The translations under genes were made by a program, and so were the position numbers. A DNA stretch of 64,000 bases from contig JASGJU010000002.1 of assembly GCA_047601245.1 (NCBI GenBank), positions 334,957-398,956 on the forward strand, given 5' to 3'. Numbering within the stretch: position 1 is the stretch's first letter; each line of letters opens with the position of its first letter. The notes under the pieces were generated by a model. It searched no databases, was not told the origin of the DNA, and saw nothing but the letters and a program-made list of their open reading frames with translations. Below, piece by piece: positions 1-64,000 of this stretch. The DNA comes from Pseudoxanthomonas sp. (lineage in GTDB: Bacteria > Pseudomonadota > Gammaproteobacteria > Xanthomonadales > Xanthomonadaceae).

Positions 1-369
1 GAATCGTTGCGCCGCGCCGCTGCCCCAGACCGGGCCGGGCCATGCGGCGTCGCCTTCGCGGCGGCCGACGAGGTGGACGTGCAACTGGCGCACGATGTTG
101 CCCAGCGCGCCGATGTTCAGCTTGTGTACGCCGGACTCGGCGCGCAGCAATTGCGAGATCCGGTTGATTTCGGCCAGCAGCAGGCGCTGCCGGCCGCCGT
201 CCAGGTCGATCCATTCGACGGCGCCGGCCACGCGCGGCACCAGCATGATCCACGGGAAGCGCGCGTCGTCCATCAGCCGCACCTGCGACAGCGGGCCGTC
301 GGCGATGAAGGCGCTGTCGGCCTCGAGCCGCGGATCGAGTGCGAACGCGCCGTCCTGGATCTTGCTCAT
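1..369 (-). CDS. HIT-family protein, 3' end truncated by the window edge
   Basis: Manual translation from ATG at 369: MSKIQDGAFALDPRL...GNIVRQLHVHLVGRREGDAAWPGPVWG, with a HIT-like HxH motif. ATGA overlap with the upstream hydrolase stop. Not in the ORF track because it runs off the edge. Confidence 0.85.
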   Translation of the reverse strand, partial: MSKIQDGAFALDPRLEADSAFIADGPLSQVRLMDDARFPWIMLVPRVAGAVEWIDLDGGRQRLLLAEINRISQLLRAESGVHKLNIGALGNIVRQLHVHLVGRREGDAAWPGPVWGSGAAQRF

Positions 370-1028
370 CCGACGTGCTTCTTCAGGAAATCCAGCGAGC
401 GTTGCAGCGCCAGCGCCGCGCTGTCGGCGTCGTAGTGCGCCGGGTCGACGTCGCGGTTGAAGGCGTGGCCGGCCGGGTAGGTGAACACCTCCATCCGCGG
501 CAGTTTGTCGCGATGCGCCTGCACCGCTTCCGGCGGGATCGAGGCGTCCTTCTCGCCGAAATGGAACATCACCGGCGCTTTCAACGGCGCGTCGAGGAAG
601 CCGACGTTGCGCGCGCCGTAGTAGCTGACGCCGGGCAGGCCGAGTTCCTGCGCCGCACGCAGCACGACCGAGCCGCCCCAGCAGTAGCCGACCGTGGCGA
701 CCTTGCCGGCGCCCGCGACGTGCGCGGCCGCGGCTTCGACGACCTTCAGCGCGTTGTCCATGCCGACCTCGGTCACCAGTTCGCGGCCGCGCAGGAATTC
801 GTCGGGGCCGTAGTCCAGTTCGACCCCGGCTTCGACCAGGTCGAAGAACGCAGGCGCGATGGCCAGGTAGCCCGCGGCCGCGTAGCGTTCGGCGACGCTG
901 CGCACGTGCGCGTTGACGCCGAAGATTTCCTGCACGACGACCAGGCCGCCGCGCGGCGCGCCGGCGGGTTCGGCCAGCCAGGCCTGTACCGGGCCGGCGG
1001 CGGTCTTCAGGGGGATCCAGTGGGCCAT
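366..1028 (-). CDS. Dienelactone hydrolase family protein
   Basis: VVVQEIFGVN, GYCWGG nucleophile elbow, HAF motif. Confidence 0.92.
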   Translation of the reverse strand: MAHWIPLKTAAGPVQAWLAEPAGAPRGGLVVVQEIFGVNAHVRSVAERYAAAGYLAIAPAFFDLVEAGVELDYGPDEFLRGRELVTEVGMDNALKVVEAAAAHVAGAGKVATVGYCWGGSVVLRAAQELGLPGVSYYGARNVGFLDAPLKAPVMFHFGEKDASIPPEAVQAHRDKLPRMEVFTYPAGHAFNRDVDPAHYDADSAALALQRSLDFLKKHVG

Positions 1029-1159
1029 GACGGGGCTTCACGATGATGCGGAACCGCCATTCTATGGGTTCGATTCCGGCCATGCAGGGCGGGCGGGGCC
1101 GTTCCTGCCGGTTCGCGCGCGGCGGCTATAATCGCGCGCCGTCCACGACCCGCCAGCGC

Positions 1160-2521
1160 ATGTCACTCGCCAGCCCGAAAGTCGGATTCGTCAGCCTCGG
1201 ATGCCCGAAGGCCCTGGTCGATTCCGAACGCATCCTCACCCAGTTGCGGGTCGAGGGCTACGCCATTTCGCCCAGCTACGACGACGCCGACGTGGTGGTG
1301 GTCAACACCTGCGGCTTCATCGATTCGGCGGTCGAGGAATCGCTGGACGCCATCGGCGAGGCGCTGGCCGAGAACGGCAAGGTCATCGTCACCGGCTGTT
1401 TGGGCAAGCGCAGCGAACTGATCCGCGAGCAGTTCCCGGAGGTGCTGTCGATTTCCGGCCCGCAGGACTATTCGAGCGTGATGAACGCCGTGCATGCCGC
1501 GCTGCCGCCGAAGCACGACAGGTTCGTGGACGTGGTGCCGGACTACGGGATCAAGCTGACGCCGAAGCACTACGCCTATCTGAAGATTTCCGAAGGCTGC
1601 AACCATCGCTGCAGCTTCTGCATCATCCCGTCGCTGCGCGGCGACCTGGTTTCGCGCCCGGTCGACGAGGTGCTGCGCGAGGCGGAGAGGCTGGTCGCCG
1701 GCGGCGTCAGGGAACTGCTGGTCGTGTCGCAGGACACCAGCGCCTACGGCGTGGACCTGAAATACGCCGGCAGGCCGTGGCGCGGCGGCGAATACCAGAC
1801 CCGGATGAAGTCGCTGTGCGAGGGGCTTTCGCAGCTCGGCGTCTGGGTGCGCCTGCACTACGTCTATCCGTATCCGCACGTGGACGACACGATCCCGCTG
1901 ATGGCGGAAGGCAAGATCCTGCCGTACCTGGACATCCCGTTCCAGCACGCCAGTCCGCGCATCCTCAAGCTGATGAAGCGGCCCGGCGCGATCGACAAGA
2001 CCCGCGAGCGCATCGCCCGCTGGCGCGAGATCTGCCCGGACATCGCGATCCGCAGCACCTTCATCGTCGGCTTCCCCGGCGAGACCGAGGCCGAATTCGA
2101 GGAACTGCTCGACTTCCTGCGCGAAGTACGGCTGGACCGCGTCGGCGCGTTCGCCTATTCGCCGGTCGAGGGCGCGCCCGCCAACGCCTTGCCCGGTCCG
2201 GTGCCGGAAGAAATCAAGCAGGAGCGGCTGGCGCGTTTCATGGAAGTGCAGGCGCGGATCAGCGCGGAGAAGCTGGAGGCGAGGATCGGCACGGTGCAGC
2301 GCTGCCTGGTGGACATGCTGGAAGACGGCATTGCGGTGGCGCGCAGCCCGGCCGACGCGCCGGAGATCGACGGCCTGGTGCACGTCCAGAACGGCGGCGA
2401 GATGGGGCTGCGGCCGGGGCAGTTCGTCGACGTGGAAATCACCGACAGCGACGAGCACGACCTGTTCGGCGAGGCGCTGGCGAATATGCCTGCACCGTCG
2501 CTGGAGATCATCCGTAGCTGA
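1160..2521 (+). CDS. rimO: Ribosomal protein S12 methylthiotransferase
   Basis: [14 protein letters not shown]-terminus, radical-SAM CNHRCSFC, C-terminal TRAM domain. Start placed at ATG 1160; TATAAT at 1127-1132. Confidence 0.96.
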
Positions 2522-3009
2522 CGCCGACGATGGCGAAGCCGGCCTTCCCGCCCGGCAGTTCGGCGTCGAATTCGTCGTCCACCCGTTTCTTCAGCATCGC
2601 CCGCGCCAGCGGCGAGTCGATGCTGATCCAGCCGCGCGCGGCGTCGGTCTCGTCGGGGCCGACGACGCGGTAGCGCGAGACCTCGCCGGAAACGACGTTC
2701 TCCAGTTCGACCGTCGCGCCGAAGAACACCGCTTCCGGGTCGGACGGCTTTTCGCCGACCACGCGCAGGCACCTCCAGCCGCTTGCTCAGGTAGCGCACG
2801 CGCCGGTCGATCTCGCCGAGCTGCTTCTTGCGATAGGTGTATTCGGCGTTCTCCGAACGGTCGCCCTCGGCGGCCGCGGCCGCCAGCGCCTTGACCACCT
2901 CAGGCCGGCGCACGCGCCATAGCTCGTCCAGTTCCGCCTTCAGCCGCGCATGGCCTTCGGGGGTGATCAGCGCGGTGCTTTTCTCCGCGGGTGGCCGCCA
3001 GCGTCCCAC
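2508..3009 (-). pseudogene. greB: Transcription elongation factor GreB, split by an apparent +1 frameshift near 2769 (probably an assembly indel)
   Basis: N-half (ITPEGHARL...GDRSENAEY) is in ORF 2155..3009 and C-half (VFFGATV...[11 protein letters not shown]) in ORF 2508..2762. Removing one C in gtg-c-ctg restores [11 protein letters not shown]. Confidence 0.88.
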
Positions 3010-3019
3010 GCTCGCGCGG

Positions 3020-4525
3020 TCAGCGCTTGCCGCCGAAGATGCCGCCGAGGATGCCGCGCACGATCTGGTTGCCCAGCTTGGTGCCGATGGTGCGCGTGGT
3101 CTGCTTAGCCATGGTCTCGATCATGCCCTGGCGGCGCTTGGTGCCGAACACGGCGTCCTTGATGGCCTGGCCGAAGCCGTTTTCGCCGGCGTCGTCCTGT
3201 TCGCGGGTCCGGGCGGCGGGCGCCTTGGCGTTGGCGGTCGCGTTCCCGGCCTTCTTCGCCAGCAGTTCGGCGGCCGATTCGCGGTTGACGGCATTGTCGT
3301 ACTTCGCGCCGACCGGGCTGCCAGCGCGCACCTGCGCGCGTTCGGCGTCGGTGGCCGCGCCCATGCGGCAGCGCGGCGGCGCGATCAGGGTCTGCTGCAC
3401 CGGCGCGGGCACGCCCTTGTCCTGCAGTGTCGACACCAGCGCTTCGCCGGTGCCGAGCTTGGAAATCGTCTCGGCGACGTTGAGTTTCGGGTTCGGCACG
3501 AAGGTCTCGGCTGCGGTCTTCACCGCCTTCTGGTCGCGCGGGGTGAAGGCGCGCAGCGCGTGCTGCACGCGGTTGCCGAGCTGGCCGAGGATGTTGGCCG
3601 GCACGTCGTCGGGGAACTGCGAGCAGAAGTACACGCCCACGCCCTTGGAGCGGATCAGCCGCACCACCTGCTCGATGCGCTGCTGCAGGGCCGGCGGCGC
3701 GTCGTCGAACAGCAGGTGCGCCTCGTCGAAGAAGAACACCAGCTTCGGCTTGTCCAGGTCGCCGACTTCGGGCAGGTTCTCGAACAGCTCGCTCAGCAGC
3801 CACAGCAGGAAGCTGGAATACAGGCGCGGTTTCAGGATCAACTGGTCGGCGGCGAGGATCGACACCACGCCGCGGCCGTCGGTATTCGTGCGCATCAGGT
3901 CGGACAGCTCCAGCGCCGGCTCGCCGAAGAAGCGGTCGCCTCCTTCCTGTTCCAGCCGCAGCAGGGCGCGCTGTATCGCGCCGACCGACTGGGTGCTGAC
4001 CAGGCCGTAGCTGGTGGAGATGTCCTTGCGCTCGTCGGCGACCAGGCCGAGCAGGGCGCGCAGGTCCTCGAGATCCAGCAGCAGCAGGCCGCGGTCGTCG
4101 GCCAGCTTGAACACGATGTCGAGCACCCCGGCCTGGGTGTCGTTCAGTTCGAGGATGCGCGCGAGCAGGGTCGGCCCCATTTCGCTGACCGTGGTCCGCA
4201 CCGGATGGCCGAGCTTGCCGTACAGGTCCCAGAAGATCACCGGACTGGCGGCCGGCGCGTAGTCGGCGACGCCGATGTCGCGGGCGCGGGACAGCACCTT
4301 CTCGCTGCCGTCGCCGGCCACCGCCAGCCCGGACACGTCGCCCTTCACGTCGGCGATGAACACCGGCACGCCGATCCGCGAAAAGCCCTCGGCCAGCGTC
4401 ATCAGGGTCACGGTCTTGCCGGTGCCGGTGGCGCCGGCGGTCAGGCCGTGGCGGTTGCCGAACGCCGGCAGCAGGGTGACGGCGACGTCGTCGGTGACGC
4501 CCTTGCCGAGCAGGATCGGGTCCAT
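3020..4525 (-). CDS. DUF853 / HerA-like P-loop ATPase (YjgR family)
   Basis: [15 protein letters not shown] Walker [16 protein letters not shown] Walker B. Start at MDPILLGKG. Confidence 0.9.
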
Positions 4526-4705
4526 GAGCTTCCTTGATGCGTGGGTTGGCGACGATTCTAGAGCGTGTCGCATGCTTTCGGACAGGCGAAGACGCCCGAT
4601 GCGCCCGGACCGCTGAATGATCGCGGACGGGACGCGCCTGGCCGGGTTGCGGCGGCCGCGTTGCGAAGGCTAACCTGCCGCACCTCTCACATTCCGCCCG
4701 ACCTG

Positions 4706-6310
4706 ATGCCCGTTTTGCCGAAGTTCCTGCCGTACCGGCCGCTGTTCGCCGGCCTGTTGTTGTCGTTGTCCGTCCCGAACGCGCTGGCGGCGCGGGTTTC
4801 CGCGAAGGACCAGGCCGCCATCGAGGCGATCCAGCAGCGCATGGCCGCCGCCGAGCAGCGCTACGAGGCGGCGCTGAAGCTGAGCGCTGACGGCGACCCG
4901 GGCGGTGCGGCCGAGGGCGAGGCCGCCCTGCAGGAGATGGAGGCCACGGTGGACGCCTGCCTGCAGCAGCGCGGCTGCGAGGCGCAACCGCTGCTGGCTA
5001 CCTACCGCCGCCTGCTGAAGGACCGGATCGGCGAGGAAAGCGGTTTCGACGACGAAGATGGCGACGAAGACGACGGCGAGGAACCGGATCCGCTGGTCGT
5101 CGACCCACTCGACGACGGCAGCGACCACGCCCTGCTGCCCAGCGCGCCGCAGAGCGCGCGCGCCGCGAACCTGCTCAACGACCAGCGCCACGACTTCGAC
5201 CGCATGGTGCAGTTCAACCCGGCGGTGCAGGCCGGCATCCGCCGCTGGCTGACCGACATGCGCCCGGCGCTGATCGACAGCTACGAGAACTACCGCAACA
5301 TGCGCGACCAGTTGTACCCGCAGTGGGAGCGCGACGGCCTGCCGGAGGCGCTGCTGTTCGGTATCATGGCCAAGGAATCCAACGGCAAGGTGCACGCCAC
5401 CTCGCGCGTCGGCGCGGCCGGGCCGATGCAGTTCATGCCGGCCACCGGCCGCCGCTTCGGCCTGGGCCCGGACGGCGCCGGCTTCGACACCCGCTACGAC
5501 CCGCGCAGCGTCGGCTACGCCAGCGCCGACTACATCAAGGAGCGCATGCTGGAGCTGAACAACAGCGTCGAGTTCGCGCTGGCCGCGTACAACGGCGGCG
5601 AAGGCCGCGCGCTGCGCGTGTTCCAGCAGTACCCCGGGCGCGGTTTCTGGGAAGACGCGGTGTACTACCAGTTCCCGGCCGAGACCCGCGAATACGTACC
5701 GATGGTGATCGCGGCGGCGTGGCTGTTCCTGCATCCGAAGCAGTACGGACTGAAGTTCCCGCGGGTCAATCCGCGCCCGGCGACGCTGCAACTGGCGCAG
5801 ACCACCAGCCTCAACGAACTGACCATCTGCCTCGGCAACGGCGGCACCCGCGACGGTTTTCTGCGCACGCTGCGCAACCTCAACCCGCGTTACCAGCCAG
5901 ATACGTGGATCCCCGCGGGCACGCAGTTGCAGGCGAACACGCGCATCGCCCGTCTCTACGGCCGCTATTGCGACAAGGGGCCGCGCGCGGAACTGGCGCG
6001 CACGCTGGTCAACGCCAGCGTCGGCGCGGCCATCGTGCGCACCGGCGCGCCGGTGCCGTCCGGCACGGTGGCGGTGGGCGATGTCACGTCGCTGCGCGAT
6101 CCGGCTGTCGCCGCGTCGACTGCATCGAAGCCCAAGCCAAAGGCCAAGCCGGTCAAGACCTACCGCGTGGCCAAGGGCGACACCCTGGGCCGCATCGCCG
6201 GCAAGCATTCGTGCGACCTGAAGCAACTGGCCAGGGCCAACGGCCTGCGCGCGCCGGGCTACCTGGTGAAGCCGGGGCAGACGATCAAGTTGGAAGGATG
6301 CGGGAAGTAG
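4706..6310 (+). CDS. Lytic murein transglycosylase with C-terminal LysM (MltD-like)
   Basis: Signal peptide, SLT motifs (MAKES, AAGPMQFMPATG, ALAAYNGGEG), LysM YRVAKGDTLGRIA. Confidence 0.9.
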   Translation: MPVLPKFLPYRPLFAGLLLSLSVPNALAARVSAKDQAAIEAIQQRMAAAEQRYEAALKLSADGDPGGAAEGEAALQEMEATVDACLQQRGCEAQPLLATYRRLLKDRIGEESGFDDEDGDEDDGEEPDPLVVDPLDDGSDHALLPSAPQSARAANLLNDQRHDFDRMVQFNPAVQAGIRRWLTDMRPALIDSYENYRNMRDQLYPQWERDGLPEALLFGIMAKESNGKVHATSRVGAAGPMQFMPATGRRFGLGPDGAGFDTRYDPRSVGYASADYIKERMLELNNSVEFALAAYNGGEGRALRVFQQYPGRGFWEDAVYYQFPAETREYVPMVIAAAWLFLHPKQYGLKFPRVNPRPATLQLAQTTSLNELTICLGNGGTRDGFLRTLRNLNPRYQPDTWIPAGTQLQANTRIARLYGRYCDKGPRAELARTLVNASVGAAIVRTGAPVPSGTVAVGDVTSLRDPAVAASTASKPKPKAKPVKTYRVAKGDTLGRIAGKHSCDLKQLARANGLRAPGYLVKPGQTIKLEGCGK

Positions 6311-6314
6311 CGCG

Positions 6315-6344
6315 AAGGGCCGGGAATTCCGGCCCTTTGTTTTT
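6315..6344 (+). terminator. Intrinsic terminator after the transglycosylase
   Basis: AAGGGCCGG-gaatt-CCGGCCCTT stem followed by a T-rich tract. Confidence 0.8.
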
Positions 6345-6364
6345 CGTAGTAGTAAGGAGCCGCC

Positions 6365-7084
6365 ATGACGACAGACAGGAAACTTGCCGTCCTGATCGAT
6401 GCCGACAACGCACAAGCCAGCATCGCCAAGGAGTTGCTGGCGGAAATCGCACGATATGGAAATGCGACAGTTCGACGCGCCTATGGCGACTGGACCACGA
6501 CCAATTTGACGGGTTGGAAGAACGTCTTGCTGGATCTGGCTATCCAGCCCATTCAGCAATTCGCCTACACGAAAGGCAAGAACGCCACGGATTCATCGCT
6601 CATCATTGATGCGATGGATTTGCTGCATAAAGGCGATATGGATGGCTTCTGCATCGTGTCGTCGGACAGTGACTTCACGCGGTTGGCAACACGGCTTCGT
6701 GAATCAGGGTACGCAGTCTATGGCTTCGGTGAGCAGAAAACGCCGCAGCCGTTCGTGGCGGCATGCGACAAGTTCATTTATACGGAGATTCTGCGGCCAG
6801 AAGGCGAGGCTGATGCGGAGCCTGTCATCAAGCAGGCGAGCGGTTCTTTGAAAACCAGATTGGTAAAGGCGATTGACGATGTAACGCAGGAGGATGGCTG
6901 GGCGCCGCTGTCTACGCTCGGTACGGCCCTGCTGTCCGCGGATCCGGCGTTTGATGCCAGAAATTTCGGACACAAGAAGCTGAGTGACTTGGTGCGTGCC
7001 CAGAACTACCTTGAGGTCAAGTCGGTTGCGGCAAAAGACGGGAGTTCAGGAGCGCGCATCTATGTCAAGGTCAAGCGAAAATAA
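6365..7084 (+). CDS. NYN-domain (LabA/DUF88) protein with C-terminal OST-HTH/LOTUS domain
   Basis: LIDADN, YGDW, KNATDSSLIIDAMD, SSDSDFTRLA motifs; GWAPLSTLG...FDARNFGHKKLSDL in the C-terminus; AAGGAG RBS; more A/T-rich than its neighbours. Confidence 0.9.
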   Translation: MTTDRKLAVLIDADNAQASIAKELLAEIARYGNATVRRAYGDWTTTNLTGWKNVLLDLAIQPIQQFAYTKGKNATDSSLIIDAMDLLHKGDMDGFCIVSSDSDFTRLATRLRESGYAVYGFGEQKTPQPFVAACDKFIYTEILRPEGEADAEPVIKQASGSLKTRLVKAIDDVTQEDGWAPLSTLGTALLSADPAFDARNFGHKKLSDLVRAQNYLEVKSVAAKDGSSGARIYVKVKRK

Positions 7085-7163
7085 ATAATGGAAAACTTCA
7101 GCATCGATCCTGACCCGTCATGTGCAACCTGTAAGCGATCGACGTGGTGGGCTGAGGCTCGTT

Positions 7164-8006
7164 CTACAGCAGCGTCGCCAATCGTTGGCCCAGCTTCACC
7201 GGCGATTCCGCATTCAGTCCCTCGGAAAGCGCCGCCACGCCCGGCGGCAGCAGCACGATCACGGTCGAGCCGTAGTTGAAGCGGGCCATCTCGGCGAAGC
7301 GTTCGACGGTCACGCCCTTGCCGCGCCAGTCCTTGCGCACGATCGCGCTGGCGTAGTCCGGAATCTCCACGCCGCTCCATACCGTTTCCACGCCGGAAAC
7401 CAGCAGCGCGCCGACCATCACGCAGGCCATCGGTCCGAAGTCGGTGTCGAAATGGCAGACCAGCCGCTCGTTGCGCGCGAACAGCCGCGGCACGTCGCGC
7501 ACCGCCGCCGTGCCGACGCTGAACAGCCGACCCGGCACGTGCACGGTCTCGCGCAGCGTGCCGGTCCACGGCATGTGCACGCGGTGGTAGTCGCGCGGCG
7601 ACAGGTAGACCGTGGCGAACAGGCCGTCCTCGAACGGCTTCGCCGCGTTCGCATCGCCCAGCAGTTCGGCGGCGGTGAAGGAACGGCCCTTGGCCTGGAA
7701 GATCGTATCGCCCTCGATCCTGCCGCACTGGCTGATGCGGCCGTCGGCCGGCATCAGCAGCGCGCGCGGATCGGCGTCGGCAGTGCGCGCGCCAAGTTTC
7801 AGCGCGCGGGTGAAGAAGGCGTTGAAGGTCGGGTAGGCGCGCGGATCGGGCTCGGCGGCTTCGCCGAGATCGACGCCGAACCTGCGCACCACGGCGTCGA
7901 TCAGCCATTGCTTGATCGCCGGCCTGCGCGAATACGCCAGCCGGCGCGCCAACGAGGACAGCAGCCGGTGCGGAAGCACCCAGGTCAGCGCAGTGACCGG
8001 GCTCAT
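7164..8006 (-). CDS. psd: Phosphatidylserine decarboxylase proenzyme
   Basis: [30 protein letters not shown] self-cleavage motif. Confidence 0.95.
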
Positions 8007-8665
8007 CGTGCGCCTGCTTGGGTCAAGGTGGTCAGGTCCGCGGCGATGGCCGCCGGCTGCAGCGGCGGGCGGATCAGCCCGGCCAGCCGGCCGCGCGGAT
8101 CGAGCACCGCGATGCCGGCGCTGTGGTCCATCGTGTAGTCGTCCGGGTTCTCCTCGAAATGCGGTCCCGGCACCTTCATGAACACGAACCCCAGCGATTT
8201 GGCGAACTCCTCCAGCGTCGGCACGTCGGCGGTCGCGGCCAGCGTGTCGGGGTGGAAGCCGTGCGCGTATTCGCCGATGCGGGTGGCGCTGTCGCGTTCC
8301 GGGTCCACCGACACGAACAGCACGCGCGGGCGGGTGCTGTCGGGCAGCGCCTGCCATTGCTTCTGCGCCTGCGCCAGTTGCGCCAGCGTGGTCGGGCACA
8401 CGTCCGGGCAGGCGGTGAAGCCGAGGAAGACCAGCGTCCAGTGGCCGTTCAATTCGCCGGAGGTCAACTGCGTGCCGTCGGACTGGCGCAGCGAGAACGC
8501 AGGCAGCGCGCGCGGCTGCGGATATGCGACCACCGCCTGCAGCGGCGGGTAGTGCGGCGCGGCTGCTTCGGGGTCGCCTGACAGGAACAGCTTGCGCCCG
8601 GCCAGCAGGCCCAGGCCGGCGGCGATGGCGATCAGCAGGAGGTAGCCGAACTTGCGGTCGAACAT
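8003..8665 (-). CDS. SCO1/SenC family copper-binding protein
   Basis: [12 protein letters not shown] (CxxxC), SVDPERD, MDHSA, N-terminal TM helix. Confidence 0.93.
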
Positions 8666-8746
8666 GGAGATGGCGCCTGGAGGCAAACCGGCATGATACC
8701 GGGTTGCCCCTATAATTCCGGGCCGTTGCCCAGGACGAACCCCGCC

Positions 8747-9676
8747 ATGACCGCCGACCCGGCCGCCGAACTGCTGACGATCATCGACCTGATCCGCTAC
8801 GGCGCCAGCCGCTTCAACGCCGCCGGGCTGAGCTTCGGCCACAGTCACGACAACGCGCTGGACGAGGCGACGCACATCGTCCTGCACAGCCTGCACCTGC
8901 CGCCGGACCTCGGCCCGGCCTACGGCCAGGCGCGGCTGACCGCGGCGGAAAAGGCGGAAATCCTCGCCCTGTTCCAGCGCCGCATCGACGAGCGCATCCC
9001 CGCCGCCTACCTGACCGGCGAGGCGTGGTTCGCGGGCCTGAGCTTCAAGACCGACAAGCGCGCGCTGGTGCCGCGCTCGCCGATCGCCGAACTGATCGAA
9101 TCCGGCTTCGAACCGTGGCTGGGCGGCCGCGAGGTCAACCGCGCCCTGGACCTGTGCACCGGCTCGGGCTGCATCGCGATCGCCATGGGCCACTACAACC
9201 CCGGCTGGCAGGTCGACGGCGCGGACATCAGCGACGACGCGCTGGCGCTGGCGGGCGAGAACAAGGCCGCGCTGCATGCCGACAACGTGCATTTCCTCAA
9301 GTCGAACCTGTTCGCCGGCCTGACCGGCCGCCACTACGACCTGATCGTCAGCAACCCGCCCTACGTCACCAACGCCGAAACCGATGCGCTGCCGCGGGAG
9401 TATTCCTACGAACCGGAACTGGGCCTGCGCGCCGGCGACGACGGGCTGGACCTGGTGCTGAAGATCCTGCGCGATGCGCCGCTGCACCTGTCGCAGGACG
9501 GCCTGCTGATCTGCGAGGTCGGCGAATCCGAGCGCGCGCTGGCCGCGCTGCTGCCGGACGTCGAGTTCGCCTGGATCGAGTTCAAGGTCGGGCAGATGGG
9601 CGTGTTCGCGGTGGAGTGCGCGGAACTGATCGCCCATAACGCACAAATACGCGAACTGGCGGATGCGCGAGGGTAA
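8747..9676 (+). CDS. prmB: 50S ribosomal protein L3 N5-glutamine methyltransferase
   Basis: [31 protein letters not shown]-like YEPELGL; lies upstream of aroC. Confidence 0.95.
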
Positions 9677-9682
9677 TCCTGC

Positions 9683-9721
9683 TTTTGCTCGTCATTCCCG
9701 CGAAGGCGGGAATCCATGCCG
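9683..9721 (+). repeat. Left inverted repeat containing a CGTC-type REP hairpin
   Basis: TTTTGCT-CGTC-ATTCCCGC-GAAG-GCGGGAAT-CCATGCCG. Confidence 0.9.
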
Positions 9722-9728
9722 GTAAACC

Positions 9729-10019
9729 ATGAAGCAACCCGCTGTTTATATCCTTGCAAATGAAAGAAACGGGACGCTTTACGTTGGCGTCACCAGTGAT
9801 CTGGTTGCCCGCACTTGGCAGCATCGTGAGCACGTCGTCGATGGTTTCACCAAGCGCTACAACGTGACGATGCTGGTTTGGTATGAATTGCATGGCACGA
9901 TGGATTCGGCGATCACGCGGGAAAAGCAGATAAAAAAGTGGAACAGAGCATGGAAATTACGGCTGATCCAGGAAGGCAATCCGCGCTGGCTGGATTTGTG
10001 GGATTCGATAATCGGATAG
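9729..10019 (+). CDS. Small stand-alone GIY-YIG nuclease family protein
   Basis: VYILAN..GTLYVGVT, LVWYE, AITREKQIKKW.R.WK motifs; 96 aa. Confidence 0.93.
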   Translation: MKQPAVYILANERNGTLYVGVTSDLVARTWQHREHVVDGFTKRYNVTMLVWYELHGTMDSAITREKQIKKWNRAWKLRLIQEGNPRWLDLWDSIIG

Positions 10020-10024
10020 ATTGT

Positions 10025-10063
10025 CGGCATGGATCCCCGCCTTCGCGGGGATGACGAGCAAAA
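10025..10063 (-). repeat. Right inverted repeat containing a CGTC-type REP hairpin
   Basis: CGGCATGG-ATCCCCGC-CTTC-GCGGGGAT-GACG-AGCAAAA. Confidence 0.9.
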
Positions 10064-10075
10064 CAAAGGCAAAGT

Positions 10076-11188
10076 GTGAACAGCTTCGGGCATCTTTTCC
10101 GCGTCACCACCTTCGGCGAATCGCATGGGCCGGCGATCGGCTGCGTGATCGACGGCTGCCCGCCGGGACTGGAGATCGCGCCGGAGGAATTCCGCCGCGA
10201 CCTCGACCGCCGCGCCACCGGCAAGACCCGGCATACCTCGGCGCGCAACGAGGCCGACGAGGTCGAAATCCTTTCCGGCGTGTACGAGGGCCGGACCACC
10301 GGCACGCCGATCGCGCTGCTGATCCGCAACACCGACCAGCGCAGCAAGGACTACGCGAAGATCGCCGAGCAGTTCCGACCCGGCCACGCCGATTACAGCT
10401 ACTGGCAGAAGTACGGCATCCGCGACCCGCGCGGCGGCGGGCGCTCGTCGGCGCGCGAGACCACGATGCGCGTGGCCGCCGCCGTCGTCGCGAAGAAATG
10501 GCTGAAGCAGCATTCCGGCATCGAAGTGCGCGGCTATCTGGCGCAACTGGGTGAAATCGCGCCGGATGCGTTCGACTGGAATGTAGTCGAAGACAACCCG
10601 TTCTTCTGGCCCTGCGCCGCACAGGTGCCGGAACTGGAAACCTACATGGATGCGCTGCGCAAGTCCGGCGACTCGGTCGGCGCGCGGGTCAACGTGGTCG
10701 CCGACAATGTGCCGCCGGGCTGGGGCGAGCCGATCTACGGCAAGCTGGACGGCGAACTGGCCGCTGCGCTGATGAGCATCAACGCGGTCAAGGGCGTGGA
10801 GATCGGCGACGGCTTCGCCAGCGTCGCGCAGAAGGGCACCGGACACCGCGACCTGATGACGCCGCAGGGCTTCCTGTCCAACCACGCCGGCGGCATCCTC
10901 GGCGGCATCTCCACCGGCCAGCCCGTCGTCGCCTCGATCGCGCTGAAGCCGACCTCCAGCCTGCGCCTGCCCGGCCGCAGCGTCGACGTCCACGGCAACG
11001 AAATCGAAGTGGTCACCACCGGCCGCCACGACCCTTGCGTCGGCATCCGCGCCACGCCCATAGCGGAAGCGATGGTCGCGCTGGTGCTGATCGACCAGGC
11101 GCTGCGGCATCGCGCGCAATGCGGCGACGTCGGCGACGTCGGGCCGCGGATTCCAGGCAGGGCGTCCCCGGGAAGCGCCGGTGGCTGA
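10076..11188 (+). CDS. aroC: Chorismate synthase
   Basis: [31 protein letters not shown] signatures; GTG start. Confidence 0.97.
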
Positions 11189-12194
11189 GGCCAGGCCGCG
11201 CGTCTGGCTGGCCCGGCCGCTGTTCGAGGACGTCACCGGCCGGCTCGACGCCCATTTTGACGTGCTGCGCACCGCGCCGGCCGGCGACGAATACACGCCG
11301 ACCGAAGTCGCCGACTGCCTGCGCGACGCCGAGGGCGCGCTGGTGACGCTGGTCGAGCGCATCGGCAAGGCCGAGATCGCCGAAGCCGCGAAGCTGCACG
11401 CCGTCGCCAACGTCGCCGTCGGCTACAACAACCTCGACATTGCCGCGCTGAGCGAGCGCGGCATCGTCGCCACCAACACGCCCGACGTGCTCACCGAAAC
11501 CACCGCCGACCTCGGCTTCGCCCTGCTGATGGCCGCGGCGCGGCGCATCACCGAGGCCGAACGCTGGCTGCGCGAAGGGCGGTGGACCAAGTGGTCGTTC
11601 GACACGCTGCTGGGCCGCGACCTGCACGGCAGCACGCTGGGCATCCTCGGCATGGGCCGGATCGGGCAGGGCATCGCCCGCCGCGCTGCCGGCTTCGGCA
11701 TGCGCACGCTGTACCACAACCGCAGCCGCCTGCCGGAAGCGACCGAACGCGAAACCGGAGCCGGCTACGTCGGCTTCGACGAACTGCTGGCGCAATCCGA
11801 TCATCTGCTGCTGGTGCTGCCGTATTCGCCGCAGACCCACCACATCATCGACGCCGCCGCGCTGGCGAAGATGAAGCCGACCGCGACCCTGGTGAACATC
11901 GCCCGCGGCGGCCTGGTCGACGAAATCGCATTGGCCGACGCGCTCGCCCACGGCCGCCTCGCCGCCGCCGGCCTCGACGTGTTCGAGGGCGAACCGGTGG
12001 TGAGGCCGGAACTGTTGGCGCTGCGCAACGTCGTGTTGACCCCGCACATCGGCAGCGCCAGCCTGGCCACGCGCAGGGCGATGGTGTCGCTGGCGGTCGA
12101 CAACCTGATCGCCGCGCTGGGCTTCGGACCGGATGCGGGCAGGCCGCCGAACGCGGTGAACGCCGGTTTCATGGGCAACCGTTCCGGCGGTTAG
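11181..12194 (+). CDS. D-isomer-specific 2-hydroxyacid dehydrogenase (glyoxylate/2-ketogluconate reductase-like)
   Basis: [31 protein letters not shown]. Confidence 0.92.
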
Positions 12195-12279
12195 CTTTCG
12201 CTTCCGCTATTCTTTTACGTTCCGATGCAGGAGCGGGCCAGTCCGCGACCGCGCCGCTTTCCCCACCACCGACGCAGAA

Positions 12280-13302
12280 ATGAACGCACAACGCCGCTTC
12301 AAAGTCGCGGTCGTCGGCGCCACCGGCGCCGTCGGCGAAACCATGTTGTCCATCCTGGCCGAGCGCAAGTTCCCGATTTCGGAACTGGTTGCGCTGGCTT
12401 CCGAGAAATCGGCGGGCACCGAGGTCGATTTCGGCGGCGAGAAAATCGAGGTGCAGGACCTGGCCACCTTCGATCCGGCGGGCGTGGACATCGCGCTGTT
12501 CTCGGCGGGCGGCGGCGTGTCGAAGGAGTACGCGCCGAAGTTCGCCGCCGCCGGCGCGGTGGTGATCGACAATTCCTCGACCTTCCGCTACGACGACGAC
12601 GTGCCGCTGGTGGTCAGCGAGGTCAATCCGGAAGCGGCCAAGAACCGTCCGCGCGGCATCATCGCCAACCCCAACTGCTCGACCATGCAGTTGATGCCGG
12701 TGCTCAAGCCGATCCACGACGAATACGGCATCGAGCGCATCAACGTGGCGACCTACCAGTCGGTGTCCGGCGGCGGCCGTTCGGCGATGGAGGAACTCGG
12801 CCGGCAGACCGCCGAGCTGCTGAACTTCCAGGACATCGAACCGAAGAAGTTCCCGGTGCAGATCGCCTTCAACCTGATCCCGCACATCGACGAGTTCCAG
12901 CCCAACGGCTACACCAAGGAAGAGATGAAGCTGGTCTGGGAGACGCAGAAGATCCTCGGCGACACGTCGATCCAGGTGAACCCGACAGCGGTGCGCGTGC
13001 CGGTGTTCTACGGCCACTCCGAGGCGGTCAACGTCGAGACGAAGAAGAAGATCAGCCCCGAGCAGGCGCGCGAACTGCTGGCCAAGGCGCCGGGCGTGGT
13101 GGTGGTCGACGAACGCAAGGCCGGCGGCTACCCGACCCCGGTGACGCACGCCTCCGGCAAGGATCCGGTGTTCGTCGGCCGCATCCGCGAGGACTTCTCG
13201 CATCCGCGCGGGCTCAACCTGTGGGTGGTGGCCGACAACATCCGCAAGGGCGCGGCCTTGAACGCGGTGCAACTGGCGGAACTGGTCGCCGCCGGCGGCT
13301 GA
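12280..13302 (+). CDS. asd: Aspartate-semialdehyde dehydrogenase
   Basis: VVGATGAVG, IDNSSTFR, IANPNCST, DNIRKGAALNAVQ. Confidence 0.97.
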   Translation: MNAQRRFKVAVVGATGAVGETMLSILAERKFPISELVALASEKSAGTEVDFGGEKIEVQDLATFDPAGVDIALFSAGGGVSKEYAPKFAAAGAVVIDNSSTFRYDDDVPLVVSEVNPEAAKNRPRGIIANPNCSTMQLMPVLKPIHDEYGIERINVATYQSVSGGGRSAMEELGRQTAELLNFQDIEPKKFPVQIAFNLIPHIDEFQPNGYTKEEMKLVWETQKILGDTSIQVNPTAVRVPVFYGHSEAVNVETKKKISPEQARELLAKAPGVVVVDERKAGGYPTPVTHASGKDPVFVGRIREDFSHPRGLNLWVVADNIRKGAALNAVQLAELVAAGG

Positions 13303-13384
13303 TCGGCCGGGGCCGGCCGGCCTCGCCAAGAAAATGGCGCAGGAAGCTGCGCCATTCCCTTGTTTCGGCTTATATTTGCCGGCC

Positions 13385-15232
13385 ATGAACGGGGGCAAGC
13401 GCTTGAACCGAACCCAATCGAAGCCGGTGTTGCGTTGGTTGTCGGGCATCGTCCTGCTGCTGGCCAGCGGCGCGGCAATGGCGCTGGGCCTGGGCGAAGT
13501 CCGGGTGCTTTCCCGGCCGGGGCAGCCGCTGGTCGCAGAAATCCCGATCATTTCCAGTGATCCGGCCGAACTGGAGAACCTGCGGGTCGGGCTTGCGCCG
13601 CCGGAGGTGTTCGAGCGGGTCGGCCTGTCGCGGGCGCAGGGCCTGGTGCAGGAACTGGACTTCGCGGTCGCGGTGTCCGGCAATGGCGCCCCGGTGATCC
13701 GGGTGACCAGCCATACCCCGGTGGAATCGTCGGCGGTGAATTTCCTGGTCGAGGTCAACTGGGGCCAGGGCCGGCTGGTGCGCGAGTATTCCGTGCTGGT
13801 GGGCGCGCCGGGTACCGTCGCCGCGGTATCGGAGCCGGCGATCGACGCGCCGGCGGCCGCGCCTTCGGACACCATCGTGCGCGAACCGGAGCCGACGGTC
13901 GCCGCCGCGCCGACCGAAACGGCCGAACCCGCCCGGCCGGAACCCGAGCCCGCCCGCCCGCAAGCCCCGCCGCCTGCCGCCGCGCCCGAACCCGCGCCGC
14001 GCCCGCCGGTCGCGGCGGCCGCGCCGGTGCAGGCCGGCGACGTGCTGGCGACAGTGCGCGGCGGCCAGACCCTGTCCGGCATCGCCAGCCAGTTGCGCAG
14101 CGGGCAGAGCCTCAACCAGACCATGCTGGCGCTGCTGCGCGCCAACCCCGAAGCCTTCATCAACGGCAACATCAACCTGCTCAAGCAGGGCGCGGTGCTG
14201 CGGATGCCGTCGTCGGCCGAGATGACGCAGTTGAGCCGCGCCGAAGCCAATGCGCTGGTCGGCCAGCAGGTCGCCGAATGGCGGCAGGCGCGGCGTCCGG
14301 TGCTGCAGCCGGCGGCCGTCGCCGACGCGCCTTCGGCGCCCGTCGCGCAAGGGGCGTCGAAGGTCGGATCGCAGGCCGATCCGGCGCGGCTGGAAATCGC
14401 GCCGGCGGTGGCCGACGCAAACAAACGCAAGGGAACCACATCCGGCCTGCAGGCCGGCGGCGAGGGCGACATGCTGGCGGACGAGAAATTGCAGCAGGCC
14501 ACCGAGGACGTCGCGTCGCGCGATGCCGAAGTGCGGGAATTGCGCGCCCAGGTGGCCGAACTGGAGAAGATCAAGCAGCAGCAGGAAAAGCTGATCGCGC
14601 TGAAGGACAGCGACCTGGCCGCCACGCAGCAGAAGCTGGCGCAGTCGCAGGGCGCAGGCGCACCGACGACGTGGCTGTGGATCGGCGTGCTGCTGCTGGC
14701 CGCGGGCCTGTTCGCCGGCTGGCTGTTCGCGCGCCTGCGCCGGGAACGGGAAAAGGCCCCGCCGCGTCCGCGCTTCGACGCCTCCACGCTGGCGGCCGCG
14801 ACGGCGACCGTGGATGCCGGCCGGACCGCGGCCGAGGATGCGGATGCCGAGCTGGACGCGCCGGCGGAGCCGGGCTTCGTCGATGAAGGAACGCCTGCCG
14901 CCACGTCCGCCGAGCCGGATTCCGCCGATGAGGAGTCGCCCGCCGTCGCGCCATCCCAGCCGGCCGCTCCGCCCCGGACCGGACCGGAGCAATGGGAGCG
15001 CCAGTGGAACATGGGCCTGCGCAACCAGCCGACCTGGCACGTCCCCGATCCGGGCCTCGACGTCACCCCGCTCAACGCCGCGCCCGCCGGCCGCGAACGG
15101 CTGGAGCTGGCGATCGCCTACCTGGAACTGGGCGACAAGACCACCGCGCGCGGACTGTTGAACGAAGTGGTCGCCGGCAACGACGCGCAGGCGCGCGAAC
15201 AGGCGGCGCGGATGCTGCGCGAACTGGACTGA
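13385..15232 (+). CDS. fimV: FimV/HubP-like polar landmark protein
   Basis: [18 protein letters not shown]-terminus, LysM region ([18 protein letters not shown]), coiled coil, TM helix, C-terminal [12 protein letters not shown]; asd-fimV-truA context. Confidence 0.88.
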
Positions 15233-15236
15233 TCCG

Positions 15237-16052
15237 GTGCCGCGCTACGCGCTGGGCGTCGAATACGACGGCAGCGGCTTCCGCGGCTGGCAGCGCCTGA
15301 GCACGGCCGGCTCGCCGGAAGAGGCCGCGACCGCGGCCGAAGCCGACACCGTGCAGGAGGCGCTGGAGCTGGCGCTTTCGCAGGTCGCCGCCGAACCGGT
15401 GGCCACGATCTGCGCCGGCCGCACCGACGCCGGCGTGCACGGCCGCTGCCAGGTCGTGCATTTCGACACCGATGCCGTGCGCGACCCGCGCGGCTGGGTG
15501 CTGGGCGTCACCAGCCACCTGCCGCCGGCGGTCGCCGCGCTGTGGTGCGCACCGGTGGCCGACGATTTCAGCGCGCGCTTCTCCGCGGTGGCGCGCCGCT
15601 ACCGCTACCGCATCCTGACCCGTAGGGTGCGGCCTTCGCTGCACCGGCAATACCTGTCGTGGGAACGCAACCGCCTGGACGCCGACGCCATGCACCGCGC
15701 CGCGCAGGCGCTGCTGGGCGAGAACGACTTCTCCGCGTTCCGCAGCGCCGAGTGCCAGGCCGCCCACGCGATGCGCGAACTGCAGTCGATCGGCGTGCGC
15801 CGCGACGGCGACGAGGTCGTGATCGACGTGCAGGCCAACGCCTTCCTGCACCACATGGTCCGCAACATCGTCGGCTCGCTGATGATGGTGGGGCGCGGCG
15901 AACGCCCCGAACGCTGGATCGCCGAACTGCTGGCCGGCCGCGACCGTACGTTGGCGGGCCCGACCGCGCCGGCCGGCGGCCTGTTGTTCATCGGCCCGCT
16001 GTATCCGGCCAGGTGGAACCTGCCGGCGGAAGTGACGCTTGCGGTGGGATAG
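15237..16052 (+). CDS. truA: tRNA pseudouridine(38-40) synthase
   Basis: [31 protein letters not shown]. Confidence 0.96.
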
Positions 16053-16058
16053 TTTTCG

Positions 16059-16108
16059 CTCGTCCTTCCCGCCTTCGCGGGAATGACGAGCCGAAGCGGT
16101 TACGCTTT
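16059..16108 (-). repeat. Solo CGTC-type REP plus 15-bp accessory hairpin
   Basis: 16065-16090 matches the right repeat core (10033-10058) at 23/26 and is followed by AAGCGGTTACGCTTT. Confidence 0.85.
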
Positions 16109-16136
16109 CCTCCAACCTCCGGCCTCTGTTTCCTCC

Positions 16137-16787
16137 ATGTCCCTCACCCGGATCAAATTCTGCGGCTTCACCCGCGCCGCCGACCTCGCGTTGGCGGTCG
16201 AACTGGGCGTGGACTACGTCGGTCTGGTGTTCGCGCCGCGCAGCGCGCGCCGGCTGTCGCCGGAACAGGCGCGGGCGCTGCGCGCCGCGGTACCGGAAAC
16301 CATCGGCGTGGTCGCGCTGCTGATGGACAACCCGGCCGACGAGGCGCGCGCCATCGTCGATGCGGTGCAGCCGGACGCGCTGCAATTCCATGGTGGCGAG
16401 GACGCCGCCTTCTGCGCCGGCTTCGGCCTGCCGTTCTGGAAGGCCATCGCGATGGGCGGGCAGGGCGTGGATGCGCTGGGCGAATTCGCGCGATATCCGT
16501 CCGCGTCGGCCTTTCTGCTGGATGGCCACGGCGCGGGAGAACCCGGCGGCAGCGGCCAGTCCTTCGACTGGACCCTGGCGCCGCAGGCGGTCGGCAAGCC
16601 GGTGCTGCTGGCCGGCGGCCTGTCGCCGGACAACGTCGGCGTCGCGATCCGCACCGCGCGGCCTTGGGGCGTGGACGTGTCCAGCGGCATCGAATCCGCG
16701 CCCGGCGCGAAGAGCGCGGAAAAGATGCGCGCCTTCGTCGATGCCGTGCGGCGGGCGGATGCGGCAACCGCCGCGCGGATTGTGTAG
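16137..16787 (+). CDS. trpF: Phosphoribosylanthranilate isomerase
   Basis: [33 protein letters not shown]. Confidence 0.96.
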
Positions 16788-16801
16788 GCTATGCCTTCGC
16801 C

Positions 16802-16885
16802 ATGAACGCCTCCCGCCGCCCATCCGCGCCCTTCGGCCGCTCGCTGCGCCGCTGGCGCCGCGTGCCCGCCGCCGCCGTCAGGTGA
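16802..16885 (+). promoter_or_regulatory. Candidate Trp-containing leader peptide (27 aa) upstream of trpB
   Basis: [27 protein letters not shown], followed by the palindrome TGCAGCCGATCGGCTGCA at 16927-16944. Confidence 0.4.
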
Positions 16886-16965
16886 CGCGCGCCGGCATCG
16901 CCCGGCCTTGCATCGCATCCGTTTCCTGCAGCCGATCGGCTGCATCCCGCGTTCTGGAGAACTCC

Positions 16966-18185
<1,220 letters not shown>

Positions 18186-18207
<22 letters not shown>

Positions 18208-18275
18208 CGGCCACTGGCCGCTGTGCATATCCACGCCCGGCCATGGATGGCCGGGTAAGGGCGATCCGAAGCCCT
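18186..18275. repeat. Cluster of nested hairpins spanning the trpB stop and the trpB-trpA spacer
   Basis: 12-bp stem 18190-18201/18223-18234 around an 8-bp stem; second hairpin CCCGGCCAT-GG-ATGGCCGGG at 18236-18255. Confidence 0.55.
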
Positions 18276-18320
18276 GATTCCGCGCCATGGATGGCTACGT
18301 TGATCTGACAGGAATTCCCC

Positions 18321-19121
18321 ATGAGCCGCATCGCATCCAAATTCGCCGCCCTGAAAGCGGCCGACCGCAAGGCCCTGGTCCCCTTCGTCACCGCCGGCGA
18401 CCCGTCGCTGCAGGCCACCGTGCCGGTGATGCACGCGCTGGTCGCCGCCGGCGCCGACGTGATCGAACTGGGCGTGCCGTTCTCCGATCCGATGGCCGAC
18501 GGCCCGACCATCCAGCGCAGTTCCGAACGTGCGCTGGCCCGCGGCGCGGGACTTCGATACGTATTGCAGGCGATCGCCGAATTCCGCGAGACCGATGCGA
18601 CCACGCCGGTGGTGCTGATGGGCTACCTGAACCCGGTCGAGATCCACGGCAGCGAGCGCTTCGCGCGGGAAGCCGCCGAAGCCGGCGTCGACGGCGTATT
18701 GCTGGTCGACCTGCCGCCGGAAGAAGCGGCGGAAACCCGCGTCGTCTTCAACCATAACGGCGTCGACCTGATCGCGCTGGCCGCGCCGACCACCAGCGAC
18801 GAACGCCTGGACGCGCTTTGCGCCGAGGCGCAGGGCTACCTGTACTACGTCAGCTTCGCCGGCGTCACCGGCGCGTCCGAGCGCCTGGACGCTGCCGCCG
18901 CCGGCGAGCGCCTGCGCCGCATCCGCGCGCGGGCGAAAGCGCCGGTGGTGGCCGGTTTCGGCATCAAGGACGCCGCCAGCGCCAGGGCCATGTCGCACGA
19001 TGCCGACGGCGTGGTGGTCGGCAGCGTGCTGGTCGCCGCCCTGGCCGACGCCGCCGACCCGGCGGCCGCGGCTGCCGCCTTCCTCGCCCCGCTGCGCCAG
19101 GCCCTGGACGCGCAAGGGTAG
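18321..19121 (+). CDS. trpA: Tryptophan synthase alpha chain
   Basis: [31 protein letters not shown]. Confidence 0.98.
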
Positions 19122-19260
19122 GCGTGGGCTTGTCCGCGCGCCTGCCCGGATGCCGACATCCCGCGGCGTATGGCCGTACAGGCGCGCGACCCCGGCTCAG
19201 TTGCTAAAATTGGTTCCTTGGGGCCGCCAGCCGGCCCTTCCCAATGGAATCCCCGAACCG

Positions 19261-20141
<881 letters not shown>

Positions 20142-20145
<4 letters not shown>

Positions 20146-21521
20146 GCCGCAAGTACTTCGGCACCGACGGCATTCGCGGCCGCGTCGGCATCGCGCCGAT
20201 CTCGGCCGACTTCATCCTGCGCCTGGGCAACGCCTACGGCCAGACGCTGCTCGCCGACGCCAGGCACCGGCTGAAGGCCGGGCACAGCGAAGCCTGGCGC
20301 AAGCCGCTGGTCATCATCGGCAAGGACACGCGCATCTCCAACTACATGTTCGAGGCGGCGCTGGAAGCCGGGCTGTCGGCGGCGGGCGTGGACGTGCAAC
20401 TGATGGGGCCGATGCCGACCCCGGCGGTGTCGCACCTGACCCGCGCGCTGCGCGCCGACGGCGGCATCGTCATTTCGGCCTCGCACAACCCGCACCACGA
20501 CAACGGCGTCAAGTTCTTCTCGGCCGAGGGCGAAAAGCTGGACGACGCCACCGAGGCGGCGATCGAGGCGGCGCTGGAACTGCCCTTCGTCACCGTGGCC
20601 TCGGAGGCGCTGGGCAAGGCGGTGCGCACCCGCGACGCGGTCGGCCGTTACGTGGAGTTCTGCAAGAACTCGGTCTCGCGCCGCTTCGACCTGCAGGGCA
20701 TGCACATCGTGGTCGACTGCGCCAACGGCGCGACCTACCAGGTCGCGCCGATCGTGTTCTCCGAACTGGGCGCGAAGGTCGAAACGATCGGCGTGCAGCC
20801 CAACGGCCTGAACATCAACGACGGCGTCGGCTCGACCCACCCGCAGGCCCTGGCCGCGCGCGTGCGCGAAAGCGGCGCGGACCTGGGCATCGCCTTCGAC
20901 GGCGACGGCGACCGGGTGATGTTCGTCGACGCCGGCGGCGAGGTGATCGACGGCGACGGGCTGGTCTACATCCTCGCCCGCGCCTGGAAGAAGCGCGGAC
21001 GCCTGCGCGGCGCGGTGGTCGGCACGCTGATGAGCAACTACGGGCTGGAGCGCGCGCTGGCGCGGCACGAGATTCCGTTCCTGCGGGTCAAGGTCGGCGA
21101 CCGCTACGTGCACCAGGCGCTGGTCGAAGGCCAGGGCATCCTCGGCGGCGAGGCCTCCGGCCACATCCTGTGCCTGGACCGCGCCAATACCGGCGACGGC
21201 ATCGTCAGCGCCTTGCAGGTGCTGGAAGCGCTGCACGGCGACGGCGCCGGCCTGCGCGACGCCCTGGAAGGGCTGGCCATGCTGCCGCAGCAGACCGTCA
21301 ACGTGCGCCTGCAGGGCAGCGCCAAGGCGGTGGTCGAAGCCGCCGCCGTGCAGACCGCGCTGGCCGAAGCGCAGGCGGCGGTGTCCGGCCGCGGCCGCGC
21401 CTTCCTGCGCCCGTCCGGCACCGAGCCGGTGGTGCGGGTCACGGTCGAGGCCGACGACGACGCCTTGATGCAGGCGACGCTGGACAGGCTGGCCGCCGCG
21501 GTGCGCGCCGCGGCGGCTTGA
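20142..21521 (+). CDS. glmM: Phosphoglucosamine mutase
   Basis: [35 protein letters not shown]. Confidence 0.97.
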
Positions 21522-21592
21522 GCCGGATCAAGGCATTCGCGGCGGCATCGACGGACGATGCCGCCGGATCGCATTCACGGAGTAACCAACAG

Positions 21593-22546
21593 ATGGCATC
21601 CCGCATTCCCACCCTCGACATCACCCGCTACGACAGTGATCGCGACGCCTTCGTCGCCGAACTGGGCGCGGCCTACCGCGAATGGGGCTTCGCCGGCATC
21701 CGCAACCACGGCATCCCACAGACGCTGATCGACGACGCCTACGCGGCGTTCTGCAAGTTCTTCGCGCTGCCGGAGGAAACCAAGAAGAAGTACCACGTGC
21801 CCGGCAGCGGCGGCGCGCGCGGCTACACCCCGTTCGGGGTCGAGACGGCGAAGGACTCCAAGTACTTCGACCTGAAGGAGTTCTGGCACATCGGCCGCGA
21901 GATTCCCGACGACTCGAAGTACCGCGACGTCATGCCGCCGAACATCTGGCCGGAAGAGGTGCCGGAATTCCGCGAGCACGGCTACGCGCTCTACGACGCG
22001 CTGGACAGGCTGGGTTCGCGCGTGCTCTGCGCGCTGGCGCTGCACATCGGCCTGCCGGAGCACTGGTTCGCCGACAAGACCAACAACGGCAATTCGATCC
22101 TGCGCCCGATCCATTACCCGCCGATCACCGGCGACGCGGCTTCTATCGAGAAACTCCCCAACGTCCGCGCCGGCGCGCACGGCGACATCAACTTCATCAC
22201 CCTGCTGGTCGGCGCCAGCGCCGCCGGGCTGGAAGTGCTGTCGCGCGACGGCGAATGGGTGCCGTTCACCTCGGACGGGGACACCATCGTCGTCAACATC
22301 GGCGACATGCTCCAGCGCCTGACCAACCACGTGTACCCGTCGACCATCCACCGCGTGGTCAACCCGCCGGGCGAGCAGGCGCGCCAGCCGCGCTACTCGG
22401 TGCCGTTCTTCCTGCACCCGAACCCGGATTTCCTGATCGACGTGCTGCCGTCGTGCATCACGCCGGACAACCCGAGCCGCTATCCGGAGGCGATCACCGC
22501 CCACGGATTCCTCGAGGAGCGGTTGAAGGAAATCAAGCTCAAGTAG
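21593..22546 (+). CDS. 2-oxoglutarate/Fe(II) dioxygenase, isopenicillin N synthase-like family
   Basis: HGDINFITLL (HxD), STIHRV, RYSVPFF. Confidence 0.92.
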   Translation: MASRIPTLDITRYDSDRDAFVAELGAAYREWGFAGIRNHGIPQTLIDDAYAAFCKFFALPEETKKKYHVPGSGGARGYTPFGVETAKDSKYFDLKEFWHIGREIPDDSKYRDVMPPNIWPEEVPEFREHGYALYDALDRLGSRVLCALALHIGLPEHWFADKTNNGNSILRPIHYPPITGDAASIEKLPNVRAGAHGDINFITLLVGASAAGLEVLSRDGEWVPFTSDGDTIVVNIGDMLQRLTNHVYPSTIHRVVNPPGEQARQPRYSVPFFLHPNPDFLIDVLPSCITPDNPSRYPEAITAHGFLEERLKEIKLK

Positions 22547-22564
22547 GAGCGGCGCAAGCCGCGA
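22543..22564 (+). repeat. GTAG-type REP-like hairpin overlapping the dioxygenase stop codon
   Basis: GTAG-GA-GCGGC-GCAA-GCCGC-GA. Confidence 0.6.
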
Positions 22565-22574
22565 AAGCTTTTCG

Positions 22575-22607
22575 CGAAGGGCGGGATGTTTCCCGCCCTT
22601 CGTTTTT
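22575..22607 (+). terminator. Intrinsic terminator between convergent genes
   Basis: 12-bp stem CGAAGGGCGGGA/TCCCGCCCTTCG followed by TTTTT. Confidence 0.8.
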
Positions 22608-22653
22608 CCGCTCGCCGCTCCGGTTCGACCAGCCATACGCCGGCCGACAAACC

Positions 22654-23493
22654 TCAGTCGACCTTGCGGTATTTCTTGGAGTTCCGTTTCATCAACTCCA
22701 GCATCCACGATTCCGGCAGGTGCTTGGCGACGAACGTCAGCAGCTTGTAGCGCCAGCCCGGCACGCAGATCACCTGGCCGCGTTCGGCCGCGTCGACGCC
22801 GGCGCGGGCCACGTCGTCGGCTCGCAGCCAGATCCCCTTCGGCAGCTTGTCCATCAGCCCGCGCGTGCCGGTCACGTCGTGGAATTCCGACCGGGTGAAG
22901 CCCGGGCACAGTGCGGTGACATGCACGCCGCGGTCGAGGTTCTCCAGCGCCAGCGATTCGCTGAACTTGACCATGTACGCCTTGACCGGCGCGTACAGGG
23001 TCTGCCCGTCGGCGCCGGGCACCAGTCCGGCGACCGAGGACACGTTGAGGATGCGGCCGTCGCCGCTGTCGCGGATGTCCGGCAGCAGACGCCAGGTCAG
23101 TTCGCTGACCGCGCCGACCATCACCTGCAGGAACGCCGCGTGGGTCGGCCAGTCGTTGACCCGGTAGCGGCCGGCCACGCCATAGCCGGCGTTGTTGACG
23201 AGGATCCGCACCTTCAGCCCGCGACGGTGGATTTCGTCCACCAGCGCCGCTGGCGCGGCGGGATCGGACAGGTCGGCGGCGATCGTTTCCACCGGTACCT
23301 GCGGGCGCAATTCGTCCGCCAGCCGCTGCAACCGCTCCACGCGCCGTGCGGTCAGGACCAGCGGTACGCCGCGGCGCGCGTATTCGCGGGCGATCTCCGC
23401 GCCGATGCCGCTGGAAGCGCCGGTCACCAGCGCGTATCCGGCGGGGGCGGGGGAGGCGCCGCTTTCAGCGGCGGCGGGCGAAACAGGGTCCAT
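22654..23493 (-). CDS. Short-chain dehydrogenase/reductase
   Basis: TGASSGIG, NNAG, YAPVK (YxxxK). Confidence 0.93.
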   Translation of the reverse strand: MDPVSPAAAESGASPAPAGYALVTGASSGIGAEIAREYARRGVPLVLTARRVERLQRLADELRPQVPVETIAADLSDPAAPAALVDEIHRRGLKVRILVNNAGYGVAGRYRVNDWPTHAAFLQVMVGAVSELTWRLLPDIRDSGDGRILNVSSVAGLVPGADGQTLYAPVKAYMVKFSESLALENLDRGVHVTALCPGFTRSEFHDVTGTRGLMDKLPKGIWLRADDVARAGVDAAERGQVICVPGWRYKLLTFVAKHLPESWMLELMKRNSKKYRKVD

Positions 23494-23534
23494 CGGGTAT
23501 CCTTGCGCGTCCGAATTGGAATGAAACTGGTCTC

Positions 23535-24290
23535 ATGCGACGCAAAATCGTAGCCGGAAACTGGAAGCTGCACGGTACCCGACACTTCGCCACCGCGCTG
23601 GTCGCGGAGGTGGCCGCAGCGCTGCCGCTGCCCGGCGTGGACGTGGTGGTGCTGCCGCCGTTGCCGTACCTGGGCGACCTGATCGAGGACTTCGAGGGGC
23701 GGCCGCTGGCGTTCGGTGCGCAGGACGTCAGCCACAACGAGAAGGGCGCGTTCACCGGCGAGGTGTCGGCAATGATGCTCGTCGATGTGGGTGCGCGCTA
23801 CGGCCTGGTCGGCCATTCCGAGCGCCGCCAGTACCACTACGAGAACAGCGACTTGGTCGCCAAGAAGTTCGTGGCCGCCCGCAACGCCGGGCTGGCGCCG
23901 ATCCTGTGCATCGGCGAAACCCTGGAACAGCGCCAGGCCGGGCAGACCGAGGAAGTGCTGGCCGCGCAGTTGCAGCCGGTGCTGGAGCGGGCAGGGGTCG
24001 CGGCCTTCGCCGGGGCCGTGGTCGCCTACGAGCCGGTCTGGGCCATCGGCACCGGGCATACCGCCAGCCCCGAGCAGGCGCAGCAGGTGCATGCCTTCAT
24101 CCGTGGCCAGGTGGCCGCGCGGGATGCTAGAATCGCCAGTTCGCTGCCGTTGCTGTACGGCGGCAGCGTCAAGCCGGACAACGCCTTGGCGTTGTTCGCC
24201 CAGCCGGACGTCGATGGCGGGCTGATCGGCGGCGCTTCGCTGGTGGCCGCGGATTTCCTGGCCATCGCGCGGGCGGCGGCCTTGAACTGA
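23535..24290 (+). CDS. tpiA: Triosephosphate isomerase
   Basis: AGNWK, GHSERR, AYEPVWAIGTG, YGGSVKP, GGASL. Confidence 0.98.
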   Translation: MRRKIVAGNWKLHGTRHFATALVAEVAAALPLPGVDVVVLPPLPYLGDLIEDFEGRPLAFGAQDVSHNEKGAFTGEVSAMMLVDVGARYGLVGHSERRQYHYENSDLVAKKFVAARNAGLAPILCIGETLEQRQAGQTEEVLAAQLQPVLERAGVAAFAGAVVAYEPVWAIGTGHTASPEQAQQVHAFIRGQVAARDARIASSLPLLYGGSVKPDNALALFAQPDVDGGLIGGASLVAADFLAIARAAALN

Positions 24291-24316
24291 ACGCAAGAGC
24301 AAGAGAACCCCATTCC

Positions 24317-24730
24317 ATGATGTTGATCCTCAATGTCGCCTTCGTGCTGGTCGCGGTGGCCATCATCGTGCTGGTGCTGATGCAGCGCGGCGCCGGCGCG
24401 CAGGCCGGCTCCGGCTTCGGCGCGGGCGCCTCCGGCACCGTGTTCGGCGCGCGCGGCGCGTCCAACTTCCTGTCCAAGAGCACCAAGTGGATGGCGGTGG
24501 CGTTCTTCGCCATCGCGCTGTTCATGGGCTGGCGCGCCGCCCACAGCGCGCGCCCGGTGCAGCGGAACCTGGGCCTGATGGCCGAACCGGAACAGCCGGC
24601 CGCGCCGAAAGCCGCCGGCGAACTGGCCGCCCCGGCCGCGTCCTCGACCGTGCCGGCGGCCACGCCCGCCGCGCCGGCGCAATCGACGTCGCCGCAACCG
24701 GAACCGACCGCTCCGGCGCAGGACAAGTAA
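24317..24730 (+). CDS. secG: Preprotein translocase subunit SecG
   Basis: LVLMQRGAGAQAGSGFG..VFGARG, two TM helices; tpiA-secG-tRNA-Leu context. Confidence 0.95.
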   Translation: MMLILNVAFVLVAVAIIVLVLMQRGAGAQAGSGFGAGASGTVFGARGASNFLSKSTKWMAVAFFAIALFMGWRAAHSARPVQRNLGLMAEPEQPAAPKAAGELAAPAASSTVPAATPAAPAQSTSPQPEPTAPAQDK

Positions 24731-24755
24731 CCGCTACAATCGCAACGCAGCTTCA

Positions 24756-24840
24756 GCCCAGGTGGCGGAATTGGTAGACGCACTACCTTGAGGTGGTAGC
24801 GGAGAGATCCGTAGGGGTTCGAGTCCCCTCTTGGGCACCA
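24756..24840 (+). tRNA. tRNA-Leu(GAG)
   Basis: GCCCAGG...TTGGGC-ACCA acceptor stem, anticodon arm CTACC-ttGAGgt-GGTAG, long variable arm, GGTTCGAG T-loop. Confidence 0.97.
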
Positions 24841-24843
24841 TAC

Positions 24844-24870
24844 AACCCCCGGCGACGGGGGTTTTTCTTT
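24844..24870 (+). terminator. Intrinsic terminator after tRNA-Leu
   Basis: AACCCCCG-GCGA-CGGGGGTT followed by a T tract. Confidence 0.85.
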
Positions 24871-25124
24871 GGCAAATGCGAACGCCTCGCATCCCTTCGA
24901 TCGTTCGAAGGAAATTTGCGTCCGTCATCGCTTTGTCGCACTGCAAAACGTTTACGCGGCAGTTCGCCTGCCGCTACAATTCCGATGTTAGCCGGACCGC
25001 CCGGTACGACGCGCCTGTTCAGGCGCTACGGAAGGGCGGAAACGCACGTCGGTCCGACCTTCCCCCGCGCCTTCGGCGCATGGGTCCGACCATCGGCCAA
25101 CCGACCAGAACCAGAGAATCGCGA

Positions 25125-25481
25125 GTGCTCGCCAATTACCTGCCGACCCTGCTGTTCCTGATCGTCGCCACCGGCATCGGCGTCGCGCTGATGGTGGCCG
25201 GTCGATTCCTCGGCCCCCGCCGCCCGGACGCGCAGAAGCTGTCGCCCTACGAGTGCGGCTTCGAGGCGTTCGAGGACGCGCGCATGAAGTTCGACGTGCG
25301 CTACTACCTGATCGCCATCCAGTTCATCGTCTTCGACCTGGAAATCATCTTCATCGTGCCGTGGACCCAGGTGTTCATGGACATCGGCGCGCGCTCCCTG
25401 GTCACCATGGGCCTGTTCGTGGGCATGCTGTTCCTGGGCTTCATCTACGTTTGGAAGAAAGGTGCCCTGGAATGGGAGTGA
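25125..25481 (+). CDS. nuoA: NADH-quinone oxidoreductase subunit A
   Basis: [33 protein letters not shown]. Confidence 0.97.
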
Positions 25482-26026
25482 TCCAAACCCTCGACAAGCT
25501 GATGAACAACCCGATCCCGGAAGGGCGGGTCGACGACATCCTGCGCCCGGAGGGCGAGAACCCGCTGCTGGAGAAGGGCTACGTCACCACCAGCGTCGAC
25601 GCGCTGATGAACTGGGCGCGCACCGGCTCGATGTGGCCGATGACCTTCGGCCTGGCCTGCTGCGCGGTGGAGATGATGCACGCCGGCGCCGCGCGCCTGG
25701 ACCTGGACCGCTACGGCGTGGTGTTCCGCCCGTCGCCGCGCCAGTCCGACGTGATGATCGTCGCCGGCACCCTGGTCAACAAGATGGCCCCGGCGCTGCG
25801 CAAGGTCTACGACCAGATGCCCGACCCGAAGTGGGTGATCAGCATGGGCAGCTGCGCCAACGGCGGCGGCTACTACCACTACTCGTATTCGGTGGTGCGC
25901 GGCTGCGACCGCATCGTGCCGGTGGACATCTACGTGCCCGGCTGCCCGCCGACCGCCGAGGCGCTGGTGTACGGCATCCTGCAGTTGCAGAAGAAGATCT
26001 GGCGCACGCAGACCATCGCGCGCTGA
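25472..26026 (+). CDS. nuoB: NADH-quinone oxidoreductase subunit B
   Basis: [28 protein letters not shown]. Confidence 0.97.
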
Positions 26027-26077
26027 ATCCTCCGCAACACCGTCATCCCCATCCAATAGCAGAGCACGCCACGCCCC

Positions 26078-26827
26078 ATGGCAGAGCAAGCAGCCAACTT
26101 CGCCGAACAATTGCGCGCGCGCTTCGCGGGCGCGGTCGTGTCCGAGGCGCACGGCGAGACCACGCTGGAAGTCGCCGCGCCGCAATGGCGCGAGGCCGCC
26201 GTCGCGCTGCGCGACGAATTCGGCTTCGAGCAGTTGAGCGACCTGTGCGGCGTCGACTACCTGAGCTACGGCGACGACGAATGGGATACCTCCGACGTGT
26301 CCTCGGAAGGCTTCAGCCGCGGCGTCGAGGGCAAGGGCGCCGGCCGCTTCGCCTGGGGCGAATTCCCGAGCGCCGAGGAAGGCGACGCCGGCATCCTCCC
26401 GGTCGTGGTGCCGCGCAACCGTTTCGCCGTGGTCGCGCACCTGATCTCGTATCGATATAACCGCCGCCTGCGCATCCGCTGCCACGCGCCGGACGACGAC
26501 GTGCCGGTGGTGGCCTCGGTGACCGAGGTGTGGCCCGGCGCGAACTGGTTCGAGCGCGAGGCCTTCGACCTGTACGGCATCGTCTTCGAGGGCCACCCGG
26601 ACCTGCGCCGGATCCTGACCGACTACGGCTTCGTCGGCCATCCGTTCCGCAAGGACTTCCCGCTGATCGGCAACGTCGAGGTCCGCTACGACGAAGAGAA
26701 GAAGCGCGTGGTCTACGAGCCGGTGACCTCGGTGGAGCCGCGCGTCGGCGTGCCGCGCGTGATCCGCGACGACGCGCGCTACCAGACCGCCGCCGGCGAA
26801 ATCGCGCAGCGGGAGCAGGGCAAATGA
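26078..26827 (+). CDS. nuoC: NADH-quinone oxidoreductase subunit C
   Basis: [33 protein letters not shown]. Confidence 0.97.
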
Positions 26828-28131
26828 GCGAATTCCACCAGGCCCACGAGGCCTTTGCGAGCAATCCCGCCGAGAGCCGGCAGGAGATCCGCAACTACAC
26901 GATGAACTTCGGCCCGCAGCATCCGGCCGCGCACGGCGTGTTGCGCCTGATCCTGGAGATGGACGGCGAAACCATTGTCCGCGCCGATCCGCACATCGGC
27001 CTGCTGCACCGGGGCACCGAGAAGCTGGCCGAGTCCAAGCCGTTCAACCAGTCGATCGGCTACATGGACCGCCTCGACTACGTGTCGATGATGTGCAACG
27101 AACACGCCTACGTGCGCGCCATCGAGAACCTGATGGGGATCGAGGCGCCGGAGCGCGCGCAGTGGATCCGCACGCTGTTCGACGAGATCACGCGCCTGCG
27201 CAACCACCTGATGTGGATCGGCTCGAACGCGCTGGACCTGGGCGCGATGGCGGTGATGCTGTACGCGTTCCGCGAGCGCGAGGAACTGATGGACTGCTAC
27301 GAGGCGGTCAGCGGCGCGCGCATGCACGCGACCTACTACCGCCCCGGCGGCGTCTACCGCGACCTGCCGGACCGCATGCCGAAGTACAAGGAATCGAAGT
27401 GGCACAAGGGCGCGGCGCTGAACAGGCTCAACGCCGCGCGCGAAGGCACGATGCTCGACTTCCTCGAGAACATGGTCGAGGAGTTCCCGAAGCGCTTCGA
27501 CGAATACGAGACCCTGCTGACCGACAACCGCATCTGGAAGCAGCGCACCGTCGGCATCGGCGTGATCTCACCGGAACACGCCAGGGCCTGGGGCATGACC
27601 GGGGTGATGCTGCGCGGCTCCGGCATCGAGTGGGACCTGCGCAAGAAACAGCCGTACGCGAAGTACGCCGAGGTCGACTTCGACATCCCGGTCGGCGTCA
27701 ACGGCGACTGCTACGACCGCTACCTGGTGCGCGTGGCGGAGATGCGTCAGTCGATCCGCATCATCGGCCAGTGCGTGAAGTGGCTCAAGGCCAACCCCGG
27801 TCCGGTGATCGTCGACAACTTCAAGGTCGCGCCGCCCAAGCGCGCCGAGATGAAGGACGACATGGAAGCGCTGATCCACCACTTCAAGCTGTTCAGCGAA
27901 GGCTATTGCGTGCCGGCCGGCGAGACCTACGCCGCGGTCGAGGCGCCGAAGGGCGAGTTCGGCTGCTACCTGGTCAGCGACGGCGCCAACAAGCCGTTCC
28001 GCGTGCACCTGCGCGCGCCGGGTTTTGTGCACCTGTCGTCGATGGACAGCGTGGTGCGCGGGCATCTTCTGGCCGACGTCGTCGCGATGATCGGCACCTA
28101 CGATCTGGTATTTGGTGAGGTGGACCGATGA
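26824..28131 (+). CDS. nuoD: NADH-quinone oxidoreductase subunit D
   Basis: [33 protein letters not shown]. Confidence 0.97.
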
Positions 28132-28655
28132 GGGCCACGGGCAATTTCAAAAAGGCGCAGCACGTCGACCCGATGGTCGCGCTGAGCGCGGACACCCGCG
28201 CGCACATCGACCACTGGCTGACCAAGTTCCCGCCGGACCGCAAGCGTTCCGCCGTGCTGCAGGGCCTGCACGCGGCGCAGGAGCAGAACGGCGGCTGGCT
28301 GACCGACGAACTGATCGCCGCAGTGGCGAAGTACCTGGAAATCCCGCCGGTGTGGGCCTACGAGGTCGCCAGCTTCTACTCGATGTTCGAGACCGAGAAG
28401 GTCGGCCGCAACAACGTGGCCTTCTGCACCAACATCTCGTGCTGGCTGAACGGCGCCAACGAACTGGTCGAACACGCTGAGAAGAAGCTCGGCTGCAAGC
28501 TGGGCGAATCGACCGCCGACGGCCGCGTCTACCTCAAGCGTGAGGAAGAGTGCGTGGCTGCGTGCTGCGGCGCGCCGGTGGTCGTCATCAACGGTCATTA
28601 CCACGAGAAGCTCTCGCCCGAGAGGGTCGACGAACTGCTCGACGGGTTGGAGTGA
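28128..28655 (+). CDS. nuoE: NADH-quinone oxidoreductase subunit E
   Basis: [24 protein letters not shown]. Confidence 0.96.
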
Positions 28656-28663
28656 GCAAGCGT

Positions 28664-30028
28664 ATGGCACATCACCCGCACAAATCCGAAGGCTACGGTC
28701 CCGTCGGCCCCGCTCCGAAGGAGCACCAGGCCGTCTACACCACGCTGCACTTCGACAAGCCGTGGTCGTACGAGAACTACCTGAAGACCGGCGGCTACCA
28801 GGCGCTGCGCAGGATCCTGAGCGAGAAGATCCCGCCGGCCGACGTGGTCGAGATGGTCAAGCAGTCCGGCCTGCGCGGCCGCGGCGGCGCGGGCTTCCCG
28901 ACCGGGCTGAAGTGGTCGTTCATGCCCAAGGGCGACATGCAGAAGTACATCCTCTGCAACTCGGACGAGTCCGAGCCGGGCACCGCCAAGGACCGCGACA
29001 TCCTGCGCTACAACCCGCACGCGGTGATCGAGGGCATGGCGATCGCCTGCTACGCCACCGGCAGCACGGTCGGCTACAACTATCTGCGCGGCGAGTTCCA
29101 CCACGAGCCGTTCGAGCACCTGGAGGAAGCCACCGCCGAAGCCTACGCCAACGGCTGGCTGGGCAAGAACGTCCTCGGCAGCGGCGTCGACATCGACATC
29201 TACAATGCGCTGGGCGCGGGCGCCTACATCTGCGGCGAGGAAACCGCGCTGATGGAGTCGCTGGAAGGCAAGAAGGGCCAGCCGCGGTTCAAGCCGCCGT
29301 TCCCGGCCAACTTCGGCCTGTACGGCAAGCCGACCACGATCAACAACACCGAGACCTACGCCTCGGTGCCGGCGATCGTGCGCAACGGCCCCGAGTGGTT
29401 CATGAACCTGGGCAAGCCGAACAACGGCGGCTGCAAGATCTTCTCGGTCAGCGGCCACGTCGCGCGTCCGGGCAACCACGAGATCCGCCTGGGCACGCCG
29501 TTCTCCGAACTGCTGGAGCTGTGCGGCGGCATCCGCAACGGCAACCGCATCAAGGCGGTGATCCCCGGCGGCTCGTCGATGAAGGTGCTGCCGGGCGAGG
29601 TCATGATGGGCCTGACCATGGACTACGACAGCATCCAGAAGGCCGGCTCTGGCCTCGGCTCGGGCGCGGTCGTGGTGATGGACCACACCGCCTGCATGGT
29701 CCGCGCCTGCCAGCGCATCGCGCGCTTCTACTTCAAGGAAAGCTGCGGCCAGTGCACGCCGTGCCGCGAAGGCACCGGCTGGATGTACCGCATGCTGACC
29801 CGCATCGTCGAGAAGCAGGCGACGCTGGAGGACCTGCACATGCTGCGCACCGCCGCCGGGCAGATCGAGGGCCACACCATCTGCGCCTTCGGCGAGGCCG
29901 CGGCGTGGCCGGTGCAGGGCTTCCTGCACCATTTCTGGCACGAATTCGAATACGCGATCGTCAATAAGCGCTTCCTCGTCGATGACGAACTGGCGGGCAC
30001 GGTGATCGAATCGAAGGTGGCGGCATGA
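28664..30028 (+). CDS. nuoF: NADH-quinone oxidoreductase subunit F
   Basis: [32 protein letters not shown]. Confidence 0.97.
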
Positions 30029-32271
30029 GCGCGCAGCCCGTGAACCCGAACCTTCCGCCGGACCACGTCACCGTCTTCATCGACGGCGTCGAACTGGCCG
30101 CGCCGAAGAACTCGATGATCATCCAGGCCGCCGACAAGGCCGGCATCCCGATCCCGCGCTTCTGCTACCACGACAAGCTGGCAGTGGCGGCGAACTGCCG
30201 CATGTGCCTGGTCGACACCGAAATGGGCGGCCGCGCCGCGCCCAAGCCGTCGCCGGCCTGCGCCACGCCGGTGGCCGACGGCATGAAGGTGTTCACGCGC
30301 AACGAGAAGGCGCTGAAGTCCCAGCGCAACGTGATGGAATTCCTGCTGATCAACCATCCGCTCGACTGCCCGATCTGCGATCAGGGCGGCGAGTGCGAAC
30401 TGCAGGACCTGTCGCTGGGCTACGGCCGCTCGGTCAGCCGCTTCAACGAGCGCAAGCGCACCGTGCCGGACGAGGACATCGGCCCGCTGGTCGCCACCGA
30501 GATGACCCGCTGCATCCAGTGCACGCGCTGCGTGCGCTTCACCGCGGAGATCGCCGGCACCTACGAACTCGGCGGCATGTACCGCGGCGAGAACCTGCAG
30601 ATCGGCACCTTCGACGGCAAGCCGCTGACCACGGAACTGTCCGGCAACGTGATCGACGTGTGCCCGGTCGGCGCGCTGACCAACAAGGTGTTCCAGTTCA
30701 AGGCGCGGCCGTGGGAACTGCAGGCGCGCGAATCGCTGGGCTGGCACGACGCGATGGGCAGCAACCTGTTCCTGCACGTGCGCCGCGGCCAGGTGCTGCG
30801 CACCGTGCCGCGCGACAACGAAGCGGTCAACGAGTGCTGGCTGTCCGACCGCGACCGCTATTCGCACCAGGGCCTGTACGCCGAGGACCGCGCGGTCAAG
30901 CCGCTGCAGAAGGTCGATGGCGAGTGGCGCGAGGTGTCGTGGGGCGAAGCGCTGGCCGCCGCCGCGGAGATCCTGCGCGGCAACCGGGGCGACGACCTCG
31001 GCGTGCTGGCGCACCCGGCGACCTCGACGGAAGAGGGCGGCCTGCTCGCCGCGCTGGCCGAGGGCCTGGGCAGCGGCAACGTCGACCACCGCATCGGCAA
31101 TCGTGACTTCTCCGATGGCGCGGTCGCTGAAACCTTCGAGATGCCATTGGCCGAGGTCGAGAAAGCAGATGCCATCGTCGTCTTCGGCAGCAACATCCGC
31201 CACGAGCTGCCGCTGCTGCACCAGCGCATCCGCAAGGCGGTGCGCAACGGCGCGAAGGTGCACACGGTCAATCCGGTCGATTTCGATTTCACCTTCTCCG
31301 CGGCCAGCAAGCGCATCGTGCCGCCGTCGCAACTGGCCGGCGCGTTGAACGACGCCGCGCTGGCCGAGGCGGTGAAGGGCGCCAACCATGCCGTCGTCAT
31401 CGTCGGCGCGATCGCCGAGAACCACCCGCAAGCCGCGCAACTGCGCAAGGCCGCGCGCGATTTCGCCGCCGCGACCGGCGCCAAGTTGAACCGCATTCCG
31501 CAAGGCGCGAACGCGGTCGGTCTGGCGAAGGTCGGATTGCTGCCGAAGGGCAGGGACGTCGCCGCGCAATTCACCGACCTGCGCAAGGCCTACGCGATCT
31601 ACGGCATCGAGCCGGGCCTGGACTTCGCCGACACGCCGGCGGCGCTGAAGGCGCTGAACGCAGCCAAGGTCGTCGCCTTCAGCCATTACGCCTGCGCTTC
31701 GACCCGCGCGGTCGCCGACGTGATCCTGCCGATCGGCGCGCTGCCGGAAATCGAGGCGACCCTGGTCAACCTGGACGGCGCGGCGCAGACCGCGCAGCCG
31801 GGCGGCAAGCTGCCGGGCGAGGCCCGCGAGGGCTGGCGCGTGCTGCGCGCGCTCGGCGGCGAACTGGGCCTGCCGGCGTTCGAGTTCACCGACCTGGCCG
31901 GCGCGCGCGCGCTGGTCGGTTCGCGCACGACCTTCGCGCCGACCTCCTCGGCCGCGGCAGCCGGTGAATCCGGCGGCCTCGAAGCCGTCGCCGTCGCCGG
32001 CATCTATCGCAGCGACGCCACCGTGCGCCGCGCCGCCGCGCTGCAGGCGCATCCGCTGAACGTCGGTCCGCGCATCGTGCTGAACCCGGAAGACGCGAAG
32101 AACATCGGCGTCGAGCACGGCAAGGTGGCGAAGGTCGCCGCCGCCGCCGGTACCGCCACCTTGCCGGTGGTCGTGGACAAGTCGGTCGCGCCGGGTGCGG
32201 CCTGGATCGAAGCCGGTCACGGTGCGACCGCGCCGCTGGGGGCGGGACGCATCACGGTGGTGGCCGCATGA
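30025..32271 (+). CDS. nuoG: NADH-quinone oxidoreductase subunit G
   Basis: [34 protein letters not shown]. Confidence 0.97.
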
Positions 32272-33365
32272 ACGAGTTGTTGATCCATCTGGTCGGCCCG
32301 CTGCGCGACTGGTTCCTCGGCCTCGGCGCCGGTGGACTGGTGCTGTGGACGGTGTTGAAGATCCTGGTGATCGCGATGCCGGTCATCATCGCCGTGGCCT
32401 TCTACGTGGTCTGGGAACGCAAATTGATCGGCTGGATGCACGTCCGCCACGGGCCGATGTACGTCGGCCTGGGCGGCCTGTTCCAGGCCTTCGCCGACGT
32501 GTTCAAGCTGCTGTTCAAGGAAGTGATCGCGCCGTCCAGCGCGCAGAAGACGATCTACATCCTCGCGCCGCTGATCACGCTGGCTCCCGCGTTCGCGGCG
32601 TGGGCGGTGGTGCCGTTCGACCTCAAGCTGGTGCTGTCGAACGCCAACGCCGGCCTGCTGTACCTGTTGGCGATGACCTCGCTGGGCGTGTACGGCATCA
32701 TCCTCGCGGGTTGGGCGTCGAACTCCAAGTACGCCTTCCTCGGCGCGATGCGCTCGGCCGCGCAGGTGGTCAGCTACGAGATCGCGATGGGCTTCGCCCT
32801 GGTCGGGGTGATGATCGCCGCAGGCACCCTGAACATGACCGGGATCGTGGAGGCGCAGCGCGGCGACGCCGGCTTCTTCGAATGGTTCTGGCTGCCGCTG
32901 TTGCCGCTGTTCGTCGTCTACTGGGTGTCCGGCGTGGCCGAGACCAACCGCGCCCCGTTCGACGTGGTCGAGGGCGAATCGGAAATCGTCGCCGGCCACA
33001 TGGTCGAATACTCCGGCGCCGCGTTCGCGCTGTTCTTCCTGGCCGAATACGCCAACATGATCCTGGTCAGCTTCCTGATCGCGATCTTCTTCCTCGGCGG
33101 CTGGCTCAGCCCGGTGCAGGGCTGGGTCGACCTCGGCGACGTCTCGCCGTGGGTCGACTGGGTGTGGAAGGGCGGCTGGCCGTGGCTGCTGGGCAAGGTG
33201 TTCTTCTTCATGAGCGCCTACATCTGGTTCCGCGCCAGCTTCCCGCGCTACCGCTACGACCAGATCATGCGCCTGGGCTGGAAGGTGTTCATCCCGCTGA
33301 CCATCGCCTGGATCGCGGTGACGGCGCTGCTGGTGTTCTACGGTTACGTGCAGAAGGGTGTCTGA
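32268..33365 (+). CDS. nuoH: NADH-quinone oxidoreductase subunit H
   Basis: [31 protein letters not shown]. Confidence 0.97.
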
Positions 33366-33369
33366 GGCA

Positions 33370-33858
33370 ATGAACAAGATCGTCCATTACTTCAAGAGCC
33401 TGATGCTGCTGGAATTGCTCGGCGGCCTGTGGCTGACGCTGAAGTACGCATTCAAGCCCAAGTACACGATGCGCTATCCGTTCGAGCGCTTCCCGCAGTC
33501 GCCGCGCTTCCGCGGCCTGCACGCGCTGCGCCGCTACCCCAACGGCGAGGAACGCTGCATCGCCTGCAAGCTGTGCGAGGCGGTGTGCCCGGCGCTGGCG
33601 ATCACCATCGACTCGACCAAGCGCGAGGACGGCACCCGCCGCACCACGCGCTACGACATCGACCTGTTCAAGTGCATCTACTGCGGCTTCTGCGAGGAAA
33701 GCTGCCCGGTGGACTCCATCGTCGAGACGCACATCCTGGACTACCACTTCGAGAAGCGCGGCGAGAACATCGTCACCAAGCCGCAGTTGCTGGCCATCGG
33801 CGACCGCCTGGAAGCCGAGATCGCCGAACGCCGCGCCGCCGACGCCGCCTACCGCTGA
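33370..33858 (+). CDS. nuoI: NADH-quinone oxidoreductase subunit I
   Basis: Two CxxCxxCxxxCP ferredoxin motifs. Confidence 0.97.
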
Positions 33859-33865
33859 GGAATTC

Positions 33866-34504
33866 ATGGACTGGCCGCTCATCAGTTTCTACGTTTTCGC
33901 CGCCACCGCGGTGATCGCCGCCGGCGCGGTGATCAGCCTGCGCAACCCCGTGCACGCGGTGCTGTGCCTGATCCTGACCTTCTTCTCGGTGGCCTGCACC
34001 TGGATCCTGGTCGGCGCCGAGTTCCTCGGCGTCGCCCTGGTGCTGGTCTACGTGGGCGCGGTGATGGTGCTGTTCCTGTTCGTGGTGATGATGCTGGACC
34101 TGGACGTCGCCAAGTTGCGCGAAGGCTGGGTCAAGTTCCTGCCGGTTGGCCTGGTGGTCGCGGTGGTGATGCTGCTGCAGATGCTGGCGCTGATCGGCAT
34201 CAAGGCCCGGACCGCCGCGCCGCTGCCGGCCAACGCTGCTTCCGAAGCGGCCGAGACCTCCAACATCACCTGGCTGGCGCACACGCTGTTCACCGAATTC
34301 CTGCTGCCGTTCGAATTCGCTGCGGTGATCCTGACCGTGGCGGTGATCGCGGCGGTGATGCTGACCCTGCGCAAGCGCAGCGGCGTGAAGACGCAGAACC
34401 CGGGCGAACAGTCGCGGGTGAAGGCCGCCGACCGCGTCCGCCTGGTGCGCATGGAGGCGGTGAAGCCGGCGCCGGCGGCGCAGCCGCAGGAGGGCGAAGC
34501 ATGA
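33866..34504 (+). CDS. nuoJ: NADH-quinone oxidoreductase subunit J
   Basis: [22 protein letters not shown]. Confidence 0.96.
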
Positions 34505-34821
34505 TGCTTTCAAACGGTATCACCCTGGGCCACCTGCTCGCGCTGGGCGCGGTGCTGTTCTGCATCTCGCTGGCCGGCATCTTCCTGAACCGCAAGAACG
34601 TGATCGTGCTGCTGATGTCGATCGAACTGATGCTGCTGTCGGTCAACGTCAACTTCGTCGCCTTCTCGCGCCAGCTCGGCGACCCGGCCGGGCAGTTGTT
34701 CGTGTTCTTCATCCTGACCGTGGCCGCGGCCGAGGCGGCCATCGGCCTGGCCATCCTGGTGGCGCTGTTCCGCAGCCGCCGCACCATCAACGTGGCCGAA
34801 GTGGATTCCCTGAAGGGCTGA
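34501..34821 (+). CDS. nuoK: NADH-quinone oxidoreductase subunit K
   Basis: [20 protein letters not shown]. Confidence 0.96.
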
Positions 34822-34828
34822 TATCGCG

Positions 34829-36946
34829 ATGAACCCGACCGAAATCGTCCTTTCGAAGAATCTCCTGCTGCTGGTTCCGCTGCTGCCGTTGCTGGGCAGC
34901 ATCGTCGCCGGCCTGTTCGGCCGCCAGGTCGGCCGCGCCGGCGCGCACTGGGTCACCATCCTCGGCGTGGCCGCCAGTTGCGCCGTCTCCTGCTACGTGC
35001 TGTGGCAACTGGCCTGGCAGGGGGCTTCGCCGTTCAACCAGAACCTGTACACCTTCCTGCAGACCGGCGACCTGTCGTTCCACGTCGGCTTCATGGTGGA
35101 CAGGCTGACCGCGATGATGATGGTGGTGGTCACCTTCGTCTCGCTGCTGGTCCACGTCTACACCATCGGCTACATGGCCGACGACCCGGGTTACCAGCGC
35201 TTCTTCAGCTACATCTCGCTGTTCACCTTCAGCATGCTGATGCTGGTGATGAGCAACAACTTCCTGCAGTTGTTCTTCGGCTGGGAGGCGGTGGGCCTGG
35301 TGTCGTACCTGCTGATCGGTTTCTGGTTCAAGAGGCCGACCGCGGTGTTCGCCAACCTGAAGGCGTTCCTGGTCAACCGCGTCGGCGACTTCGGCTTCCT
35401 GATCGGCATCGCCGCGGTGCTGCTGGTGTTCCGCACGCTGGACTACGCGCAGGTGTTCTCGTACGCGCCGATGCTCAAGGGCATCCAGATGCAGCAGATC
35501 TGGCCGGCCGGCGGCATCGGCGCGTTCGCCACCGTCGGCGGCTGGTCGGTGGCGACGGTGATCTGCATCGGCCTGTTCATCGGCGCGATGGGCAAGTCGG
35601 CGCAGGTGCCGCTGCACGTGTGGCTGCCGGACTCGATGGAAGGCCCGACCCCGATCTCGGCGCTGATCCACGCCGCGACCATGGTCACCGCCGGCATCTT
35701 CATGGTGGCGCGCATGTCGCCGCTGTTCGAACTGAGCGAGACCGCGCTGAACTTCGTGCTGTTCATCGGCGCGACCACCGCGTTCTTCACCGGCCTGATC
35801 GGCATCGTCCAGAACGACATCAAGCGCGTGGTCGCGTACTCCACGCTGTCGCAGCTCGGCTACATGACCGTGGCGCTGGGCGTGAGCGCGTACTCGGCGG
35901 CGGTGTTCCACCTGATGACCCACGCCTTCTTCAAGGCGCTGCTGTTCCTGGCGGCCGGCTCGGTGATCATCGGCATGCACCACGAGCAGGACATGCGCAA
36001 GATGGGCGGTCTGCGCAAGTACATGCCGATCACCTATCTCACCAGCGTGATCGGCACGCTGGCGCTGGTCGGCACGCCGTTCTTCAGCGGCTTCTATTCG
36101 AAGGACAGCATCATCGAGGCGGCCCAGCACCACGCCCACGAGGCGCATGGCTGGATCGCTACCTACGGCTACTGGGCGGTGCTGGGCGGCGTGTTCGTCA
36201 CCAGTTTCTATTCCTTCCGCCTGCTGTACCTGACCTTCCACGGCAAGGAACGCTTCCGCGATGCCCACGGCGACGATGCGCATGGGCACGACGACCACGG
36301 CCACCACGGCGCGCACGAGCCGCACGAATCGCCGTGGGTGGTGACCGTGCCGCTGATCCTGCTGGCGATCCCGTCGGTGCTGGTCGGTTTCTTCACCGTC
36401 GGCCCGATGCTGTACGGCACCGACTGGCTGGGCCACCACGCGGCCGAAGGTGGCCCGTGGCCGGCGATGAACTTCTTCGGCGCCGCGATCCAGTTCTACG
36501 AACCCGCGCGCGACACCATCGCTGCGCTGGCCGAGGAATTCCACGGCCCGGTCGCCTTCGCGCTGCACGGCATGGCCGCGTGGCCGTTCTGGCTGACCCT
36601 GGCCGGTTTCGCGCTGGCGACCTTCCTGTACCTGCTCAAGCCGGAACTGCCGGCGAAGCTGCGCCGGACCTTCGCCCTGCCGGTGCGCATCCTCGAGGAC
36701 AAGTACGGCTTCGACAAGCTGTGGATCGACGGTTTCGCCGGCGGCAGCGTGAAGCTGGGCAGGCTGTCGCGCTGGATCGACAGCAAGCTGATCGACGGCG
36801 TCGTCGTCAACGGCAGCGCCAGGGTGGTCGACGTGGCCGCCAGCCTGCTGCGCCGCACCCAATCCGGTTTCCTCTACCACTACGCCTTTGCGATGATCCT
36901 CGGCCTGATCGTGTTGTTGGCCGCGCTGATCAAGTTCTGGCGCTGA
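34829..36946 (+). CDS. nuoL: NADH-quinone oxidoreductase subunit L
   Basis: WEAVGL, GKSAQVPLHVWLPDSMEGPTP, HAFFKALLF. Confidence 0.97.
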   Translation: MNPTEIVLSKNLLLLVPLLPLLGSIVAGLFGRQVGRAGAHWVTILGVAASCAVSCYVLWQLAWQGASPFNQNLYTFLQTGDLSFHVGFMVDRLTAMMMVVVTFVSLLVHVYTIGYMADDPGYQRFFSYISLFTFSMLMLVMSNNFLQLFFGWEAVGLVSYLLIGFWFKRPTAVFANLKAFLVNRVGDFGFLIGIAAVLLVFRTLDYAQVFSYAPMLKGIQMQQIWPAGGIGAFATVGGWSVATVICIGLFIGAMGKSAQVPLHVWLPDSMEGPTPISALIHAATMVTAGIFMVARMSPLFELSETALNFVLFIGATTAFFTGLIGIVQNDIKRVVAYSTLSQLGYMTVALGVSAYSAAVFHLMTHAFFKALLFLAAGSVIIGMHHEQDMRKMGGLRKYMPITYLTSVIGTLALVGTPFFSGFYSKDSIIEAAQHHAHEAHGWIATYGYWAVLGGVFVTSFYSFRLLYLTFHGKERFRDAHGDDAHGHDDHGHHGAHEPHESPWVVTVPLILLAIPSVLVGFFTVGPMLYGTDWLGHHAAEGGPWPAMNFFGAAIQFYEPARDTIAALAEEFHGPVAFALHGMAAWPFWLTLAGFALATFLYLLKPELPAKLRRTFALPVRILEDKYGFDKLWIDGFAGGSVKLGRLSRWIDSKLIDGVVVNGSARVVDVAASLLRRTQSGFLYHYAFAMILGLIVLLAALIKFWR

Positions 36947-36965
36947 CCTGCACGGACAAGAACTC

Positions 36966-38495
36966 GTGGCGAACTGGCCCCTGCTCAGTATCCTCATCTG
37001 GCTGCCGATCGTCGGCGGCGCGCTGATCCTCTTCCTCGGCAACGGCCGCGCGCAGGCCGCGCGCTGGGCGTCGATGGCGGTCGCGGTGGCGACCTTCCTG
37101 TTCAGCCTGCCGCTGTGGTCCCGCTACGACCGCGCCGACCCGGCGATGCAGTTCGTCGAGAAGCATCCCTGGGTGCCGAGCTACGACATCTGGTACGCGC
37201 TGGGCGCCGACGGCATCTCGATCGCGCTGATCCTGCTGACCACCGCGATCACCGTGCTGACCCTGCTCGGCGCGTGGGGCTCGGTGGAGAAGCGCGTGAC
37301 CCAGTACGTGTCCGCGTTCCTGATCCTGGAAGGCGTGACCGTCGGCATCTTCGCCGCGACCGACGCGATCCTGTTCTATGTGTTCTTCGAGGCCATGCTG
37401 ATCCCGATGTTCCTGATCATCGGCGTCTGGGGCGGGCCGCGGCGCATCTACGCGGCGCTGAAGTTCTTCCTGTACACCTTCCTCGGCTCGGTGCTGATGC
37501 TGGTGGGGTTGATCTACCTGTACCTGAAGGGCGCGGAACTGGGCCACGCCAGCTTCCAGTTCGCCGACCTGTACGCGCTGCCGCTGTCGATGAAGGAACA
37601 GACCTGGATCTTCTTCGCCTTCCTGGTCGCGTTCGCGGTCAAGGTGCCGATGTTCCCGGTGCACACCTGGCTGCCGGACGCGCACGTCGAGGCGCCGACC
37701 GCCGGCTCGGTGATCCTGGCCGCCATCGCGCTGAAGATCGGCGGCTACGGCTTCCTGCGCTTCAGTTTGCCGATCCTGCCCGACGCCGGCCACGAATGGG
37801 CGATGCTGGTGATCGTGCTGTCGCTGATCGCGGTCGTCTACGTCGGCCTGGTCGCGCTGGTCCAGGACGACATGAAGAAGCTGATCGCGTACTCCTCGGT
37901 CGCGCACATGGGCTTCGTCACCCTGGGCACCTTCATCGGCTTCGTGCTGGTGCGCGACTACAGCAACCTCGACGCCGCGCAGCTCGGCCTGCAGGGCGCG
38001 ATGGTGCAGATGATCTCGCACGGCCTGGTTTCCGGAGCGACCTTCTCCTGCGTCGGCGTGCTCTACGACCGCATGCACACGCGCATGATCAAGGACTACG
38101 GCGGCGTCGCCAACGTGATGCCGTGGTTCGCGGTGTTCTTCGTGTTCTTCGGCATGGCCAACGCCGGCCTGCCGGGCACCAGCGGCTTCGTCGGCGAGTT
38201 CATGGTGATCCTGGCCAGCTTCCAGGCGCACCCGTACATCTCGGTGATCGCCGCGCTCACGCTGATCATCGGCGCGGGCTACACGCTGTGGCTGGTCAAG
38301 CGCGTGCTGTACGGCGAAGTCGCCAACGCCCACGTGGCCGAACTGACCGACGTCAACTGGCGCGAGGCGCTGATGCTGGGCCTGTTCGTGCTCGGCACGC
38401 TGGCCATCGGCGTCTACCCCAAGCCGCTGACCGACCTGATGGAAACCTCGATCGCGCAGCTCGCGTTGCAACTGGCCAACAGCAAGCTGCTGTAA
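36966..38495 (+). CDS. nuoM: NADH-quinone oxidoreductase subunit M
   Basis: FFEAMLIP, HTWLPDAHVEAP, LPGTSGFVGE. Confidence 0.97.
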   Translation: MANWPLLSILIWLPIVGGALILFLGNGRAQAARWASMAVAVATFLFSLPLWSRYDRADPAMQFVEKHPWVPSYDIWYALGADGISIALILLTTAITVLTLLGAWGSVEKRVTQYVSAFLILEGVTVGIFAATDAILFYVFFEAMLIPMFLIIGVWGGPRRIYAALKFFLYTFLGSVLMLVGLIYLYLKGAELGHASFQFADLYALPLSMKEQTWIFFAFLVAFAVKVPMFPVHTWLPDAHVEAPTAGSVILAAIALKIGGYGFLRFSLPILPDAGHEWAMLVIVLSLIAVVYVGLVALVQDDMKKLIAYSSVAHMGFVTLGTFIGFVLVRDYSNLDAAQLGLQGAMVQMISHGLVSGATFSCVGVLYDRMHTRMIKDYGGVANVMPWFAVFFVFFGMANAGLPGTSGFVGEFMVILASFQAHPYISVIAALTLIIGAGYTLWLVKRVLYGEVANAHVAELTDVNWREALMLGLFVLGTLAIGVYPKPLTDLMETSIAQLALQLANSKLL

Positions 38496-38505
38496 GGAAT
38501 AGCGC

Positions 38506-39951
38506 ATGACCGCTTCGCTCCCCACCGCCGCCGACCTGTTGCCGCTGCTGCCGGAAGTCGTCCTGGTCGCCGGCGCCTTCGCGCTGCTGATCCTCGACCT
38601 GTTCGTCGACAACCGCCGGCGCATCGTCACCCATGCGCTGGCCCTGCTGTTGCTGGCCGCAGTGCTGTGGATGGTCGCCAGCGGCGTCGGCGGCCACGGC
38701 ACCGTGTTCAACGGCATGTTCGTGCGCGACGTGCTGGCCGATGTGTCCAAGGTCGCCATCCTGCTGGTCAGCGGCCTGTCGCTGGCCTACGCCTGGCCGT
38801 ACCTGCGCGAGCGCAACCTGTATCCGGGCGAAGTGCCGGTGCTGGTGCTGTTCGCCACCGCCGGCATGATGGTATTGGTATCCGCCGGCTCGCTGGTGAT
38901 GGCCTACCTGGGCCTGGAACTGCTGGCGCTGTGCTCGTACGCGCTGGTCGCGCTGAACCGCGACGACGGCCTGTCCACCGAAGCGGCGATGAAGTACATC
39001 GTGCTCGGCTCGATCGCCTCGGGCCTGCTGCTGTACGGCATGTCGCTGGTCTACGGCGCGACCGGCACCCTGCACCTGGACGCCATCAGCGCCGCGATCG
39101 CGGGCTCGTCCGAACGCACCCTGCTGCTGACCGGCGTGGCGTTCATGGTCGCCGGCATCGCCTTCAAGCTGGGCGCGGCCCCGTTCCACATGTGGCTGCC
39201 GGACGTCTACCAGGGCGCGCCGACCCCGATCACGCTGTTCATCAGCGCCGGCCCCAAGATCGCCGCGTTCGGCATGGCTTTCCGCCTGCTGGTCGACGGC
39301 GCCGGCCCGCTGGAAGGCCAGTGGCGGCTGCTGCTGGCCGGGCTGGCCGCCGCATCGCTGGTGATCGGCAACGTGATCGCCATCGCCCAGACCAACCTCA
39401 AGCGCATGCTGGCCTATTCCACCGTCTCGCACATCGGCTTCCTGCTGCTGGGCCTGGCCGGCGGCGGCGCGGCGGGCTACGCGGCCTCGCTGTTCTATGC
39501 GATCAGCTACGCGCTGATGTCGGTGGCCGCGTTCGGCGCGATCGTGATGCTGTCGCGGCAGGGCTTCGAGGCCGAGCAGATCGACGACTTCAAGGGCCTG
39601 AGCCGCCGCGACCCGTGGCAGGCGCTGCTGGTGCTGCTGGTGATGGCCTCGCTGGCCGGCATACCGCCGCTGCTGGGTTTCTGGGCCAAGCTGGCGGTGC
39701 TGCGCGCCGCGCTCGGCGGCGACCTGCTGTGGCTGGCCATCCTGGGCGTGGTCTGCTCGGTGATCGGCGCGTTCTACTACCTGCGCGTGATCAAGGTCAT
39801 GTGGTTCGACGAACCCGTCGGCGAAGCGCATCCGCCGCGCCCCGGCCGCGTGCTGCCGGTGGTGTTCGGCGTCAACGCGCTGGGCCTGCTGGGGCTAGGT
39901 TTCGTCTGGAACCCGATCATGGCGTGGTGCCAGGCGGCGTTCGCCGGCTGA
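38506..39951 (+). CDS. nuoN: NADH-quinone oxidoreductase subunit N
   Basis: EAAMKY, PFHMWLPDVYQGAP, LKRMLAYS, LAGIPPL.GF.AK. Confidence 0.97.
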   Translation: MTASLPTAADLLPLLPEVVLVAGAFALLILDLFVDNRRRIVTHALALLLLAAVLWMVASGVGGHGTVFNGMFVRDVLADVSKVAILLVSGLSLAYAWPYLRERNLYPGEVPVLVLFATAGMMVLVSAGSLVMAYLGLELLALCSYALVALNRDDGLSTEAAMKYIVLGSIASGLLLYGMSLVYGATGTLHLDAISAAIAGSSERTLLLTGVAFMVAGIAFKLGAAPFHMWLPDVYQGAPTPITLFISAGPKIAAFGMAFRLLVDGAGPLEGQWRLLLAGLAAASLVIGNVIAIAQTNLKRMLAYSTVSHIGFLLLGLAGGGAAGYAASLFYAISYALMSVAAFGAIVMLSRQGFEAEQIDDFKGLSRRDPWQALLVLLVMASLAGIPPLLGFWAKLAVLRAALGGDLLWLAILGVVCSVIGAFYYLRVIKVMWFDEPVGEAHPPRPGRVLPVVFGVNALGLLGLGFVWNPIMAWCQAAFAG

Positions 39952-40012
39952 AGCCCGGCACAACATCGCGCGCCATTGGCGCGCGAAACCCGCGGTCGGC
40001 GCAGGCAAAGGC

Positions 40013-40041
40013 TTGCAAGATTCCGCGGGAATCCGCATAAT
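40013..40041 (+). promoter_or_regulatory. sigma70-type promoter for tRNA-fMet
   Basis: TTGCAA-17 bp-CATAAT, 11 bp before the tRNA. Confidence 0.7.
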
Positions 40042-40052
40042 TCCGCTTCTGC

Positions 40053-40129
40053 TGCGGGGTGGAGCAGTCTGGCAGCTCGTCGGGCTCATAACCCGAAGGT
40101 CGCAGGTTCAAATCCTGCCCCCGCTACCA
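40053..40129 (+). tRNA. Initiator tRNA-Met(CAT)
   Basis: 77 nt, CAT anticodon, three G-C pairs in the anticodon stem, unpaired 1:72 position (U:U), encoded CCA. Confidence 0.97.
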
Positions 40130-40210
40130 TCATTTTTCCCGCATTGCTCCGCGGGGAACAGAATCGGCGGCAATTCCGGCAACGGGGTTGTCGCCGTTTT
40201 TCGTTGCGGG

Positions 40211-40270
40211 TGCCGGCGTGCCGGTCAGGCCGATCCACGAAGCGGCATCGGTCCCGACGAATCGTCAGGA
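40211..40270 (-). other. Strongly degenerate attC-like site after cassette ORF B
   Basis: Minus strand CCTGACGATTC...CCGATGCCGCTTCGTGGATCGGCC: stop codon in the R'' position and a central hairpin with the short-attC pattern; the R' core is lost. Confidence 0.45.
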
Positions 40271-40537
40271 CGCGCCCGATTTCACGTACAGATAGGCGAG
40301 GCCGCCGCCTTGCGCGGCAATCCAGATCCAGCCGGCCGCCGCAAGCTGGAACCGCGTGCCCGGCGAACGGTGCGGTTGCGTCGCCAGCCAGACGCCGACG
40401 TTCGCGATGGCGAGCGAAACGGCAAGCACGACCAGGCCGCCGCGCGGATGGAGCAGGCCCCATCCAGGATCGACGCGCATGAGTGCCACATAGCCAAGAA
40501 GGACGAGCATCGAAGCCAGGGTGGTAGGGATCTTCAT
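40265..40537 (-). CDS. Small hydrophobic hypothetical membrane protein (putative gene cassette B)
   Basis: MKIPTTLASMLVLLGYVALM..., about three hydrophobic segments, 90 aa. The start was shortened from the ORF-track call so that it follows the attC-like site. Confidence 0.55.
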   Translation of the reverse strand: MKIPTTLASMLVLLGYVALMRVDPGWGLLHPRGGLVVLAVSLAIANVGVWLATQPHRSPGTRFQLAAAGWIWIAAQGGGLAYLYVKSGAS

Positions 40538-40542
40538 GCGAT

Positions 40543-40610
40543 GTTTGGCGTGTGAATTAAACAGCATCACAGAGCGATGCCAGCTTGAATTGTTATGTTG
40601 ATTGTTAGGG
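40543..40610 (-). other. Degenerate attC-like site after cassette ORF A
   Basis: Minus strand CCCTAAC...TTCAAGC-TG-GCATCGC-TCT-GTGATGC-TG-TTTAATTCA..GCCAAAC; the TAA of ORF A lies inside CCCTAAC. Confidence 0.6.
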
Positions 40611-41057
40611 TTCACTGCTAACAAAGTGTTCCAAGAACTCAACCTTCGTGACCTGTGGGGGTAGGTCTGTCAGAGTGAAGATGGACCCGCACTCGCAGTT
40701 GCACATATCGACACTACCTGTGAAATGAGTTTCGTAGGACAAGTGCAAGATGTTGTCTTGCACATAATGCGATGGATTGCGTACATCGAGTCCGCAAGGA
40801 ATCGACGCCTTGACTAGGAAGGTTGTGTCCCGCCCTTTCTCGATACGCTCAATGATTGGGTATTGGGCGGAGCTGCATGTGCTTTGATCTTCAAAGCCGA
40901 GGTGCTTGAAATTCATTTGGTAGCGGAAGATACGGCCTGGCTTGGTGGACCGACTGAGCATGGAAAGAACAGAATCCGAAGCGAACGGTGCGACCATGAT
41001 TGCGGCACCTAGAAGTGCTAAGAGGCCAGTCAATATCGAAATTCGTGTCCAGCACAT
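40605..41057 (-). CDS. Hypothetical exported or membrane-anchored Cys-containing protein (putative gene cassette A)
   Basis: 150 aa, N-terminal hydrophobic segment, CNCEC motif, A/T-rich codons; preceded by GTTAGGG and ending in CCCTAAC. Confidence 0.65.
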   Translation of the reverse strand: MCWTRISILTGLLALLGAAIMVAPFASDSVLSMLSRSTKPGRIFRYQMNFKHLGFEDQSTCSSAQYPIIERIEKGRDTTFLVKASIPCGLDVRNPSHYVQDNILHLSYETHFTGSVDMCNCECGSIFTLTDLPPQVTKVEFLEHFVSSEP

Positions 41058-41289
41058 GTGGATGCTCGGTGTGCGCCCTAACGCCTAATAGGCTTCGCAA
41101 ATGAGATATAGCGTGGATTCTGGGGCGAGCAAAGTTGATGCGTCAATCGGGATTTCCCTACGTGCAGTCGGGGTCTGCGGCGATGGCGGCAGTGTGGCGG
41201 GGATAGGACATTGAGGACGTTGCCGGACAGGAAGATGTCCATATGCGATATGCACGTAAACCCACAATCGTCCCATCCGGTGAGTGAGG

Positions 41290-43614
41290 ATGGCCGTGTT
41301 CCCATTGTTCGGCCGGATGAACGCGGCGGCCTTGCTGGCCGGTGTCTGCCTGTGCCTGTGGTTGCCGGCGTTGCCGCCGTGGTTCCTGTTGCCGGTCCTG
41401 CTGGCCGCGGGCGCATGGGGCGTGTCGCATTGCGATTGGCGGCGGCCGCTGGGCGCATTGCTGCTGGGCTTCGGCTGGGCCGGCTTGCATGCGGCGCATG
41501 GCCTGCATGCGCGATTGCCGGCGGCGTGGGAAAAGCGCGAGGTCGAGGTCAGTGGGCGGGTGGTGGAACTGCCGCAGTTCGAGGCGCGGCGCACGCGCTT
41601 CCTGTTCCGCGTCGATGGCGACGCTTCGCAGCCGCCGCCGCTGCGCGGCCGGCTGTTGCAGTTGTCCTGGTACGACGATTTCGGCGCGGTCGAGCCGGGG
41701 CCGCGCACGCGGCTGCATGCGGGTGCGCACTGGCGATTGGCGTTGCGCGTGCGTGCGCCGCGCGGGCTGCGCAATCCGGGCGGGTTCGACAGCGAGAAAT
41801 ACGCGTTGGCGCGAGGCGTCGGCGCCGTGGGTCACGTCCGCCACGCGCAGGCGGCGATGCAACTGGATGCGCCGCGCGGCATCGACGCATGGCGCGAAGC
41901 CATGTCCTCGCGCATCGCTGCCGACGTGCCGAATGCGTCGTCGCGCTTCGTCCGCGCGCTGGCGCTGGGCGACACCGGCGGCCTGGACGACGGCGACTGG
42001 GAAACCCTGCGCGCCGCCGGGCTGACCCACCTGATCGCGATTTCCGGTTTCCATGTCGGCCTGGTGTCCGGCTTCTTCGCCTTGCTCGCGTCGCTCCTGT
42101 GGCGCGCGTTGCCGGCGCTGGCGCGGCATTGGCCACGGCCGCAGGCCGCGGCGGTCGCGGCGCTGCTCGGTGCAGGCGGTTACGCGGCGGTGGCCGGTTT
42201 CGCGCTGCCGACGGTGCGCACGTTGCTGATGATCGGGGTCGTCGCGCTGGCCTACCTGTCGCGGCGCGGCCTGCGCACCGCCGACGCCTTGGCGCTGGCG
42301 GCCGTCGCGGTGCTGCTGTTCGATCCGTTGGCGGTGCTGGCGGCGGGGTTCTGGCTCAGCTTCGCCGGCGTGGCGTGGCTGCTGTGGTGCCTGCCGCACG
42401 AGGGCAAGCGGCCGCTGTTGAAGGAATTCGTTTCGGCGCAGGGCGTGGCGACGCTCGGGCTGCTGCCGCTGACCGTGGTGCTGTTCGGGCAGGCGTCGCT
42501 GGCCGGGCCGCTGGCGAACCTGCTGGCGATCCCGTGGTGGTCGCTGGTCGTGGTGCCGCTCTCGCTGCTGGGCACGGCGTTGGAGGCGTTGCATGCCGGG
42601 GCCGGTGCATGGGCGTGGAACTGGGCGACGGCGTGTTTCGATCCGAGTTGGTGGCTGTTCTCGGCGATGGCGCAAAGCCGCTTCGCCTTGTGGTGGTTGC
42701 CGGAGGCGCGCGGGTTCGCATTGCCGCTGGCGCTGGTCGCTGCGTTCTGGCTGCTGTTGCCGCGCGGGGTGCCGGGCAAGCCGCTGGCGGCGTTACTGTG
42801 GCTGCCGCTGCTGTGGCCGGATCGCGGCCTGCCCGCGCAGGGCGAGGCACAACTGACCGTGATCGACGTGGGGCAGGGCTTGTCGGTGCTGGTGCGCACG
42901 CAGCGGCATGCATTGCTGTACGACGCCGGGCCGGCGGTACGCGACGGCTTCGACGCCGGCGAACGCGCGGTGGCGCCGGCGCTGCATGCGCTGGGCGTCG
43001 CGCGGCTGGACCGCGCGGTGATCAGCCATGGCGACAACGACCATGCCGGCGGTTTCGAGGCGGTCAAGCGGGTCGTGCCGGTGGCCGCGGCGTGGACGCC
43101 GGCCGGCTCGCCGGTGCCGGCCGAGCATGCCTGCGTGGCCGGGCAGGGCTGGGAATGGGATGGCGTGCGTTTCCGCTTCCTGCATCCCACGCCGCATTTC
43201 CCGTACCTGGGCAACGAGGCCAGTTGCGTGCTGCGCGTCGAAACCGCGCAGGGCGCGGCCTTGCTGGTTGGCGACATCGGTGCGGTGGTCGAACGCATGC
43301 TGGTGGCGCGCGCCGCCGCCGATCTTCGCGCCGACGTGGTGTTGGCCGCGCACCACGGCAGCGGCAACTCGTCCGATCCGGCCTTCGTCGCCGCGACCGG
43401 GGCGCGGCTGGCGCTGGTGTCGGCCGGCTACGGCAACCGTTTCGGCCACCCGGCGCCGGCGGTGGTGGAGCGCTGGCAGCGCGCCGGGGCCGAGGTGCTG
43501 GACACCGCCGACAGCGGCGCGCTGACCGTGTGGCTGGCACGGGACGGGCTGGCGCTGCGCGAACGGCGCGTGGCCGAACCGCGGCTTTGGGATGCCGCGC
43601 GGCGGGCGCCGTGA
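41290..43614 (+). CDS. comEC: DNA internalization competence protein ComEC/Rec2
   Basis: GLTHLIAISGFHVG, GFWLSF, metallo-beta-lactamase domain (DVGQG, SHGDNDHAGG, HHGS). Confidence 0.95.
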   Translation: MAVFPLFGRMNAAALLAGVCLCLWLPALPPWFLLPVLLAAGAWGVSHCDWRRPLGALLLGFGWAGLHAAHGLHARLPAAWEKREVEVSGRVVELPQFEARRTRFLFRVDGDASQPPPLRGRLLQLSWYDDFGAVEPGPRTRLHAGAHWRLALRVRAPRGLRNPGGFDSEKYALARGVGAVGHVRHAQAAMQLDAPRGIDAWREAMSSRIAADVPNASSRFVRALALGDTGGLDDGDWETLRAAGLTHLIAISGFHVGLVSGFFALLASLLWRALPALARHWPRPQAAAVAALLGAGGYAAVAGFALPTVRTLLMIGVVALAYLSRRGLRTADALALAAVAVLLFDPLAVLAAGFWLSFAGVAWLLWCLPHEGKRPLLKEFVSAQGVATLGLLPLTVVLFGQASLAGPLANLLAIPWWSLVVVPLSLLGTALEALHAGAGAWAWNWATACFDPSWWLFSAMAQSRFALWWLPEARGFALPLALVAAFWLLLPRGVPGKPLAALLWLPLLWPDRGLPAQGEAQLTVIDVGQGLSVLVRTQRHALLYDAGPAVRDGFDAGERAVAPALHALGVARLDRAVISHGDNDHAGGFEAVKRVVPVAAAWTPAGSPVPAEHACVAGQGWEWDGVRFRFLHPTPHFPYLGNEASCVLRVETAQGAALLVGDIGAVVERMLVARAAADLRADVVLAAHHGSGNSSDPAFVAATGARLALVSAGYGNRFGHPAPAVVERWQRAGAEVLDTADSGALTVWLARDGLALRERRVAEPRLWDAARRAP

Positions 43615-43713
43615 TGGGCAACTGCCCGCCGGAACATCGCGCCTCTACTTTCGTTGGCCTATCCTATGCCGCTCATGTACCAACGAACGGCCCTCGGCCG
43701 GAGGAAGCGAAGC

Positions 43714-44331
43714 GTGCTGGAACTGGTCAAGGCGGGCGGCTGGCCCATGATCCCGTTGCTGTTGCTGGCGGTACTGGCCCTGGCCATCGTGGTCGAACGC
43801 TTCTGGAGCCTGCGCCGCAAGGAAGTGCTGCCGCCGGGCCTGGGCGAGGAAGTCCGCCGATGGGCCGCCGGCGGCCAGCTCGACCCCGTGCACATCGAGT
43901 CGCTGCGCCGCAATTCGCCCCTGGGCGCGTTGCTGGCCGCGGCGCTGGACATGCGCGGGCGGCCGCGCGAGGTGATCCGCGAGCGCATCGAGGACACCGG
44001 CCGCCACCTGGTCCACCGGATGGAGAAGTTCCTGAACTCGCTGGGCACGATCGCGGCGGCCGGCCCGCTGCTGGGGCTGTTCGGCACCGTGGTCGGCATG
44101 ATCCAGATGTTCCTGGGCATCCTCGACCACGGCGTCGGCGACGTGAACCAGTTGGCCGGCGGCATCGGCAAGGCGCTGGTCTGCACCGCCACCGGCATGG
44201 TCGTGGCGGTGCCGGCGCTGTTCTTCCACCGCTACTTCCGCGGCCGCATTTCCGGCTACGTGGTCGACATGGAGCGGGAAGCCGGGCAACTGCTCGACGT
44301 GCTGGACACGCGCGGCGCGAACAAAGGCTGA
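43714..44331 (+). CDS. exbB: MotA/TolQ/ExbB proton channel family protein
   Basis: LGTIAAAGPLLGLFGTVVGMI, GIGKALVCTATG. Confidence 0.88.
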   Translation: MLELVKAGGWPMIPLLLLAVLALAIVVERFWSLRRKEVLPPGLGEEVRRWAAGGQLDPVHIESLRRNSPLGALLAAALDMRGRPREVIRERIEDTGRHLVHRMEKFLNSLGTIAAAGPLLGLFGTVVGMIQMFLGILDHGVGDVNQLAGGIGKALVCTATGMVVAVPALFFHRYFRGRISGYVVDMEREAGQLLDVLDTRGANKG

Positions 44332-44335
44332 GCGC

Positions 44336-44758
44336 ATGCGCATCCGCGACAGGCAAGCGCACGACGAGCCGGAAGTCAGCCTGGTGCCGCTGATCGACGT
44401 GGTGCTGGTGCTGATCATCTTCTTCGTCGTCACCACCACCTTCGACGCGCGTTCCACCCTGCAACTGCAACTGCCCAGCGCCGAGGGCGAGCCGGCGCAG
44501 GCCCAGGCCAAGCGGCTGAACGTGCTGATCAACGCGGAAGGGCGCTATTTCGTCGGCGAGAGCGAAGTGCTGCGCACCGACATCGACGCACTGAAGCAGG
44601 CCATCCGCGAGGCCAGCGGCGGCGACATCCAACAGCCGGTGCTGCTGCGCGCCGACGCGCGGGTGCCGTACCAGGCGGTGGTGACCGCGCAGGACGCGCT
44701 GGGGCAACTGGGCTTCCGCAAGCTGATCGTCGCCACCGCGCCGGAGCCGAAGCGGTGA
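44336..44758 (+). CDS. exbD: ExbD/TolR family protein
   Basis: LVPLIDVVLVLIIFFVV, LRADARV. Confidence 0.88.
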   Translation: MRIRDRQAHDEPEVSLVPLIDVVLVLIIFFVVTTTFDARSTLQLQLPSAEGEPAQAQAKRLNVLINAEGRYFVGESEVLRTDIDALKQAIREASGGDIQQPVLLRADARVPYQAVVTAQDALGQLGFRKLIVATAPEPKR

Positions 44759-46524
44759 GCGGCGCGGCGGGGAAAACGGGCGCGGGCGCATCGTCCTGGC
44801 AGATCTACCGGCGGCTGCTGGGTTTCGCCAAGCCCTATCGCGGTTTGTTGCTGCTGGCCTTCGTCAGCGCCCTGGTCGAAGCCGGCGCGGGCAGCGCCTT
44901 CCTGGCCCTGATGAAGCCGGTCACCGACCAGACCTTCATCGCCCATAACGCCGAGATCGCCTTGTGGATGCCGTTCGCGATCGTCGGCGTGTTCCTGGTG
45001 CGTGGGATTTCCGGCTACGCCACCGACATGAGCATGGGCAAGGCCGCACGCAGCATCGCCCGCGACTTCCGCGTCAACGTGCTGGCCAAGTACCTGCGCC
45101 TGCCCGGGTTGCGCTTCGATTCCGAGCCGGTGCCGTCGATGCTGGTGCGATTGGGATCCGACAGCGACCAGGTCGCGCAGGCAGCGGTCGACGCGATGAA
45201 GGTGATGGTGCAGCAGTCGCTGCAGGTGATCGGCGCGCTGGCGCTGATGCTGTGGCATAGCTGGCTGGTCACGCTGACCATCCTGGTGTTGGCGCCGCCG
45301 CTGGCGTGGGTGATGAACAAGGTCGCCAGGCGTTACCGCCGCATCGGCCACCGCATCCAGGAAAGCGGCGCGGAGCTGCTGCAGGCCGCCGACCAGGCGC
45401 TTTCCAACCAGCAGGAAGTCAAGGTCTACGGCGCGCAGGCGTCCGAGCAGGCGCGTTACCACGCGCTGGCCGACCGCAACCTGGGCCTGGCGATGAAGGT
45501 CGAGTCGACGCGCGGCATCTCCTCGGCGATGGTGCAGATGGTCGGCGCGGTGGGACTGGCCGCGCTGCTGCTGGTGGCCGGCCACGAGGCGATGCGCGGC
45601 CGGCTGACCGCCGGTGATTTCGTCGTGCTGATGACCGCGATGATGGCGGTGATCCCGGCGCTGAAGAACCTGACCAACGTGCAGAACATGCTGCAGCGGG
45701 GCGTGGTTTCGGCCGACCGCCTGTTCTCCGTGCTGGATGCGCCGGACGAGGCCGACCTCGGCGCCCGCCCGCTGCGGCGCGCGCGGGGCCTGCTGGAATT
45801 CGACCATGTCGGCGCCCGTTATCCGGGCGCGACCAAGGACGCGCTGGAAGACGTCAGCTTCGTCGCCCGCCCGGGCACGGTGACCGCCATCGTCGGCCGT
45901 TCCGGCAGCGGCAAGTCGACCCTGGTCAAGCTGATCCCTCGTTTCTACGAGGCGGCCAGCGGCAGCATCAAGCTGGACGGCCATCCGCTGCAGGAATATC
46001 CGCTGGCCGACCTGCGCCGGCAGATCGCGCTGGTCGGGCAGCAGGTGATGCTGTTCGACGGCAGCATCGCCGCCAACGTCGCCTACGGCGAGCTGGCCGG
46101 AGCCACGCCGGAACAACTGGAACGCGCCGTGTGCGGCGCCAACGCGATGGAATTCGTCGAACAGCTCCCGGACAAGCTGGACGCGCAGATCGGCAGCAAG
46201 GGCGGCAGGCTGTCCGGCGGCCAGCGCCAGCGCATCGCGATCGCCCGCGCGATGCTGAAGGACGCGCCGATCCTGATCCTGGACGAAGCCACCGCCGCGC
46301 TGGACAACGAATCCGAACGGCTGGTGCAGAACGCCTTGCAGAAGCTGATGCCCGACCGCACCACCCTGGTCATCGCGCACCGGCTTTCCACCATCGAACA
46401 CGCCGACCAGGTGCTGGTGCTGGACAAGGGCCGGCTGGTGGAGCAGGGCACGCATGCCGAACTGCTGGCGCACGACGGCCTATACGCGCACCTGTACCGC
46501 ATGCAGTTCCGCGAGGCCGAGTGA
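44755..46524 (+). CDS. msbA: Lipid A export ABC transporter
   Basis: TMD plus NBD ([27 protein letters not shown]); directly upstream of lpxK. Confidence 0.95.
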
Positions 46525-47558
46525 GCAACAGGCAGCCGCAAACTCCCGATTACTGGTTCGGCGAGGCGCCGGTTCCGCTGCACGCGCGCCTGCTGGCCGG
46601 CCTGTACGGGCGGGCCACCGCGCTGAGGCGCGGTTTGTTCGCCCGGGGCGCGTTCAAGCGCCGGCGCGTCGACGTGCCGGTGGTCGTGGTCGGCAACCTG
46701 ACCGTCGGCGGCACCGGCAAGACGCCGCTGACCATCGCCATCGTGCAGCGTTTGCGCGAGGCCGGCTGGAACCCGGGCGTCGCCAGCCGCGGCTACGGCC
46801 GCAGCGACGAGCGTGGCGCGCTGTGGGTCGAGAAGGGCACGGCGCCGGCCTACGGCGGCGATGAGCCGGTGCTGATCGCGGCCCGCACCGGCGCGCCGGT
46901 GCGCGTGGACCGGGATCGCGTCGCCGCTGCGCGCGAACTGGCCGAGGCCGGCTGCGACGTGGTCGTCTGCGACGACGGCCTGCAGCACTACCGGCTGTGG
47001 CGCGACGTGGAGATCGAGGTCATCGACGGCCGCCGTCGCTACGGCAACAACTGCCTGCTGCCGGCCGGGCCATTGCGCGAGCCGGTCGAGCGCGGCGCGC
47101 GCTGCGACTTCCGCGTGGTCAACCTGGGCATGGCGGACGACGAGGCCGGCGGCGAGGCTGGGTTCGGCGAATGGCCGATGCGCTTGCTCGCCGGCAGCGC
47201 GCAACCGCTGCTCGGCGGCCGCGCGGTGCCGCTGGAGCGTTTCCGCGGGCACCGCGTGCATGCGGTCGCCGGTATCGGCAACCCGCAGCGTTTCTTCGAC
47301 ATGCTGCGCGGCTACGGCATCGGCGTGGTGCCGCACGCCTTCGCCGACCACCATCGCTATGCGGCGCAGGATTTCGCCTTCGGCAGCGAACTGCCGGTGC
47401 TGATGACCGAAAAGGACGCGGTGAAGTGCATGGCCTTCGCCGGCGAATGGCATTACAGCGTACCGGTCGATGCGCAGTTGCCGGAGGCGTTCTGGGCGGG
47501 GTTGCTGGACAAGGCGGCGAAGGCGAAGGCGGAAATCGTTTCGCGCCGGAACGCTTGA
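46521..47558 (+). CDS. lpxK: Tetraacyldisaccharide 4'-kinase
   Basis: [35 protein letters not shown]. Confidence 0.96.
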
Positions 47559-47565
47559 AGCCGCT

Positions 47566-47610
47566 ATTCCCGCCTTCGCGGGATTGACGGGCAAAAGCGG
47601 TTACGCTTTT
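47566..47610 (-). repeat. Solo CGTC-type REP plus 15-bp accessory hairpin
   Basis: ATTCCCGC-CTTC-GCGGGATT-GACG then AAAAGCG-GTTA-CGCTTTT; 39/44 identical to 16065-16108. Confidence 0.85.
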
Positions 47611-47630
47611 GCCGATTCCCGAACCGCGCC

Positions 47631-48420
47631 ATGCCCATGACCGATTTCATCGTCGCCATCCCCGCCCGCCACGCCTCCACGCGCCTGCCCGGCAAGCCGC
47701 TGGCGCCGCTGGGCGGAAGGCCGCTGGTGCGGCACGTGGCCGAGCGCGCACTGGCCGCCGGCGCGCGCGAGGTCTGGATCGCCACCGACGATGCGCGCAT
47801 CGCCGATGCGCTGGCCGGCATCGACGGGGTGCAGGTGGCGATGACCGCATCGACCCACCTGTCCGGCAGCGATCGGCTGGCCGAATGCGCGGCCATCGCC
47901 GGCTGGGGCGACGACCAAGTGGTGGTGAACCTGCAGGGCGACGAGCCGTTCGCGCCGGCCGAAGGCATCCGCAAGGTCGCCGAAACCCTGATCGAGAGCG
48001 GCGCGGAGATGGCCACGCTGGCGACCGAAATCCTCGACCCGGAACAACTGTTCGACCCGAACGCAGTCAAGCTGGTGCGCGCCGCCAACGGCGATGCGCT
48101 GTACTTCAGCCGCGCGCCGATCCCGTGGCATCGCGACTCCTTTGCGCAGATCGGCACTGATAAAGACCGGCGCGTATTGATGCCGGGCATGTGCCTGCGC
48201 CACATCGGCATCTACGCCTATCGCGCCGGTTTCCTGCGCCGGTTCGCGGCGATGCCGCCGGGCCTGCTGGAGCAGATCGAATCGCTGGAGCAGTTGCGCG
48301 CGCTGGAAGCCGGCTTCCGCATCGCGGTGGCGCCGACTCCGGTCGAATTCCCGCCCGGCGTGGACACGCCCGAGGCGCCTGGCCCGCGCCGAAGCCTGGC
48401 TGAAGGAGCGCGGCCAGTGA
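47631..48420 (+). CDS. kdsB: 3-deoxy-manno-octulosonate cytidylyltransferase, with an apparent +1 frameshift near 48378 that fuses it to the next gene
   Basis: [42 protein letters not shown]. Removing one C gives ...[16 protein letters not shown] with TGA at 48418-48420. Confidence 0.92.
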
Positions 48421-48944
48421 AGCTGCTGGTCGTGTGCCTGGGCAACATCTGCCGCTCGCCGATGGCCGAGGGCGCATTGCGCGCGCGGCTGGACGAAGCC
48501 GGGCTGTCGTGGGTGCGGACCGATTCGGCCGGCACCGGCGGTTGGCATGCTGGCGAACCGCCGGATCGCCGCGCGATCGCCTGCGCGCGCGGCCACGGCG
48601 TCGACATCGCCGGCCTGCGCGCGCGGCAGTTGCAGGCGGCGGACTTCCACGAATTCGACTGGCTGCTGGCCGCCGACGCGCAGAACCTGCGCGACCTGCG
48701 CCGCATCGCCCCGGACGGCCTGGCCGAACGGGTGCAACTGCTGCTGGACTGGAGCGGAACCCGGCCCGCCGGCGAGGTCCCCGACCCGTACTACGGCGGC
48801 CACGACGATTTCGAGCGCGTCTGGCGGCTGGTGGATACCGCTGCGCTAGGGTGTGTCATCCGCTGCCAAACAGGTCGCGCGCAGGAGCGGCCCTTCGGGT
48901 TGGGCCTGGATGGCCGCCAGTCGGCGCCGCATGGCTTGACCTGA
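48417..48944 (+). CDS. Low-molecular-weight protein-tyrosine phosphatase; C-terminus encoded by the hairpin element
   Basis: [14 protein letters not shown]-loop, DSAGT, VPDPYYG; GTGA overlap with the kdsB stop. Confidence 0.9.
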
Positions 48945-49030
48945 CCACCAGTCAGGCGCTACGCCGTGCAGCACCGACTGGCGGCCATCCAGACCCAACG
49001 CGGCCTGTTTGGTAGCGGATGACACACCCT
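48848..49030. mobile_element. 183-bp long-hairpin MITE-like element
   Basis: The terminal 32 bp match the reverse complement of the other end at 30/32; a second stem of about 37 bp follows a one-sided bulge; CTAG at the left junction. Confidence 0.7.
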
Positions 49031-49080
49031 TGTGGCGGCCCGGCTCTGTGCAAGGAGCGACGGTTCGGCATAATCGCCGG

Positions 49081-50511
49081 ATGGATACCCCGGCGACCCT
49101 GCCCGAACTGCCCGACAGCCTCGAGTGGCTGAACTGCGCCAACGGCTCGCTGCGCGAACAGCGCGGCCGGGTGGTCGCGCTGGCCTTCGTCAACGCCGCT
49201 TCGGTCTGGTGCCGGCAGCGGCTGGTCGAACTGGCGCAGTGGCAGGCGCGTTTCGGCGGCCGCCTGCAGGCCATCGCGGTCCATGTGCCGCGCTTCGATT
49301 GCGAACGCGATCCGGCCTTCGTCCGCAAGCAGATGCGCCGCAACGGCGTGACCCTGCCGGTGGCGCTGGATCGCGACTGGATCGCATGGCAGCAATTCGG
49401 CCTGCGTTCGTGGCCGACCGTGCTGCTGATCGACGCCGAAGGCCGCCTGCAGGCCGAGGCGGTGGGCCAGGACGGCCTGGCCGAACTGGAAAGGATCGCC
49501 GCATCGCTGTGCGACGCCCTGCCGCCGCCGCACGAGGACGACGTGCGCGGCCAGCCGGAAACCCATCCCGAACCGCGCCTGCCGCTGCGTTTCCCGGTCG
49601 GGCTGGCGGTCGGCGCGGATCGCCTGTTCGTCGCCGACAGCAGCCACCATCGCGTGCTGGAATGCACGCTGGAAGGCCGCGTGCTGCGTCGTTTCGGCAT
49701 GGGTACGGCCGATTTCGTCGACGGCGACGGCGAACTGGCCGCGTTCCGCCATCCCAACGGGCTGGCGCTGGGGCGCGAGTCGCTGTACGTCGCCGACCTC
49801 GGCAACCACGCCCTGCGCCGGATCAGCCTGCGCACCGGCCAGGTCGACACGCTGTGCGGCAACGGCCGCCCCGGCGAGACGGTCGAAGGCGAAGTGCGTT
49901 CGCCGCGCGACGTCGCGCTGAGCCAGCCGACCGCGCTGATCGCCACCGACCGCGAACTGCTGCTGGCACAGGCCGGCGACAACCGTATCTGGCGCTACGA
50001 CTTGGCCGGATGCGGGCTGTCGGTGTTGGCCGGTTCGGGCCAACTGGACCTGCGCGACGGCGCCGGGGCGATGGCGGCGTTCGCGCAACCGGTGGGATTG
50101 GCGGCGGTGCAGCAGGTGCTGTACGTCTGCGACGCGCTGGGTTCGGCGGTACGCTCGCTGCAACTGCGCAGCGGCCTGGTGCAGACGCTGGTCGGGCAGG
50201 GCGTGTGGGAATGCGGCAACGCCGACGGCCCGCGCGAGCAGGCGCGGTTGCAGTATCCGCAGGCCATCGCGCTGTCGGCGGACGCGCCGGTGCTGTGGAT
50301 CGCCGACGCCGGCAACGGCTGCCTGCGCACATTGCGCCTGGGCGGCGGAGTGCTGTCCACGGTCAAGTTGCCGCGGCCGCTGGATGGCCCGGCGGGGCTG
50401 GCGGTCTCGCCCGGCGGCAAGGTCTGGATCGCCGAGACGAATGCGCACCAGATCCTGCGTTTCGACCCGGCGACAGGCGAACTGGCCAGGGTGCCGGTGG
50501 ACGAGGCGTAA
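49081..50511 (+). CDS. Thioredoxin-like plus NHL-repeat protein
   Basis: Redoxin fold (WLN, VHVPRF, WPTVLLIDAEG) followed by repeated NHL-like units (FRHPNGLA, ADLGNHALRRI, LQYPQAI). Confidence 0.85.
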   Translation: MDTPATLPELPDSLEWLNCANGSLREQRGRVVALAFVNAASVWCRQRLVELAQWQARFGGRLQAIAVHVPRFDCERDPAFVRKQMRRNGVTLPVALDRDWIAWQQFGLRSWPTVLLIDAEGRLQAEAVGQDGLAELERIAASLCDALPPPHEDDVRGQPETHPEPRLPLRFPVGLAVGADRLFVADSSHHRVLECTLEGRVLRRFGMGTADFVDGDGELAAFRHPNGLALGRESLYVADLGNHALRRISLRTGQVDTLCGNGRPGETVEGEVRSPRDVALSQPTALIATDRELLLAQAGDNRIWRYDLAGCGLSVLAGSGQLDLRDGAGAMAAFAQPVGLAAVQQVLYVCDALGSAVRSLQLRSGLVQTLVGQGVWECGNADGPREQARLQYPQAIALSADAPVLWIADAGNGCLRTLRLGGGVLSTVKLPRPLDGPAGLAVSPGGKVWIAETNAHQILRFDPATGELARVPVDEA

Positions 50512-50563
50512 TCGACGCGCGCGGCAATCCCGCCCGCTTTCGCGGGTCGGATGCATGGAAAAA

Positions 50564-50637
50564 TGGAGGCCTGGGTCGGAATTGAACCGGCGTACGCGGA
50601 TTTGCAGTCCGCTGCATGACCACTCTGCCACCAGGCC
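50564..50637 (-). tRNA. tRNA-Cys(GCA)
   Basis: 74 nt, GGCCTGG acceptor, GCGGA-ctGCAaa-TCCGC anticodon arm, CCA end. Confidence 0.97.
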
Positions 50638-50705
50638 GGTGACCTTCGCCGAGACTGGCGCAAAGCGCGCCGCTTTTCAAGCAGCCGTGCGCCGCGGCGA
50701 CGCAT

Positions 50706-50730
50706 AAAACAAAACCCCGTTGCCGGGGTT
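50706..50730 (-). terminator. Intrinsic terminator between tRNA-Gly and tRNA-Cys
   Basis: Minus strand AACCCCG-GCAA-CGGGGTT-TTGTTTT. Confidence 0.65.
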
Positions 50731-50769
50731 CGTCTGCGCTTCGCCGGCGGGCCGGACGAAGCTGAAAAC

Positions 50770-51489
<720 letters not shown>

Positions 51490-51496
51490 CGCGGGT

Positions 51497-53356
51497 TCAT
51501 TCGGTTCCGGTCGTGGGGGAAGCGCCGGAAGACGCCAACCCGTGCAGGTTAGCGTAGATTCGCTCGGCTAGCGCGGCGTTGATGCCTTCGACCCGCGCGA
51601 TTTCCTCGGCGCCGGCGGCCTTCAACCCGGCCAGTCCGCCGAAATGCTTGAGCAGGCTGGCCCTGCGGCGCGGACCGATGCCGGCGATGTCCTCCAGCTT
51701 GCTGGTGGTGCGCGCCTTCTGCCGCCGGCCGCGATGGCCGGTGATCGCGAAGCGGTGCGCTTCGTCGCGCACCTGCTGGATCAGTTGCAGCGCCGGCGAC
51801 GACGCGCCGGGCCGCAGTTCGCGCCCGTCGGGCAGCACCAGGGTTTCGTGGCCGGGACGACGCTCCTCGCCCTTGGCCACGCCGACCAGCGTGACCCCGG
51901 ACACGCCGAGTTCGGCCAGCGCCTCCTGCGCCTGCGCCAGTTGCCCACCGCCGCCGTCGATCAGCAGCACGTCGGGAAGCACGCCGCCCTCATCCACTGC
52001 GCGGCGGAAACGGCGATCGATCGCCTGCCGCATCGCCGCGTAGTCGTCGCCCGGCTCGATGCCGGCGATGTTGTAGCGGCGATACTGCGCGCGCACCGGG
52101 CCGGCGGCGTCGAACACCACGCAACTGGCGACGGTCGCCTCACCCATCGTGTGGCTGATGTCGAAGCATTCGATGCGCCGGGCCGGTTCGGACAGGCCCA
52201 GCATCTCGCGCAACGCCTCGCTGCGCGCCTGCTGCGCGTTGCGGCTGGTCAGTTCGGTCGCCAGCGTGACCTCGGCGTTGCGGCGCGCCAGGTCGAGATA
52301 GCCGGCGCGTTCGCTGCGCACGTTCCACTTCAGTTGCACCTTGCGGCCCGCGGCCGCGGCCAGCGCGCTTTCGATCAGCGCGGCGTCGGGGATCTCGCGG
52401 TCCAGCACGATCTCCTGCGGCGGCGTCTGTTCGGCGTAGTACTGCGACACGAACGCGGCCAGCACTTCCTCCGCGCTGTCCTCGCCGTTGGTCTTCGGGA
52501 AGAACGCGCGCGTGCCCAGGTTGCGGCCGTCGCGGAACGCCAGCAGCAGCACGCAGGCGGCGCTGCCCTGCATCGCGCAGGCCAGCACGTCGAGGTCGGC
52601 GGCGTGGCCGTCGACGTATTGCCGCGCCTGCAGGCTGCGGATCGAGGCGACCAGGTCGCGCAGGCGCGCGGCCTGCTCGAATTCGAGGCGCTCGCTGGCC
52701 TGCTCCATCTGCGCGGTCAGTTCGCCGGTCAGCTCGTCGCTGCGGCCGTCCAGCATCAATACTGCCCGCCGCACCGACTCGGCGTATTCGGCCTCGTCGA
52801 CCAGGCCCACGCACGGCGCGGTGCAGCGGCCGATCTGGTACTGCAGGCACGGCCGCGTGCGGTTGCGGAACACGCTGTCCTCGCAATTCCTGATCTTGAA
52901 CAGCTTCTGCATCAGGTTCAGCGTCTCGCGCACCGCGGTCACGCCGGGATACGGGCCGAAGTAGCGCCCGGGCACCGCGCGCGGGCCGCGGTGCAGGGCG
53001 ATGCGCGGCCATTGCTCGCCGGTCAGCAGCACGTAGGGATAGCTCTTGTCGTCGCGCAGCAGCACGTTGTAGCGCGGCGCCAGCGACTTGATGAGCTGGT
53101 TCTCCAGCAGCAGCGCCTCGGCCTCGGTGCGGGTGACGGTGACTTCCATCCGCGCCACCTGCGCCAGCATCGACAGCGTGCGCGGCGACTTGGGCGAGGA
53201 ATTGAAGTAGCTGGCGACCCGCTTCTTCAGCGCGCCGGCCTTGCCGACGTAGAGCAGGGCGTCGTCGGCCGCGTACATGCGGTACACCCCGGGCGCGGTG
53301 CTCAATTCCGCGGCGAAGGCCTTGCCGTCGAAGGCTGGGGTGGCGGTGCGGGTCAT
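51497..53356 (-). CDS. uvrC: Excinuclease ABC subunit C
   Basis: PGVYRM..LYVGKA, NVLLRDDKSYPY, IECFDISH, VRDEAHRFAI, HhH GIGPRRR. Confidence 0.98.
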   Translation of the reverse strand: MTRTATPAFDGKAFAAELSTAPGVYRMYAADDALLYVGKAGALKKRVASYFNSSPKSPRTLSMLAQVARMEVTVTRTEAEALLLENQLIKSLAPRYNVLLRDDKSYPYVLLTGEQWPRIALHRGPRAVPGRYFGPYPGVTAVRETLNLMQKLFKIRNCEDSVFRNRTRPCLQYQIGRCTAPCVGLVDEAEYAESVRRAVLMLDGRSDELTGELTAQMEQASERLEFEQAARLRDLVASIRSLQARQYVDGHAADLDVLACAMQGSAACVLLLAFRDGRNLGTRAFFPKTNGEDSAEEVLAAFVSQYYAEQTPPQEIVLDREIPDAALIESALAAAAGRKVQLKWNVRSERAGYLDLARRNAEVTLATELTSRNAQQARSEALREMLGLSEPARRIECFDISHTMGEATVASCVVFDAAGPVRAQYRRYNIAGIEPGDDYAAMRQAIDRRFRRAVDEGGVLPDVLLIDGGGGQLAQAQEALAELGVSGVTLVGVAKGEERRPGHETLVLPDGRELRPGASSPALQLIQQVRDEAHRFAITGHRGRRQKARTTSKLEDIAGIGPRRRASLLKHFGGLAGLKAAGAEEIARVEGINAALAERIYANLHGLASSGASPTTGTE

Positions 53357-53386
53357 CCCGGGATTTTACCCGCGCGCTTTTGGCCT

Positions 53387-53548
53387 AGAGCGTGTTATGC
53401 CCTTTTGGGCACATTCCCGCACTTTCGTGCCGCCGCGATGCGGCGTTGCGGGCCTTGCCAAGGCGGCCAGCCTTGCCGGCGGCCCGCGCCTTGCCTCGCA
53501 ACGGCACGAAAGCGCGGATAACGCACTCAAAAGTGCATAACACGCTCT
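53387..53548. mobile_element. 162-bp long-hairpin MITE-like element
   Basis: Perfect 14-bp terminal inverted repeat AGAGCGTGTTATGC/GCATAACACGCTCT extended by an imperfect stem of about 60 bp; CTAG at the left junction. Confidence 0.7.
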
Positions 53549-53563
53549 GGCTGCGGAAGCCGT

Positions 53564-54205
53564 TTATTTCCTGGTCGTCTTGGCGTTGTCGCCGTGCAGG
53601 CTGAGCAGGGAATCCATCAACTGCTCGTCGGCGCTGGAGCACACAGCCAGCAGCAGCGCCTCGTCGCAGCCCTGGGCGGTGATGTAGGCGTGGCCCATGT
53701 TCGAGTCGATGTACACGCCTTCGCCGGTCTCGAGCACGATCGGGTCGTAGAACTCGGTGTGCACCTCGATCGCGCCTTCGAGCACGTGGATGTACTCCTC
53801 GCCGGAGTGGTGGACCAGGTCGCCGAACGCCTTCAGGTTCTTTGCGCGCACGCGGGTGATCAATGGGATCATGCGCTTGCGGCGCAGTTCCGGGCACAGG
53901 TAGAAATAGTCGTAGTTCGGCGTGGTCACGCGCACCGCGTCGTCGAGCCTGCCGATGCTGCGACGGGCGGTGACCGGCGGCTCGTTGGCGGCGTCCGGCT
54001 CGGCGAACAGTTCCGACATGCGGATGTTCAGGCGCTGGCTGATCTGCAGCAGCTTGTCGTAGGTCAGGCTCAGGCGGTCGTGCTCGACCTTGGACAGCGT
54101 GGACAGCGGGATGCCGCAACGTTCGCTCATTTCCTTGAGCGTCCAGTCGTTGCGGGTGCGCAGCGCGCGCAGCAGGTTGCCGATGGTCGGGTGTTGCGAG
54201 GTCAT
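53564..54205 (-). CDS. XRE-family HTH plus cupin transcriptional regulator
   Basis: WTLKEMSERCGIPLSTLSKVEH HTH; cupin HSGEEYIHVLEG...DSNMGHAY; divergent from the catabolic cluster. Confidence 0.92.
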   Translation of the reverse strand: MTSQHPTIGNLLRALRTRNDWTLKEMSERCGIPLSTLSKVEHDRLSLTYDKLLQISQRLNIRMSELFAEPDAANEPPVTARRSIGRLDDAVRVTTPNYDYFYLCPELRRKRMIPLITRVRAKNLKAFGDLVHHSGEEYIHVLEGAIEVHTEFYDPIVLETGEGVYIDSNMGHAYITAQGCDEALLLAVCSSADEQLMDSLLSLHGDNAKTTRK

Positions 54206-54296
54206 TCGCCCGGAGCTCCTTTCAGACGGTCGGCGGGGTCGATGGCCCCGTCCATGCACCATGTTCGCCTGAATCCGGCAGGCATGACCATAGTGG

Positions 54297-54326
54297 GTTG
54301 ACAATTTTCCGATTAGGACGATTATT
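54297..54326 (+). promoter_or_regulatory. Promoter and candidate operator of the hydrolase operon
   Basis: TTGACA at 54298-54303 abutting TTCCGATTAGGA; 19/22 identical to 60516-60537. Confidence 0.65.
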
Positions 54327-54420
54327 GCACGGACAGGCTTGTTCAGGCCTGCTGGGCGTGGCAAGGCTGATGCGGCACCGGTCGCACGCCCGGGAACCCA
54401 ATCAACCAGGAGACTAGCCG

Positions 54421-56427
54421 ATGCGCCTCCCCGTATTCCTGTCCGCGATCGCGGGAACTCTGCTGGCCCTGCCGCTGCTGGCGGCGCCGCAGGAAACCGC
54501 GGCCCCCGAGGCGCCGGCCAACGCTCCGTCCGAAACCGCCCCCGCCGAGCCGGCTCCGTCCGCGGCCGCCAATGGCGGCCACGAGCTGACCCGCGCCGAC
54601 CTCGAAGCCTGGCTGGACGGCTACATGCCGTATGCGTTGCAGTCCGGCGACATCGCCGGCGCCGTGGTCGTGGTGGTGAAGGACGGCCAGGTGCTGCTGC
54701 AGAAGGGCTATGGATATTCCGACCTGGCGACGCGCGCGCCGGTCGATCCGGAGAACACCCTGTTCCGCCCCGGCTCGGTGTCCAAGCTGTTCACCTGGAC
54801 GGCGGTGATGCAGCAGGTGGAGGCCGGCAGGATCGACCTCGACGCCGACGTCAACCAGTACCTGGATTTCAAGATCCCCGCGCGCGACGGCAAGCCGCTG
54901 ACGATGCGCCAGATCATGACCCACACCGGCGGTTTCGAAGAGGCATTGCGCGGCCTGATCTTCTCCGACACCGGCGCGCTGCTGCCGCTGGGCGAGACCC
55001 TCAAGCACTGGATCCCGGACCGCATCCACGCGCCGGGCACGACGCCGGCGTATTCGAACTACGCCACCGCGCTGGCCGGCTACATCGTCGAGCGCGTGTC
55101 CGGCGAACCGTTCAACGACTACATCGACAACCACATCTTCAAGCCGCTGGGCATGCGCCATTCGAGCTTCCGCCAGCCCTTGCCGGAGGATCTCGCCAAG
55201 CTGGTGTCGAAAGGCTACGAGCGCCGCTCCGACGGCAAGCCGAAGCCCTACGAGCTGATCAACCTGGCGCCGGCCGGTTCGCTCGCCGCCAGCGGCGCGG
55301 ACATGGCCAAGTTCATGCTCGCGCACCTGAACGACGGCGAATACGCCGGCGCGCGCATCCTCTCCGCCGAAACCGCCGAGAAGATGCACCGCACCGGGCA
55401 GGCCACGGTCGGCCCGCTCAACAAGATGATGCTGGGCTTCTACGAAACCAGCCTCAACGGCCACTTCGCCATCGCCCACGGCGGCGACACGCAGTGGTTC
55501 CACAGCGACCTGCAACTGTTCCCCGACGACGGCATCGGCATCTTCGTGTCGATGAACAGCGCCGGCCGCCAGGGGGCGACCCTGCAGGTCCGCGGCCGCC
55601 TGGCCGGCGAATTCGTCGACCGCTACCTGCCCGGTCCGATTCCGCAGCGCCCCGGCATCGGCGCGGAAGCGGCCAAGGCGCAGAACGCCGCGATCGCCGG
55701 CGCCTACGAGAGCAGCCGCCGCCCGCAGAACAACGTGATGGGGATCCTGGGCCTGCTGAGCCAGACCAAGGTGTTCCCGAACGAGGACGGCAGCATCAGC
55801 GTCTCGATCTGGACCGACCCGTCCGGCACGCCGAGGAAGTGGAAGCCCGTCGGCGAATGGCTGTGGCAGGACCCCGACACCGGCGAGCGGCTCGCGGCCG
55901 TGGTCGAGAACGGCAAGGTGAAGCGCTTCAGCATGGAATACGTCGCCTCGATCATGGTGTTCGACCGGCTCTCCGGCTGGCGCGCGAGCGCGCCGCTGCT
56001 GCTGGCCGTCAGTTTCGCCGCGGTGCTGCTGACCACGCTGGCCTGGCCGATCTCGGCGCTGGTGCGGCGCCATTACAAGTTGTCTTATCCGTTCGCCGGC
56101 GCGGATGCGAAGGCGCATCGTGCGTCGCGCTGGAGCAGCCTGCTGGCGACGCTGGGCATCGGCGGCGGCATCGGCATGGTGCTGTGGATGATGAGCAACC
56201 TGGAGAATCTCAGCGGCATGGACGGCCTTGTCGTCGTCGTGCGCCTGCTGGCCGGGGCGGCGCTGATCGTGGCCGCGCTGCTGTCCCTGTACAACGCCTG
56301 GCGCGTGCTGCGCGGCGGACGGCGCTGGTACGCCAAGCTCTGGAGTGTGGTGCTGGCGCTGGCCTGCCTGTACCTGCTCTGGGTCGGATTGGCCTACCAC
56401 CTGATCGGCTTCGGCGCGAACTTCTGA
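54421..56427 (+). CDS. Serine hydrolase (beta-lactamase/D-peptidase family) with C-terminal membrane anchor
   Basis: Signal peptide, PGSVSK (SxxK), YSNY, HGGD, three C-terminal hydrophobic helices. Confidence 0.9.
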   Translation: MRLPVFLSAIAGTLLALPLLAAPQETAAPEAPANAPSETAPAEPAPSAAANGGHELTRADLEAWLDGYMPYALQSGDIAGAVVVVVKDGQVLLQKGYGYSDLATRAPVDPENTLFRPGSVSKLFTWTAVMQQVEAGRIDLDADVNQYLDFKIPARDGKPLTMRQIMTHTGGFEEALRGLIFSDTGALLPLGETLKHWIPDRIHAPGTTPAYSNYATALAGYIVERVSGEPFNDYIDNHIFKPLGMRHSSFRQPLPEDLAKLVSKGYERRSDGKPKPYELINLAPAGSLAASGADMAKFMLAHLNDGEYAGARILSAETAEKMHRTGQATVGPLNKMMLGFYETSLNGHFAIAHGGDTQWFHSDLQLFPDDGIGIFVSMNSAGRQGATLQVRGRLAGEFVDRYLPGPIPQRPGIGAEAAKAQNAAIAGAYESSRRPQNNVMGILGLLSQTKVFPNEDGSISVSIWTDPSGTPRKWKPVGEWLWQDPDTGERLAAVVENGKVKRFSMEYVASIMVFDRLSGWRASAPLLLAVSFAAVLLTTLAWPISALVRRHYKLSYPFAGADAKAHRASRWSSLLATLGIGGGIGMVLWMMSNLENLSGMDGLVVVVRLLAGAALIVAALLSLYNAWRVLRGGRRWYAKLWSVVLALACLYLLWVGLAYHLIGFGANF

Positions 56428-56443
56428 GCGGGCCGCGCCGTCG

Positions 56444-57445
56444 ATGAAAACCGAATTCGAGCTGGGCATCGAACCGCTGCGCCTGTCCGCCCCGTTCCGC
56501 ATCTCCGGCTACGTCTTCGAAGCGATGCCGGCGGTCGTGGCGACGCTGCGCCGGGACGGACATGTCGGCCGGGGCGAAGCGGCCGGCGTCTATTACAACG
56601 ACGATCGACCCGAAGGGATGGTCGCCACGCTGGAAGCGCTGCGCCCGCGCATCGAGGCCGGGCTGACGCGCGCGGAGGCGAACGCCTTGCTTCCGCCCGG
56701 CGGCGCGCGCAACGCGCTGGACTGCGCACTGTGGGAACTGGAGGCGCAGCAGCAGGGCGTGCCGGTATGGAAGCTGGCGGGGCTGGCGTCGGTGCGGCCG
56801 TTGCTGACCACCTTCACCGTCGGCGCGGACGCGCCGGAGACCATGGCCGGGAACGCCGCCGCCTACGTCGGCGCGCGCGCATTGAAGCTGAAGCTCACCG
56901 GCGAGCCGGAACTCGATGCCGAACGCGTGCGCGCGGTGCGCGATCGCTGTCCGGACGCATGGATCGGCGTCGACGCGAACCAGGGCTACGACGCCGGGAC
57001 GCTGCCCAAGCTGCTGCCGGCGCTGGTCGAGGCGAACGTCTCCCTGCTCGAACAACCGTGCAGGCGCGGCCGCGAGTCCGACCTCGACGGCATCGAACGC
57101 GCGGTGCCGTTCGCCGCCGACGAAAGCATCCTCGACCTGCGCGAACTCGAGGCGCTGCACCATCGCTTCGACGTCATCAACATCAAGCTCGACAAGTGCG
57201 GTGGCCTGACCGAGGGCCTGCTGATGGCCAGGCGCGCGCGCGAACTCGGCAAGCGGGTGATGGTCGGCAACATGTGCGGCACCAGCCTCGCCGCGGCGCC
57301 GGGGTTCGTGCTGGGCCAGTTCTGCGACGTGGTCGATCTCGACGGCCCGGTCTTCCTGGCCCAGGACCGCACGCCCTCGGTGCGCTACGAGGACGGCCAT
57401 ATCTGGTGCGGCGAGGAAGTCTGGGGGCCGAAGGCGCTCGCGTGA
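56444..57445 (+). CDS. Enolase-superfamily dipeptide epimerase / N-acyl-amino-acid racemase (L-Ala-D/L-Glu epimerase or DgcA-like)
   Basis: KLKL, VDANQG, EQP, ADES, NIKLDKCGG, DLDG motifs. Confidence 0.88.
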   Translation: MKTEFELGIEPLRLSAPFRISGYVFEAMPAVVATLRRDGHVGRGEAAGVYYNDDRPEGMVATLEALRPRIEAGLTRAEANALLPPGGARNALDCALWELEAQQQGVPVWKLAGLASVRPLLTTFTVGADAPETMAGNAAAYVGARALKLKLTGEPELDAERVRAVRDRCPDAWIGVDANQGYDAGTLPKLLPALVEANVSLLEQPCRRGRESDLDGIERAVPFAADESILDLRELEALHHRFDVINIKLDKCGGLTEGLLMARRARELGKRVMVGNMCGTSLAAAPGFVLGQFCDVVDLDGPVFLAQDRTPSVRYEDGHIWCGEEVWGPKALA

Positions 57446-58704
57446 GCACGGCGGCCGACAAGACCTGGTTCGGCCAGCCGCGCGGGCTGACCATCCTGTT
57501 CCTCACCAACATGTGGGAGCTGTTCTCCTACTACGGCATGCGTGCGCTGCTGGTCTACTACATGACCAAGCAGCTGCTGTTCGCGCAGGAGAAGGCCTCC
57601 TTCATCTACGGCGGCTACACCGCGATGGCGTACTTCACGCCGATCCTCGGCGGCGTGATCGCCGACCGCTGGCTGGGCAAGCGCAACGCGGTGATCCTGG
57701 GCGGCGGCATCATGGCGCTGGGCCATTTCGCGATGGCGTTCGAGCCGCTGTTCTACCTCGCGCTGGCGACCATCGCGCTGGGCAACGGCCTGTTCCTGCC
57801 CAGCCTGCCCAGCCAGATCAACGACCTGTACGCGGCCGACGATCCGCGCCGCGGCCGCGCCTACAACGTCTACTACGTCGGCCTGAACATCGGCGGCTTC
57901 CTCGCGCCGCTGGTCTGCGGCACGCTCGGCGAGGTCTACGGCTGGCATTACGGCTTCGGTGCGGCCGGCATCGGCATGTTCGCCGGCCTGCTCATCTACG
58001 TGTCCGGCCGCCGCTACCTGCCGCCGGAGCCGTCGCGCCGCGCGCCGGCCGAAGCGACGTCGCGCGACGCGCACGCGAACCCTCGCCGGGTCTGGTGGCT
58101 GCTGCTCGGCGTCGGCGTCGCGGCAACGATCTTCCGCGGCGCCTACGAACAGATCGGCAACACGCTGCCGCTGTGGGTGGACGGCGCGGTCGACCGCGGC
58201 TGGGGCGCGTTGCAGATCCCGATGACCTGGTTCCTGTCGCTGAACCCGCTGTTCGTGATCGCGATGACGCCGCCGTTGCTGGCGTACTGGCGACGCCGTG
58301 CCGACGCCGGCCATGACGCCTCGCCGGCGCGGCGGATGGCGACCGGCGCGCTGATCGTCGCCGGCGCCTGGGTATTGCTGGCGGCGATCGATGCGATGTC
58401 CGCCGGAGCGCGGGTCGGTTGGCCGTGGCTGGCGCTGTTCTTCCTGGTGCTGACCTTCGGGGAGCTGTACATCCTGCCGACCGGGCTGGGCCTGTTCGCG
58501 AAGCTCGCGCCGCCCAGGCTCGGCGCGACCACGGTCGCGTCGTGGTTCCTGGCGATCTTCAGCGGCAGCCTGCTGGCGGGTTTCGTCGGCACGCTGTGGA
58601 CGCATGTCGGCCATGCCGCGTTCTTCCTGCTGCTGGCCGCCCTGGCGACGACCGCCGCCGCATTGCTGTGGCGGCTGGATCGCCCGATCCGGGAATTGCC
58701 ATGA
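57442..58704 (+). CDS. POT/PTR2-family peptide:H+ symporter
   Basis: WELFSYYGMR (ExxERFxYYG-like), GGVIADRWLG, YYVGLNIGG. Confidence 0.92.
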   Translation: MSTAADKTWFGQPRGLTILFLTNMWELFSYYGMRALLVYYMTKQLLFAQEKASFIYGGYTAMAYFTPILGGVIADRWLGKRNAVILGGGIMALGHFAMAFEPLFYLALATIALGNGLFLPSLPSQINDLYAADDPRRGRAYNVYYVGLNIGGFLAPLVCGTLGEVYGWHYGFGAAGIGMFAGLLIYVSGRRYLPPEPSRRAPAEATSRDAHANPRRVWWLLLGVGVAATIFRGAYEQIGNTLPLWVDGAVDRGWGALQIPMTWFLSLNPLFVIAMTPPLLAYWRRRADAGHDASPARRMATGALIVAGAWVLLAAIDAMSAGARVGWPWLALFFLVLTFGELYILPTGLGLFAKLAPPRLGATTVASWFLAIFSGSLLAGFVGTLWTHVGHAAFFLLLAALATTAAALLWRLDRPIRELP

Positions 58705-58731
58705 ACCGATTCGCCTGACGGAGCATTGACC

Positions 58732-60459
58732 ATGTCGCGACCGATCCCGATCCCGTTCCTTCTCCTGCTGGCGTCCGCGCTGGCCGCCTGCGGCAAGTCG
58801 CCGCCGGCCGCGGAGGCGACCGCGCAGGCCTACGACCTGCTGATCCGCAACGGCGCGGTCTACGACGGCAGCGGCGCGCCGCCGCAGCGCGTGGACGTGG
58901 CCGTGCGCGGCGACCGCATCGCGGCCCTGCTTCCCGCCGGCAGCGGCGCGTCCGCCGCGCAGGTGCTCGATGCGCACGGGCGCGCGGTGTCGCCGGGCTT
59001 CATCAACATGCTCAGTTGGGCGAACGAATCGCTGATCGCCGACGGCCGCGGCATGAGCGACACCAAGCAGGGCGTGACCCTGGAGGTGTTCGGCGAGGGC
59101 TGGTCGATGGGACCGCTCAACGAGCGGATGAAGGCAGACGCGCTGCGGCAGCAGGGCGACATCCGTTATCCGGTCGAATGGAGCGAACTCGGCGAATACC
59201 TCGAATTCCTCGAAAACAAGGGCGTCACCCCGAACGTGGCCTCGTTCGTCGGCGCGACCACGGTGCGCATCCACGAACTGGGCGAGGACGACGTCAAGCC
59301 GACCCCGGAGCAACTGGCGCGGATGCAGGACCTGGTGCGCCAGGCGATGCGCGAGGGCGCGCTGGGCGTCGGCGCTTCGCTGATCTACCCGCCGGCCTCG
59401 TTCGCCGACAGCGCCGAACTGACCGCGCTGGCGCGGGCCGCGGCCGAGTCCGGCGGCGGCTACATCGCGCACATGCGCAGCGAGGCGGACCGCTTCCTCG
59501 AGGCGCTGGACGAGACCATCGCCACCGCCCGCGCCACCGGCCAGCGCGCCGAGGTCTACCACCTCAAGGCGGCGGGCGAGCGCAACTGGCCGAAGATGGC
59601 GCCGGCCATCGCCCGGATCGAAGCCGCGCGCGCGGAAGGCCTGCCGATCAGCGCCGACATGTACGCCTACACCGCCGGCGGCACCATGCTGACCGCGGGG
59701 CTGCCGCCGTGGGTCCAGGCCGGCGGGCACGAAGCGATGGTTTCGCGGCTGCGGGACCCGGCGGTGCGCAAGCGCGTGCTCGCGGAGATGCAGGACCCCG
59801 ACGCGGACTGGGAGAACATCCGCCTGCTGTGCGGCTCCGACGAGCGCGTGCTGCTGATCGACTTCAAGAACCCCGCGCTCAAGCCGCTGCTGGGCAAGAC
59901 CCTGGCCGAGGTCGCGCATGAGCGCGGCCGTTCGCCGGAGGAAACCCTGATCGACCTGGTGATCGAGGACCAGGGGCAGGGCGGCGCGGCGTTCTTCCTG
60001 ATGAGCGAGGACAACGTCGAGTTGGGCCTGAAGCAACCGTGGGTCAGCCTGGGCTCGGACGCGGAATCGTCGGCGCCGGAGGGCGTGTTCCTGAAGTCGA
60101 GCGCGCATCCGCGCGCCTACGGCAACGTCGCCCGCTTCCTCGGCCACTACGTGCGCGACCGCAAGCTGATGCCGCTGGAGGAGGGCATCCACCGCCTGAC
60201 CGGGTTGCCGGCGACGAACTGGAAACTCGAAGGCCGCGGCTGCCTGCGCCCCGGCTGCCATGCCGACATCGTGGTGTTCGACCCGGCGACGATCGCGGAC
60301 CGTTCCACCTACGACAAGCCGCAGCAGTACGCCGTGGGCGTGTCCGACGTGTTCGTCAACGGCGTGCAGGTGCTGCGCGACGGCGAGCACACCGGCGCCA
60401 CCCCGGGACGGGTGGTGCGCGGACCGGGTTGGGACGGCCGGACCGAGACCGCGAAATGA
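58732..60459 (+). CDS. N-acyl-D-amino-acid deacylase (D-aminoacylase), predicted lipoprotein
   Basis: Lipobox LAAC, SPGFINML, AHMRSE, EVYHLK, LGSDA, HPRAYG, ADIVVFDP. Confidence 0.9.
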   Translation: MSRPIPIPFLLLLASALAACGKSPPAAEATAQAYDLLIRNGAVYDGSGAPPQRVDVAVRGDRIAALLPAGSGASAAQVLDAHGRAVSPGFINMLSWANESLIADGRGMSDTKQGVTLEVFGEGWSMGPLNERMKADALRQQGDIRYPVEWSELGEYLEFLENKGVTPNVASFVGATTVRIHELGEDDVKPTPEQLARMQDLVRQAMREGALGVGASLIYPPASFADSAELTALARAAAESGGGYIAHMRSEADRFLEALDETIATARATGQRAEVYHLKAAGERNWPKMAPAIARIEAARAEGLPISADMYAYTAGGTMLTAGLPPWVQAGGHEAMVSRLRDPAVRKRVLAEMQDPDADWENIRLLCGSDERVLLIDFKNPALKPLLGKTLAEVAHERGRSPEETLIDLVIEDQGQGGAAFFLMSEDNVELGLKQPWVSLGSDAESSAPEGVFLKSSAHPRAYGNVARFLGHYVRDRKLMPLEEGIHRLTGLPATNWKLEGRGCLRPGCHADIVVFDPATIADRSTYDKPQQYAVGVSDVFVNGVQVLRDGEHTGATPGRVVRGPGWDGRTETAK

Positions 60460-60503
60460 ACCTGCGGCCGGCGGGTTCGCCCTGCGGCGTGAGGTTTTCT
60501 GGA

Positions 60504-60556
60504 TTTTCCGAATGAGTTGACATTTTTCTGATTGGGATTGATATTCCCGATCAGGA
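60504..60556 (+). promoter_or_regulatory. Promoter with three candidate operator copies upstream of the TonB-dependent receptor
   Basis: TTCCGAATGAGT (60506), TTCTGATTGGGA (60526) and TCCCGATCAGGA (60545) at 19-20 bp spacing around TTGACA 60517-60522. Confidence 0.65.
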
Positions 60557-60647
60557 TCAAAAGCGGATCGCCAGCCAGCCACCGCGTCATGAAGCCGTGT
60601 CGGGTGGGGCGCATCCAACTTCTCCACGCATGTCCGGGAGTACCGCC

Positions 60648-63013
<2,366 letters not shown>

Positions 63014-63075
63014 CCTCTTCGCGCGCCATCCGCCCCATGGAAGGCGCGCGCTCCGAATGGACCCGAGCGCCCCGC

Positions 63076-64000
63076 ATGTCGAACGCCGCCCCCGTGTTGT
63101 GCGAGGCCGAAACGCTGCCGCAGCCCTACCTGCTGTTCCTCGGCGACACCGTCGAACCGGGCTACGCGAAGACCGCGTTCGGCCTGCGCGACTGGGCGCG
63201 CGAACGCTGCGTCGGCGAGTTCGCCTGCGCCGGCGCGGGCGTCAGCACCGGCCTGCCGGCGATGACGCCGGCCGAGGCGCGGGCCGCCGGCGCGCACGCA
63301 CTGGTGATCGGCGTGGCCAATGCCGGCGGCTTCATCCCGACATCGTGGCAGGCGGCGCTGGTGCAGGCGATGGAAGCCGGATTGGATATCGTCAGCGGCA
63401 TGCACGTGCGCCTGCACGAGATCGACGCGTTGCGCGAGGCCGCCGGGCGCCTGGGCCGGCGGCTGATCGACGTGCGCCGTCCGCCGTCGGGCATTCCGGT
63501 CGGCTCCGGGCGCAAGCGCAGCGGCCTGCGGCTGCTGACGGTCGGCACCGATTGCGCGCTGGGCAAGAAATACACCGCGCTGGCGCTGGCGCGCGCGTTC
63601 CGCGGCCGCGGCCGCGACGTCGATTTCCGCGCCACCGGCCAGACCGGGATCCTGATCGCCGGCGGCGGCATGCCGATGGACGCGGTGGTCGCCGATTTCG
63701 CCGCCGGCGCGGCGGAGATGCTGTCGCCCGACGCCGACCCGGCGCACTGGGACGTGATCGAAGGGCAGGGCTCGCTGTTCCATCCGGCCTACGCCGCGGT
63801 GTCGCTGGCGCTGCTGCACGGCAGCCAGCCGGACGTGGTCGTGGTCTGCCACCAGCCGGGCCGTGCGCAGATGCTGGGGCACCCGGGTTATGCGCCGCCG
63901 GACCTCGAGGAAACCATCGAACTGAACCTGCGCCTGGGCCGCCGCACCAATCCGGCGATCCGCTGCGGCGGCGTCAGCCTCAACACCGCGCACCTGCCGC
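63076..64000 (+). CDS. DUF1611 family protein (DgcN-like N-acetyltransferase), truncated by the window edge
   Basis: Manual translation: PYLLFLGD..AKTAFGLRDW, RLLTVGTDCALGKKYT, ATGQTG, EGQGSLFHP, LLHGSQPD. Open to the end of the window. Confidence 0.88.
   Translation, partial: MSNAAPVLCEAETLPQPYLLFLGDTVEPGYAKTAFGLRDWARERCVGEFACAGAGVSTGLPAMTPAEARAAGAHALVIGVANAGGFIPTSWQAALVQAMEAGLDIVSGMHVRLHEIDALREAAGRLGRRLIDVRRPPSGIPVGSGRKRSGLRLLTVGTDCALGKKYTALALARAFRGRGRDVDFRATGQTGILIAGGGMPMDAVVADFAAGAAEMLSPDADPAHWDVIEGQGSLFHPAYAAVSLALLHGSQPDVVVVCHQPGRAQMLGHPGYAPPDLEETIELNLRLGRRTNPAIRCGGVSLNTAHLP

Follow-up and report, generated by a model that had tools for sequence, protein, structure and literature searches.

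Single-stranded DNA hairpins and a small nuclease that cuts beside them have been described together in Neisseria, where Chenal et al. (2025; Nat Commun 16:2388, PMC11893778) defined the Neisseria Transformation Sequence (NTS), a hairpin with the 28-nt consensus CGTCATTCCCGCGMAVGCGGGAATCYRG, along with ssnA, a small GIY-YIG gene of 94 aa (CDD cd10448; NMV_0044/NMB0047 in N. meningitidis). Purified SsnA binds the NTS hairpin as ssDNA only and cuts a few nucleotides upstream of it, sparing dsDNA, RNA and the reverse strand; the substitutions Y6A, Y17A and E64A each abolish cutting, and mutagenesis in Neisseria singled out the C after the stem as the most important base for binding (PMC11893778). 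Three further homologues cut their own hairpins, so that the biochemistry covers four homologues in total, the N. meningitidis protein included. N. meningitidis is transformed less by NTS-bearing DNA when SsnA is present, and the role shown is restriction of transforming ssDNA that bears NTS (PMC11893778). The NTS-ssn-NTS layout is part of the same published account: at least one flanking hairpin accompanies 71% of ssnA homologues, hairpins on both sides accompany 42%, and the ssn family was the outlier in a survey of homologues of all N. meningitidis proteins tested. An analogy with RAYT and IS200 elements was raised there as a hypothesis only, in the Discussion (PMC11893778).

The hairpins had an earlier history as repetitive sequences. 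The CGTC-1 REPs, identical with dRS3, were found mostly as head-to-head dimers, and no dedicated protein partner of CGTC REPs was found at the time (Di Nocera et al., BMC Genomics 2013;14:522, PMC3733652). The initial annotation of the DNA considered here stated that CGTC REPs were reported to lack a dedicated transposase, which was correct for 2013 and has been overtaken by PMC11893778: the partner protein of CGTC-1 REPs is now known, and it is Ssn. The pairing of a GIY-YIG nuclease with CGTC REPs, the RAYT analogy included, has thus been in print since 2025, and for this reason the locus described below adds a member to the family rather than a principle.

The window, a stretch of 64,000 nucleotides, comes from a genome of 3.36 Mb and 68% GC that GTDB assigns to the genus Pseudoxanthomonas. 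The unit of interest and its neighbours are laid out as follows.

8693 to 9676, plus strand: PrmB-like N5-glutamine methyltransferase, the upstream neighbour, outside the unit (Pfam MTS PF05175, E=6.8e-15)
9683 to 9730, plus strand: left arm, consisting of a T-rich outer flank TTTTGCT, the NTS hairpin and an inner tail CCATGCCGGTAAACCAT that runs into the ssn start codon
9690 to 9714, plus strand: left NTS/SRM hairpin core CGTCATTCCCGCGAAGGCGGGAATC, an exact pattern match
9729 to 10019, plus strand: ssn, encoding a GIY-YIG nuclease of the Ssn family (96 aa; Pfam PF01541, E=6.4e-16)
10016 to 10063, minus strand: right arm, overlapping the ssn stop codon, with its NTS core at 10056 to 10032 on the minus strand
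10076 to 11188, plus strand: aroC, chorismate synthase, the downstream neighbour, outside the unit (Pfam PF01264, E=2.3e-130)

The three genes prmB, ssn and aroC share one strand (+), and prmB is syntenic with aroC across 31 genomes of the genus. The GIY-YIG domain of Pfam spans residues 5-77 of the 96-aa Ssn, and the Pfam search found no further domains. The protein is 76% identical (71/93, E=3e-55) to a 94-aa orthologue of N. gonorrhoeae, an ORF recovered in a scan of species-representative genomes (locus L062) that carries Y6, Y17 and E64; the equivalents of this catalytic site in the window Ssn are Y7, Y18 and E65, which are invariant in an alignment of 17 homologues. An NCBIfam search with the window Ssn returned no matching model, and a PDB sequence search gave spurious summed WD40-repeat matches only, with no solved relative by sequence. 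The ssn ORF has a GC content of 50.5% and a GC3 of 0.62, against 68.5-69% and 0.89-0.91 in the flanking genes. A simple scan for promoters and terminators between 9500 and 10200 found nothing, which leaves both a promoter of its own for ssn and termination by the hairpins unsupported; ssn is therefore probably transcribed by read-through from prmB into aroC. Among public sequencing runs, a search yielded only metagenomes with about 10% of the words in common and no run of this strain.

A repeat search delimits the inverted arms at 9683-9730 and 10016-10063, 48 nt each and 88% complementary, overlapping both the start codon and the stop codon of ssn. Their outer 39 nt agree at 37 positions and differ at two. 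In the left hairpin the CGTC tag occupies 9690-9693, the stem 9694-9701 pairs with 9706-9713 around the loop GAAG, and the conserved C follows the palindrome at 9714; as ssDNA the sequence folds at -9.5 kcal/mol with the expected 8-bp stem. When extended to 9717 it departs from the published 28-nt NTS consensus at the last base alone, T in place of G, and so agrees at 27 of 28 positions. The right arm likewise has the tag, an 8-bp stem, a GAAG loop and a C, and as ssDNA it too folds into the expected hairpin. The two positions that distinguish the arms are partners within the 8-bp stem ATTCCCGC/GCGGGAAT: T9696 and A9711 in the left hairpin correspond to C and G in the right one (10050 and 10035, minus strand), a compensatory pair whose C-G variant is also present on both arms of a doublet elsewhere in the genome (C2:2174839-2174946). 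The hairpin motif occurs four times in the window and was absent from all of 100 shuffles. No target duplication is visible at the arm ends.

These results bear out the description given by the initial annotation, which had been made from the letters alone: a 96-aa GIY-YIG gene tightly bracketed by 39-bp inverted repeats matching at 37 of 39 positions, each containing a CGTC hairpin in which the two differences are compensatory (T-A versus C-G between stem partners), the whole lower in GC than its surroundings, lying between prmB and aroC, which Pfam confirms as an MTS-domain methyltransferase and a chorismate synthase, and lacking an obvious target duplication. On the 76% identity to the gonococcal orthologue, the conserved Y/Y/E and the 27/28 match to NTS, the window gene can be placed by sequence in the Ssn family, its arms being canonical NTS.

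The Pseudoxanthomonas unit resembles the Ssn/NTS system of Neisseria in being a single-domain GIY-YIG protein of about 95 aa with the catalytic Y/Y/E, in the NTS-gene-NTS layout and in the tens of dispersed NTS copies, mostly intergenic, that accompany it. The two differ in their hosts and in the scale of dispersal, since here the host is a gammaproteobacterium of 68% GC with about 45 copies, whereas pathogenic Neisseria carry hundreds; the copies here are mainly inverted doublets of about 100 bp and collapsed palindromes, whereas those of Neisseria form clusters around surface-protein genes. Unlike the window ssn, the gonococcal locus has its nearest hairpins without a tight inverted bracket. 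With the CGTC-1 REPs (dRS3; PMC3733652) the hairpins described here share the CGTC tag, a GC-rich 8-bp stem and the predominance of head-to-head dimers.

The association of gene and hairpins extends well beyond this locus. Of 61 relatives, 37 have ssn copy numbers of 0-4, some of the copies being pseudogenes. The initial annotation had proposed scoring the flanks of homologues for inverted CGTC REPs, and this comparison came out in favour of the pairing: inverted NTS tightly brackets 15 of the 16 closest homologues in relatives (at least 65% identity), and among 80 loci spanning Pseudomonadota, Chloroflexota, Planctomycetota, Cyanobacteria, Nitrospirota and others, a canonical NTS lies within 150 bp on both sides in 54, on one side in 18 and on neither in 8. 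At least one NTS within 150 bp is thus present at 72 of the 80 homologues, for the most part with the inverted orientation described here. In a set of 120 arms, pairing is kept at 98-100% in seven of the eight stem positions although the pairs themselves change among TA, CG, AT and GC, from which, in agreement with the initial annotation, the hairpin structure is judged to be under selection.

Nuclease and hairpin also vary together, as had been anticipated from the first reading of the sequence. Arm differences amount to 3.4 within a locus versus 6.2 between loci (p=2e-4), and protein distance correlates with hairpin distance in a Mantel test (r=0.22, p=0.0015), a correlation of which physical linkage alone would yield part. 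Comparison within single genomes is the stronger test: in G015, G006 and G036, ssn paralogues that are 53-71% identical each possess their own compensated stem, CCCGC/GCGGG, CCCAGC/GCTGGG or CCCGGC/GCCGGG, and this pairing of clade with stem variant recurs across genomes. Dispersed copies follow the same rule in two comparisons that are uncorrected for phylogeny, although at least two lineages contribute to them: the CCCAGC variant has 11-122 dispersed copies in all eight genomes with a verified cognate ssn clade, as opposed to 0-5 copies in 23 genomes of the genus without it (abundant in 0/23), and the canonical NTS has a median count of 33 with a close-clade ssn versus 8 without (p=0.001). 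The present genome has no copy of the CCCAGC variant. The correlation between gene presence and the number and type of REPs, another comparison that the initial annotation had put forward, accordingly holds in these medians and in the contrast of 8/8 with 0/23, and fails in three genomes rich in canonical NTS without ssn, namely G035 (77 copies), G028 (42) and G008 (31), the assemblies of G028 and G008 being incomplete; these genomes indicate that the hairpins can persist in the absence of the nuclease. Taken together, the comparisons support the view that the gene and its hairpins constitute a functional pair rather than a chance neighbourhood.

Most hairpins of the genome lie away from ssn. 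Two solo copies in the window, noticed by the initial annotation near 16065 and 47566, were recovered by pattern search:

16064 to 16088, minus strand: solo 'collapsed' NTS palindrome, a pattern match with 2 mismatches (fold -19.2 kcal/mol, z=-5.4, as ssDNA)
47565 to 47589, minus strand: solo NTS copy with a partly decayed 3' side, a pattern match with 2 mismatches (fold -11.4 kcal/mol)

In the first of these the outer tags of both arms pair with each other (GCTCGTCATTCCCGCGAAGGCGGGAAGGACGAGC) and the C after the palindrome is absent. Genome-wide, with up to 4 mismatches allowed, there are 45 NTS copies, about 14 inverted doublets of about 100 bp, 10-11 solo perfect palindromes and one ssn gene. 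At least 38 of the 45 copies fall outside crudely called coding sequence, on a map that over-calls coding at the 5' ends of ORFs; of the seven apparently genic copies, three (534737, 1499800 and 2174839) are placed by alignments in intergenic sites. Solo palindromes lack the C after the stem and are either wholly present or wholly absent when G000 and G008 are compared; they look like doublets collapsed across their hairpin cores. They would be poor sites for Ssn, because the missing C is the base most important for binding in the Neisseria mutagenesis (PMC11893778).

The doublets of this genome have two main arm types. Six dispersed doublets, designated A-type, have the same extended arm (…GGGAATCCATGCC…) as the ssn unit. 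Seven exact matches to the pattern of this arm occur here, two on ssn and five beyond it, and other genomes have 0-3; in four of the other carriers of this ssn clade (G036, G006, G012 and G015) the matches are confined to the ssn arms, with none dispersed. Where A-type doublet sites can be aligned with the sister species G008 and G010, the latter are either empty or carry half an arm, a solo palindrome that has diverged, or a decayed remnant. Seven further doublets, of B type, have the arm tail CCAGYGACTTT, a tail that flanks another ssn clade elsewhere (L007, L008, L011, L013, L061 and L063); that clade is absent from this genome. Doublets of the same type are homologous over their whole length, with mean identities of 60% in the interiors, versus 36% for shuffled sequence, and 88% in the arms. 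Interior identity ranges over 53-70% in A type and 45-73% in B type in this genome and over 39-63% in G006, and by this measure the doublets of one type are old. Near-identical doublet clusters, a sign of unit replication expected of RAYT/REPIN systems, were not found. A derivation of A-type doublets as internal deletions of the ssn unit was rejected: the 48-nt arm is common to both, and no similarity was found beyond it. In G006 the conserved module consists of the hairpin and about 12 nt on its 3' side, with a sharp 5' edge at CGTC that adjoins the published cut position, and the doublet spacers of that genome are variable in length.

The junction at which the ssn unit resides has a history of its own. 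The unit lies between prmB and aroC in 7 of the 31 genomes of the genus, the remaining ones having 0-167 bp of unrelated sequence there. The empty prmB-aroC sites that the initial annotation had suggested looking for therefore exist, and in G008 and G010, which are the closest relatives, the two genes overlap, the stop codon of prmB and the start codon of aroC sharing the letters ATGA; the junction of G028 has kept an arm remnant. A tree of PrmB and AroC requires at least 4-5 gains or losses to account for the carriers, and the phylogeny of ssn conflicts with that of its flanking genes. In G062 the genes on either side are 91-95% identical to their counterparts in G036, G006 and G015; its Ssn is only 73-78% identical to the Ssn of these three genomes and 89% identical to the Ssn of the distant G030, with which it shares an inner arm tail that differs from the others. 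Two subtypes of the unit, with inner tails CCATGCC and CGCTCTTG, occupy the prmB|aroC junction in different species, and in every junction carrier the GC3 of ssn is well under that of the flanks. A test for mosaic flanks, which would point to import of the unit by recombination, gave a signal too weak for use: over the 100 nt by the junction, G000 is equally close to G036 and to its sister G008. The pattern of gains and losses and the conflict between trees imply that the unit entered, or was replaced at, this junction several times; its history is, by these reconstructions, patchy and tree-incongruent.

Two better-known classes of elements invite comparison. With RAYT/REPIN systems and IS200/IS605 elements the unit shares a small gene between inverted hairpin copies, a hairpin dispersed as doublets, the absence of target-site duplication and, judging by the orthologues, a protein that recognises hairpins in ssDNA and cleaves next to them. 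It differs from RAYT/REPIN in fold and chemistry, which are unrelated: the GIY-YIG domain acts by hydrolysis, whereas the HUH tyrosine forms a covalent intermediate. The tag is CGTC instead of GTAG, ssn is patchy, multi-clade and horizontally exchanged unlike RAYT, and no HUH-Y1 gene of the RAYT/IS200 type (PF01797) was found in the whole genome by a search whose positive controls worked. Identification of ssn as a RAYT was consequently rejected on its domain (GIY-YIG, not HUH-Y1), on its tag and on the lack of near-identical doublet clusters. From the proposal of the initial annotation that this may be a RAYT-like system using a GIY-YIG nickase, what stands is the pairing of gene and hairpin and the membership in a family of ssDNA cutters. 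GIY-YIG homing endonucleases of the I-TevI type have the same catalytic core and, like ssn, are selfish-looking genes of low GC that are distributed patchily and occupy one site recurrently. In contrast to them, ssn has no separate DNA-binding domain and lies in neither an intron nor a phage, and its characterised relatives cut ssDNA only and not the dsDNA of the empty allele. As a single-domain protein of 96 aa encoded on the chromosome between prmB and aroC, it was not retained as a homing endonuclease.

The reading we prefer is that of an Ssn nuclease with its cognate hairpins, and both the family assignment and the basic activity of the NTS-ssn-NTS unit appear highly probable. By the behaviour of the published orthologues, Ssn would recognise the hairpin only in single-stranded DNA, would read the stem sequence together with the unpaired C directly 3' of the stem, and would nick the same strand on the 5' side of the CGTC tag, a few nucleotides away, sparing dsDNA, RNA and the complementary strand. 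Extrapolation from the Neisseria oligonucleotide data predicts nicks just outside the arms, at about 9684-9689 on the plus strand and about 10057-10062 on the minus strand, and the other NTS copies of the genome, about 43, would be additional targets. The role of ssn in this organism is probably the one suggested by Neisseria, the cutting of NTS-bearing ssDNA such as incoming DNA or replication and repair intermediates, which would modulate recombination around NTS-marked sites. The unit and its hairpins further behave as a semi-selfish cassette that is horizontally exchanged, lost and regained, each ssn clade retaining its own hairpin variant.

Whether Ssn also disperses its hairpins is a separate matter. 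NTS-ssn-NTS could conceivably be an autonomous mobile element, of which the doublets of about 100 bp and the solo hairpins are non-autonomous derivatives, Ssn nicking starting their copying to new sites; we consider this idea, put forward by the initial annotation and also brought up in the Discussion of PMC11893778, possible and on balance doubtful. The dispersal of variant hairpins tracks the cognate ssn clade (8/8 versus 0/23), and G005, a genome without ssn, has 2 copies compared with 22-44 in its sister species. Dispersal of the extended A-type arm is concentrated in the present genome (5 exact copies beyond ssn, 0-3 elsewhere), and the sister species G008 and G010 are empty, half-armed, solo or decayed at the sites of its A-type doublets. 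Homology of same-type doublets over their full length (interiors 60% versus 36% shuffled) points in the same direction, as do the movement of the unit between lineages, attested by at least 4-5 gains or losses, the tree conflict and a GC3 of 0.62 versus about 0.9, the sharp 5' edge of the G006 repeat at CGTC beside the SsnA cut position, and the absence from the genome of a RAYT/IS200 gene as a competing transposase. Several observations weigh against it, however. Near-identical ssn paralogues occur in no genome, all being at most 71% identical; four of the other carriers of A-type ssn (G036, G006, G012 and G015) show no expansion of its arm; and NTS-rich genomes without ssn exist (G035, G028 and G008). 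Old interiors, at about 50-60% identity, combined with near-perfect arms fit selection or conversion acting on the arms equally well. The two NTS of the unit lie on opposite strands and SsnA spares the reverse strand, so that a single strand would be cut once and not excised. The role shown by experiment is ssDNA restriction in transformation (PMC11893778).

Chemistry is a further obstacle to mobilisation by Ssn. GIY-YIG enzymes hydrolyse DNA and form no covalent intermediate that could serve strand transfer; Ssn alone could therefore not rejoin strands. A mobilising Ssn would have to represent a mechanistically new class, a tentative notion in which a GIY-YIG ssDNA nickase defines 5' ends on both strands and host replication or repair does the joining, with no HUH transposase; described from the side of known elements, and no less speculatively, it might resemble RAYT/REPIN systems, with a hydrolytic GIY-YIG nuclease and host recombination or repair functions as its components. 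Were this the case, the inverted doublets and collapsed palindromes would stand for derivatives of the unit without the ORF and for products of its decay, and a given nuclease clade would disperse no compensated hairpin variant but its own. A still less probable alternative assigns the nuclease a passive part: pre-existing NTS doublets would act as portable homology arms, and ssn would be a cargo that enters or replaces their interior by homologous recombination or together with flanking genes, in the manner of the minimal mobile elements of Neisseria. The presence of two unit subtypes (CCATGCC and CGCTCTTG) at one junction in different species agrees with such a landing site, as does G062, whose ssn is 89% identical to that of G030 while its flanks match the G036/G006/G015 clade at 91-95% identity; so do doublets with conserved arms and interiors variable in sequence and length, and, as a weak hint, the equal closeness of G000 to G036 and G008 in the 100 nt by the junction. 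With about 40 nt the arms are nevertheless short for homologous recombination to be efficient, the signal of mosaic flanks is weak, and the clade-specific compensated variants, with their clade-tracking dispersal, would go unexplained. That intergenic REP hairpins merely happen to flank an unrelated small gene draws on a real intergenic accumulation (at least 38 of 45 copies outside called coding sequence) and is nonetheless improbable in the extreme: the motif is missing from shuffled sequence, 72 of 80 homologues across phyla have an NTS within 150 bp, paralogues have specific hairpin variants, and the ssn family was the outlier of the published survey (PMC11893778). The bracketed relatives (15/16), the 80-locus survey and the paralogue-specific variants effectively refute chance adjacency.

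An Ssn nuclease paired with its own hairpins is accordingly the reading retained for this locus. The pairing of nuclease and hairpin answers the question, left by the work of 2013, of which protein is the partner of CGTC REPs. Some of the comparative observations may be unpublished, namely the paralogue-specific variants within single genomes, the dispersal that tracks clades, the repeated occupation of the prmB|aroC junction and the doublet, solo and empty states that distinguish sister species, and these results sharpen the question of how the hairpins spread. Pseudoxanthomonas is an apt genus in which to test such spread: its species have 0-4 ssn paralogues with distinct variants and hairpin copy numbers that track the cognate paralogue, and its sister species differ site by site between an empty site, a solo palindrome and a doublet. 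The pairs of paralogue and variant also amount to a catalogue of candidate orthogonal specificities, each joining an ssDNA cutter to its target.

The junction between prmB and aroC, occupied in the present genome by the gene of a small GIY-YIG nuclease of the Ssn family (ssn) bracketed by inverted CGTC-tagged hairpins (NTS), varies across the genus (window 9669-10078, compared with loci L031-L060). Its states comprise an ATGA stop/start overlap, spacers of 5-50 bp, conserved unrelated inserts of 117-167 bp and two subtypes of the ssn unit. In this genome, the inserted DNA supplies both a new stop codon for prmB (TAA) and a new start codon for aroC (GTG), the latter preceded by AAAGG. As to its hairpins, the unit is a hybrid: the left arm carries the T-A stem pair and the right arm the C-G one.

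The initial annotation had also pointed to two single copies of the hairpin in the window, and the hairpin parts were confirmed at both (16059-16108 and 47566-47609). The solo at 16064 belongs to the same NTS family and is a collapsed palindrome, in which the outer tags of both arms pair.

In the following doublets, inverted NTS pairs of about 100 bp, the two arms share a rare form of the hairpin (GCAG loop, GTAG loop, C-G stem pair):

Contig C1, 211177/211259, doublet with a rare variant on both arms
Contig C2, 714462/714543, doublet with a rare variant on both arms
Contig C2, 2174839/2174922, doublet with a rare variant on both arms

This sharing suggests either homogenisation from arm to arm or the use of one template for both arms.

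Other layouts are found beside ssn genes elsewhere. A CCAGC-variant hairpin directly adjoins ssn paralogues in tandem, in one orientation and repeating about every 125 bp, and frames of about 450 codons run uninterrupted across these arrays:

Loci L021-L026 (genomes G022, G001, G027, G023, G026 and G019), CCAGC-variant arrays; example L023:1848-2745

More such arrays lie at other places in the same genomes, for example at G026:C1:3804119-3805126 (period about 194 bp). The paralogue of L019 / L200 (G044:C7:32929-34010) has NTS-like hairpin arrays on both sides, with a period of 35 bp, where intact-stem hairpins alternate with decayed ones, an arrangement that looks superficially CRISPR-like. 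In Neisseria gonorrhoeae DSM 9188 (L062:2300-2960), the hairpins nearest ssnA form no tight inverted bracket: one lies on the minus strand 134 nt upstream and two on the plus strand downstream, a layout that differs from that of the window's ssn unit.

A doublet of the related genome G008 (L144:1570-1672) contains a distinct repeat of about 66-97 nt, of which the genome that carries the window has at least six copies:

C2:15352-15417, repeat copy
C2:995951-996028, repeat copy
C2:1352198-1352271, repeat copy
C2:1776397-1776493, repeat copy
C2:1998210-1998273, repeat copy
C2:2011738-2011803, repeat copy

Outside the window, 2.9 kb around a B-type doublet, whose arm tail is that of another ssn clade, are 96.6% identical between this genome (C2:1861749-1864621) and G008 (L142), the remaining stretches compared between the two showing 76-94% identity. 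Judged by this identity, the stretch may have been exchanged recently between the two species.

Follow-up and report, generated by a model that had tools for sequence, protein, structure and literature searches.

A probable degenerate chromosomal integron upstream of comEC in Pseudoxanthomonas, with a deleted integrase gene and decayed attC sites

The region between a tRNA-Met gene and comEC in this Pseudoxanthomonas genome is very probably a degenerate sedentary chromosomal integron, placed at a conserved intI-comEC locus, in which intI has been deleted, the attC sites have decayed and the cassettes are frozen. The window analysed is the whole 64,000-nucleotide (64-kb) stretch of DNA presented above, and its relevant features are collected in Table 1. 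The region holds two ORFs, A and B, on the minus strand, separated by a spacer of 67 nt that has TTCAAGC, a GCATC...GATGC hairpin and TTTAATTCA; the TGA of ORF B lies inside CCTGAC, in the position of an R'' box, and the hairpin CCGATGCCGCTTCGTGGATCGG comes next. These elements, together with the GTTAGGG in front of ORF A and the CCCTAAC at its end, had all been described in an initial annotation made from the letters of the sequence, and all of them were found. Base composition sets part of the region apart as a low-GC islet, with 45-58% GC across ~40540-41280 vs ~70% around it; cassette 1 has ~50% GC vs ~70% for the genome, and ORF B is host-like at ~70%. Upstream of tRNA-Met lies nuoN. As a search of Rfam matched only the tRNA in the region and gave no attC family match, an attC model specific to this genome was built.

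Table 1. Features of the comEC/tRNA-Met locus in the window and intact attC arrays elsewhere in the genome (marked C2). The caret marks the crossover point.
Feature	Position	Strand	Remarks
tRNA-Met (CAT), initiator-like	40053..40129	plus	flanking gene, outside the element
Array end / tRNA-Met junction	40130..40210	plus	terminator-like tRNA hairpin 40165-40196 and T run
attC2, strongly decayed, high-GC shifted	40211..40270	minus	CM 18.6 bits; PWM rank 33
Cassette 2 (inferred), ORF B and decayed attC2	40217..40548	minus	directly follows attC1
ORF B	40537-40265	minus	90 aa
attC1, decayed	40543..40610	minus	CM 27.6 bits; PWM rank 26
Cassette 1, ORF A and decayed attC1	40549..41081	minus	boundary common to metagenomic arrays
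CCCTAAC	40610-40604	minus	encloses ORF A stop TAA (40607-40605)
ORF A	41057-40605	minus	150 aa
GTTAGGG	41082-41076	minus	18 nt 5' of ORF A ATG
attI region and candidate Pc	41076..41160	minus	core GGCG^TTAGGG intact, crossover between 41082 and 41081
intI stub, MRYARKPTIVPSGE	41243..41287	plus	14 codons and stop; ends 2 nt before comEC ATG
comEC, DNA internalisation competence protein	41290..43614	plus	Pfam Competence, DUF4131, Lactamase_B
Intact attC array	C2:2256212-2260805		genome-wide CM
Intact attC array	C2:2305438-2310104		genome-wide CM
Intact attC array	C2:1133563-1135061		genome-wide CM

The reference for this model came from the same genome. A whole-genome search with TIGR02249 gave a single N-terminal IntI fragment (138.6 bits, model positions 2-113, C2:2255200), ~1.9 Mb from the window locus, and no full-length IntI above the cut-off of the model genome-wide; the search for intI proposed in the initial annotation thus led to one truncated copy elsewhere and to no functional one. 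Next to the fragment is a low-GC array in which small ORFs of one orientation are separated by nine copies of a 59-nt repeat, GCCTAACAATTCATTCAAGCCGACGCCGCTTCGCGGCGCGGCTTAATTCAGGCGTTAGGC, which by its sequence is a textbook Xanthomonas-type attC: in the intact repeat, R'' (GCCTAAC) is complementary to R' (GTTAGGC), and an inner stem is present as well. These nine intact sites were the training set of the covariance model (CM), which was run with the filters off and has compensatory changes in seven of its 17 pairs; in addition, an ungapped PWM was made from 21 intact sites and scanned over ~6.7 million positions, that is, both strands of the whole genome. Genome-wide, the CM returned intact sites with 74-95 bits in three arrays, and weak sites with 24-28 bits that close an array distally (in two arrays), stand alone at a single place or follow ORF A. 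The array-terminal site C2:2310039 is partly decayed and is found among the 22 high-scoring sites of the PWM. Counting the window locus, the genome has four attI-headed arrays, none of the four with a working intI, and no intI remnant was detected by tblastn upstream of two of the other attI-headed arrays.

In the 64-kb window, the CM gave only two full-length matches, both on the minus strand and each right after one of the two ORFs. The match after ORF A (40600-40539, 27.6 bits) has an E-value of 2e-4 in the window and 0.011 genome-wide, and that after ORF B (40272-40207, 18.6 bits) has an E-value of 0.037 in the window and ~2 genome-wide; all other matches in the window are partial GC hairpins of 11.8 bits or less, such that the signal stands above background at both spacers, as expected from the eroded attC sites that had been proposed there. 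With the PWM, attC1 and attC2 rank 26 and 33 genome-wide, and the places above them are taken by the 22 high-scoring attC sites and the images of these on the reverse strand, by three further decayed sites, which are array-end or solitary, and by one unrelated locus. This genome abounds in GC-rich hairpins, and partial matches of 9-12 bits do occur elsewhere in the window, so it could be argued that ordinary intergenic hairpins resemble attC by chance; however, two full-length matches at the predicted positions and with such genome-wide ranks, a cassette boundary identical in other arrays and, as independent evidence, the attI homology (see below) leave that explanation with a practically negligible probability.

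Both sites retain the covariance structure of an attC, since each is matched over its full length and keeps 13 of the 17 model pairs, but the scores of 27.6 and 18.6 bits vs 74-95 bits for intact sites indicate that they are remnants. When aligned with the consensus, attC1 agrees at 37 of 55 positions and shows 18 substitutions (15 transitions and three transversions), a 12-nt partial duplication (CAACATAACAAT) and a 4-nt deletion; its R'' CCCTAAC is intact, R' has changed from GTTAGGC to GCCAAAC, and three of the five R''/R' pairs are broken. The ungapped alignment of attC2 agrees at 34 of 59 positions, with 18 transitions, seven transversions and 14 AT-to-GC changes; here R'' went from CCTAAC to CCTGAC and R' from GTTAGGC to GCCGGCA. 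The CM itself placed the R'' of attC1 at the second copy of CATAAC, a placing that we rejected because the intact attC of homologous cassettes give CCCTAAC and the second copy belongs to the 12-nt duplication; CCCTAAC is thereby confirmed as the original R'', as the initial annotation had taken it to be. The genome's last main-array attC (attC9), which is intact, likewise uses CCTGAC as stop codon. Random similarity predicts a transition to transversion ratio of ~1:2, and the transition bias of both sites therefore points to decayed homologues and not to random look-alikes.

Strand exchange takes place at the GTT/AAC triplet, the only element that attC sites conserve strictly. In attC1 and attC2 alike the crossover triplet GTT reads GCC, and the AAC of R'' is kept in attC1 and has become GAC in attC2. 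Having lost the crossover triplet, the two sites should no longer recombine, and by this criterion we infer that they are non-functional fossils.

ORF A is, as judged from its sequence context, a bona fide circulating cassette. Its metagenomic homologues (62% and 55% identity) lie within long arrays of co-oriented small genes, each with an intact attC of 85-89 bits on either side, and the 5' end of the cassette, TTAGGGCGCACACCGA, is identical here and in two independent metagenomic arrays. The boundary reads GGCG^TTAGGGCGCACACCGAGC in the window, and ...GGCG^TTAGGGCGCACACCGATC and ...AGCG^TTAGGGCGCACACCGACT in the metagenomic arrays, where the sequence upstream of G^TT is an attC and not, as here, an attI; the same cassette end behind differing upstream sequence fixes the recombination junction between 41082 and 41081. 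The same gene is thus found elsewhere between attC sites and with the same boundary, and a homologue of 34% identity in a congener (G029) is located inside an array of ~20 attC-type sites. The product of ORF A is exported, has an all-beta structure and carries four invariant Cys as well as a VDMCNCE motif; its AlphaFold model (pLDDT 78.8) gave no significant fold match in the PDB (best E-value 0.41), and no match was found in Pfam or NCBIfam for either ORF A or ORF B. Taken with the attC model, the ORF A homologues support the proposal of the initial annotation that this is an eroded cassette array whose GTT cores have mutated and whose cassettes are fixed.

The cassettes are headed by an attI region with an intact GTTAGG core, to which the ORF A cassette is joined exactly at G^TT. 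About 85 nt upstream of the junction are homologous to the sequence that precedes the first cassette in the three other arrays of the genome and in the relatives G008 and G010, and to the DNA from intI to the first cassette in ten further Pseudoxanthomonas and Luteimonas integrons; the attI regions of 14 other arrays or integrons are homologous to this one. In 15 aligned attI regions from Pseudoxanthomonas and Luteimonas the blocks GATTGAC, CA.AATCC, GCTA(C/T) and (G/A)GTTAGG recur; a small CCCC...GGGG hairpin of other attI copies is degraded here. A conserved candidate Pc facing the cassettes was found as a promoter-like scan match, with TTGACG at 41146-41141, a spacer of 18 nt and CAGAAT at 41122-41117.

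No integrase ORF is present at the locus; the gene that a complete integron carries is reduced here to the 14-codon stub, which consists of the first ~10 and the last ~3 codons of intI with ~960 nt deleted between them. The 5' part of the stub aligns with the intI starts of two relatives, G008 (MKYAREAA) and G010 (MQYAREDA), and its 3' codons align with the end of the G008 gene, ...GATCGGTGA; with the IntI ORF of G008 as the query, tblastn gave a match at window positions 41141-41278. In G008, the closest relative (a Pseudoxanthomonas MAG), the order is comEC, an ORF of 336 aa, an attI-like region and cassettes with an attC of 82.6 bits, and the 336-aa ORF encodes an integron integrase of full length, which matches TIGR02249 from position 1 to 314 of 315 with 472.5 bits (cut-off 265). 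In G010, ~40 codons of intI are left at the orthologous place, and the deletion end-points are unlike those of the window genome, so intI was lost at least twice or stepwise. The first cassettes differ among the window genome, G008 and G010, indicating that the integron was still active after these lineages split; the contigs of G008 and G010 stop within their arrays. Altogether, intI was found directly upstream of comEC in six genomes, G008 and five others (P. kalamensis, Pseudoxanthomonas sp. UTMC 1351, another Pseudoxanthomonas MAG, a Luteimonas MAG and L. aestuarii), and this recurrence across genomes argues for an old, vertically inherited integron site.

Accordingly, the initial description of the array as lacking an integrase is true of the present sequence, but it overlooked the stub and the attI region, which remain. 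The locus is also more than a CALIN-like array, as the attI, the candidate Pc, the stub and the full-length intI of G008 speak of a formerly complete chromosomal integron. We consider it very improbable that the locus is instead a CALIN formed de novo, in which an IntI acting in trans put the cassettes at a secondary, attG-type site by the tRNA and where the platform was never present. Insertion at secondary sites is a documented route to CALINs (PMC4889954; bioRxiv 10.1101/2022.09.11.507474), and the other arrays of the genome are a possible source of cassettes; however, this origin is contradicted by the ~85 nt of attI and promoter sequence upstream of the junction, by the intI stub and by the full-length intI at the comEC locus of G008.

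The case for ORF B as cassette 2 is the weakest part of the sequence-based reconstruction, and it depends on where ORF B stands in the array, on the orientation that it shares with ORF A, on a stop codon placed in R'' and on the decayed attC2. ORF B encodes a predicted small membrane protein of a family with members of 87-95 aa in metagenomes (54-72% identity), and no credible homologue was found among 40 relatives. With 76.6% nucleotide identity, its closest homologue is found on a contig that is unrelated and has 59% GC, a sign that ORF B moves horizontally. No attC was detected by the CM near the ORF B homologues in five contexts, where the surroundings are ordinary chromosomal DNA; the search for homologues flanked by intact attC therefore bore out the cassette nature of ORF A, but homologues of ORF B were never in arrays, and the same gene is not seen elsewhere as a cassette. 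It could be, then, that ORF A is the sole cassette, that ORF B, whether native or acquired on its own, is a normal gene that came to lie beside the integron, and that the 18.6-bit site is due to chance or is a hybrid array end, as would agree with the GC content of ORF B, which is the same as that of the genome, with the five contexts without attC and with the genome-wide E-value of ~2 for attC2. We take this to be improbable, however, because attC2 follows the ORF B stop directly, lies on the expected strand and has the TGA at R'' just like attC9; it ranks 33 among ~6.7 million positions with one unrelated site above it; its 34 of 59 matches are ungapped, with a transition bias of 18:7; and ORF B is missing in 40 relatives and bears signs of horizontal transfer.

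The other border of the array is formed by the tRNA-Met gene, whose initiator-like features are a 1-72 mismatch and three G-C pairs in the anticodon stem. Homology to four compared relatives ends exactly at the CCA of this tRNA, and the downstream DNA differs in each of them. No repeat of the tRNA 3' end was found in the window with up to three mismatches allowed, and the combination of such a repeat with a phage-type integrase that marks a tRNA-linked genomic island is not seen here. In a complete genome (G015), the distance from comEC to this tRNA is ~97 kb, and the genes upstream of comEC in G015 map ~800 kb away in the window genome; from these sequence comparisons, rearrangement in the neighborhood of the array and the tRNA is evident. 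The adjacency to tRNA-fMet noted in the initial annotation appears incidental: the missing 3'-end repeat and the variable downstream DNA argue that it came from a later deletion or rearrangement and not from tRNA-targeted integration. If a phage-type integrase had brought a small genomic islet into the 3' end of tRNA-Met, this would explain the low-GC segment directly downstream of the tRNA and the flank that varies in all relatives examined, but we rejected this reading as the 3'-end repeat was not found; neither is there a phage-type integrase, the low-GC part is on the comEC side and not on the tRNA side, and the internal features are all those of an integron, such that we give the islet hardly any probability.

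Under the degenerate-integron reading, the ancestral layout would be an attI/Pc region with the cassettes running away from it on one side, and with intI and then comEC running in the opposite direction on the other. ORF A was inserted at attI by attI x attC recombination at G^TT, between 41082 and 41081, and an internal deletion removed nearly all of intI and left the 14-codon stub. Both attC1 and the attC-like site after ORF B have been eroded by transition-biased point mutations and small indels, with damage to the R''/R' stem. The distal end of the array would owe its junction with the variable DNA that follows tRNA-Met to a deletion or rearrangement of later date. Since IntI is absent and the recombination sites are dead, neither excision nor shuffling should be open to the two cassettes any longer. 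ORF A and ORF B would now behave like any pair of genes fixed in the chromosome, with probable co-transcription from the candidate Pc that is still in place, and the attC1 hairpin with its T-rich tail may attenuate read-through into ORF B.

A further feature is shared by the decayed sites of this genome. In all four decayed attC-type sites (attC1, attC2, the array-terminal C2:2310531 and the solitary C2:1223245) GGCGTT is replaced by ACGCC; the partially decayed sites of G029 have single T-to-C changes within the triplet. Independent simple decay accounts only loosely for this common core, and GC-biased transitions together with the survivorship of sites with a dead crossover probably suffice to explain it. 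It seems unlikely that the ACGCC 'dead core' marks a specific route of permanent cassette fixation and not independent neutral decay. Such a route could be the selection of crossover mutations under an active IntI, gene conversion among dead sites or recombination with a non-canonical partner. If this were true, a systematic domestication of cassettes in Pseudoxanthomonas would be in keeping with four attI-headed arrays that all lack a working integrase.

The locus gives an unusually complete, base-by-base view of the death of a chromosomal integron, with a stub of intI, a retained attI and attC sites eroded by transitions. It also suggests that arrays can decay below the reach of standard attC detection, so that surveys done with general attC models likely undercount old cassettes. 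The intI-comEC junction emerges as an integron locus conserved across Pseudoxanthomonas and Luteimonas, much like that at ilvD in Xanthomonas; the documented pattern of erosion is thereby extended to another genus, and the current understanding is unchanged.

In Xanthomonas, the ancestral integron is located downstream of ilvD, and its intI has been truncated or deleted repeatedly in a lineage-specific manner, leaving stable arrays, among them two-cassette arrays without integrase, and CALINs at conserved loci (Colombi et al., 2025; PMC12444791); ilvD-linked Xanthomonas integrons with inactivated or deleted intI were reported earlier by Gillings et al. (2005), as cited in PMC12444791. The present locus resembles these ilvD integrons (PMC12444791) in its genome's ~59-nt attC with GCCTAAC...GTTAGGC, in an intI divergent from the cassettes and truncated or deleted repeatedly across lineages, in the small stable array that remains (X. 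citri pv. citri, for example, has one with two cassettes and no integrase), and in cassette functions that are mostly unknown. It differs from them in its genus and in its platform, which is upstream of comEC and not downstream of ilvD, in an attC decay that has gone beyond survival of the crossover triplet, and in the number of attI-headed arrays in the genome, four, none with a working intI.

CALINs were defined by Cury et al. (2016; PMC4889954) as at least two attC sites detected by the IntegronFinder model with no intI within ~4 kb, the loss of intI being one of their possible origins. The locus is similar to them in its two co-oriented attC-type sites, detected here with the genome-specific CM at relaxed thresholds, and in the absence of an intact intI nearby, and the sites may fall under the IntegronFinder threshold for CALIN calls; unlike 95% of the CALINs surveyed, in which no intI pseudogene was recognisable nearby (PMC4889954), its attI and intI stub can still be recognised. 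With attG insertions (bioRxiv 10.1101/2022.09.11.507474) it shares cassettes placed away from an integrase gene, but it has a genuine attI, a canonical G^TT junction and a position that carries intI in relatives. The locus is thus a clear instance of the intI-loss route in a sister genus of Xanthomonas, with the decay reaching the attC sites themselves.

Four attI-headed arrays occur in G000, the genome that carries the window; this genome lacks a working integrase. Its main integron (see table) has a truncated intI, which adjoins the cca gene and covers only the N-terminal 113 model positions, and holds nine intact attC sites with cassettes of low GC content; its attI core is a perfect 25-nt tandem duplication (TAGGCGTTAGCGCGCATGAGGCATT twice, L010 10758-10807). 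The same attI/promoter region heads each of two further arrays, with about 10 and about 4 intact attC sites in table order, and tblastn detected no intI remnant at either; hence the count of four arrays and the lack of a working integrase. One of the two lies after an OpgG-like gene, the other after murB/EamA-family genes, and both arrays have decayed distal sites (24-55 bits). In the array at C2:2305102 the first cassette is a nearly identical copy of the main integron's second one, with a single amino acid difference.

There are also solitary attC-like remnants, of which the one on contig C1 ranks just above the window's attC2, the site after ORF B, in the matrix search. All four decayed attC-type sites listed as such in the table, one of them the solitary remnant at C2:1223245, carry ACGCC at the R' core, where the consensus reads GGCGTT: GTT has become GCC, and G has changed to A two bases upstream.

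Features of the arrays and remnants of G000 (CM, covariance model from 9 intact attC sites of G000; PWM, ungapped matrix from 21 intact sites)
Feature	Coordinates	Position	Remark
Main integron	G000:C2:2255200-2261170 (L010 10186-16170)	outside window	
Further attI-headed array	G000:C2:2305102-2310600	outside window	
Further attI-headed array	G000:C2:1132813-1135880	outside window	
Solitary attC-like remnant	G000:C2:1223245-1223310	outside window	CM 25.7 bits
Solitary attC-like remnant	G000:C1:364646-364711	outside window	PWM-only match
ACGCC-bearing decayed site	window 40543-40552		
ACGCC-bearing decayed site	window 40211-40220		
ACGCC-bearing decayed site	G000:C2:2310531		
ACGCC-bearing decayed site	G000:C2:1223245		

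The flank of tRNA-Met varies within the genus; the DNA directly downstream of the gene (window 40130 onward, set against L029-L032 of the relatives) differs in every relative examined, and G008 carries there a phytase and a TonB-dependent receptor, both absent from G000. The small membrane-protein gene of the ORF B type seems to move horizontally outside integrons as well. A homologue on a metagenome contig of 59% GC (L122 4001-4273), with 76.6% nucleotide identity to the window gene and unrelated flanks, lies in the AT-rich gap that separates a DUF3565 gene from a 184-aa ORF.

The comEC-bearing contig of each of the two closest relatives stops within the cassette array (L033, G008:C53:27000-30136; L034, G010:C13:65000-66830), presumably because repeated attC sites break short-read assemblies. 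A transposase-like ORF fragment lies at the contig end in G010. The congener G029 has a long heterogeneous array (L036, G029:C20:283000-297000) whose attC-type sites number about 20 and score 13-64 bits. Several of these sites show GTC or ATC in place of GTT, and this array therefore looks as if caught midway through decay.
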